Shown here: piece after piece, positions 1 through 40,490 of the stretch | How positions within the stretch are numbered: the stretch's first letter is position 1 | Layout of the letters: the number at the start of each line of letters is the position of its first letter | Source: Bdellovibrionota bacterium | GTDB lineage: Bacteria > Bdellovibrionota_C > UBA2361 > JBGSMV01 | Direction: 5' to 3' | Length of the DNA: 40,490 bases | NCBI GenBank assembly: GCA_041739995.1 | Contig: JBGSMV010000077.1 | Location: 1 to 40,490, forward strand | Translations under genes and position numbers: made by a program | The notes under the pieces: generated by a model | The model's database searches: none | The model's input: the letters and a program-made list of their open reading frames with translations, nothing else | What the model was told of the DNA's origin: nothing

Positions 1-11
1 CGAAAAAGACC

Positions 12-80
12 GGATAACACACGGGCCGACGCGGACACCAATCGCTGCCCGATTGGTGCCGGTCGCCCTAGCCGTTATCC
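12..80 (+). mobile_element. attC-like recombination site (attC-0), 69 bp
   Basis: GGATAAC (12-18) and GTTATCC (74-80) are complementary. Inner arms GGGC[C]GAC[G]CGG[A]CACCAATCG / CGATTGGTG-CCG-GTC-GCCC carry unpaired bases like attC extrahelical bases, and the spacers next to the cores are short and unpaired. Confidence 0.85.
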
Positions 81-98
81 GTAGGAGTCAGAATCATC

Positions 99-557
99 AT
101 GGTGCAACGAATTCTAGTTATCATTGTGTGCCTAGTGATGCTGGCGTCTCCTCTTCATGCTGAACACCCAGATCCGGAAGGGCTGCTTCGACTAGACATA
201 ATGAGTCTATTGCTGAAGGGTGATCGGGAAGCCGCTATTCTGAAAATCACTAAATTTCTTGCCGATAATCCCAACCATCCCCAAAGAGGCGAGTTTCTTG
301 CAAGGCGAGGCACCTTGAGAGTCGACTCGGGTGATAATTCCGGGGGGTCGGAAGATCTTCGAAGTGCGATACCGCTACTTGATCGTGCAATTGCGGCTGA
401 CCCGAAGAACGACAGTCTTATATACATCCGAGCGCGGGCGCGACAGGCGAGTAACGATCGCGACGGCGCCATGGCCGACTTTCGGCGGGCTTTGGAACTT
501 AAGCCGGAAAGTGGTGAATACAAACTCGGCCTCATGTTAGCCGAGCAAGGGCGATGA
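99..557 (+). CDS. Gene cassette 1: secreted tetratricopeptide-repeat protein
   Basis: AGGAG RBS at 83-87; N-terminal signal peptide; TPR-like motifs (RAIAADPKN..YIRARARQ..GAMADFRRALELKP); lies between two attC sites. Confidence 0.85.
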   Translation: MVQRILVIIVCLVMLASPLHAEHPDPEGLLRLDIMSLLLKGDREAAILKITKFLADNPNHPQRGEFLARRGTLRVDSGDNSGGSEDLRSAIPLLDRAIAADPKNDSLIYIRARARQASNDRDGAMADFRRALELKPESGEYKLGLMLAEQGR

Positions 558-573
558 GAGAAGGGTCGCCTAC

Positions 574-671
574 GGATAACACACCGCTCCACCAGATCTA
601 CGCCCCGTAGAGTAGTAGCTAATTTGATCGTATGATGTGGGGTGCAAACTGGAGAGCATTTGCCGTTATCC
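574..671 (+). mobile_element. attC-like site (attC-1), 98 bp
   Basis: GGATAAC (574-580) ... GTTATCC (665-671). Arms GCTCCACCAG / CTGGAGAGC and TCTACGCCCC / GGGGTGCAAA pair better on the bottom strand, where C.A mismatches become G.T pairs. Confidence 0.85.
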
Positions 672-682
672 TTCTTTACTGA

Positions 683-1297
683 ATGACCATTATGTCGGCA
701 CCACGACCAATACTCTTGGATATCTCTGTGCAGTTTGAAAGCGAACGTCTGTTCATTCGCGCGCCTCAACAAGGAGATGGAGCTAGAGTCAATGAAGCAA
801 TTCTTGAGTCTTTTGAAGAATTGAACAGATGGATGCCGTGGGCGAAAGAGAAGCCTACTCCAGCTGATTCGGAAGAGCAGTGCCGGATCTCTCAAGCCAA
901 GTTTATTGCTAGAGAGGATCTCCAGTTACTGATATTCCATAAAAGCTCGGGGGATTTTATCGGAGCTAGCGGCCTCCATCGTTTCGACTGGAGCGTCCCA
1001 AGGTTCGAAATCGGATACTGGTGTCGAACGAAAAGAACCGGATCGGGCTTTATTTCTGAAGCGGTCGCTCGAATAGCTCGGTTTGCTTTCGAGGAACTCC
1101 GGGCAAAAAGGGTTGAAATCTACTGTGACTCAAAGAATACAAGGAGCCTTAGCGTTCCGGAGCGACTGGGGTTCCATCTGGACGGAGTTTTGAGAAACCA
1201 CTGTAGAGACCCACACGGAGATCTGCGGGATACAAGAGTATATTCAATTATAAGTTTGGCTGACCTGAAGGATAACAAAGAAGCTCAGAGGAGCTAA
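683..1297 (+). CDS. Gene cassette 2: GNAT N-acetyltransferase, RimJ/RimL family
   Basis: Motifs ERLFIR, L.RWMPW, FEIGYW..GSGFISEA and N.RS..VPERLGF.L.G.LR. The 3' end overlaps attC-2. Confidence 0.92.
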   Translation: MTIMSAPRPILLDISVQFESERLFIRAPQQGDGARVNEAILESFEELNRWMPWAKEKPTPADSEEQCRISQAKFIAREDLQLLIFHKSSGDFIGASGLHRFDWSVPRFEIGYWCRTKRTGSGFISEAVARIARFAFEELRAKRVEIYCDSKNTRSLSVPERLGFHLDGVLRNHCRDPHGDLRDTRVYSIISLADLKDNKEAQRS

Positions 1298-1322
1298 CGC
1301 CCGCTGGCTTACGCCGTTATCG
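1270..1322 (+). mobile_element. Very short attC-like site (attC-2), 53 bp
   Basis: GGATAAC (1270-1276) ... GTTATCG (1316-1322). Arms AAGC[T]CAG-A-GG[A]GC / GC-CC-G-CTG-GCTT enclose a TAAC loop. Confidence 0.7.
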
Positions 1323-1332
1323 CTCTCGTGAC

Positions 1333-1728
1333 ATGGCAGATATGCAGCAGGACAAGAAGTTCATGGATGCGGTTATCGGCGCTTTGATGAGCGATAGAGG
1401 AGTATCCCAGCCTCTGTACTGTTCAGAGATTACTTGCGAGCAGGATGGAGAACGCATGTCCGACGTACTTCCATTGATTTACATATGGAACGAGGACCCC
1501 AAACGTGGCACCTGCTCAATTTCGATCAATGGACCAATAGTAGGAGAGATCTTGGAAGCCTACCTGCCACGCTCCGCCCCTGAGTTCCCTGTATTGCGAG
1601 ATAAAATTATTGAGGTGATTCGAGAAACGTGGCCTCCTACTATCATGGCGACGTGTGAGAGGGCTGGGACCCTTCCTAGTGTCGTATTCTCCAAAGAAGC
1701 CTACCTTCAAATCTCCAAGGGGAGGTAG
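1333..1728 (+). CDS. Gene cassette 3: hypothetical protein
   Basis: 131-aa ORF that fills the space between GTTATCG (1316) and CGATAAC (1731); no family recognised. Confidence 0.75.
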   Translation: MADMQQDKKFMDAVIGALMSDRGVSQPLYCSEITCEQDGERMSDVLPLIYIWNEDPKRGTCSISINGPIVGEILEAYLPRSAPEFPVLRDKIIEVIRETWPPTIMATCERAGTLPSVVFSKEAYLQISKGR

Positions 1729-1730
1729 GG

Positions 1731-1756
1731 CGATAACAAGCCGCCCCACCAGATTG
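1731..1756 (+). mobile_element. Left half of a truncated attC (attC-3)
   Basis: CGATAAC-AAGCCGCCCCACCAGAT closely resembles the left half of attC-1 (GGATAAC-ACACCGCTCCACCAGAT). No properly spaced right arm was found. Confidence 0.55.
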
Positions 1757-2318
1757 GGCACATCCGTCACGTTAGTTGACACCTGAACATTCCAAATTTA
1801 AGGAGCTGAGTTGGGCTAAGACCACTAGGGGTAAGCTGCTCATGCGGTGCATATTGCTGGTGACTCGCTTCTCGTAGTCCGTCTCTAGACACACAGACTG
1901 AAAGCTTTTCAACTTCAATCGCTGCCTGTGCGCTCCGCTAAGGCGACTCGATGCTCATAGACTTTGCACAAATCTTTAATCGGAGGTTCTAGGTGTAACC
2001 TGCCACGTCATATCTGTGTCAAACTAATTCTCCACAATGGGCTCAGGCTGCGAAGCGTTACAATTAGATTGTCTTACTGAATTCTTTCCTTTCAAACCGT
2101 TTGTACTTGAGAAGGGAATGTTTCAGATCCTTCTGCATGATCGCGATCATATCTTCACGCGGCCATCTCCTTGATACTCAATGTCATCAAATCCACCCGG
2201 GAGAGGAGATTTTTTCTTGAGGCGAAGGCCTCAGCATCAGTGTCTAAGGGGCAAGCAGGCACTTCAGCACAAAAAAGCAGGTCTTCGTTATTAACTGTTT
2301 TTGATTAAGGAGAAAAAT

Positions 2319-2747
2319 ATGGAAAACAAGGAACGCATTCGAGAAGGAGCTAAGAACGGAATTTCGTTAGCGGCAAATCAGATGGATGAGTCCGTGGACG
2401 CTACTATCGATGAAGCCAGAGCTCTCAGCTCTCGAGTCGCCGATAAGGCACGAAAGTTCGGCAATGAGGTTGCAAACAAGGCGGACGAGACTATTTCTTC
2501 TGCTGGTCACAAAATAAATGATTTGGCGGGCACTGTGCGTAGAAACTTGCCCACTGATGGAGTGGTCGGTTCTGCGGCGGGCGCAGTGGCCGATTCGTTG
2601 GAGTCAGGCGGGAAATACCTAGAGAGCCATGACCTAGAGAGCATGGGGAAGGATACGGCTGCCTTAGTACGAAAGTATCCATTGTACTCGCTGGGAGTCG
2701 GCCTGTTGGTAGGTGCTCTCGTGGGTAAGATGCTGCCCCGTCGATAG
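2319..2747 (+). CDS. DUF883/ElaB/YqjD-like tail-anchored protein
   Basis: AAGGAG RBS before ATG 2319; Ala/Lys/Asp-rich helical body; C-terminal VRKYPLYSLGVGLLVGALVGKMLPRR anchor. Confidence 0.75.
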   Translation: MENKERIREGAKNGISLAANQMDESVDATIDEARALSSRVADKARKFGNEVANKADETISSAGHKINDLAGTVRRNLPTDGVVGSAAGAVADSLESGGKYLESHDLESMGKDTAALVRKYPLYSLGVGLLVGALVGKMLPRR

Positions 2748-2824
2748 GGAGCTCGGTCGCCACAGCCCCATTCGCTAAAGACCGAGGGTGTCTCTAGGAG
2801 TCCAAGGTCGTTAGGAAAATCGAT

Positions 2825-3229
2825 ATGCTTCATGCGATGAAGAATGAAATACAGTCAACGATTGCCCCATACATCGGGGCAATCGTTGATGATGTGGTGA
2901 CGCTTGGTCGGCAAGAGTTAGCACTATTGAAATCCGAGGCACGGGAAGAGCTGGATAAGGTTAGGCGTGCAGCGTGGTCTTTTGCATTTGCCGTAGGCTT
3001 GGGAACCGCTTCGACGCTCTTGTTCTCAATGGCGCTCGTGACTGCTCTGACTCAGTACGTCCCTGAGGTTCCCGTATGGGGGTGGTACCTAGTCGTTGCA
3101 GGTGTGGTATCGCTCGCAGGGTTTATATTTCTCAGAAGAGCGAAAGTGTTGGCCTCCTCCGTGGCGATGCCTACACAAAACAAGGATTCAAAAAAGGAGA
3201 ATTCACTATGGAAGCAGCACGATGCGTAG
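2825..3229 (+). CDS. Phage-holin-like (DUF1469/YqjE-type) membrane protein
   Basis: DDV.TL.RQELALLKSE.REE motif followed by two TM helices; sits in the usual triad position. Confidence 0.8.
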   Translation: MLHAMKNEIQSTIAPYIGAIVDDVVTLGRQELALLKSEAREELDKVRRAAWSFAFAVGLGTASTLLFSMALVTALTQYVPEVPVWGWYLVVAGVVSLAGFIFLRRAKVLASSVAMPTQNKDSKKENSLWKQHDA

Positions 3230-3885
3230 ATCGGCCCTCTGACCAAATAAGGCAAGATATCGAACAAACGAAGAGCGCACTGCAAGATCATTTGCGGCTT
3301 CTGGAGACAGAAGTACGCAGACAGGTCGATGACGTTAAGGACGCAGTGGGAGAAACGGTTGAATCGGTTAAGGACAGTTTGGACGTTCGTGAGCATGTTC
3401 GTCGTCACCCTAAGGTATCCTTCGGTCTTGCTGCATTAGCAGGGGTTATAATTTCTAAGGCGTTGGAAGAGCCACGAAGGCACGCGCAACGGCAAGGGGG
3501 TGCAGGAACTAAATTGGCGTCAGAGCCAAGAACTGCGCATGCTCCAGCGGGAGAGGTCAGTGAATCAAGAGCTCCAGGTGGAGCTTCAAAGTTCTTCAGC
3601 CAAATCGGGGGCCATTTTGAGCACGAGATCCACCAGCTTTCTGGTATTGCAATTGGGCTCCTATTTAGTGCCGCAAAGAACTGGATACAGAAGGCCAGAG
3701 TCGAGTCGCCTGAGGCACGCCAGAAGGAGAGCCACAAGGACAGGTTGTCTTCTCAGATTTCTCAGTCGCCCCACGTTAAGGTCCACGGTTCTGGTCCCTA
3801 TGCTCCTACGCCACAAGGGGGTGGGCGCACCTCGCAAAATGGGTTCAACAGAAATGTTTCACCGCGAGCGTCGTCTTGGCTCTAG
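3208..3885 (+). CDS. DUF3618-domain protein
   Basis: AAGGAG RBS before ATG 3208; DQIRQDIEQTKSAL motif; VRRHP..FGLAALAG anchor. Confidence 0.7.
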   Translation: MEAARCVDRPSDQIRQDIEQTKSALQDHLRLLETEVRRQVDDVKDAVGETVESVKDSLDVREHVRRHPKVSFGLAALAGVIISKALEEPRRHAQRQGGAGTKLASEPRTAHAPAGEVSESRAPGGASKFFSQIGGHFEHEIHQLSGIAIGLLFSAAKNWIQKARVESPEARQKESHKDRLSSQISQSPHVKVHGSGPYAPTPQGGGRTSQNGFNRNVSPRASSWL

Positions 3886-3947
3886 TCAGCTTTCTGTGAT
3901 GCACCAGTTTTCGCATTGTCACTCCGCGTTCAGCAGAAAAGGGAGAG

Positions 3948-5372
3948 CTAAGCTGAGGCGAATAGCTGAGATCGCGCTTTTCCCACACCGTCCCTAGTCA
4001 CGTAGATCGGACGCTTTTCAACTTCAAAGCTATGGTCTGGGGGAATTCCAAGCAAATGGAAGATGGATGCGTGCAAGTCTTCGATGCGAATTTCATCTGT
4101 CACCACCTCGCATGGGCGTTCGTCGCTGGTGCTGCCATACACAAGTCCGCGTTTTACTCCGCCGCCGAACAGCACTGCGCTGCCCGCACCAGTAAAGTGC
4201 TTGTGGAGGCCGTAGTGCCGCATTTCATTGATTCGTTCAGGCACACGTGCTTGCGCCTTTACTTCTACTCCAGCACGTCCTTCAATCATAAGATCGCGGC
4301 TGAATTCGCTCGCAAGAATAATCAAGGTGCGATCCAGCAACCCACGCTCTTCTAGGTCAAGAATGAGGCGCGTTACTGGTCTATCAATCCAGCGCTTCAT
4401 CTCAATGGTTCGCGTGTGCCCGTTATTGTGAGTATCCCAGTTATCAAACTGAACCCACTCAGAAGTGACTTCTATGAAACGTGCACCGACTTCACAAAGA
4501 CGACGCGCTAAGAGGCATCCAAGCCCAAAGCGCCCGGTGTCGTATTCTTCGTAAATGTGCGGAGGTTCGTCCGTAATATCGAATGCACGTGCCGCGGGCG
4601 AGTGTAGCAGTCGGTACGACCCATCAAGGCTACGAAGCATTGATTCCTGATGGAAGGAGCTGGCCGTGCGCCCTGACTCTGATGCTTCTACAAGACGACG
4701 GAAGAATTTATTGCGGTCTTCAAAGCGAGCCGGAGAAACACCTGCGGGAGGGCTCACGTAGCGCCGTGCTTCAATCGCGTCTGGAATAACGAAAGGGCCA
4801 TGCTCTGCGCCGAGATACCCGGCAGTGAGGTAGGCTTTGATTTCTTCGCTGCCGGGAAGCTCAAGTCTTTGCCCGATATGAATGAAAGCGGGAACATCAG
4901 GGTTAATCTGACCGCGCATGTTTGCGATGATGGCTCCAATATGCGGCATCGCGATGGTTTGTGGCGGCACATATCCAGTGTGCCAGTGGTACTGGTGGCG
5001 TGTGTGGAGAATGAAGCCTAAGTCCGCGGCCCGGTATGAACGAATTACCGCTCCTCTATCCATCACGCTTGCCAGCCGCTCCAGGCCGCTTGAGATACGC
5101 AAGCCATCGACCGCAGTGGGAATGGACGGGAAGGTCGCTAATACGCGGTCGGGGTCGAGATCTTTTTCAAAGTCGACGTGTCGCTTGGGATCAAAGGTCT
5201 CCGTGTGTGCCATGCCGCCCGACATCCAGAGCAGAATAACGCGGTCGGCCGCAGGTTTGATTTCTGCGGCTTTCTCTCCGCACCAGGCAGTTCGTGGTGC
5301 CCCAAGAGTGGAGGCTGCAAGTGCGGCGGCACTCAGTTCAGCAAGAAATTTTCGACGTGTAAGCGCTTCCAT
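3948..5372 (-). CDS. DUF1501 family protein with Tat signal
   Basis: TRRKFL twin-arginine signal; motifs ILLWMSGGMAHTETFDPK, FGLGCLLARRLCEVGARFIEV, WDTH, LI.DLEERGLLDRTL and GGGVKRG.VYG.T. Confidence 0.92.
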   Translation of the reverse strand: MEALTRRKFLAELSAAALAASTLGAPRTAWCGEKAAEIKPAADRVILLWMSGGMAHTETFDPKRHVDFEKDLDPDRVLATFPSIPTAVDGLRISSGLERLASVMDRGAVIRSYRAADLGFILHTRHQYHWHTGYVPPQTIAMPHIGAIIANMRGQINPDVPAFIHIGQRLELPGSEEIKAYLTAGYLGAEHGPFVIPDAIEARRYVSPPAGVSPARFEDRNKFFRRLVEASESGRTASSFHQESMLRSLDGSYRLLHSPAARAFDITDEPPHIYEEYDTGRFGLGCLLARRLCEVGARFIEVTSEWVQFDNWDTHNNGHTRTIEMKRWIDRPVTRLILDLEERGLLDRTLIILASEFSRDLMIEGRAGVEVKAQARVPERINEMRHYGLHKHFTGAGSAVLFGGGVKRGLVYGSTSDERPCEVVTDEIRIEDLHASIFHLLGIPPDHSFEVEKRPIYVTRDGVGKARSQLFASA

Positions 5373-5382
5373 CTACTATTAC

Positions 5383-8307
5383 TTAACGCACAAGCTGAAA
5401 TTCGGGAAGGAGCACCATGCTCCAGAGCAAATCCTCAAGCTTTGCCGGCTGCACGGACTGAGTGGAGTTTGCCACCAAAAAAGCTTTAGCCTGTGTAGCT
5501 TCTTCGGGTGTCGGCTCTCGCAAAAGCAGAGCTTTCCACAGATCGTCGACGATATTAGAAGCCGGCTTTCCTGGTACCACCATCGAGAGAGCTGCTTGTT
5601 TCAATAACGCATGAAACTCCTCTCCATTGGTGAGTTCCAGAGCGTCAAGCGTAGTGAGAGTGCTGGGACGTTCTGAAACGATATTGTCCCTCGCCAGTCT
5701 TCCAAGAGCGGTGGCGAACGAAGAGCGGTCCTGAATCGAGGCAGGAAGAGAGAGGTCAGTGAACACTAAGAAACGAAATGAGCGCGCACCTTTGATACTG
5801 TCGGCGGTGGCTTGGAAGCCGACTTCTGCTTGAAAGCGTTTGGCATTAAGGCCTTTCAAACTATAGGCCAGGACAGAAGGGGAACGAGCCGCGATGGCCT
5901 CGCTCTCAGGCTTACCAAGGAAGGTAAGCTCTTTCTTTGGGGCGGTGGGATCAAGGACAAGTGTGGCTCCGTCACCAACCGCAAGGGGCTGAAGGCGAGA
6001 GAGGAGTGTCGTATCGCCAGGTTTGCCCTTGCCACTGCCAGAGGCGCTCAACAACGTGGGCGCTCGCCAAAGCAGGGGAGTTTTGGGAATTCTTCGAGAC
6101 AACAGCGGAATGCCTTCGGGCACGGCCACCAACCACAGAGTCTTTGCACCGGTAATGTCGATGTCGATAGTGGCCGAGGGAGCCGCGCTTGAAATGGCGG
6201 TGGTGTGTGCTTTCGGGGTGTAGGGCGCGGGGAACTTCGCGTCATTAAGGAGACTCAGCCAGCGAATCCACTCTTTCTTCGTCCCCGATTCGGGCGCAGC
6301 GAACACCTCGCGAAGGGTGTCTTCAAACTGTTCGGATTTCATTCGACGCTCAAATCCACCCTTAAACACGGTGACGTTCTTCGCGTCAGACGGAGGCGGT
6401 GATTCGTTGAGGAATTCTCGTTGGTAAATCGAAGAGGTTACGATGACGGTGAGTAAGTGCTTTAAGTCAAAGTCGTTACTTTGCAACTCGAAGGCCAGCG
6501 TTTCGAGAAGCTCTGGACTCCAGGCGGTACCCGAAGCGTCGTCGAGCGAAGCTACGATTCCAGCACCCATCAGTTGAGCCCAGATTCTGTTGGTAATCGC
6601 TTTTGGGAGAAGTCCATTATCTTTGCTAGTCAAAACACTTGCGAGTTGTTGCATACGCTTCTCGCGTGGAAGCGTCTCGTCGATTTTACCGAGTTCAGGA
6701 AAGAAAAATTTAGGTTGAGCGGTCTGCCCGGTAGGAACGTCGCAGCGGTGAGACTCTATCGGTTCTTTGGCAAAGATATTTGCCATGCCGTAGGCGTCGT
6801 CTAGTTTCCACTGGTCGACGAAGCTGTCGTGACACGAAGTGCACTTTAGATTCACGGCCATAAAAGCTTGCGCGATGTTCTGCGCTGCCTGCATTTCCGG
6901 ACGCTCGTTCGGATTGACCGCGCCACGCCACACTATGCCCTTCACGAAACCAGACGAGGCTTCGCTCGGGTTCACTAGCTCCTTGACCATACGAGTGTAT
7001 GAGTAGTTCTGAAGCAGCGCGGAAAAAAGCCAAGAGGTGATGTCTTTTCGCCCGCGGTCAACGTAGCCCGCACCGGTGTAGTCGTTTCTGAGAAGATCAT
7101 TCCAGAAAGAGATCCAATTAATGGCGTAATCGAGGTCACGAGCAAGAAGGTCGCGCACAAGAGTGACACGTTTATCGGGCTCAGAGGATGCGACGAACTC
7201 TTCAATCTGCTCGAAACTTGGGTAGTGCCCAACTAGATCAAGGCTCACTCGGCGCATGAAGGTGCGATCATCAATCAGCTTAGGAAGCTCTAGGGCATTC
7301 TTACGAAAGTAGGGGGCAAGTACTCGGTCTACCGGATTGGTTTGAGGAGTTTCCGCCGAGACTTCAATTACATGACTGCGATTAAGGCCAAGTACCGGCT
7401 TTTCAGAGCGCTGATAGGCGTCAGTTGCGCTGGTACCCCATATTGCACCTTGGTCCACCCAGGTGCGAATCAGGGCAATCTCTTGGGTGGTGAGCCTGCG
7501 GCCCTTGTTGGGCATGATCTTGTCAGGATCAAGTCCGGACACCAGTTCAACCAAATGACTCTTCGCTCCGTTGCCGGGGGAAATAGCCGCTCCGGTCTCT
7601 CCTCCTCGAAGCAGCTCATCACGAGTGTCCATTCGGAAACCGCCCTTGGCTTTCCCCCCTAAATGGCACTTCGCGCAGGAATTCTGAATGATTGGATGGA
7701 TATGAGTGTCATAGTCGACCTTTTGGTTCAGTGCGGCCGGAACTACTCCGTCAGGTGCTGCCTCGATTGTTCCCGCAGCTGAAGATTCTCTGTCGGCCAA
7801 GGAAGCGCGTGCGTCTTCTCGATCGAGCGCGGCGAAGCTAAATAAATCATCTCCATGCACCAGGGTGCCGCCCGTGTGTCCCACCAGTCCGGTCACGAGC
7901 ATGCATACGGCGAGTAGTGCCCGGTAGATCTTTCCCCCGCTGTGGCGGCGGCTAGTCCAGCGAGCACAGAGCCAACACAGCAACACAAAGGAGGTGAGGG
8001 TGACACCGCCCCAGCGATGAATGAAGAGAGTCTCGGCCGCGTCGCCATGGAATTCTTCGATGCCCGCCAAGAGCCAACCACTAGAGCCCGCAACCACACA
8101 CGAAAGGGCGGCAAAGGAGAGGCAAAAGAAAGCAACTGGGTCTGGGGTGGCGGAGAAGGGGGAGGTTCTCGATTCTAAACGGGCTCGTCGGAAGGCGAGT
8201 ACTTCAGCCACGACCGCCGCGAATACTAAAGCGATGGGAAAATGAACGAAGATCGGGTGCAGCCGAGCGACAAACGGAAGAAGGTACTGAAATAAAACGT
8301 CACTCAC
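5383..8307 (-). CDS. PSD1/PSCyt (DUF1549 + DUF1553) protein with an N-terminal DUF2231-like membrane domain and a Planctomycete cytochrome c domain
   Basis: LHPIFVHFPIAL (DUF2231-like); CAKCH and CTSCH haem-type motifs; DDRTFMRRVSLDLVG; NRIWAQLMGAGIV; DLKHLL..IVTSSIYQR; canonical partner of DUF1501. Confidence 0.9.
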   Translation of the reverse strand: MSDVLFQYLLPFVARLHPIFVHFPIALVFAAVVAEVLAFRRARLESRTSPFSATPDPVAFFCLSFAALSCVVAGSSGWLLAGIEEFHGDAAETLFIHRWGGVTLTSFVLLCWLCARWTSRRHSGGKIYRALLAVCMLVTGLVGHTGGTLVHGDDLFSFAALDREDARASLADRESSAAGTIEAAPDGVVPAALNQKVDYDTHIHPIIQNSCAKCHLGGKAKGGFRMDTRDELLRGGETGAAISPGNGAKSHLVELVSGLDPDKIMPNKGRRLTTQEIALIRTWVDQGAIWGTSATDAYQRSEKPVLGLNRSHVIEVSAETPQTNPVDRVLAPYFRKNALELPKLIDDRTFMRRVSLDLVGHYPSFEQIEEFVASSEPDKRVTLVRDLLARDLDYAINWISFWNDLLRNDYTGAGYVDRGRKDITSWLFSALLQNYSYTRMVKELVNPSEASSGFVKGIVWRGAVNPNERPEMQAAQNIAQAFMAVNLKCTSCHDSFVDQWKLDDAYGMANIFAKEPIESHRCDVPTGQTAQPKFFFPELGKIDETLPREKRMQQLASVLTSKDNGLLPKAITNRIWAQLMGAGIVASLDDASGTAWSPELLETLAFELQSNDFDLKHLLTVIVTSSIYQREFLNESPPPSDAKNVTVFKGGFERRMKSEQFEDTLREVFAAPESGTKKEWIRWLSLLNDAKFPAPYTPKAHTTAISSAAPSATIDIDITGAKTLWLVAVPEGIPLLSRRIPKTPLLWRAPTLLSASGSGKGKPGDTTLLSRLQPLAVGDGATLVLDPTAPKKELTFLGKPESEAIAARSPSVLAYSLKGLNAKRFQAEVGFQATADSIKGARSFRFLVFTDLSLPASIQDRSSFATALGRLARDNIVSERPSTLTTLDALELTNGEEFHALLKQAALSMVVPGKPASNIVDDLWKALLLREPTPEEATQAKAFLVANSTQSVQPAKLEDLLWSMVLLPEFQLVR

Positions 8308-8493
8308 GGCGGACTCAAAGAAAGACTTCGTTCAAAAATCTGCACTAAGCTGTAGGCTTCCCAAAAAGGAGCTTGTGGCAGGCGGAAATGCACATAACTG
8401 CGCACAGGCGCTGCTCGCGCTAAATCTACACGCCTCTGAAGCGGTGTGCCAGGGTCTGGAGGCGCTAAATCGACCAGATATGTGGGGCTATTT

Positions 8494-10173
8494 CTAGGGA
8501 ACGATCGGCGCCGGGAACTTTAATGCAAGCTTCAAGTTCTCAAAAAAGTAATGCTTGTTGTAAATCTTGCGTTCAATTACCTCGATAGTTTCAAGGTTCT
8601 TCTCCATCCAAGGCGCTCCAATTCCACGCGTAAGAGCGTCACGATACATGCCAGGGGCGTGCACCTTGTTTGCCCTTTGGACCTTCTCAATGTCCTTCGC
8701 TAGGGGGAGCAGTCCCCACTTGTGTGCAGGTCGATTTGCCTTCATGACGGTGCGTCCGAGAATCGGTTCAGTAAGACCGAGGCTATGAATAAAGCGCTTA
8801 TCAATATCGCGGTAGGCTCGAATGCAGCGGTAATAGCTCTTGATGCCTTTGTATACGAAAGGTTTCTTACGACCCAATTTTCGGAGCCTGTCTAGCGGAA
8901 GCTCGCGAGTCCAGGTCACAAAAGTGAGATCTAGCTTGCGACGATGCGCTGACGCGTCATTGATCTTATGAACGGTGCGGTGCTTCTCAGAGTACGTAAA
9001 AGGGTGTCGATTGAGCTGGGGCGGATAGGCAAGGAATGAAGAGCCAGCAAGGAGTAAGACCAACACAGGCGCTGCGACACGATATTTTCCTAATCGGCTA
9101 CGCGGCAACCACAGCTCTCCAATGCCGGAACATGCACCTACCAGCAAGCAGAGCGGGAATGCCAAGTAGCGATAGTGACGTGGATCTCCACCAATCTTAA
9201 TCACATAGGCGATGATGAGCGCGGCACAGAAAACAAGCACGCCTCGTTCAGCAAGGCGAAGTTGCTGAGCTGAGAAAATGTTACCCGCAGCGTCTTTTGT
9301 ACGAAGGACCAGAGCTCCTACGCCGGCAAGCGGCAGAAGGAAGTACATCCAATAGGTAGAGAACGTTTCATGCACATAATAGAGACCCTGCTCTATGTCC
9401 ATTAGGTCTTTTAGGTAGAAGGTGTTCGGCAACAAATCAGCGTAATAGTAGACACGGAACACTGCGAGCGCGCCAAGAAGTGCCCCGGTGATCAGTGTCA
9501 TGACGAGTGGAAATTGCTTGGTCCTCCACCAGCCCCACAGCATTACCACGCCAAGTGGCAGCACCAATTCATGTCTCAGAACCGGCGCGAAGCAAAGCAG
9601 TACCTGCAAGCAGCGAGACTGCGGCGAAAGAACGAAAAGGCAGAACAACAGGGCGTAAACCTGGACGAGAGGGGTTTCTAAGCCAGAGGTGAAGTAGCAA
9701 AGCACTCCGTAGTTGGTGCAGAGCAGAGCCAGAGGTAGATTCAAATAGGCGGGCTTGGAGACCGAGGTGGAGGCGTCTTTTGCTGAGCAAGCGGAAGCGA
9801 AAATACGGCGCTGTAAGAGCAGTCCGGCAAACCAGAACGCGATGAAACAAAGCGCGCCAAGCAGCTTGGTGATTGCCCACCAGTTAAGATTAAAAAGCCG
9901 CAAGCCGCTTAGTATCAGCAACCAAAGAATGCTGCTGTATCCTTCGCTGTACTCTCCTTGGTTATAAACCAATCCGATTTTTAGAAAGATCCAGTTGTCG
10001 ATGTATCGGAAGTAGACAAAGGCATCGTCGACAAGCCATTCATACTGGAAGACTAAAAACAGACCAATCAGCAGATACGCATACTCGTAACTGCTGGGCG
10101 ATACGCGGCAGGTGGACTTGGGGCAGCACACTGCGGCACTCGGAGTTTCATTATTTGGAGAGGTCGTGGTCAT
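8494..10173 (-). CDS. Polytopic membrane protein, GT-C-like glycosyltransferase (AftB-like N-terminus)
   Basis: DDAFVYFRY..N...GLVYNQGEYSEGYSS, SGLET, LPNTFYLK and GGD..HYRY motifs; many hydrophobic helices. Confidence 0.7.
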   Translation of the reverse strand: MTTTSPNNETPSAAVCCPKSTCRVSPSSYEYAYLLIGLFLVFQYEWLVDDAFVYFRYIDNWIFLKIGLVYNQGEYSEGYSSILWLLILSGLRLFNLNWWAITKLLGALCFIAFWFAGLLLQRRIFASACSAKDASTSVSKPAYLNLPLALLCTNYGVLCYFTSGLETPLVQVYALLFCLFVLSPQSRCLQVLLCFAPVLRHELVLPLGVVMLWGWWRTKQFPLVMTLITGALLGALAVFRVYYYADLLPNTFYLKDLMDIEQGLYYVHETFSTYWMYFLLPLAGVGALVLRTKDAAGNIFSAQQLRLAERGVLVFCAALIIAYVIKIGGDPRHYRYLAFPLCLLVGACSGIGELWLPRSRLGKYRVAAPVLVLLLAGSSFLAYPPQLNRHPFTYSEKHRTVHKINDASAHRRKLDLTFVTWTRELPLDRLRKLGRKKPFVYKGIKSYYRCIRAYRDIDKRFIHSLGLTEPILGRTVMKANRPAHKWGLLPLAKDIEKVQRANKVHAPGMYRDALTRGIGAPWMEKNLETIEVIERKIYNKHYFFENLKLALKFPAPIVP

Positions 10174-10556
10174 AGAAATATATAGTGAGCATCCGCTGTA
10201 GGACGCGATAATTCTTAGCGGTCAAAGCCTTTTGAGACGCGTCATAGTCGAGTATCATGTAAATCTTATAGGGGTCGAGGGGGGCTCTTTCAGGACAAGG
10301 CAGTTCTACTGAGAGCTAAGGGTCTACTGAAAACTAGGCGCCTTGCCTGGCCCCAGTCGCTTGTCTTCACGGACGCAGCCTGCTAGGACCCCCTTAGGAG
10401 CGTTCTGACGCCGCCTGTAGACTTATTCCCGTCCTCTCAGGATCGTGGTTTCTTACCACCAATCCAGGTTTGGCTTTAGAGTTGGGCTTATTGGGTCGGG
10501 GCGACGAATCTATTGCTGTATTGCTGTACAGCAATTGCCGTAGAGAAGAAGAGGAG

Positions 10557-11975
10557 ATGTTTTTGATGTTATCGCAATTGAGTTCCTTTCAGGTCAGTTC
10601 TTCTCGCGTCGGCGCTCTGTTGTTGGCGAAAGTGTCGTTGGCGAGAATGTCGTTGGCAAAAATTTTAATGCTCGCGCTGCTTCTCGGCGTGGCGGCTAAC
10701 GCCCTGGCTGAGAATCCCAACAAGATACCTTCGCGTAGGGCCGCAGCCCTTGTCATGGCTAATCAAGCCTGCGAGGGCGCCGACTGCGTCCCAGAAGTGG
10801 CTGGAAAGCAGAACCGCGGCGATGGACCTCTGGCGCTGGAACGTGCTCGTGAAGATGGACGAAAGAAGCTTCGGAAGAAGTGGAAGGTTGCGTCGAACAC
10901 GTATCCGACTCTGGTGAAGAATGACACGGCAAAGGCTTTGCAGGGCTATGCCGTGGTACCTGTCGAAGGTGGTGGTTGGGTTCATTTGATGGACCCTGAA
11001 GGGAAGATAGTAAAAACCTGGCCATACGACGTTGACCGCGTGCGACTACTGCCGAATTGTCACTTGCTCGTGATCCACGCGTCCGGTTGGGGGCTCAAGC
11101 AGGAGAAATGGTTGGCACGTGCTAACTACGTCACTGAATACGATTGGGATGGGAAAATTGCTTGGGAGTTTCGTTCGCCTGAGCGCACACATCACGATGT
11201 TCATCGGCTTCCAAATGGGAACACGGTCTTTCTCGCTAAGGAGAAGGTCGCCTCTAAAAATTTTGGCGGTTTAGGTCCTAAAGGAGGATTTCCTCAGTTC
11301 TATGAATCAAGTGAAATAATAGAAGTGACCCCGGGCGGAGAAGTGGCCTGGCGCTGGTCAGCCGCCAAGCATTTTGATGCCTCTGATTGTGGGATGCGGA
11401 AGTGTCAGTCTCGCATCGATTTTACCCCTAAGAGCAAACTCTTTGAGTGGACGCACGCTAATACTGCGACGGTGATTCCGCCGAACAAGTGGTTCGATGC
11501 TGGAGATACCAGATTCAAGCCTGGCAATATGATTTTCATGCCACGAAATTTTTGGAAGTTTTCTTTGATTGATCACGAATCAGGAAACATTCTTTGGAGC
11601 TATGGCGGTGAGGATGCGGGCGGCATCGGACCAGCACACGATCCTCACATGATTCCAGCCGGAATGCCGGGTGAGGGTAACATATTGTTCTTCTCCAACT
11701 CATCAAAGGAGCGTGAGGAAATGAGCCAGGTTTGGGAAGTGAACCCGACCACTAGTCAGGTGGTCTGGAAATACGAAGACGGCGAGAACCTATTCTCCTC
11801 TCGTTCCGGGTCGGCTTCGCGCCTTCCGAACGGAAACACCCTCATTTCTATCGACAAGGCCGGACGTGCTATCGAGGTCACCCCGGCCGGCGAGGTGGTG
11901 TGGGAAATCTCCAGCGAGCAAGAGGTTAATCGCGTTTATAAGTACCCGGTCGGATATTGTCGCTTCCTCAAGTAG
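10557..11975 (+). CDS. Aryl-sulfate sulfotransferase (ASST)-like beta-propeller protein
   Basis: HHDVHRLPNGN, WTHAN, AHDPH and SASRLPNGNTLI motifs; repeated G.VVWE blades; signal peptide. Start uncertain (10557 or 10566). Confidence 0.8.
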   Translation: MFLMLSQLSSFQVSSSRVGALLLAKVSLARMSLAKILMLALLLGVAANALAENPNKIPSRRAAALVMANQACEGADCVPEVAGKQNRGDGPLALERAREDGRKKLRKKWKVASNTYPTLVKNDTAKALQGYAVVPVEGGGWVHLMDPEGKIVKTWPYDVDRVRLLPNCHLLVIHASGWGLKQEKWLARANYVTEYDWDGKIAWEFRSPERTHHDVHRLPNGNTVFLAKEKVASKNFGGLGPKGGFPQFYESSEIIEVTPGGEVAWRWSAAKHFDASDCGMRKCQSRIDFTPKSKLFEWTHANTATVIPPNKWFDAGDTRFKPGNMIFMPRNFWKFSLIDHESGNILWSYGGEDAGGIGPAHDPHMIPAGMPGEGNILFFSNSSKEREEMSQVWEVNPTTSQVVWKYEDGENLFSSRSGSASRLPNGNTLISIDKAGRAIEVTPAGEVVWEISSEQEVNRVYKYPVGYCRFLK

Positions 11976-12207
11976 ACGGGTGAGCAGTGCCGACGCTTCT
12001 CTCTTCGCCGTGTTCTCGGTCCTCCGAAAGCACTTCGGAAGCGATTGGTGCATTGACAGAGAGCGTCTTGGCCACCAAAGTAGGGGCGCATAGTTTAAGT
12101 GAATTAAATCAGCGTGCTCTGGGTGTGAAAAGTATCTAATGAGTAGTCTCTCCAGGGGTGGATCTGTGTCTCAATACGTCTGAGGCGTGTAAATATAGTT
12201 TTCCATT

Positions 12208-13836
12208 ATGAAGTGTATTGGAATGAGGAAGTTCTTCGGGTTTTCGCCGCACTCTGTTGCAAGCATGGTTCGAAACTCCTCGGGTGAACCCAGTATTGCG
12301 CGCGTGAGAGGTGCGGTGCGTCTTGGTTTTCTCGTTGCGCTTGCTTTGGGTGCTGCGGCTCTCTGGCATTGGGGTAGGGCGCCATTAGATGCGGTGGCCG
12401 GGCTTGCTACTTCTCCTACTGCGACGAGCTTCGCCGCTCAGGCTGCGAACGAGGAACTGCTAACAGATCCATTGCGCTCGGAACCGGAAGCCCAGCGCTC
12501 AGAATCACAGCGCTCAGAATCACAGCGCCGCAGAGACACGAGGCCAAATTTTCTAATCATAATCACTGACGATCAACGCTATGGCACCGTCGGTGAGTAT
12601 ATGCCGGCGACCCAAGAGCTTATATTCAATCAAGGCATCACCTTCACTAAAGCCTACATTCCGACGCCGATGTGCTGCCCGAGTCGCTCAGCTATTTTGA
12701 CTGGACTCTATGCGCATAATAATGGCGTTTTTCGAAACACTGACCGGCTTAGATACGATACGTTCATGCAGCGCTTGAAGCCGGCGGGATATTTCACAGG
12801 AATAGTTGGAAAGTATTTGAACTCTTGGAATGGTTCAGCGCGCCCTGAATACGATTTTTGGTCAGTATTCACGTTCGGAAGTGCCACCTACTTCGGCCCT
12901 CAAGTGAACACTCAAGGAGTGACGTCCAAGAGGCGGGGCTACATGACTGATGTCCTGAGAGACGATGCTCTGCGTTTTTTGAAAAAGGCAGCGACACAAC
13001 AGGACAAGCCGTTTGTTCTGATATTCGCGCCATTTTCCCCTCATGCCCCCGCTCTTCCTGATACCGGGGATCGTGAAGCATTTAGCGCATTGTCTGATTT
13101 CTCTGCACCTAGTCTTGGATTGGTTGGGCAAAGCTCCAAGCCCGAGTGGTACGGAGTGCGCGCCGCTGATTCACCAGAGCGCCTGGCTGCCTTAATGAAG
13201 TTCCGTCGTAAACAGTTGCAGTCCAACCTTGCGGTGGATAGAGCGGTGGAGCAGTTGATCGGTCGCCTGCGCGACAGCGGTGAGCTTGATAATACGGTAG
13301 TGCTCTTTATCTCGGACAACGGAATCCTGTGGGGTGAGCATGGGTTAACTGGAAAGGCCTGCCCGTACGAGGAAGCCGTGCACGTGCCAATGGCAGTGCG
13401 GTATCCGCCGTTAATCGCTGCAGGACGAGTCCATGACGGGCTTGTAGGCAATATTGATATCGCTCCGACCATTTATGAAATGGCCAACGTGACTCCGCCT
13501 CGAACACTAGATGGCGCCTCTTTGCTACCAGTGTTTTCTGGTGAAGTGGATCGGCTTAGAGACGACATCTTATTAGAGGGTCGAAGCCGCACAGGGAATC
13601 GCAGGCCGTACCGCGCTCTTCATACAGGTTCAATGGTGTATATTGAAAACGATGGAGCTACTTCAGAGTTATATGACCTGACTTCAGATCCCTATCAGCT
13701 CAGCAATTTGATCAACGATCCCGCATACGGCTCGGTGCGTGAGAATTTGGAAGGTCGCTTGCGCGATAACTACGGAAGAAGTGGCTTTGTAAAGTCTCGT
13801 CGCAGTAAGAAGCGCCACAAGCGCTCTGGAGATTAG
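12208..13836 (+). CDS. Formylglycine-dependent sulfatase (N-acetylglucosamine-6-sulfatase-like)
   Basis: PNFLIIITDDQ, CCPSRSAILTG (CxPxR), GKYLN, PHAP, SDNG, K..PYEE and ELYDL..DPYQL.N motifs. Start uncertain. Confidence 0.92.
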   Translation: MKCIGMRKFFGFSPHSVASMVRNSSGEPSIARVRGAVRLGFLVALALGAAALWHWGRAPLDAVAGLATSPTATSFAAQAANEELLTDPLRSEPEAQRSESQRSESQRRRDTRPNFLIIITDDQRYGTVGEYMPATQELIFNQGITFTKAYIPTPMCCPSRSAILTGLYAHNNGVFRNTDRLRYDTFMQRLKPAGYFTGIVGKYLNSWNGSARPEYDFWSVFTFGSATYFGPQVNTQGVTSKRRGYMTDVLRDDALRFLKKAATQQDKPFVLIFAPFSPHAPALPDTGDREAFSALSDFSAPSLGLVGQSSKPEWYGVRAADSPERLAALMKFRRKQLQSNLAVDRAVEQLIGRLRDSGELDNTVVLFISDNGILWGEHGLTGKACPYEEAVHVPMAVRYPPLIAAGRVHDGLVGNIDIAPTIYEMANVTPPRTLDGASLLPVFSGEVDRLRDDILLEGRSRTGNRRPYRALHTGSMVYIENDGATSELYDLTSDPYQLSNLINDPAYGSVRENLEGRLRDNYGRSGFVKSRRSKKRHKRSGD

Positions 13837-14036
13837 GAACGAGAACGCGCTTTCGCGGCATTCGCTCTTCCGCCGTGCGTCTCACCTAATCGAAACTGTC
13901 CGGTACTGGCTCACAAAAAAACCTTTGTATTCTCAGTGGTATCAAGCGACATAGCAACGCTGTGTCGAATTAACGCCTTGTCGAATGGACACGGTGTCGA
14001 GAGCACTCCACGTTCCACATCGTCGCCTCTTGCACC

Positions 14037-14068
14037 GCCCCCCGGGGAAAGAACACACCCGGGGGGGC
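14037..14068. terminator. GC-rich hairpin between convergent genes
   Basis: GCCCCCCGGG-N11-CCCGGGGGGGC directly after the stop of the 14083-14448 gene; no U-tract. Confidence 0.45.
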
Positions 14069-14082
14069 CGAAGGAGAGACGA

Positions 14083-14448
14083 TTAGGCCAGCTGGAGTGA
14101 TGGCTGCTTTCTCCTCTTAGCCGGCGCTTTCTTCCAGCGTGAGAGCTCATCGGCAGTCATCGTCCCCACCCAACCCCAGTCGGAAAAGAGGACGATGGTT
14201 CCCGGTTCAAAGACTCGTCGGCCACGGCTAGCGTGGAGACACACTCGAGTCTTGAAGGTGACCGGAGAGTACTTGACTCCAGGCTGGTAGCCGGCCAGGT
14301 CGATTTCGACCGGTTTGCTGACCTGCATGCCCAGAATCTCCGCCAACCATGGAGTGTCGGTGCACAGCGACCTGAGCTCCGCAATCGACTCGTCCTCGTC
14401 GATCCTGAAGGGATCTGCCACTGTACTGCGAGTACGTTCCGTCTTCAT
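14083..14448 (-). CDS. Hypothetical protein
   Basis: Strong GAGAGGAG RBS upstream of ATG, 121 aa, hairpin downstream. Confidence 0.7.
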   Translation of the reverse strand: MKTERTRSTVADPFRIDEDESIAELRSLCTDTPWLAEILGMQVSKPVEIDLAGYQPGVKYSPVTFKTRVCLHASRGRRVFEPGTIVLFSDWGWVGTMTADELSRWKKAPAKRRKQPSLQLA

Positions 14449-14742
14449 AAAACCTGCGCTCCTCTCTTACTTGAGGGACCGTGAACCTTCAGTGAGCCAG
14501 TCTCACCGAACTCGAAATGGGCCGCCTAAAGCAAAAAGGGCACATTTCGAGGACGTTGAGAGGTGCCTAAAGCGCCACAAAGCGCAGCGCAGGCAGAACC
14601 TCAAAGTGTAACAGCCAGGCAGAGCTAAGGAAGTCCGCTCAAATTTGGAGAGTGAGCAACGAAAAGCTCAATAATTCAACAGGTTGTAGTCTAGAGTGGT
14701 GAATTCAGCAACAATTCAAAGTTGCCCCGCATCTAATCTGTC

Positions 14743-15204
14743 ATGGGAGAAAAGACCGACTCAAAGAGCAAAGATGAGGCAGTGTCAGGGGCAGCGATTG
14801 CGGCTGCCATTATGAAGCGCTTGCCTGCAGATGTGCGTGAGCGTGTGTTGGAGACCATGGAGCAGAGCGCTCCTGAGGTCTGCGCATCGGTCGAATCCTT
14901 CCTCTTTTCAACCTCTAGCCTTGCTCATCTACCAGGAGCGAGTCTTAAAGCCGTTCTGCAAATCGCACCCGCGAGTGATATCGCGCTGTGTGTACATGCA
15001 GCTTCTGGAAGCGAGCGCGAAAAGATTGTTGAAAGTGTTCCCGAGAGCAAGCGCTCAGTTGTGCAAGACGCAGTTGCAAACTGGAGAGGACGCGATGTTA
15101 GCAGCGAGAGCTTGAAAGCAAAGCGTCGCATGCTGGCGCTAGTCTCCGAGCTTAAGCTCAGCGCTGAAAATACGCTGCCTGCCAAGCGCGGGCGCTACGC
15201 CTAA
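14743..15204 (+). CDS. Stand-alone FliG C-terminal-domain-like protein
   Basis: Pattern AAIMKRLP...ERVLE.ME...PE....VESFLF...L..L....LK.VL.......IALCVH.AS...REKI...V follows the helix pattern of FliG-C. Confidence 0.6.
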   Translation: MGEKTDSKSKDEAVSGAAIAAAIMKRLPADVRERVLETMEQSAPEVCASVESFLFSTSSLAHLPGASLKAVLQIAPASDIALCVHAASGSEREKIVESVPESKRSVVQDAVANWRGRDVSSESLKAKRRMLALVSELKLSAENTLPAKRGRYA

Positions 15205-15518
15205 CTACCCCACCTGTTTCTTCTGATCATGGCGTATCCGCTGCACATTTTACCCGTACTTGCATAGCAAATAGGCCCAAACACTAAGAGAGGTGTCGTG
15301 TAGCGGCCTTTGGTGCTGAGAAGATTAGGGAGTGTAGTGCCCTGGCTACGCTTCGTGAACCAGAAAAGGATCCGTCCAGACCCGGTAACATCCCTACATT
15401 CTTAGAATTGAATCGCGTTGAGTGCCTGCCGAATCAGCGTTAGGCTGTGGCGCATGAGGCGGTCTAATGCCACGCCCAGTTCTCAGAAATCCGTGCCTGC
15501 CCCCGCTAAGCGATCATT

Positions 15519-17543
15519 ATGGTAGCGAAAAAAGCCCAAGTTTTGCGCACGTCAGCCGCAGCTTTAGTCGCGCTCTTGCTTGTCGGAGCTCCGCACATTT
15601 GTTTCGCCCAAACTCCGCTAGTGGACAGCGCTGGTTTCCACATTCCAGGAGAGTTCATCATTGTTTCCAGAGCGCAGCCGGAGGTTGGCTCGGGTGTGCA
15701 TGTGCGTAGCGGTGCAGTTGCTTCGGATGCGTTGCTATCACAAATGGCAGAGCGCTCCAGCTTGGGGATAACCTCGCTTAAACGTCTCGACACCAAGGGG
15801 CGCGCGCATTTGCTTCGTATAGAAACAGAAAGCTTGAATGCCTGCGAGGTGATTCTCGCCGAGAATCCGCAAATCGAATCCTGCGAGCCCAATGTTTCAT
15901 TCAAGGCCTTTGAGGTTCCAAATGATCCAGCGCTTCTTTGCACTCCAGGACAGAACTTTTCTACTTGTCAGTGGGCACTCAATTTTTCTGATGGTGTGGA
16001 CATCCGAGCGTTTCCGGCGTGGGACACCACTATGGGAGATTCAAATGCGATAGTGGCGGTGCTCGATACAGGACTTCGGCTCGATCATCCGGATATCGTA
16101 AACCAATTGTGGACCAACCCAAATGAAATTCCCGGTAACGGTATCGACGACGACAATAATGGCTTCATTGATGATGTGCATGGGGCCAACACGCTGAACC
16201 AAACCGGAAATCCTTACGACGACCACGTGGGTACGCATGGCACTCACGTCAGTGGAATTATTGCCGCCGCTTGCGGCAATGCTATTGGCGTATGCGGAGT
16301 GTCTAGTGCGGTAAAAATTCTTCCCGTTAAGTTTCTTAATTCCTTTGGCTTCGGTACGACCGCCACTGCGTTGCAGGCCATAGACTATATGAATGCGCTC
16401 AAACGCGACGCTGGCCAAAACATAATAGTGAGTAATAATTCATGGGGCGGCATGCCGTATTCCTCAGCGATTTTAAGCGCTATTCGAGAGGCCGAGCAGC
16501 TTGGGATAATATTCGTCGCAGCGGCCGGTAATGACGCAGTGAATCTAGATCTATTTCAGAGTTACCCAGCTAGTTATGACGTGTCGACGCTATTCGTCGT
16601 GGCGGCATCCATGACAAGCGGTGCCTTGGCGCCATTTTCAAACTACGGGATAAATGCGACCGACATTGCAGCGCCGGGAGATCAGGTCTTAAGTTTGCGC
16701 GGGAGCGACCAGTACGGCACCAAAAGCGGTACTTCAATGGCAGCACCACATGTCAGCGGCGTGTTGGCTCTGGCCTACGCCGCGAATCCTTCGTTGCCAC
16801 CGTTTCAGTTGCGAAACATTGTCAGAGAAAGTGCGAGTTACGTTTCGGAACTGCAAGGAGTAGTCGGAGGAGCAGGGGTGGTGAATGCTGAAGGAGCGGT
16901 AATCACAGCTCTAGGAGCGACACCTGCACCGACGCCAACCATTACTCCGACCTATACTGCCAGTGCTACGCCTACTATCACTCCGACTCCAACCATTACC
17001 TCTACTCCAACCCGAACGCCTACCACCACAGCTGCGCCGACGGTCATCGCCACTGTGATTCCTGCAGGAGTTGTTCCGAGTCGTGTAGTCGGTGCCCTGA
17101 CCGGACAGATATCACGCAACGGGCGCACGCGATGGAGTCGTAGAAAGGCCACGAGCGGTAAGCGCTTTCGCGCAGAAGTTCTTGCTGTCGGCGCGGATGG
17201 TTCAGCGCTCAGTGCGGATACCGCGGTTAAACTTGAGCTTCGTCTCGGATCTCGACTTTGTTCTAGAATCGACTGGCATGCCGCAGCCAGTTCTCCATCA
17301 AGAGTGCTGCGCGGCAGAATTCCATTGTTTGGCGACGGGAATAGGGCGATTCGGTTGCTTTCTGTCGGGTCTGGAGAGCCTCGTCAGTTGCTGGCGAGGT
17401 TAAGGGTGTTGTCAGTCGCAGCGCCGAGAGGCGGGCAGTCGTCGCACAAAATGACTCGCACTCAGTCTGAATCTCAACTATGTCGGCAACTTGCTAGGCG
17501 GCTACAGGTGTCAGTCGGAGCGTTGTCGCTCATCGATTCCTAA
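15519..17543 (+). CDS. Secreted subtilisin-like S8 serine protease with Pro/Thr linker and basic C-terminal domain
   Basis: Signal peptide; VLDTG, HGTHVSG, AAAGN and GTSMAAPHVSG catalytic motifs; GNGIDDDNNGFIDD loop; PT repeats. Confidence 0.95.
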   Translation: MVAKKAQVLRTSAAALVALLLVGAPHICFAQTPLVDSAGFHIPGEFIIVSRAQPEVGSGVHVRSGAVASDALLSQMAERSSLGITSLKRLDTKGRAHLLRIETESLNACEVILAENPQIESCEPNVSFKAFEVPNDPALLCTPGQNFSTCQWALNFSDGVDIRAFPAWDTTMGDSNAIVAVLDTGLRLDHPDIVNQLWTNPNEIPGNGIDDDNNGFIDDVHGANTLNQTGNPYDDHVGTHGTHVSGIIAAACGNAIGVCGVSSAVKILPVKFLNSFGFGTTATALQAIDYMNALKRDAGQNIIVSNNSWGGMPYSSAILSAIREAEQLGIIFVAAAGNDAVNLDLFQSYPASYDVSTLFVVAASMTSGALAPFSNYGINATDIAAPGDQVLSLRGSDQYGTKSGTSMAAPHVSGVLALAYAANPSLPPFQLRNIVRESASYVSELQGVVGGAGVVNAEGAVITALGATPAPTPTITPTYTASATPTITPTPTITSTPTRTPTTTAAPTVIATVIPAGVVPSRVVGALTGQISRNGRTRWSRRKATSGKRFRAEVLAVGADGSALSADTAVKLELRLGSRLCSRIDWHAAASSPSRVLRGRIPLFGDGNRAIRLLSVGSGEPRQLLARLRVLSVAAPRGGQSSHKMTRTQSESQLCRQLARRLQVSVGALSLIDS

Positions 17544-17640
17544 TAGAACAGCTGTTTTTTTCATTTTCGCGAGGGTTGATTTCAGAATCTCTGAGACGTA
17601 GGTTCTGCCCTGTTCGCCGCAGGAAATGCCAGCGCCTCTG

Positions 17641-17692
17641 CTTAGGGTGGGCTGTACTTAGGGCGGGCTGTACTTAGGGGCTGTGCTCGGGG
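17641..17692. repeat. 16-bp tandem repeat (CTTAGGGYGGGCTGTA), about 3 copies
   Basis: Read directly; the third copy is shortened. Confidence 0.8.
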
Positions 17693-17745
17693 TCGACTGA
17701 AGGGCGCAACTTGCGCCGACAGAAATATCATAGAGGGAGAGTCTC

Positions 17746-20460
17746 ATGAAGTACGTTGAGGATACCATTCAACAGCGAGCAATCCACGGACTTAGCAACT
17801 TCAAACCCTGGCTTATTGCCACTCTGATAGCATTTTCTTGCGCTGATGCCTTCGCGCAAGTCGACCCCGGCGATTGTAATCGCAACGAGATTCCAGACAT
17901 ATGCGAACTCAACCCTGCTTCTAATCCAGAGCTGTGTCTTGTCAATGCTGGGCCAGCGGTGCCGGCGGCAAATAACTGTCCTGATGCCCAAGAGCTAGAC
18001 ATTGGCTTTTTCTATTCCGGGACCGGCGCGGGTGCGACTAACGACGGCTCTGCTACCTGTGGGGCGGCCGCTACGGGCCCCGACGTTTGGTACAAGTTCA
18101 GAAATCCTCCTTCTTCAGAGGACGGTTCAAGCGCGGACATTGAGGTTAAGTTTTCAATGAGCGGTACTGCTAATCCGAGCTTTAGCTTTGATCCTGTACT
18201 TACCATTTACGATGGTTGCCCTCAAAACGAAGGAGGTATTGTTGCTTGCAATGACGACAATTGCGGGCTCGATTCAGTGCTAACCAGAACTGTATCCGAC
18301 GGAGAGACCATTTTCATTCGGATCGCCAGATTCGCCAGTGGGTCATTCGGCGATTTTCGCATTAACGTGATTGCTCCTGAGGTTCCAAGTTGTATCGGAG
18401 CCGTAGGCAATGGCACTGATTGTGACGAGAACGGGCGCCTTGATTCTTGCGACGTTGAGGTAGAGTTCGGCGGCAATCAAATAGACTGTAACGGCAATTC
18501 CAAGCCAGATTCTTGTGATATCGCACAGTTCAATGGGACCACCATCGATGACGAGGTGGTAAACCTCGATGCAAATTCGAATGGACTTATCGATGTGTGT
18601 GAAGACTGTAACCACAACTCGGTACCGGATGCTTGCGATGTGAACTCCGTTGACTCTGAGACATTCCCGCTTTGGCAGGTAATTGCGGCGGAGCCTTTCC
18701 GTGTTTCTTGCGCGGAGTTCTGCGAAGTACCGGGAAGCGGAGGACCAGAGGGTTTGGGCGAGGGGTTTGCATGCGGGCTTAACTCGGATGTGAACGAGAA
18801 CCTGAGGCCCGACCAGTGTGAGCCGGATTGTAACGGAAACGGGATACCGGATTCTTCTGACATCGAGTCCGGAGCAGCGGTTGATTGCAATACCAACGGA
18901 CGCCCCGATACTTGCGACTTGATTTCGCCGCTGGTGGGAACCGGTAGGTATTCACCGAGTGCTCGAGGTTTTGCGGTCGAAGATAACTACACTCCTCAAG
19001 CAGCCGATATGTTCTATCTCATGTACCCAAGTGCTTCCGGCGCAGGTCGTGAGTTGGTTGGGCCGATTGGGACCTCTGAGTACGGCGCGAAAGACGTTGC
19101 GGTAAACCCAGCTGACGGTGCGATTGTTGCCGTTGGTGGTGGTTTCTTCATCAATGGAAAGGGAGAACCAAACGACGCTCAAAACCTTTACACGGTAAAC
19201 CGTTTCACCGGCGCTGGCATGGCGTTACCTGCGCCCGTGAGTTCGTCTGGTGGGGTTTTCGGCTTAACGTTCTCTACGGATGGTGCCGTCGCTTTTGGAT
19301 CCGGATTCGGAGCAACCTACACTCTTGATCCGGTAAATGGCGGCGCGGCGGTCGACTTGCCACTCGGGAACGGTGGCATTGGGCTTGCTACTTCGTCGGG
19401 GGGAGAAATTTACTCACTTATTCCTCAAACCATTTTCCCGACGGGTCTTGGGCTTGAAGATGAGTGTCTCTCCGGGGTGATTCAGAGAATCGACTCGAGC
19501 ACTGGCGAGGTTCTTGAAGAGAAGCTCGTGGTGGATACCCTGATCGATGTGTGTGGATCGAACCCGGGCCCTCGAGGCGAGGGAGAGTGCCTCGCGTGTC
19601 GCCAGCTGCAAGACATTGCATTTGGAGCCGACGGAATTTTTTACGGCGTGACAAGCCTTGTCGAGTTCAATGATGGTGGTCCAGCCTTCGAATTGGCAGG
19701 CCCTGGCAACGATTTAGTTCGCTTGGTAGCCACGGTTCCTGGTACGCCGGGTCCTGGTCCGACTCCTACTCCAGGATTTGGTGGCCCATCACCAGACTCA
19801 GGATATGAGCTTGAAACGGTAGGCCCTTTGTTCTTATTGCCGACCGGTCTCGGTGGTGGTCTTCCTCCGGGCAGTATCGACTGTGACGGCAATTCGCAGC
19901 CAGATGAATGCCAAGCTGATTGTGATGGCGATGGAGTTCCTGATTCTTGCGATTCCACCACTGGCATTGACGCCTGTGGAGTTTGTCTTGGAGACGGCGC
20001 TTCTTGTGCGTGTACGGAAGCGAGCTTCGTTACTGAACAAGGAGACCTAGACGGCAGTGCCCGTGAGTTGAAAGAGACGGTGCATCTTGCGGCACACACC
20101 CTAGAACAGCGCAGTCGCAACAACCGACGTAATAAGCGCTTTGCTAGAGACTCGCGTCGCAAGGCTACTGACCTCTATACACAGGCTTGGGAGATAACCT
20201 GGGGACGTATTCCTGCGACAATCACCACTTGTACCGACGCTGCTCAATGCGCGACCGTAAGCAATGAAGGCGCTAAGAATGAGTATCGTGACGCTATGAA
20301 TGGATTGAGGCAGTTGGTGACCGATGTGACCAAGAGGCTTTCTAAAACCGGTGTGCGTAAAAAGAAGACCCGTCGTCTAAATAAAACGGCAGATGCGCAG
20401 CTCGCGACGGCCTTTGCTCAAATCGAGCAAATCCCTTCAACGTCTAGCGATTGTAGCTAG
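17746..20460 (+). CDS. Large secreted Cys/Asp-repeat (DCNxNGxPDxC) protein with PPC-like and propeller-like regions
   Basis: GAGGGAG RBS; signal peptide; many DCx.NG.PD.C units; GPDVWY..FDPVL.IYDGC..ACNDD module; basic helical C-terminal domain. Confidence 0.85.
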   Translation: MKYVEDTIQQRAIHGLSNFKPWLIATLIAFSCADAFAQVDPGDCNRNEIPDICELNPASNPELCLVNAGPAVPAANNCPDAQELDIGFFYSGTGAGATNDGSATCGAAATGPDVWYKFRNPPSSEDGSSADIEVKFSMSGTANPSFSFDPVLTIYDGCPQNEGGIVACNDDNCGLDSVLTRTVSDGETIFIRIARFASGSFGDFRINVIAPEVPSCIGAVGNGTDCDENGRLDSCDVEVEFGGNQIDCNGNSKPDSCDIAQFNGTTIDDEVVNLDANSNGLIDVCEDCNHNSVPDACDVNSVDSETFPLWQVIAAEPFRVSCAEFCEVPGSGGPEGLGEGFACGLNSDVNENLRPDQCEPDCNGNGIPDSSDIESGAAVDCNTNGRPDTCDLISPLVGTGRYSPSARGFAVEDNYTPQAADMFYLMYPSASGAGRELVGPIGTSEYGAKDVAVNPADGAIVAVGGGFFINGKGEPNDAQNLYTVNRFTGAGMALPAPVSSSGGVFGLTFSTDGAVAFGSGFGATYTLDPVNGGAAVDLPLGNGGIGLATSSGGEIYSLIPQTIFPTGLGLEDECLSGVIQRIDSSTGEVLEEKLVVDTLIDVCGSNPGPRGEGECLACRQLQDIAFGADGIFYGVTSLVEFNDGGPAFELAGPGNDLVRLVATVPGTPGPGPTPTPGFGGPSPDSGYELETVGPLFLLPTGLGGGLPPGSIDCDGNSQPDECQADCDGDGVPDSCDSTTGIDACGVCLGDGASCACTEASFVTEQGDLDGSARELKETVHLAAHTLEQRSRNNRRNKRFARDSRRKATDLYTQAWEITWGRIPATITTCTDAAQCATVSNEGAKNEYRDAMNGLRQLVTDVTKRLSKTGVRKKKTRRLNKTADAQLATAFAQIEQIPSTSSDCS

Positions 20461-20464
20461 GAGT

Positions 20465-20533
20465 CTGTGGCACAGGCACTGTGACCCAGGCTCTGTGACC
20501 CAGGCACTGTGACCCAGGCACTGAGCCCAGGCA
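20465..20533. repeat. 14-bp tandem repeat (CTGTGACCCAGGCA) x5
   Basis: Units at 20465, 20479, 20493, 20507 and 20521; begins just after the upstream stop codon. Confidence 0.92.
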
Positions 20534-20837
20534 TAGGCGACGAGGTCCCGCCCCCCGAAGCCTGCTCGAATGAAATGGCAGCCAGAGCACGTGCGAGCGA
20601 AGGCGGATCCTCATGTGCAGGGCGGTGTCCAAGCTCAGCGTGGGGCACTGTAGCCCCTCGCTAATCCAGAGGTGAACCTCACACCGAGGGACTCTGGGGC
20701 CTGCGAGCTTTGGGGAGCTTTGAAGTCTCGAAACGTTCAGAGCCTGTCGGGCAAGAATCGGCTTAAGCGTCCATTGTCTAGGCGTCTGTCTAGCTAGGCG
20801 TCTGTCTAAGCGTCCACGTCAATCGAAGAGCGCGCCT

Positions 20838-21656
20838 TTATCTACCAGTTGCATCCGCGATTTTCGCTAGTTCGGCAAACGACTCATCCGTAAGACTGGC
20901 TTTCCCCACTAGTGCGCCCGAAACCAGTGGAATTTTCAGGATAGAGAAGAAGTTTTCAGGTGAGACGCTGCCGCCATATAGGACCGGTGGCACTGGGACT
21001 TTGCAGTGTTCTTTCCACCAGCCAGCAATAAATCCATGCGCTTCGCCGATGTCTGACAAGGAAGCCGCGCGACCAGTTCCTATCGCCCAGACAGGTTCGT
21101 AGGCCAGAATTAGTGCCGGTGAAGTCGTCGGGGAGGTTGAAGCTGCGATATCTCTGCACAACTCAGCCAAAGGGTCGTCTTCTCCAAGTAGTGCAGCTAA
21201 GGGCCCCAGTTGACTAGCGAGAACTTCATTCGTCTTCTTAGTTTTTCGCTGCTCTGCGGTTTCTCCGATGCAAAAAATAACAGAGAGCGAACCTTGAAGG
21301 GCAGCTTTGGTTCTCAGTGCGGCCGTCTCCGAAGTTTCTCCAAAGAGTTGTCGTCGTTCTGAGTGACCGACGATTACAAAGTCGCAACTAGCGTCGCGCA
21401 GTTGCTCGACAGAGACTTCCCCGGTGAAGGCCCCAGACAAATCCCAATGTACATGTTGTCCACCGAGTCGGACTCGGTGTGTGCCAGGAGTTGAGCGTCG
21501 AAGCTCCTCAGCGACAGGAGTGATCAGCGGAAACGAGGGCGCGAGCCAGATCTGAGCATGCGTAAGCTCTTTGGCGATTTTTGCGCTCGACTCAGCAAGC
21601 GCGCGGGCAGAGCTGCTGGTGAGGTTCATCTTCCAGTTCGCTACGAGGTACTCCAC
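20838..21656 (-). CDS. tpiA: Triosephosphate isomerase
   Basis: ANWKMN, GAFTGEVS, GHSERR, AYEPVWAIGTG and LYGGSV motifs. Confidence 0.97.
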   Translation of the reverse strand: MEYLVANWKMNLTSSSARALAESSAKIAKELTHAQIWLAPSFPLITPVAEELRRSTPGTHRVRLGGQHVHWDLSGAFTGEVSVEQLRDASCDFVIVGHSERRQLFGETSETAALRTKAALQGSLSVIFCIGETAEQRKTKKTNEVLASQLGPLAALLGEDDPLAELCRDIAASTSPTTSPALILAYEPVWAIGTGRAASLSDIGEAHGFIAGWWKEHCKVPVPPVLYGGSVSPENFFSILKIPLVSGALVGKASLTDESFAELAKIADATGR

Positions 21657-21703
21657 GCGCGGCCTATAAGGTAAGTTACTGTGATATTAAAGCACGGAGC
21701 TTG

Positions 21704-22717
21704 TTAGTGCCCACCTGCCAGCAGTCTGGTCAAGTCAATCATACGAGCGGAAAATCCAACCTCGTTATCGTACCAAGCGATTACTTTGGCCATACGCTTT
21801 TGAACTACCATGGTATTAAGTGCGTCAACGGTGGCTGAAAAGTTCGAACCAATATAGTCCGACGAGACCAGCGGCTCCTCTGAGTAGCCCAGGATGCCTT
21901 TGAGAGAGAATTCGCTAGCCTTCTTCAGCGCTGCGTTAATCTCCTGAGCGGTGGCGTCCTTTTCAAGTTCACACACAAAGTCCACTAAGGAAACATTTGG
22001 GGTGGGGACCCGAATCGCAAAGCCATCGCATTTGCCTGCCATTGAAGGAATGACGAGTCCAATAGCCTTTGCAGCACCAGTAGAAGTCGGAATCATCGAA
22101 AGCCCAGCTGCTCGTGCGCGACGTAAGTCTCGGTGAGGAAGATCTAATACGTTCTGGTCATTGGTATACGAATGGATAGTGGTCATGGTGCCGCGAATTA
22201 CTCCGAAATTGTCGACCAAGACTTTGGCCACTGGAGCAAGGCAGTTAGTGGTGCAAGAGGCGCAGCTGACTACGTCGTGCTTCTCGGCAGAGTAAATCTC
22301 CTGGTTCACCCCAAAGGCGATGGTGGCGTCGGCGTTCTTGGACGGAGCTGAGATGATGACTTTTCTAGCCCCGGCCTTCAGGTGAAGCGCCGCCTTGTCG
22401 CGGTCAGTGAACGCGCCGGTGCACTCGAGCACCACATCAATCTTGGCATCCTTCCAGGGCAAAGCAGCAGGGTCTTTAATGGCCGATACTGCAATCTTTT
22501 CCCCTTTCACACTGATGGACTGCTCCTCTGAGCTGACAGTCTCAGCGAACGTACGGTGGACAGAATCGTACTTGAGCAGATGGGCGAGGGTCTTTGAGTC
22601 CGTGAGGTCGTTAATAGCAACGACTTTTATCTCTTTGGTGAGGTCATGTTGGTAAAGATGACGGAGCACCAATCGACCAATTCGTCCAAATCCGTTGATT
22701 GCCACTCGAATTGTCAT
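21704..22717 (-). CDS. gap: Type I glyceraldehyde-3-phosphate dehydrogenase
   Basis: INGFGRIGR, ASCTTNCLAP and WYDNE motifs; GGAGG RBS before ATG 22717. Confidence 0.98.
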   Translation of the reverse strand: MTIRVAINGFGRIGRLVLRHLYQHDLTKEIKVVAINDLTDSKTLAHLLKYDSVHRTFAETVSSEEQSISVKGEKIAVSAIKDPAALPWKDAKIDVVLECTGAFTDRDKAALHLKAGARKVIISAPSKNADATIAFGVNQEIYSAEKHDVVSCASCTTNCLAPVAKVLVDNFGVIRGTMTTIHSYTNDQNVLDLPHRDLRRARAAGLSMIPTSTGAAKAIGLVIPSMAGKCDGFAIRVPTPNVSLVDFVCELEKDATAQEINAALKKASEFSLKGILGYSEEPLVSSDYIGSNFSATVDALNTMVVQKRMAKVIAWYDNEVGFSARMIDLTRLLAGGH

Positions 22718-23010
22718 ATCAGTCCTCCGCCGATGGGTTGTAGTAGGGATACTTAGGCCAAGACGGTACGAAACGAGGAGCAGAACGTCAATCAAGCTCA
22801 GGCTTTATAAAAGCTGCGATATTGTGCCTTAGCCAAAGTACCCCTATTATTTCCACGGATTTTTGTTGCCGTGAGGGGAGGGCAGCTCCGGAATCATCTC
22901 TCTCCCCTGTTCGTTGACGTCGTTGAGCTCGGCGCCTCGAGGTGGAACCTTGAGGTAAGGACTGTGCGATCGCAGCCAAACTTTTAGTGTATAAATGTCA
23001 GGTCATACAT

Positions 23011-23784
23011 ATGAATCCAGATGAAGTGGGACAGGTAGTAGAGCGCAGCGCTGAGGTGGCGGGTTCTTTAGCCGCGGGAGTCGTGGACCCAACGGCATCA
23101 GTTCTTACAAATCCAAGCATCCTCAACATGGTGCTGGGCTCGGGCCCCGTGGTCCAGGTGGTCTTAATCATTTTGGTGATGCTGTCCGTTTGGACCTGGG
23201 CAATTACTATTGCAAAGATTCTACAGTTTCGACGTGCGCAGTCTGACACGCGCGCGTTTAGCGCCATGTTTTGGGAGACCAGAAATCTTGCGCGAGTTGA
23301 TGACGCCACCAGGCGCTTAAGTGCCAGCCCACTGGCGCACGTATTCTCTTCTGGATATCGCGAGTTGTCGCATGTGCTTCAGAATGGAGAGACAGCTCGT
23401 TCGCACACTCCAGAGACTCTGCTTGGAACAGTAGAGCGAGCGTTGAAGCGTGCTGAACTCGAGGAGTCGGTAAAGCTTGAGCGCGGAATTACGTTCCTTG
23501 CAACCACTGCGAGTGCCGCACCCTTTATCGGACTGTTCGGTACGGTGTGGGGTATCATGAACGCGTTTCATTCCTTGGGCTTTGCCAAGGCGACTACTAT
23601 CCAAGCGGTAGCGCCCGGTATCTCTGAAGCGCTTGTTGCCACGGCAGTAGGACTTGCGGCGGCGATTCCTGCAGCGATTGCGTTCAATTTCTTCGCAGTA
23701 GCGGTGCGCCGATTTAGAGAGTCCATGGACAAGTTTAGTAGCGAGTTCCTAAGCCTTGCGCGACAGCACGTTCCTGCACGCTAG
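23011..23784 (+). CDS. tolQ: TolQ (MotA/TolQ/ExbB family)
   Basis: FLATTASAAPFIGLFGTVWGIM and VAPGISEALVATAVGLAAAIPA; first gene of the tol-pal cluster. Start uncertain. Confidence 0.93.
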   Translation: MNPDEVGQVVERSAEVAGSLAAGVVDPTASVLTNPSILNMVLGSGPVVQVVLIILVMLSVWTWAITIAKILQFRRAQSDTRAFSAMFWETRNLARVDDATRRLSASPLAHVFSSGYRELSHVLQNGETARSHTPETLLGTVERALKRAELEESVKLERGITFLATTASAAPFIGLFGTVWGIMNAFHSLGFAKATTIQAVAPGISEALVATAVGLAAAIPAAIAFNFFAVAVRRFRESMDKFSSEFLSLARQHVPAR

Positions 23785-23910
23785 TCGTGCGGTGTGAAGG
23801 ATGCGGTATGTTAGATTGAGCGTTGATTGATGAGGCTCCGCTTGAGGGCGGGAGCGTCTGGTTAGTGTTTGCGCGATCGCTTGAGCGATTGCTTTGTTGA
23901 GGGCAGCATA

Positions 23911-24348
23911 ATGGGCTTTTCGAGCGGTGGAGATAGTTACGGCGGTAGCGGTCCTATGGCGGAGATCAACGTGACTCCGCTGGTGGATGTGATGCTTGTG
24001 TTGCTTATCATATTCATGGTCGCCGCTCCCATGTTGCAACAAGGCGTCGAAGTGAATCTACCTAAGGCGACTAATGCCCCGCTGCCGGGGAGTTCTGACC
24101 AGTTAATGATCTCTATCGACCAGAAAGGAACGGTGTTCCTTGGGGCGGGAAATGAAATTGCTCCCGCAGAGGTTGGGACCAAGGTGGCAGTAATCCTTGC
24201 CAAGCGAGCAGAGGAAGATCGCAAGGTATATATCAAGGCCGATGCCGGGTTGGAGTATGCAGTGTTGATGGAAGTTATGAGCAATCTGCATCAATCTGGG
24301 GTGACCCAAATTGGACTTGTATCGGCACCACGCCCGGGGGCGCGCTAA
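23911..24348 (+). CDS. tolR: TolR (ExbD/TolR family)
   Basis: AEINVTPLVDVMLVLLIIFMVAAP and YIKAD motifs. Confidence 0.93.
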   Translation: MGFSSGGDSYGGSGPMAEINVTPLVDVMLVLLIIFMVAAPMLQQGVEVNLPKATNAPLPGSSDQLMISIDQKGTVFLGAGNEIAPAEVGTKVAVILAKRAEEDRKVYIKADAGLEYAVLMEVMSNLHQSGVTQIGLVSAPRPGAR

Positions 24349-24512
24349 GGCGAGATAAGTCGCATCGCGAACGTTCGCGATAAGAGCCGAGACTGAGAAT
24401 CCAACGCTACGCAAGGAAGCCGGCAAGGTGTTCGAGTCAGAGAAGTGAATACGAGGGTTGTGGTGGCGAGGCTGTTTAAGGTGCATGGCGTGAAGTGCTT
24501 TAGGTGCGCCGT

Positions 24513-25451
24513 ATGAAGTCCCACGGAGACTCTGTATCGGGTGGCGACTCTGTTTTAGGCGGGGACTCTGTTTCAGGCGGGGATTCTGTTTCAGGTCGGG
24601 ATTGTGTCTCAGGTGGGGACTATGCCCTGGGGATGTCGCTTTCCGGCGTCGCGCATGTAGTGCTGTTTTATCTGATGTTCTCCATCTCTGGAGCAACGCC
24701 CCCGCAGTTTGACGAAGTGGTGTATTCAGTCACCATAGAAGGCGGCAAGACCTTAGGTGGTATTCAGCAAGTTCCTAAGGACGACAAGAAGGTCGTACAA
24801 GCGGTTCCGCGCAACGTGAGCGAGCCGGAGGTCAAATCAAATGAGAAGCCGCAGCTGGATGACTCCAAAGAGATAGACGCTGTTCCGGAAAAAGACTCAG
24901 AGATATCGTTAGCCACTCCGGTCCCCACAAAGGCGCCAACGCCACTTCCGACGGCCGTCCCCGCTAAGCCAACTCCACCCAAGGCGGCTCCAACCAAGAA
25001 GCCCACTCCTAAAAAGACTGCGACGCCTCGGGCACCAACGAAAGCAGATCTGAACAAGGAATATCAGGCCACGATGCAGAAGTATCTTGGTGAATCATCT
25101 AAGGCCGGCGGAAAGGGGTTCGGAGCTGCGGCGCAGACTGGCGAGAGGGGCATGGGCGGTGGCGTCTTAAGGCCCCCAGAATTTTTCAGATATAGAGACC
25201 TACTCGAGACCTTCGTGAAGAGCGGCTGGAGATGGATCGACCCTCAGTCGCGTTTAAGTGCTGCAGTAGTCTTTAACATCGCTCCGGACGGTGTGGTGTC
25301 TGGCGTTCGTATTGAGCGCTCTTCAGGGAACCGAGAGTTTGATGAATCGGTACTTAGAGCGGTGCACAAGGCGAATCCTGTTCCAAAGCCGCCTCCGAGT
25401 GTATATGAAGAGTACTTCAGATCGGTTCGAATGATTTTCGAGCCGCACTAA
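24513..25451 (+). CDS. tolA: TolA / TonB-C-terminal-domain protein
   Basis: SxxxH TM motif (SGVAH); Pro/Lys/Thr linker; SSGNREFDESVLRAV..A.P.P.PP C-domain; position between tolR and tolB. Confidence 0.85.
   Translation: MKSHGDSVSGGDSVLGGDSVSGGDSVSGRDCVSGGDYALGMSLSGVAHVVLFYLMFSISGATPPQFDEVVYSVTIEGGKTLGGIQQVPKDDKKVVQAVPRNVSEPEVKSNEKPQLDDSKEIDAVPEKDSEISLATPVPTKAPTPLPTAVPAKPTPPKAAPTKKPTPKKTATPRAPTKADLNKEYQATMQKYLGESSKAGGKGFGAAAQTGERGMGGGVLRPPEFFRYRDLLETFVKSGWRWIDPQSRLSAAVVFNIAPDGVVSGVRIERSSGNREFDESVLRAVHKANPVPKPPPSVYEEYFRSVRMIFEPH
24525..24632 (+). repeat. 18-bp coding tandem repeat x6 encoding GDSVSG-like units
   Basis: Units at 24525, 24543, 24561, 24579, 24597 and 24615. Confidence 0.9.
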
Positions 25452-25509
25452 TCGCAGGCGATGCTGCCCGCGAGAGGTCGCCTGCATATGCATCCATAGA
25501 GGAAAGTCA

Positions 25510-26931
25510 GTGACCAATTATCTTGCCTCCTTCCGTCTCCCTCAAAAAAGTGCGCTTTTATCCACTGAAATGATTTCTGCGCCAGCTGGAACTGCACGAA
25601 CCTTGAGCTTGTTGTTGATCGGGTTGCTGAGTGCCTTTCTAGGCTTTGCGCCTCATGCGGACGCACAGACCGACATCTTTATTCGTGGCGCAGGAAAGAA
25701 AATTCCCGTGGCAGTTCCGCAGCTGTGTCTACAATCGGGCGATTTCACCACTTCCACTAACGTACCAAATGGAGATCCTCCCAGGGATATTCCGCGCATC
25801 ATCGGACGCGACCTGGACCTCTCAGGCGTCTTCGAAGTCATGGATCCGGGCGGCTACATTGAGACCCCCGGGAAGTGCGGCTCTCCAGAACAGCTAGTTT
25901 ATTCAGATTGGTCGGTGATTGGCGTCGAAGGTTTGGTGCGCGGAGTGGTGACTTTTGATGGAGCGCGTTTGCGGGTGCAAATGTTTCTTCACGACGTGCA
26001 GCGCCAGAAAGTACTACTCGGCAAAGAATACGAAGGTGATATTACGCAGGTGCCGGCCATTGCGCATCGTTTCGCTAACGAGGTGTACCGTATGTTCACC
26101 GGAGAGGAAGGCGTGTTCGGAACTCAAATAGCCTACTCCTCTAAAGTTGGGCGATTTCGAGAGTTGTTCTTGATGGACATGGATGGAAGCAATGTTCGAC
26201 AGCTCACCAACGATAGAGCGTTGGCGGTATCGCCCTCTTGGGATCCTATAGGAAAGACCCTGGTGTTTACTTCCTATATGAACAGAGTTCCTGACCTGTA
26301 TCTGCTGAACGTGTCGCAGCGAGTCAAGCGGCAAGTTACCAGAGGAAATGCGCTCGAGTTGGGCGCAAGGTTTTCGAGCGACGGATCGAAACTACTGACT
26401 TCGATAAATGATGACGGACGTTCACGCATTGTGTTGATGAACCTCGACGGAACCATCGTTCAGTCGCTGACCCCGGTAAGTCGTGGCATCGACGTGTCGC
26501 CTGTCTGGTCTCCCGATCAACGCCAAGTTGCTTTTTGCTCTAATCGCGGCGGAGGGCCGCAGATCTATGTGATGGGGGCGGATGGATCGAGTCCTAAGCG
26601 CATCAGCTATGTGAACTCCAACTACTGCACGTCGCCTGCCTGGTCCCCTAAGGGAGACCGGATTGCCTACGTTTGTCGCTCTGACGGAGGTTTTAATATC
26701 TTTGTTTCAGATTTGGGCGGTTTGAACCCTCTCCAGCTGACCAGCGTGGGAGACAATGAGGACCCTGACTGGGCTCCTAATGGCAAATATATCGTGTTCA
26801 GTTCGACTCTGGGGCGAGGCTTCGTTAAGAGCATCGCATTGATGAAGGACGACGGATCGAGCATTAAAAAGCTTACTACCGCCCGGATAGGCGATATGGA
26901 GCCACGCTGGGGCCCACTCCCAAGGCGATGA
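25510..26931 (+). CDS. tolB: TolB beta-propeller protein
   Basis: TolB N-domain (DLDLSGVF, AHRFANEV, G.F.TQIAY) plus PD40 repeats (SPVWSPD, SPAWSPKG). Start may be 25570. Confidence 0.95.
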   Translation: MTNYLASFRLPQKSALLSTEMISAPAGTARTLSLLLIGLLSAFLGFAPHADAQTDIFIRGAGKKIPVAVPQLCLQSGDFTTSTNVPNGDPPRDIPRIIGRDLDLSGVFEVMDPGGYIETPGKCGSPEQLVYSDWSVIGVEGLVRGVVTFDGARLRVQMFLHDVQRQKVLLGKEYEGDITQVPAIAHRFANEVYRMFTGEEGVFGTQIAYSSKVGRFRELFLMDMDGSNVRQLTNDRALAVSPSWDPIGKTLVFTSYMNRVPDLYLLNVSQRVKRQVTRGNALELGARFSSDGSKLLTSINDDGRSRIVLMNLDGTIVQSLTPVSRGIDVSPVWSPDQRQVAFCSNRGGGPQIYVMGADGSSPKRISYVNSNYCTSPAWSPKGDRIAYVCRSDGGFNIFVSDLGGLNPLQLTSVGDNEDPDWAPNGKYIVFSSTLGRGFVKSIALMKDDGSSIKKLTTARIGDMEPRWGPLPRR

Positions 26932-27276
26932 TGCCGCCAACGAGGGTCGTCTGAGGGGGGCGACTCGATTCAACGCTCAGCAACTTAGTGTTACCACAGA
27001 CGATTTTTGATTGCAGGACCTTTCAGCTTGGTCTAAAAACGGGCACTGTGTAGGGGAGTTCGGGGTCAAGTATAGACCAGCCGAGATCCGCGAGGCGTGA
27101 ATTCGAGCTCTCAGCGTGAGTTCAGGCCCTCAGCGAGCGAGTTGGCTCTTGTCGTCGGTGGTGTAGTTTCGCAACACTTTTGTTGCGAGGTTCCCGGATG
27201 ATGATAGTGAGCGAAGGCACGCTTGGTGAGTGGAGAAGTTAATTTTAGCCGATTTGAAACCAGGTAGGAGATTGTT

Positions 27277-27732
27277 ATGCGAATTGTGAAAGTGGTTTTG
27301 GTAGCTTGCGCGTTGCTCGCAGTTACGGGATGCGCGTGTAGGACAAAGAAGGTCGGCCCCGCTGATGCGCAGGCGAACGTGCCGGTGGCGCGAGAGGGCA
27401 TTGAGCTTGGCGACGTATACTTTGCCTTTGATTCATATGTTTTGAGCGAAGCTGCAAAGTCAACGTTGGGCGTAAATGCAAACTGGCTCAAAGCAAATGC
27501 TTCAGCGCGAGTGCAAGTTGAGGGACATTGCGACGAGCGTGGAACGAACGAGTACAACATGGTGCTTGGAGCGAATCGCGCGCGTGCGGCATACGACTAT
27601 CTTCGTTCACTCGGAGTGTCTGAGTCTCGCATGAGCACCGTCAGCTACGGCGAAGAGCTTCCGCTCGACCCGGCACATAACGAAGCAGCGTGGGCCAAGA
27701 ATAGGCGCGCACACTTCAACGTGCAGAAGTAA
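27277..27732 (+). CDS. pal: Peptidoglycan-associated lipoprotein
   Basis: AGGAG RBS; lipobox VTGC; VYFAFDS, EGHCDERGTNEYNMVLG, SYGEE and NRRA motifs. Confidence 0.97.
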   Translation: MRIVKVVLVACALLAVTGCACRTKKVGPADAQANVPVAREGIELGDVYFAFDSYVLSEAAKSTLGVNANWLKANASARVQVEGHCDERGTNEYNMVLGANRARAAYDYLRSLGVSESRMSTVSYGEELPLDPAHNEAAWAKNRRAHFNVQK

Positions 27733-27823
27733 GTTGCAGCGAACGTCGACACTATCGTCGTGCGAGGCGCTGACTTAAGGCGCTGAGTCGAGTGGTAGTG
27801 CCGGATGTTTAAGTGCTGTGATT

Positions 27824-27864
27824 GAAGGGCGAGTGGGTCGAAAGGCCCCTCGCCCTTTCTTTTT
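27824..27864 (+). terminator. Intrinsic terminator after pal
   Basis: GAAGGGCGAG-T-GGGTC-GAAA-GGCCC-CTCGCCCTTT followed by CTTTTT. Confidence 0.8.
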
Positions 27865-27889
27865 ACTCCGACTAGTGTGCTCAAAGAGC

Positions 27890-28693
27890 ATGAAGATTGA
27901 TTTTATTGAAGGTGCAAAAGTGCGGGAAGCGGGAGTCAGAGTCGGGTCGCAAAGAAATCTAACTACGGTGGCTCGCGGTTGGGTCTTGAAAGGTGTGCTG
28001 GCTGCCATGGCTCTTCAATTGGGAGCGTGCACCGATGCAAGGGTGCGAGTTGATGTCCAACGCCTCAAAACCGATCTTGAGGACGCGCGTGGTTTTCAGG
28101 CTGAGCAGACCGCAAAAATTTCATCCCTAGAAAATGACGTACGGCGCCTCTCTGGTCGGGTCGATGAAATTGAGTTCCAGCAGAATCAGCGCTTTGGCAG
28201 TGCACTTAACACTATCAAGGGCGATCTCACCTCTCTGCGTCGACGCATCCCACCGCCAGCTATTGTTCCTGTTGTCGAGCTCGAGGCAGATGAAGACGCA
28301 CTGCTGTCTCTTCCTGGCGAACTCGCTGCTCCAATGAGCGAAGCTCTGGCAGGGGTGCGCGACGGTAATTTTGGAAAAGCGCTAGAGTCTCTCGATCAGG
28401 CTATGGGCCCGGCGTTCGAGGCAAATTGGGTAGCCGGGGTCATTTTTTGGAAAGCGGTCTCTCTTGAGGGCATGAATAATCCAAGAGGCGCCATTGAGCA
28501 GTACTTGGCGCTTTCCTCTCAGTATCCTACCTCGGAGCGTATGCCGACGGTATTACTTCGCCAGGCCTCGGTCTTTGTTCGACTTGGGGACAAGCGTGCA
28601 GCGCGCGCTGCCTTGAATAAGCTTATCTCTGATCATCCGCGTAGTGCTCAAGCTAACCCCGCGCGGCAAAAGATTAAGGAGCTCGGTCGTTAG
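27890..28693 (+). CDS. cpoB: CpoB/YbgF-like coiled-coil + TPR protein
   Basis: Follows pal; possible lipobox LGAC; coiled coil; TPR tail YP.S.R.P..LL...LISDHPRS..A. Start uncertain. Confidence 0.8.
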   Translation: MKIDFIEGAKVREAGVRVGSQRNLTTVARGWVLKGVLAAMALQLGACTDARVRVDVQRLKTDLEDARGFQAEQTAKISSLENDVRRLSGRVDEIEFQQNQRFGSALNTIKGDLTSLRRRIPPPAIVPVVELEADEDALLSLPGELAAPMSEALAGVRDGNFGKALESLDQAMGPAFEANWVAGVIFWKAVSLEGMNNPRGAIEQYLALSSQYPTSERMPTVLLRQASVFVRLGDKRAARAALNKLISDHPRSAQANPARQKIKELGR

Positions 28694-28820
28694 GTTCGAG
28701 GCTTGTCGCGGTCACATTTATTGTTTTACCTGTTTCTGCCTAGTTGAGGGCTTCCAGGCATTTTCTGATCAAGAGTGAACAAAGAGGAATGTGCGCTAAG
28801 GAAATCTAAGGATTTTGGAA

Positions 28821-29804
28821 ATGCCAGTAAGTTTGTTGGTAAGAAATCCGAAAGAGTGGCCGAATCTCGATGAGCCGGTGGTTGCCACGTTGGGAAATCT
28901 TGATGGAGTTCATCTTGGGCATCAAGCGCTGTGCGCTGGTGTGGTACGTGCCCGCGAGCGAATGGCAAAGGCCAAAGGAGCGAAGGGTTCCACAGTCGCA
29001 ATTACCTTTTATCCTCACCCCAGCCAGGTGCTGGGCAAGAGTAGTACGGTCACGGCGCTGTGCTCAACAAGGCAGAAGCTTGAGTTACTGGGAGAGTGCG
29101 GCATAGAGCACCTGGTGCTGTTGCGTTTCACTAAACAGTTTGCAGCAGTTCGTGCCAGAGATTTCATTCAAGAAATACTTCTTCAGCGCCTGCGGGTGCA
29201 GCATTTGGTAATTGGACCAGACGCACACGTCGGGTTTCGTCGTGAGGGCACACCGGAGATGATTGTGTCGGCCTTTGCCGCTGCGGGGCGATCCGCCGAG
29301 ATTCTACCTTTTGTGCAGCATGCCGATCAGAGAATTAGTAGTCGTCGAGTGCGTGAATTGCTTGAGGGCGGGGATTTGCCAGGCCTTGCTTCTTTGCTGG
29401 GGCGTTCGTATTCCGTGGAAGGGCGTGTCAGCAGAGGAGACGGACGTGGGAAGTCGATTGGTTTTCCCACCGCGAATATCGCCACCAACGATCTTCTTTT
29501 GCCTCGATTCGGAGTATACGGCGGGCACCTCCAGTTCTTTTCCGAAAACTCTCCACAACCAAGCGCCTCTCACTTAGCAGTCTGCAACATCGGGATACGG
29601 CCTACCTTTAATGGCTCGAGGCCCACAGTTGAAGCCTACTTGCCCGGCTATCAGGGAGCGGACTTCTATGGCTCTCGCGTTCGTCTCGTGCTTGAGTTGT
29701 TCATTCGAGGCGAACAAAAGTTTGATGGTATCGCGGCACTGAAACAGCAGATCGCCCGCGACGTTACTTTTGCTCGTAGCTCTCTTTTAGAAGTAGCGCG
29801 GTGA
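28821..29804 (+). CDS. ribF: Bifunctional riboflavin kinase / FAD synthetase
   Basis: GNLDGVHLGHQ, ISSRRVR, GFPTAN, NIGIRPTF and IRGEQKF motifs. Confidence 0.96.
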   Translation: MPVSLLVRNPKEWPNLDEPVVATLGNLDGVHLGHQALCAGVVRARERMAKAKGAKGSTVAITFYPHPSQVLGKSSTVTALCSTRQKLELLGECGIEHLVLLRFTKQFAAVRARDFIQEILLQRLRVQHLVIGPDAHVGFRREGTPEMIVSAFAAAGRSAEILPFVQHADQRISSRRVRELLEGGDLPGLASLLGRSYSVEGRVSRGDGRGKSIGFPTANIATNDLLLPRFGVYGGHLQFFSENSPQPSASHLAVCNIGIRPTFNGSRPTVEAYLPGYQGADFYGSRVRLVLELFIRGEQKFDGIAALKQQIARDVTFARSSLLEVAR

Positions 29805-29846
29805 TTTTGAATACGCTGATTCTGAATACACTGATTCTGAGTGCGG
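29802..29846. repeat. 15-bp tandem repeat (TGATTYTGAATACRC) x3
   Basis: The first unit starts at the ribF TGA stop; the third is degenerate. Confidence 0.8.
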
Positions 29847-29877
29847 GGATTATGCGCGCTACTATAGGTAAAACTAC

Positions 29878-30915
29878 ATGACATCGGCCCCGACATTGAC
29901 TCACCAATTTTCCGTGGAGCGAGACGATAGGCTCGACCGTGTACTCGCCGATTCCGTAGGTGCTCTTCCTGAGTACGTGGGGCTCTCTCGCTCTCAACTC
30001 AAGCGCTGGATTGTGGACGGGTTGGTAACCGTTGACGGACAGCTCGCGGAGCGTCCCGGAGTGGTGGTCAAAAAGGGGGCCCAAATTACAGTGCGCTTGC
30101 TTAACCCGGCGCAGAGCGCGCTTGAGCCGTTTAATTTTCCGCTTACTGTACTTTTTGAAGATGAAGCGCTGATTGTGCTTGATAAGCCAGCAGGAATTTC
30201 AATGCACCCTGGGGCTGGAAATAAGACTACGACCTTGGCAAACGCTCTGCTTGGGTATTTTCAGGCGAAAGGAGTTGTTCCCGAAGCGCTTCTACAAGAC
30301 GCAGTGGTGCAGGGTGCTAAGGTGCAACGTCCGGGGATAGTGCATCGACTTGATAAAGACACTACCGGAGTAGTGGTGGTAGCGAAAACGGTGCAAGCGC
30401 ATGCGGCATTGTCAAAGCAGTTCTCCGATAGGACTGTGGATCGACGCTACATTGCATTAGCATTTTGCACACCCAGAGGGCGCAGGCCCGTAAATCTGCA
30501 AGACCAAGGAAGTATTGACGCTCCGCTTGAAAGGCATCCAGTAAAACGCAAGGAAATGAGTATCGCTCGGCGCGGCGGCAAGCGCGCGGTGACCCATTGG
30601 GAGGTTAAGGAGCGCCTTGGGTACGGTTGTATCTTGGAGCTTAAGCTTCAAACCGGGAGAACTCATCAAATCAGAATTCACTTGTCGCATATTGAGTGTC
30701 CAGTAATTGGCGATCGCACCTACGGCGACTTCTCTGGATTGCCGCGGTCGCTCAAACCTTTGCATGAAGGATTTGGGCGCCAGGCTCTACATGCAGCACG
30801 TCTTGAGTTCGAACATCCCCTCACGGGGAAGCGGCTTAGCTTCGAGAGCGCGATTCCTGCTGATATGTCAGAGCTTATTGCGCGCTTCCGTTCCATTGGT
30901 GCCACGCCGTCTTAG
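29878..30915 (+). CDS. rluD: RluA-family pseudouridine synthase with S4 domain (RluD-like)
   Basis: RLDRVLA..SRSQL, DKPAG, GIVHRLDKDTTG, TGRTHQIR and RQALHA motifs; adjacent to pgeF. Confidence 0.9.
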   Translation: MTSAPTLTHQFSVERDDRLDRVLADSVGALPEYVGLSRSQLKRWIVDGLVTVDGQLAERPGVVVKKGAQITVRLLNPAQSALEPFNFPLTVLFEDEALIVLDKPAGISMHPGAGNKTTTLANALLGYFQAKGVVPEALLQDAVVQGAKVQRPGIVHRLDKDTTGVVVVAKTVQAHAALSKQFSDRTVDRRYIALAFCTPRGRRPVNLQDQGSIDAPLERHPVKRKEMSIARRGGKRAVTHWEVKERLGYGCILELKLQTGRTHQIRIHLSHIECPVIGDRTYGDFSGLPRSLKPLHEGFGRQALHAARLEFEHPLTGKRLSFESAIPADMSELIARFRSIGATPS

Positions 30916-30941
30916 AGTGCGAATCTTTCAGTGGGCTTCAG

Positions 30942-31712
30942 ATGACCGACCCGCATGAGGAAAATATGTTCCGGTTGCAGACACACGGCGTCTGCCAGGT
31001 GCTGCAGTGCCCGAGCTGGCCGGCTCCTAAAATCACGCACGGATTTATTGGAAGTTCTAGCGACTTCTCATCAGCCAGCCTAGCAAGCGCGTGGCCGGCC
31101 TTCTCTGAGGCTTTCAACGTCCCTCGACTGCTGTTGCTTCGTCAGGTGCATGGGATTGAGGTGTATGAGTGTGAAGCTCAGGGGCTTGCTCAGCTGCCGC
31201 TGGGCGTAACTGAGGTGGCGGAAGCTGATGCCATGATATTGAACACAGTGGGCCTTACAGAGTCGGTGGCCATCGGAGTGCGAACTGCAGATTGCCTGCC
31301 GATTCTTGCCTGTGCAGGCTCTTGGCTGGCTGTGATTCATGCCGGCTGGCGCGGGCTCGCGGGTGGGGTCTGTGAGGCAGCTCTCAAAACGCTTGCGATG
31401 CGCTCACAGAGCGAAATAGTGGCGATCGTTGGACCTTGTGCGGGTAGGGCGGACTATGAGGTTGGAGCCGAGGTAATCGAGGCCTTACAACCGGACACCG
31501 TAAGCATGCCGTCCGCAAGTGGAAAAAATCACGAGCTTATCGACCTTTGCCAAACCCTGGTTCTTAGGATGAAACGCCTCTCTGTTAACGTCTCATTTCA
31601 TTGCAGCAACATGTCCACCATTTCAAATCCTGTGTGGCATTCCTTTCGTAGAAATGGAGCGACTGCAGGACGCAACCTAGGCTTCTTGGTGGTTCCGCGG
31701 AACTGCACATAG
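30942..31712 (+). CDS. pgeF: PgeF/YfiH family protein
   Basis: HGF, QVHG, TADCLPI, HAGWRG, GPC..YEVG and SFRR motifs. Confidence 0.92.
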   Translation: MTDPHEENMFRLQTHGVCQVLQCPSWPAPKITHGFIGSSSDFSSASLASAWPAFSEAFNVPRLLLLRQVHGIEVYECEAQGLAQLPLGVTEVAEADAMILNTVGLTESVAIGVRTADCLPILACAGSWLAVIHAGWRGLAGGVCEAALKTLAMRSQSEIVAIVGPCAGRADYEVGAEVIEALQPDTVSMPSASGKNHELIDLCQTLVLRMKRLSVNVSFHCSNMSTISNPVWHSFRRNGATAGRNLGFLVVPRNCT

Positions 31713-31992
31713 ACTTGTTAGGCCTGCACAAAACGGCCTGCACGACGGCCTGCAGAAAAGCCTGAGTAGCCACTGCTCAGCGTCGAAAAATCAACACTTA
31801 AATTTACTTGTCAGAAACTTCTCCTGTGGCTGGAACGCGCATTCGGAAGTGCACATTCATAGGTATGTGAATTCCTGAGAGGAGTAAAAGAATCTCGTGC
31901 GGCAAGCAAGAATTATGTGGACTTTGAATTTTCTGAGTCTATATCTTGAATATAGATAGTGAGCGTCACGTCTCATGACACATTGAGCAAGC

Positions 31993-32042
31993 TTAGGAGC
32001 GCACTGTTTTTAGGAGTGCACTTTTTTAGGAGTTCATTGTTT
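31993..32042 (+). repeat. 16-17 bp tandem repeat x3, each containing TTAGGAG
   Basis: TTAGGAGCGCACTGTTT / TTAGGAGTGCACTTTT / TTAGGAGTTCATTGTTT. Confidence 0.8.
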
Positions 32043-32154
32043 CGGGCTTCAAATTAGTTGGTAAAAACCTCAGGAGGAATTGCCCAAGCACTTGGGTGTG
32101 TAATTAGAGCCATTTCTGTTCTTTCAAAAAAACAACGAAAAGGAGGCAGTCTTA

Positions 32155-32391
32155 ATGGAGAGAGGAGACCGGGAGAAGATTTTACTCGCTGCACAACGAA
32201 ATGCTCGACTTCGTCGACTTTACCGAGAACATGTAGAATTTGAGGAACAACTAGATAGAATTGCCCGTCGCCCATTTCTTACCACCGAAGAGCAGCTTTC
32301 TGTAGCGAAACTAAAGAGAAGAAAGTTGCGCGGTGTGGACACGATGATGTCACTACTATCAGAGGAGCCAACTGCATTGCATGCGCATTAA
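32155..32391 (+). CDS. DUF465/YdcH-like small coiled-coil protein
   Basis: AAGGAGG RBS; LRRLYREH..FEEQL..I..R.FLT.EE......LKRRKL...D pattern. Confidence 0.8.
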   Translation: MERGDREKILLAAQRNARLRRLYREHVEFEEQLDRIARRPFLTTEEQLSVAKLKRRKLRGVDTMMSLLSEEPTALHAH

Positions 32392-32761
32392 CTTTGATGA
32401 ACTTTGATGCGCAGAAATTATTTGTAGCTTTTTGAGTTTTTGAGGAGTAGAGAAGTAAGCACAGATTATATGTTGCTTTTTGAGTAAATCATTGGGCGAG
32501 TATTTTTTGATTGAAGCTTTGAATTGATTTTTTAGCTGGGCGACTTCACGCGGTGTTGGAATGTCGCTCTCGTAACGTAAGCATTGGAATCGACACCGCA
32601 ACAGATCTGGGCCGCTTGGCTCGTAGGCAAACAGAAAGCCACCTTTCTCAATTTTCGCTAAGCCTGAAAACTTAGCGGTTGAGTAGAGGTGGCTTTCTTC
32701 TTTTGATGCGCAGCTACTGGTTGCCCAATCAATCGGCAGCGATGAATCGGCAGCAGGGAGT

Positions 32762-33457
32762 TTAAGGAAACAGTAAAGTATATCCGACACCGAGGATGCA
32801 GATGTCCACCATCGCATGCGATATCCAAGCGCCCAGTAATGAAGAGTGCCGAGCATAGAGCATGCTCCAGGTTGCACCGCCGACTCCGACGACGAGTCCA
32901 AATCCGATTCCATAAAGCAGAGGAAAATACTGAGTCGTCACCACGACGTGGTGAAGTGCAAAAGCGAGCGCCGCGAGGGCGTGAGCCCTAAAGCCATTGC
33001 CAAACACACGACGCAGCTCGTCGAAAATATACCAGCGCCAAAAGTATTCCTCGATGAGCGAGTGGACTAGGGAGAGAAATAGGGCGAACGGAATATAGTA
33101 GTTAAGGATTCCGAGAGACTCGGCTTTCAAGCGAATTGCTGGCACCGATTCTTGAACTATTGAGCCCAGCGGGGTGGCCATCAGGACAAGCAGAATCAGA
33201 ACGAGGATTGCACCTGCCATCAAACCGCCAATGGCAGCCTTAGAGGCATTCGCAAATAGTGCGAAGCGAGGGAGAGGCTCCTTCACGACCCAGTGGTAAA
33301 AAACAAGCGGCCAGATAAGGGTGAAAACCTTAGTAGCCGAGTATATCGGCTGAGCGAGTGGGCTATCCGACAGCCAAACGAAATAAAGGAGCGAGGCCAC
33401 GAAGGGGAGGGTGGCGGCGCCTAGTAGGAGGAGATTTCGCGTGCGGTAGTGCATCAT
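32762..33457 (-). CDS. CPBP (Abi / CAAX type II) intramembrane protease
   Basis: EEYFWR, FALHH and SHAMVD motifs; multiple TM helices. Confidence 0.9.
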   Translation of the reverse strand: MMHYRTRNLLLLGAATLPFVASLLYFVWLSDSPLAQPIYSATKVFTLIWPLVFYHWVVKEPLPRFALFANASKAAIGGLMAGAILVLILLVLMATPLGSIVQESVPAIRLKAESLGILNYYIPFALFLSLVHSLIEEYFWRWYIFDELRRVFGNGFRAHALAALAFALHHVVVTTQYFPLLYGIGFGLVVGVGGATWSMLYARHSSLLGAWISHAMVDICILGVGYTLLFP

Positions 33458-33719
33458 TGTAGAAATAGAATCACGTCTGAGGACTCCATGAAATGGAGTA
33501 TTCCTCGTGTTGGCGCGAGGCTATGATTTTTTTTGAGGGGCGAGGTTGCCCGTCTGGATCTACACAAGGAATGCTGTTTCCCCCTCCGTCCACTCTGGGC
33601 TCTCCGCGTAAACAAAAAGTAACCAGAAAGTGCGAAGTATCTGAAAATCCAGCTGATGGATCTGCGACGTTCTAGTGGATTCGACATTGAACCAGGCAGT
33701 ATCGCAGTGCAGCAATACA

Positions 33720-33762
33720 GAGGGCCATCTTTCTTTGCTTGCGGCTAAGAAAGATGGCCCTC
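33720..33762. terminator. 16-bp perfect hairpin after the 33785-34096 gene
   Basis: GAGGGCCATCTTTCTT-N11-AAGAAAGATGGCCCTC; no clear U-tract. Confidence 0.6.
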
Positions 33763-33784
33763 GTGTCAGGTCAATCAGAACTGA

Positions 33785-34096
33785 TTATGCCGCGCGTCTT
33801 CGAGTCGAAATGCGATGCGTCGCATTCATGATCGCGTAGCGCGTCTTCTCGGGGTCAAAATTGATGTGCCGACAAATTGCACGGAACGAGAATACGTACT
33901 CTTCGTCCTCGTCATACATGTAGTCGATAGCTTCTTGTTGGAACTCACCACCGTTGTGGTAGTCCTCAACGGTACGCAAAATAATTGCGCGCATTAATTC
34001 GTTAATTGCATTGTATCCATTGCCGCCATGGAAGGACATGTCCATGGTTGGAAGAGAATCGCTTTTGCTCACTACAAACTCCGTCATTTCATTCAC
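33785..34096 (-). CDS. Small hypothetical protein (LMRAII..FSF..IC...FDP pattern)
   Basis: AAGAGGT RBS before GTG; flanked by hairpins; pattern recalls uncharacterised small deltaproteobacterial proteins (recollection, unverified). Confidence 0.8.
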   Translation of the reverse strand: MNEMTEFVVSKSDSLPTMDMSFHGGNGYNAINELMRAIILRTVEDYHNGGEFQQEAIDYMYDEDEEYVFSFRAICRHINFDPEKTRYAIMNATHRISTRRRAA

Positions 34097-34157
34097 GAGT
34101 TTGACCTCTTAGATAACCTGTGAGCGCCCCTCAAGAATTGAGGAACTAGTGCGACCT

Positions 34158-34197
34158 AAAAAAACAGGCAGTCCAAAGCGTTCGGCCTTTGGGTGCC
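34158..34197 (-). terminator. Intrinsic terminator about 60 nt upstream of the 33785-34096 gene
   Basis: Minus strand GGCA-C-CCAAAG-N8-CTTTGG-AC-TGCC followed by TGTTTTTTT. Confidence 0.65.
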
Positions 34198-34352
34198 GCG
34201 ATATGTTCTTGAATTCTTCCGTTTGGAGTTCTTTACATCGTTCAGCGGGGACGCCCTTTGCTTCGGTTCATTGAACCAAGGCAGCGGAACCTCACCTAAC
34301 CAATGGGAAGAACATCGACTCGAGAATTCAATCAGGGTTATGGCAGCCACCC
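34191..34352 (-). ncRNA. Rod-shaped structured RNA candidate (6S-like RNA or cis-regulatory leader)
   Basis: Nested helices GGGUG-GCUGC/GCGGC-ACCC, UUGAAUUCU/AGAAUUCAA, GUUCUU/AAGAAC, CAUUG/CGAUG and UUGGUUC/GAACCGA. G.U pairs favour the minus strand. Confidence 0.6.
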
Positions 34353-34419
34353 TTTGGCGTGTTACCTACGCAAACGTCAGATTGAAGTGTTTCTGCGGGC
34401 CTAAGCCGAGCTTCTGAGC

Positions 34420-34432
34420 CAAGTGTTTGATT
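34420..34432 (-). promoter_or_regulatory. IHF consensus match upstream of the RNA candidate
   Basis: AATCAA-ACAC-TTG matches WATCAANNNNTTR. Confidence 0.35.
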
Positions 34433-34518
34433 TCTTGTGTAGAATTTAGTGAAAAATCGGGAGGGGTCTTGGAAGGACAACTCAAAGCGTGGTGGAGCTG
34501 CCTTAAAGCGATAGCTCT

Positions 34519-35574
34519 CTAAAGTACTCGGTCCAATACAAACTCAGTCAATGAGCGCAGAGCTTTGAGGGCTCCTTTATCGACGGTTTGACCATGCAGG
34601 TCGGCTGCTTTGCCCAGGGCAGCTTGCGCCTTGAAGACAAAGTCCTTTGCCGTGGCGCGTGCCTGGTCGACTGTCTTGCTTGAGGGAAGGAACTTGAGGC
34701 ATTCGGAGACCCAACGATCTTCGGAAGAAGGGTCGTAGTCAGCGGGAGAAGTTTTCAGCCGCTTTGCGCCGTCACTCAATTCAAATCCTGAGCTCTTCGG
34801 CAGCGGTTCATCTGAAACCAGCCAGAGTACGTTCACCAGTGACGGTTTTCTTTCTCTCAAGTCTTGGCCGCTACGTTTCCCGAGAGTGGCTTCGTCCGAA
34901 GTAACGTCCAAAACATCGTCGAGAATTTGAAAGGCAATTCCCAGGTTCTCGCCGAAAAGAGCCATCTGCTCCACTACTGCGTCAGTGGTTCCTGCCAAGT
35001 GTGCCGCGCTCTCTGCCGCAAGCCGAAAAAGAGAAGCAGTCTTCTTCTTCGCTACTAGCAAGCTGGAGGTGACCGAATGGGAATCTTCAATCAGGTTTGT
35101 TTCTAGAATTTCGCCTTCAGTCAGCGCGATGCAGGCCTCTTCTGTGCGATCGATAACAAAGCGGTCTAAGCGAGCGCACAGACCAAATGCACGCGTGAGT
35201 AGAAAATCTCCCGTAAGCAGGGTGGAGTCGGTTCCAAAAAGTTTATATGGGGAAGGCTTGTGGCGACGAACTGGCGACTTATCAATGATGTCGTCGTGCA
35301 ACAGAGTTGCCATGTGGATTAGTTCAATCCCCGCGGCGATGTCCAAAAGCTGGCATCCGCGTGGGTCTGCGCCGAAAGGGGGCTTAATGCCAAAGAGTTC
35401 CCCGCACAGCAGGGTTAACACCGGACGAATGCGCTTGCCGCCTAGGGTAAGAAGGTACTGGGAGATCTCGGTAATTTTAGGTGCGTCGGAGCCTAGTCTT
35501 GAAGAAATGATCGACTCGACTTCGCCAAGTCCCGGCAATTTTGTGAGTGCTGAAAGAGAGGATGCGAGTGACAC
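34519..35574 (-). CDS. Polyprenyl diphosphate synthase (IspB/HepT-like)
   Basis: GGKRIRP, ELIHMATLLHDDIID..RR, KTASLF and FQILDDVLD motifs. Confidence 0.95.
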   Translation of the reverse strand: MSLASSLSALTKLPGLGEVESIISSRLGSDAPKITEISQYLLTLGGKRIRPVLTLLCGELFGIKPPFGADPRGCQLLDIAAGIELIHMATLLHDDIIDKSPVRRHKPSPYKLFGTDSTLLTGDFLLTRAFGLCARLDRFVIDRTEEACIALTEGEILETNLIEDSHSVTSSLLVAKKKTASLFRLAAESAAHLAGTTDAVVEQMALFGENLGIAFQILDDVLDVTSDEATLGKRSGQDLRERKPSLVNVLWLVSDEPLPKSSGFELSDGAKRLKTSPADYDPSSEDRWVSECLKFLPSSKTVDQARATAKDFVFKAQAALGKAADLHGQTVDKGALKALRSLTEFVLDRVL

Positions 35575-35776
35575 AAGATTGAACCGCCAAAGGGACTGAA
35601 TTTAAGAGTCAGAGTTTAAGAGTCAGAGTTGAGAATCTTCTGAGAGTTCACGGTCTAGAAGGTGATGCCTTGCAACGCGGTTGATAAAATCAATTCGATA
35701 GAATCAAAAGCGGACAAAAAAAGTTGCTTCGCTTGGCGTCCTTCGATTAGTCAGAGGCCCAAAGGCAGCGTTCTAA

Positions 35777-35854
35777 TGGCGTCTCCAAGGGGATTCGAAC
35801 CCCTGTTACCTCCGTGAAAGGGAGGTGTCCTAGACCGGGCTAGACGATGGAGAC
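35777..35854 (-). tRNA. tRNA-Glu(TTC)
   Basis: Acceptor stem GTCTCCA/TGGAGAC; anticodon arm CCTCC-CTTTCAC-GGAGG; GGTTCGAATCC T-loop; encoded CCA. Confidence 0.98.
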
Positions 35855-35874
35855 ATACTTCACAGCGCCTCAGC

Positions 35875-35934
35875 CTACTGACTTCGACGCTACTGACTTT
35901 GATGCTACTGACTTCGATGCTACTGACTTTAATC
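35875..35934. repeat. 15-bp tandem repeat (CTACTGACTTYGAYG) x4 in the tRNA leader
   Basis: Units at 35875, 35890, 35905 and 35920. Confidence 0.92.
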
Positions 35935-35960
35935 AGAAGCGAGGCGAAGCAACGCGGGGG

Positions 35961-35989
35961 AGCATACGAAATCGCCTAAACAGAGGCAA
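35961..35989 (-). promoter_or_regulatory. Sigma70-type promoter for tRNA-Glu
   Basis: TTGCCT-N17-TATGCT followed by a GC-rich discriminator CCCCCGCG. Confidence 0.7.
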
Positions 35990-36080
35990 CCAAGAGGCCC
36001 AAGGAAATTTCTGTTATTGTTAAGGATTTTCTAGTTTGAAGTCCAAAAACCGGTAATCTGACGACCCTCTATCACTCGCT

Positions 36081-37256
36081 ATGGGCATCGAACACGCACA
36101 ACTTCAGGAGTGGGCCTCCGCTCTAGGGCTTAGTTTTCTCGGCGCAGCGCCGGTTGGCCTGCCACTGGCAGAAGACCGAGAGCGCCTGCGCGTCTGGCAA
36201 GAAAGGCAGCAGCATGGCGGAATGGCCTTTATGGCGCGCCCACCGGAGCTGCTCACCACCCCCCATCAGCTCATGCCCAGTGCGACGTCTCTAGTCTCCT
36301 TCGCGGCCTTTTATGACCGCGGACCAGCACCCCACTCGCTTCCTGTCGGATTCGGGCGGGTGGCCCGCTACGCCTGGGGGCGTGACTATCATCGAGTGCT
36401 CAAGCGCACTTTGGAGCTACTGGTGGCGAAAGTGACATCAGCACTTGGGCGACCGGTGCAGGCCCGGATTTTCTCAGACGCGGTACCTTTGCTTGAGCGT
36501 GCGATTGGTAGGGAAGTGGGCGGGGGCTTCGTAGGTAAGAATACGATGCTGATTCAGCCCTCAGGCAGGGGCTCGTTCTTCTTTCTGTGCGAAGTGCTGT
36601 GGGATGTTGAGGTAGAGGACCAGAAGGAGGTTCGGAGCCCTTCGGAGAATCAAGGGAGCTGCGGCTCATGTACTCGCTGCGTGACGCGCTGCCCGACCGA
36701 AGCTTTCCCCGAGCCGTATGTGCTAGACGCCAGGCGTTGCATCTCTTACCTCAGCATTGAAAAGCGTGGAGCTCTGACAGAGTGGGAGCGAGCAGCGCTC
36801 GGAGAATGGGTTTTTGGGTGCGATGTGTGCCAAGAGGTCTGTCCGTTCAATCATCAGGCACTCAAGGCAGAGTCGCCAGCGTCGCTCGTTCAGTTAAGCG
36901 CCAGTTCTGGGGTAGGGCACCGGTTGGACCTTAAAGAACTACTTACTTTGAGAACCGACGGTGAGTTCGTTGAGCGCTTTGGCGGTACTGCGCTGATGCG
37001 TACAAAGCGCGAGGGCTTATTGAGAAATGCTTCGGTAGTTGCCGGAAACACAGTTGCTGAACAACTAGTAGATCAGTTGTCGGACTGTGTTCGCGAGGAC
37101 CCTAGCCCTGTAATTCGTAGCCATGCGCTGTGGGCGGTAGCGAAAATTCAGAACAAGGCAGGGGGATTCTCTGCTCACCTTGAGGGTCTGATAGCAATTG
37201 CACTTAAGGATGTGGATGCGCAGGTCAAAGCGCAAGGAGCCGCTCTTTTACTTTGA
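36081..37256 (+). CDS. queG: Epoxyqueuosine reductase
   Basis: ARYAWGRDYH, PLLERA, GKNT, CGSCTRCVTRCPT and FGCDVCQEVCP motifs; HEAT-like tail. Confidence 0.96.
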   Translation: MGIEHAQLQEWASALGLSFLGAAPVGLPLAEDRERLRVWQERQQHGGMAFMARPPELLTTPHQLMPSATSLVSFAAFYDRGPAPHSLPVGFGRVARYAWGRDYHRVLKRTLELLVAKVTSALGRPVQARIFSDAVPLLERAIGREVGGGFVGKNTMLIQPSGRGSFFFLCEVLWDVEVEDQKEVRSPSENQGSCGSCTRCVTRCPTEAFPEPYVLDARRCISYLSIEKRGALTEWERAALGEWVFGCDVCQEVCPFNHQALKAESPASLVQLSASSGVGHRLDLKELLTLRTDGEFVERFGGTALMRTKREGLLRNASVVAGNTVAEQLVDQLSDCVREDPSPVIRSHALWAVAKIQNKAGGFSAHLEGLIAIALKDVDAQVKAQGAALLL

Positions 37257-37259
37257 CTG

Positions 37260-37680
37260 CCATGCCTCTTGATGTACGAGCAAGACGAAGCAGTAATTTT
37301 TGCTGGTTGCTGCTCTCAGAGATTTGACCAATCAATTTCATTAGGCTCGCGTGCTGCGCTTAGCCTCAGGCGTTAGAATTTTTTTGTGAGCAAATCCTTA
37401 GCCGCATCTATCTCAAGGACTTATTCGGCAACGACTCTTTTCAGCTTCCGGTTCTCTTCCTCAAGCGACTTGATCCGCTTCAGATCGGTCACCGTTAACC
37501 CACCAAACTTCTGGCGCTAAAAGAAAAATGCCGCATCGCTCATCCCGTACCAGCGGCACAAATGCGCAACTGAGACGCCAGACTCCGCATCGTGCAGACT
37601 CCTCACGATTTTCTCTCCCCTGTCACAATTGAGGAGAAAAACTAACTTCAGGTTGGTTTAGACGCACGGGGGGCACGTCA
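37260..37680 (-). mobile_element. Decayed IS3-family (IS407-like) element: terminal IR, orfA and start of orfB
   Basis: End reads TGACGTGCCCCCC from 37680; A7 slippery run at 37379-37385; the other boundary is approximate. Confidence 0.85.
37373..37616 (-). pseudogene. IS3 orfA pseudogene
   Basis: EKIVRSLHDAESGVSVAHLCRWYGMSDAAFFF*RQKFGGLTVTDLKRIKSLEEENRKLKRVVAE*VLEIDAAKDLLTKKF; in-frame stops at 37517-37519 and 37421-37423; start codon lost. Confidence 0.88.
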
Positions 37681-37707
37681 CTGTCCCCTTTAGTGGTGAC
37701 TAAGAGC

Positions 37708-38316
37708 TCAAGAGTTGTGGGGGAGGGGTTGACGATCTTGTGGCTTGGCGGCGGAGTCATATTCGAATGATTGTTGACCGTTCTGCGGTGAATCAGCGGC
37801 ATTTGAGAGTGCCGATACTGCGGTCTCTCGAGCCTGTCGCAGCGCTGGATTTTCATCGGCGTCAGAAACCTTTTGCTGTCCGATGTGCCAGTTCAGAAAA
37901 GCACTAAAACCTTCAGCATCAGATAGGTTCATGTCATGAAGTTCCAGCTCGATCTCAGCCCCACCGGCCGTGTCTATATTGAGATCAGCCAGACCAAAAA
38001 GCCGCAAAAGAAATGGCCTCGCAATCTCGAAGTTCGTTATGCGATTAAGGGGAGCCACTCGCCGATGCTTTGAGAATATGCCGACCGAGAGTGAGATCTC
38101 GAGAGGAGTTATAGAATAGACGCTCGTCACTCGAGCGAGATACTGATAACCGACCACACCAATGCCCAAGAGAAGAAAGGCGCGATAGCTTAACTCGAAA
38201 TACTCCCAGTCCCAGGTCAGATAGGATTTGAGACCGAGGAGCGAGAGAAACAGGACTCCCCACGCCATAGCGATGCGACCCGAGGGGTGTACACTAATGT
38301 TATCTGGAAGTTGCAT
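37708..38316 (-). CDS. Bacterial PH-domain (bPH_2/DUF304) membrane protein
   Basis: Two TM helices, then Y.IT..I....GIFSK....PLNRI......FLLRLFGLADL.IDTAGG. Confidence 0.85.
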   Translation of the reverse strand: MQLPDNISVHPSGRIAMAWGVLFLSLLGLKSYLTWDWEYFELSYRAFLLLGIGVVGYQYLARVTSVYSITPLEISLSVGIFSKHRRVAPLNRITNFEIARPFLLRLFGLADLNIDTAGGAEIELELHDMNLSDAEGFSAFLNWHIGQQKVSDADENPALRQARETAVSALSNAADSPQNGQQSFEYDSAAKPQDRQPLPHNS

Positions 38317-38736
38317 GCCACAACTTTAGGTGGACCTTGCCTAGAACGCAACTTGAAGGCAGCAAGGCATGACAATTCGAAGTAAGGCCGTCTAATGAGC
38401 GGGCTTTCGATAGTGTTGGGACGTGGGGGCACAACCTACACAGAAGCAGGTCCCCATCCCGTAAGGCGCTTGCGCTAAACCCTGAACACTTACTTAATCG
38501 ATGCTACAACTTGCAGTCGCAAGTCGAATTCAGCTAAGCGCAGCAGAAAGAGACAAATGAAATTCAGTACGACGGTTCGCTCCTGTATTCACGCCATTGA
38601 ACCCGAGGACTCCCTGGATGCTTCTAGAAAGAATTCTCGTGTGCCTCTCGTATAATTTCAGTACTGTGTCGAAAAAGCTCAGTCCTAGATCGATCCTTGC
38701 AGAGCATTTTAAGGCAAGGACCTTCAAAAATTTAGT

Positions 38737-39360
38737 ATGGGAGAGTGTGCAGTGAATCTTTTGCCCAAGGTTTCCGGATTAAAGACTATTTTCATTTCTT
38801 GTGCGCTGGCCTGGTGCGGTGTTTACGTCAGTGCCTGTGCGCCAGGATTAGGAGAGAGATTTTCAGTCGCAAATGTTGAGGTAGTCTCCGTTGATAAGCT
38901 TTCGCCCGACCTTGAGCGAACGCGGGTGCGCTGGGGGACTTTTGTTGACGAGCGAATTCAGCGTGAGGTTGCGGATATCAACGGACGGAAGCTTGAGCCT
39001 GAAACAGATCCAGCTGTTGCGGCACGAAAGATCTTTGAAGCCCAATTTCGAGAGGGCGGAGTTCGGCCATCACTCTACGAAGGGGCAACCATCGATGCAG
39101 ACCTGATTGACTGGATGATTGATATTCAGCCTGGCTTCCCTTCGACGAAAATGGAGGCGCGAGCAAGTGTTCGATTAAAGATTTCACGAGAAGGTGGTCC
39201 TCAGCTCTACAGTGCGCGCTATAGTGGGGCGGTCTCTGTCGAGCATCCGATTGGCTCTACTGATCGTATCGAGGGCGTTTTCGCACAAGCAATGGCGGAA
39301 GCGGCCGCGGAAGCCTTGCATGATCATAGGCTGGTTGAAGCGTTAGCGGGATCTCAATAG
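38737..39360 (+). CDS. Putative lipoprotein (YajG-like fold possible)
   Basis: Lipobox VSAC; FVDER motif; alternating strands with a C-terminal helix. Start may be GTG 38752. Confidence 0.65.
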   Translation: MGECAVNLLPKVSGLKTIFISCALAWCGVYVSACAPGLGERFSVANVEVVSVDKLSPDLERTRVRWGTFVDERIQREVADINGRKLEPETDPAVAARKIFEAQFREGGVRPSLYEGATIDADLIDWMIDIQPGFPSTKMEARASVRLKISREGGPQLYSARYSGAVSVEHPIGSTDRIEGVFAQAMAEAAAEALHDHRLVEALAGSQ

Positions 39361-39370
39361 GGCGTAGGCG

Positions 39371-40387
39371 CTACTTACCTAAGTAGTCCTTAAACGGTTC
39401 AAGCGCTTGGAAAAGCGTCGTGAGGGTAATCTGCCGCCGATTTTGAAGCTCTTGGCTGCCTCGGTCTCCGTCGAAGTAGAGTTCAAAGGTAAGCGCGTAG
39501 CGCTGGTGTTCCAAGAATTCGGTTGGGCCTTGATGAGAGGAGGTCTCAGCTTGGCCGACCTCATCGGACATCCGGCTCGCGAATGGAGTAAGAAGCACGC
39601 GAACATTCTCGCTCAGCTCTGTTTGATCCAGCTCGCGTTCCACTGAAAAGCGTAGGTCGTCGAGTGCTCCCAAAGCGCCGGCAGGAGTTCCTTCCTCACA
39701 CATAAGGAGATGAGAGATAAGGCTCGCCTTAATGGGAATTCTAAGCCAAAGACTCGTTGCGCGGTCTTCGCAGGGGGCAAGCTCACGGGGAAATTGAATG
39801 TTCCCTATGTCTATAGCGAGACGCTCGCGCAAAGTGTCTTCAAGAAAGGCTCTTGCTATGAAGGGAGGAAAGGGGGCGTGGTTTGCGAAGGTAACTTCGG
39901 AAAGATTCGGCGCTTCAAATTCAGCCGCTTTGCGGGCCCAGAGAGAACCGATCTTAAGACCCTCGGTCTGGACTAGCTCGAACATCTTGGCCAGTCGGTC
40001 CATGAGATGTTCGTTTGCTGACTCTCGATAGGGTCCACTATGCAGGACTAAGGGTAAAGATAGGCGTAGAAAGCTACTCTCTCTGACTTTGCCGAATTCG
40101 CGGTAGTGCCGCCCCTGGCCGATAGAAACCACTGCTAGAGTGAAACTTTGTTCATCGGCAAAAATCTTAAACGCCCCAAGGCTACGTTCTTTTCCTGACT
40201 CAATGATATCAACGAGAATACCTCTACCTAACTGACCGTTCGACCAGGGGGTATTGTTTTTGCCTCTTGCCAGGGCGCCTAACTCATCGGCAGGAATGTT
40301 AATGGCCAAAAAGCGTACGTCATGTTCCTCCTGCATGGTGCAGCGCGGAACAGTGGTATCTCCAACCTTGAATTTCCCCTCAAACAT
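39371..40387 (-). CDS. Hypothetical protein
   Basis: 338-aa ORF convergent with the lipoprotein gene; no motif recognised and no clear RBS. Confidence 0.6.
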   Translation of the reverse strand: MFEGKFKVGDTTVPRCTMQEEHDVRFLAINIPADELGALARGKNNTPWSNGQLGRGILVDIIESGKERSLGAFKIFADEQSFTLAVVSIGQGRHYREFGKVRESSFLRLSLPLVLHSGPYRESANEHLMDRLAKMFELVQTEGLKIGSLWARKAAEFEAPNLSEVTFANHAPFPPFIARAFLEDTLRERLAIDIGNIQFPRELAPCEDRATSLWLRIPIKASLISHLLMCEEGTPAGALGALDDLRFSVERELDQTELSENVRVLLTPFASRMSDEVGQAETSSHQGPTEFLEHQRYALTFELYFDGDRGSQELQNRRQITLTTLFQALEPFKDYLGK

Positions 40388-40490
40388 TAGAGAAGGAGGG
40401 AATCGTCGCTTCGTCTCTCGTTGTAAAGAATGGACGAAATCCGCGGCAGGAACTGGCTTAGAGCGAGAGTCCGGAGAGCCCGGTTGGAAT

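Follow-up and report, generated by a model that had tools for sequence, protein, structure and literature searches.

A five-cassette chromosomal integron in an uncultured member of the Bdellovibrionota

Background

Among described systems, the closest to the locus studied here is the superintegron of Vibrio cholerae, in which a divergent integrase gene (intI) lies beside attI, the cassettes are co-oriented, mostly unannotatable and carry a single gene each, and the attC sites are alike in sequence and length within the lineage. The mobile integrons of classes 1-5 are built on a three-part platform and follow the same cassette logic. A cluster of attC sites that lacks an integrase is known as a CALIN (Cury et al. 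2016, PMC4889954).

Here we analysed a stretch of 40,490 bases (hereafter the window) on contig C34 of an uncultured Bdellovibrionota bacterium, and deduce, with a probability of roughly 0.93, that its bases 1 to about 1830 represent the distal part, three-and-a-bit cassettes long, of a sedentary chromosomal integron that is complete. The arrangement is that of the V. cholerae superintegron: intI is divergent and adjoins attI, the single-gene cassettes share one orientation and mostly resist annotation, and the attC sites resemble each other within the lineage, with a type of ~100 bases that recurs. In addition, the present IntI aligns end to end with VchIntIA. The VCR attC repeats of V. cholerae also begin TAACAAAC. 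In the first attC site of the window (12-80), the extra bases fall on positions 16, 20 and 24, which are those named for VCR2 in PMC5027507. The two systems are nevertheless distinct, as the V. cholerae array comprises up to 179 cassettes according to the same source whereas only five are present here, the attC lengths are mixed within the present array (53-98 bases), and the host belongs to a different phylum, with R-box flanks of the form GNAT/ATNC.

With the mobile integrons of classes 1-5 the locus shares the platform and the cassette logic as well as stop codons inside R'' (in two cassettes) and a cassette for a GNAT acetyltransferase. Unlike them, it is chromosomal, with queA-tgt on one side and ordinary genes on the other, no resistance gene was identified, its integrase stays below the cut-off of the class 1-type IntI model, and its attC sites are mutually similar instead of dissimilar. 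Taken by itself, the window part of the array would pass for a CALIN, but the array is continuous with attI and intI.

Our literature search retrieved no paper describing integrons in Bdellovibrionota; the publications found on this phylum were resistome and microbiome surveys only, and integron surveys were not retrieved by phylum name. The locus adds a well-resolved complete chromosomal integron in Bdellovibrionota, and is a further case of a known kind that leaves the working of integrons unchanged.

Results and discussion

The window starts at a contig end, and the first-pass annotation of its sequence proposed either a chromosomal integron upstream of base 1 or an integrase-less cluster. 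We searched upstream for intI and attI and found both on contig C74, which in reverse complement shares an exact 141-base overlap with the window start. Since C74 carries two more cassettes, attI and a divergent, intact integron integrase gene, the element is a complete chromosomal integron with five cassettes and not a CALIN, and the first of the two proposals is thus borne out at the expense of the second. The accompanying remark that no integrase was in view holds within the window, but intI lies on the overlapping contig, its start codon 1,401 bases upstream of the first base of the window. The layout begins with intI (379 aa), transcribed away from the array, and continues through attI and cassettes 1 and 2 on C74 to the part within the window, which consists of cassettes 3 to 5 followed by a decayed terminal attC.

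The putative join of C74 and C34 rests on an overlap of the assembler type. End overlaps of 141 bases recur in this assembly (16 directed overlaps, in which every pair of contigs appears once per direction), and metagenome arrays cut by contig ends can be rejoined via such k-mer overlaps. No read or contig was shown to span the C74/C34 junction, and the public contigs of four runs gave no joint; bases 101-300 are covered in only one of these four runs, and the uncovered parts prove nothing. All copy numbers reported for this genome are lower bounds because the assembly is 91% complete and divided into 81 contigs.

The alternative that survives best holds that the window array is a CALIN, that the integrase on C74 belongs elsewhere, and that the 141-base overlap is a false join induced by a repeat. 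This would explain why the window itself has no integrase and why the contig break falls exactly at attC 12-80, and a true CALIN exists elsewhere in the genome, on C17. Moreover, a site resembling attC 12-80 was observed in four public runs of one study with other sequence before base 13 and after base 70 or 80, so that this type is a repeat in the population; the contigs showing these alternative contexts have 90-95% identity and could represent other strains. However, C74 alone already contains attI, two cassettes, the whole of attC 12-80 and, beyond it, 61 bases from the start of cassette 3, while C34 alone contains the final 17 bases of the cassette-2 ORF, and a check of all contigs of the assembly found the overlap sequence in C74 and the window contig only. 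We therefore consider a false join very improbable and retain the complete integron as the preferred reading.

The integrase matches TIGR02249 with 441.2 bits (cut-off 265) over model positions 1-315 of 315, and is the sole such gene in the genome by profile match. Its alignment to VchIntIA (PDB 2A3V; E 4.4e-97, residues 10-322 against 6-319) covers the integron-specific segment ALKRKYPNA...RRHH together with the GLRL, HxxR, GH and IYTHV motifs, and the reading frame is intact. Up to ...CTAATATGTTA, the spacer between intI and attI shares 78% identity with its counterpart in the same-genus genome; about a dozen bases further on, the similarity fades. Starting at the GTT of CTAATATGTTA, the 5' end of cassette 1 agrees over 11 bases with the reverse-complemented R'' of that same cassette. 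These boundaries place a predicted attI beside intI, with the first cassette starting at G|TT and the crossover G 236 bases from the intI start.

A simple scan for one promoter type (L001 1200-1700) showed no sigma-70-like promoter between intI and cassette 1, and a terminator scan of the attI region likewise gave nothing. Upstream of intI we observed a conserved palindrome pair (GTGGTATTnnAATACCAC and its partner) that occurs elsewhere in the genome at one locus only and may, though we hold this to be rather unlikely, be a non-LexA operator controlling the integrase. LexA/SOS control of intI is not claimed, as these palindromes were not seen upstream of the lexA gene of this genome.

The setting of intI also bears on a second and still less probable alternative, namely that a mobile integron carried by a transposon, a plasmid or another element was binned with this genome by chance. 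The placement indeed differs among related genomes, with tgt and intI on different contigs in all five relatives examined, and beyond the same-genus genome the nearest IntI proteins belong to other phyla (<=54% identity). Yet queA and tgt adjoin intI on C74, a contig of 73.8 kb, the array runs on the window side into 38 kb of ordinary chromosomal genes, and no transposase is present in the ORF lists of either flank. The class 1-type equivalog model NF011946 gives the integrase 333.8 bits, where the cut-off is 435. Furthermore, the attC sites are homogeneous and common to the same-genus genome, and such homogeneity is described as typical of sedentary integrons in PMC5027507. A resident chromosomal integron accordingly remains our reading of the element, and its sites are considered in that light.

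The 40,490 bases hold three copies of the string GCCGTTATC (71, 662 and 1313), each of them on the + strand and within 71-1321; the expected count is 0.29, and three copies were reached in none of 100 shuffles. SGATAACA is present six times against 1.59 expected, and its four copies on the + strand, at 12, 574, 1270 and 1731, agree with the SGATAAC starts read from the sequence at the outset. The attC of cassette 2 (12-80, + strand) extends from R'' GGATAAC at 12-18 to R' GTTATCC at 74-80, and scores 56.6 bits with model R1 (E 5e-13) compared with 6.4 bits on the reverse strand; its crossover would lie between G74 and T75. On the top-strand R''/L'' arm it has extra bases 16, 20 and 24 from the R'' start (C, G and A), which read G, C and T on the bottom strand in a constrained fold. 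The attC of cassette 3 (574-671, + strand; R'' 574-580, R' 665-671; R1 96.1 bits) is of the long type of ~100 bases, common to the sister genome and to a solitary site on C79 (alignments A1 and A2). That of cassette 4 (1270-1322, + strand; R'' GGATAAC 1270-1276, R' GTTATCG 1316-1322; R1 46.1 bits, E 2e-10) is of a short type of 53 bases. Both are bridged by public contigs, attC 574-671 with no differences (X1 record 1, X3 record 18) and attC 1270-1322 in X1 record 4 and X2 record 12. Taken together, the window sites score 46-96 bits on the forward strand and <=9 bits on the reverse strand (R1).

The fourth site, noted as incomplete from the beginning, is indeed degenerate (terminal attC, 1731-1830, + strand; R'' CGATAAC 1731-1737). 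The ~20 bases that follow its R'' share homology with the 5' half of long-type attC sites (alignment A2), and its score is 4.1 bits (E 8) with R1. Neither this model nor the alignment recovers a recognisable L'/R' half at 1771-1777 or near 1810-1830, and the end coordinate is uncertain, being either GTTAGTT at 1771-1777 or near 1830. Edge sites without an R' box are reported in PMC4889954.

The cassette boundaries were examined by a cassette-circle comparison. The reverse complement of each R'' arm matches the 5' end of its own cassette for 11, 9, 12, 10 and 8 bases in cassettes 1-5, respectively, and a crossover at G|TT predicts exactly such matches in all five; the same arm matches the downstream neighbour over shorter stretches of 5, 8, 7 and 6 bases. 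By this test the TTATCG half of R' at 1316-1322 is part of cassette 5.

The hairpins that had been described between the genes are supported unevenly by folding energy. The stretch 10-82 reaches -28.0 kcal/mol (z -6.0) when folded as bottom strand, against -25.5 for the top strand, in line with the bottom-strand bias claimed for the first site, while the folds of 572-673 and 1268-1324 are no better than shuffles (z -1.3 and -1.0) and the stretch 1729-1860 has a z of +1.5. Folding energy alone was therefore rejected as proof of the sites, being convincing for the first one only and close to shuffles for two of the three.

The support beyond chance is provided by covariation. In seven aligned sites, 8 of 10 L box pairs are changed on both sides, and 83.9% of the cells are paired compared with 68.6% in shuffles (none of 500 reaching the observed value) and 33-46% with the partners slid, in a test whose structure was derived from the same seven sequences. 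The extrahelical bases pointed out by the first-pass annotation are real and lie on the expected arm: 13 of 15 folded sites have an extra base near position 16 of the '' arm, and equally many have one near position 23, with an A (bottom-strand T) included in 11. Of 26 distinct sites, 25 have at position 16 an unpaired C on the top strand, which is a G on the bottom strand. These bases match the canonical G16 and T23/24 given for attC sites in PMC5027507. The bottom strand is the more stable one in 12 of 15 sites under constrained folding, by small differences, and the order is reversed, with the top strand more stable, for 574-671 and 1270-1322.

That these sites are ordinary intergenic palindromes (REP-like repeats or terminators) unrelated to integron recombination is considered extremely improbable: two of the three have unremarkable folding energies and they are situated between convergently ending and starting genes, in terminator territory, but they score strictly on one strand, keep the AAC/GTT triplets, covary in the L box, carry a bulged base at a fixed distance, match their cassette circles in 5/5 cassettes and adjoin an intI, and no terminator was recovered in the attI-region scan, nor any Rfam match at E <= 1 in window bases 1-2400 or C74 66-4010.

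The window sites behave as true attC sites, and the lineage has its own homogeneous attC family. Over 26 distinct sites, of which seven are the training set of the covariance model itself, AAC and GTT are each found in 25-26, and the R' box reads G-T-T-A(18)-T(19)-n-C(21). The ATCC/ATCG flank had been regarded as shared by all sites of an atypical core. It is present at the window sites but is no rule for the family, since GTTCTCT, GTTGTGT, GTTAGCC and GTTACAC were also met; the consensus within the lineage is GTTATnC, of which ATCC represents the commonest form and not a fixed one. The extended consensus RYYYAAC/GTTRRRY is indeed unmet, as the window sites have GGATAAC or CGATAAC and GTTATCC or GTTATCG, and R' position 5 is T in 19 of 26 sites. 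The core is nevertheless less atypical than claimed, because the literature holds only the AAC/GTT triplets to be universal: the triplet is described as the sole stretch conserved across all attC sites in PMC5027507, and as more conserved than the remainder in PMC4889954. Since these papers grade the triplet above its flanks, we take RYYYAAC/GTTRRRY as a consensus and not as a defining feature, and the deviation from GTTRRRY is no sign of a new kind of site.

Each of the five cassettes holds a single ORF, and all have one orientation, which for the window confirms the co-oriented genes first read between the sites (99-557, 683-1297 and 1333-1728). The lengths of cassettes 1 to 4 are 655, 583, 591 and 651 bases, whereas the fifth has no defined 3' end. 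The stop codons lie inside R'' in cassettes 1 and 2 and inside attC in cassette 4. The cassette-2 ORF (154 aa) contributes its last 17 bases to the window (1-17, + strand), with the TAA stop at 15-17 inside the R'' box, and the remainder is on C74 (L001 589..125, minus strand). Cassette 3 spans 75-665 and encodes (99-557, + strand) a 152-aa TPR-repeat protein with a hydrophobic N-terminus (Pfam TPR_2, TPR_19 and TPR_14).

Cassette 4 spans 666-1316, and its gene (683-1297, + strand), which ends within its own attC, encodes a 204-aa GNAT acetyltransferase of the Acetyltransf_3 or RimJ-RimL-like type (PF13302, E 9e-27; NCBIfam matches weak and below their cut-offs). The protein is far below the cut-offs of the AAC(6') and BlmB models. 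A homologue 56% identical to it is found in the sister genome on a contig of 12.3 kb; we rejected this homologue as a cassette, as the contig had no attC match with the filters off. The gene of cassette 5 (1333-1728, + strand) encodes a 131-aa protein that has no match in Pfam, NCBIfam or PADLOC and no usable Atlas match. PADLOC gave no defence-system match for nine cassette proteins.

By the textbook mechanism, IntI would bind the folded bottom strand of attC, recognise the R and L boxes together with the extra bases around positions 16 and 23 of the R''/L'' arm, and cut within the AAC triplet, which on the top strand places the break between G and TT. Recombination between two attC sites would then excise cassettes as circles, and recombination between attI and attC would insert them beside the integrase gene. 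The integrase gene, the sites with their geometry, the cassette boundaries and the cassette turnover among relatives are shown here, whereas recombination activity, a promoter near attI that would drive expression, and any regulatory control are inferred.

The covariance model detected further attC sites in this genome on C79, C17, C77 (two), C23 and C52, and arrays in relatives. Together with the presence of intI and the lack of fixed synteny described below, they contradict all three conditions under which the first-pass annotation was to be given up. The C17 cluster comprises four co-oriented sites running to the contig end without an integrase; its genes encode a GNAT, a SnoaL-like and an unannotated protein, and a glyoxalase-like gene follows just past the last site. 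Across the order, intI is found above the cut-off in 13 of 41 genomes sampled, about a third. In one relative, intI is accompanied by 10 co-oriented sites (E <= 0.01), whereas G024 and other intI-bearing relatives have few or no R1 matches there; either their attC sites differ from the model or their contigs end early.

The cassette content turns over between relatives, and no fixed synteny was seen. The TPR gene of cassette 3 (E <= 1e-5) and the 131-aa gene of cassette 5, two of the three cassette genes of the window, are found in none of 40 relatives. Behind the same attI, the same-genus genome carries three other cassettes. The other sequences that flank a site resembling attC 12-80 in public contigs fit this turnover, and both observations would be indirect evidence for excision and insertion by IntI. 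The cassette-1 proteins of the present and the sister genome are unrelated (E 0.87) despite similar first ~12 bases of their cassettes.

One might speculate, though we hold it to be rather unlikely, that the lineage keeps several integrase-less landing sites of the attI type that are served in trans by the single IntI. In the same-genus genome, the entire attI/intI-promoter region is present a second time, lacking intI and placed beside secF-secD-yajC-tgt-queA. In the present genome the solitary cassette on C79 begins TTAATATG|TTATCCC, and the 10-mer TAATATGTTA is common to this cassette start and attI and occurs nowhere else in 3.8 Mb.

An integrase beyond the window start

The array at the start of the window is the distal end of a complete chromosomal integron, whose proximal parts lie on another contig. 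In the first 1800 bases, three co-oriented ORFs (99-557, 683-1297 and 1333-1728) are separated by sites that begin with SGATAACA (at 12, 574, 1270 and 1731, plus strand), and three of the four sites end with GCCGTTATC (at 71, 662 and 1313, plus strand). Both motifs exceed expectation in the window (SGATAACA, 6 versus 1.59 expected; GCCGTTATC, 3 versus 0.29, with three or more in 0 of 100 shuffles). As single-stranded DNA the first site folds to -28.0 kcal/mol on the bottom strand (z = -6.0) and -25.5 on the top strand, and it alone among the window sites folds far better than shuffled sequence (z about -1 for 572-673 and 1268-1324; z = +1.5 for the stretch after 1729). The succession of co-oriented genes and SGATAAC...GCCGTTATC sites reported by the first-pass annotation is thus confirmed by motif statistics, but not by folding energy alone.

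The genome is assembled in 81 contigs (3.81 Mb, 52.4% G+C, 91% complete), and the window comprises the first 40,490 bases of one of them, C34. Its first 141 bases are an exact match to the reverse-complemented start of contig C74 and are shared with no other contig. End overlaps of 141 bases recur in this assembly (16 directed overlaps listed, each contig pair counted both ways), and they are therefore regarded as an assembler k-mer artefact. In window orientation, C74 carries queA, tgt, a 379-aa ORF that runs opposite to the array (L001, the C74 locus, 1542..2681), a 236-base spacer, a 186-aa ORF, an attC site reading TATAAC...GCCGTTATCC and a 154-aa ORF that leads into window base 1, its stop codon falling at 15-17. 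The 379-aa protein is an integron integrase: it matches TIGR02249 from end to end (441.2 bits; cut-off 265), and its alignment to VchIntIA (2A3V; E = 4.4e-97, residues 10-322) takes in the GLRL, HxxR, GH and IYTHV motifs as well as the integron-specific segment. No second integron integrase gene was found in this genome. The first-pass annotation, with no integrase in view, had favoured a chromosomal integron upstream of base 1 and proposed a search there for intI and attI; this was right, as attI, intI and two cassettes are found on C74. We infer that recombination follows the textbook integron mechanism.

Among the genomes of the order, 13 of 41 (this one included) have an intI above the cut-off. 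The nearest named IntI (76% identical) is encoded on JBIKWF010000195.1, a contig from a metagenome-assembled genome labelled Bdellovibrionota; this contig is identical to the same-genus contig. The next relatives reach at most 54% identity and belong to other phyla. The records retrieved for integrons together with Bdellovibrionota or Bdellovibrio were resistome and microbiome surveys only; searching by phylum name did not bring up the large integron surveys, which may still list such genomes.

Structure and core of the attC sites

Four complete sites of this array and three of the same-genus (sister) genome were aligned, and a covariance model (R1) was built from these seven. AACA and GCCGT are invariant among them, and RNAalifold finds an L box of ten pairs, eight of them changed on both sides, interrupted by a single bulged base. 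L and R boxes together have 83.9% of cells paired, against 68.6% in shuffles (reached by 0 of 500), and the value falls to 33-46% when partners are slid, although the structure tested was derived from the same seven sequences. This bulge, 16 bases from the R'' start, is a top-strand C (bottom-strand G) in 25 of 26 distinct sites. The extrahelical bases previously noticed on the hairpin arms are present in constrained folds of 15 sites, near positions 16 and 23 of the R''/L'' arm (13 sites each); the one near 23 includes an A, hence a bottom-strand T, in 11 sites. In 12 of the 15 the bottom strand folds more stably, by small margins, whereas the order is reversed for window sites 574-671 and 1270-1322. 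In site 12-80 extra bases occur at three positions, 16, 20 and 24. This geometry is the same picture as that given for attC sites by Nivina et al. 2016 (PMC5027507), where the bottom strand is favoured, extra bases lie on the L'' side, usually as G at 16 plus a conserved base at 23 or 24, and VCR2 has G16, T20 and T24. On the plus strand R1 gives the three complete window sites 96.1, 56.6 and 46.1 bits; on the minus strand it gives no more than 9.3 bits.

If the crossover falls between G and TT in R', whatever follows GTT is part of the next cassette and should pair with the R'' of that cassette. When the extended R'' arm is reverse-complemented, it agrees with the 5' end of its own cassette in runs of 11, 9, 12, 10 and 8 bases (cassettes 1-5), against 5, 8, 7 and 6 bases for the downstream neighbour. 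The site at 1270 accordingly ends with GTTATCG because its TTATCG half pairs with CGATAAC at 1731. Judged by sequence, the window sites qualify as attC sites in the strict sense.

Over 26 distinct R1 matches, 7 of them the model's own training sites, R'' reads G(22)-n-A(20)-T(17)-A-A-C and R' reads G-T-T-A(18)-T(19)-n-C(21). GTTATCC, part of the core called atypical earlier, is the modal form of a lineage consensus, GTTATnC, which does not fit GTTRRRY at position 5. The atypical core thus amounts to a mild preference of the lineage and no rule, since GTTGTCC, GTTGTGT, GTTATAC, GTTAGCC and GTTACAC also occur in this genome, and GTTCTCT and GTTATGC in the sister genome. In two studies (PMC5027507, PMC4889954) the conserved part of attC is the AAC/GTT triplet, and we therefore treat the deviation as a lineage flavour and not as a new kind of site.

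The terminal site at 1731 retains R'' (CGATAAC), and the next 20 or so bases can be aligned to the ~100-base site type in its 5' half, but an L'/R' half could not be placed by R1 (4.1 bits) or by alignment. According to Cury et al. 2016 (PMC4889954), the R' box is often missing from known attC sites at the edges of integrons, and a decayed terminal site is therefore ordinary.

Further sites and turnover of cassettes

The covariance-model scan of the genome and its relatives proposed at first pass yielded more sites in both. Elsewhere in this genome, C79 has a solitary site (70.2 bits), C77 has two, C23 and C52 hold decayed copies, and four co-oriented, integrase-less sites run off the end of C17 (L023 4556-6706), where they form a CALIN. 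The genes in the C17 cassettes are for a GNAT, a SnoaL-like protein and a protein without annotation, and immediately past the last site is a gene of the glyoxalase/bleomycin-resistance fold. On the cassette side of its intI, another genome of the order carries 10 co-oriented sites at E<=0.01, or 12 at E<=1.

Fixed synteny of the window genes was not seen in relatives: the sister genome has three sites and three different cassettes behind a conserved, homologous attI, and neither the TPR gene nor the 131-aa gene was found in any of 40 relatives. The GNAT gene has its closest homologue (56% identical) in the sister genome (L084, G001:C131, 7519-8118), on a 12.3-kb contig in which R1 finds no attC even with filters off. 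The product of cassette 3 is a TPR protein whose N-terminus is hydrophobic and that of cassette 4 an Acetyltransf_3-type GNAT, while cassettes 1, 2 and 5 gave no family match in profile searches; a resistance or defence function cannot be claimed for these contents.

Public contigs from four runs of one study cover most of window 1-3000 with no differences and run across sites 574-671 and 1270-1322. Other contigs of the same runs, which may derive from other strains, have an attC2-like site that shows 3-4 differences; their sequence is unrelated ahead of base 13 and past base 70 or 80, and these divergence points are the R'' and R' boxes. As a hint only, this fits cassette reshuffling or strain variation, which is probably why the assembly broke here. 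The integron is probably sedentary. In all five relatives examined, tgt and intI are on separate contigs. In a same-family genome (L016, G003:C57, 563-1069) an ORF6N/Rha-type phage regulatory protein, not tgt, adjoins intI, which hints at an integron in or near a prophage-like region.

Directly 3' of the array (window 2301-8307) are an unannotated 148-aa ORF, a Phage_holin_3_6-family membrane protein (2825-3229) and two large minus-strand ORFs (3948-5372 and 5383-8307). The latter may correspond to the DUF1501/DUF1553 pair common in Planctomycetota, a pair that would be unexpected in a Bdellovibrionota genome.

attI-like sequences and palindromes

The solitary C79 cassette (L022 5030-4227, minus strand) lies downstream of dnaE and holds a 197-aa ORF, whose start is signal-peptide-like, and after it the 70-bit long-type attC. 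Its 5' junction reads TTAATATG|TTATCCC, and the 10-mer TAATATGTTA occurs only twice in this genome, at this junction and in attI. The sister genome has a second attI/intI-promoter region (L083, G001:C173, 40-480) with an attI-like core, ATATGTTCTCT, and no integrase gene, directly adjoining secF-secD-yajC-(246-aa ORF)-tgt-queA; tgt and intI are immediate neighbours in the window's genome, with none of those sec genes between.

Upstream of intI, a palindrome of 14 bases, GGTATTnnAATACC (GTGGTATTnnAATACCAC when its conserved flanks are included), is accompanied by a partner, GGGTATTAAwTACC (L001 1423-1436 and 1486-1498). The pair was not seen upstream of lexA in this genome; its one other locus in the 3.8 Mb is upstream of an amino-acid permease ORF (L081 on C57, 2707-2755). 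Both attI regions of the sister genome keep the pair, which may be the operator of some regulator.
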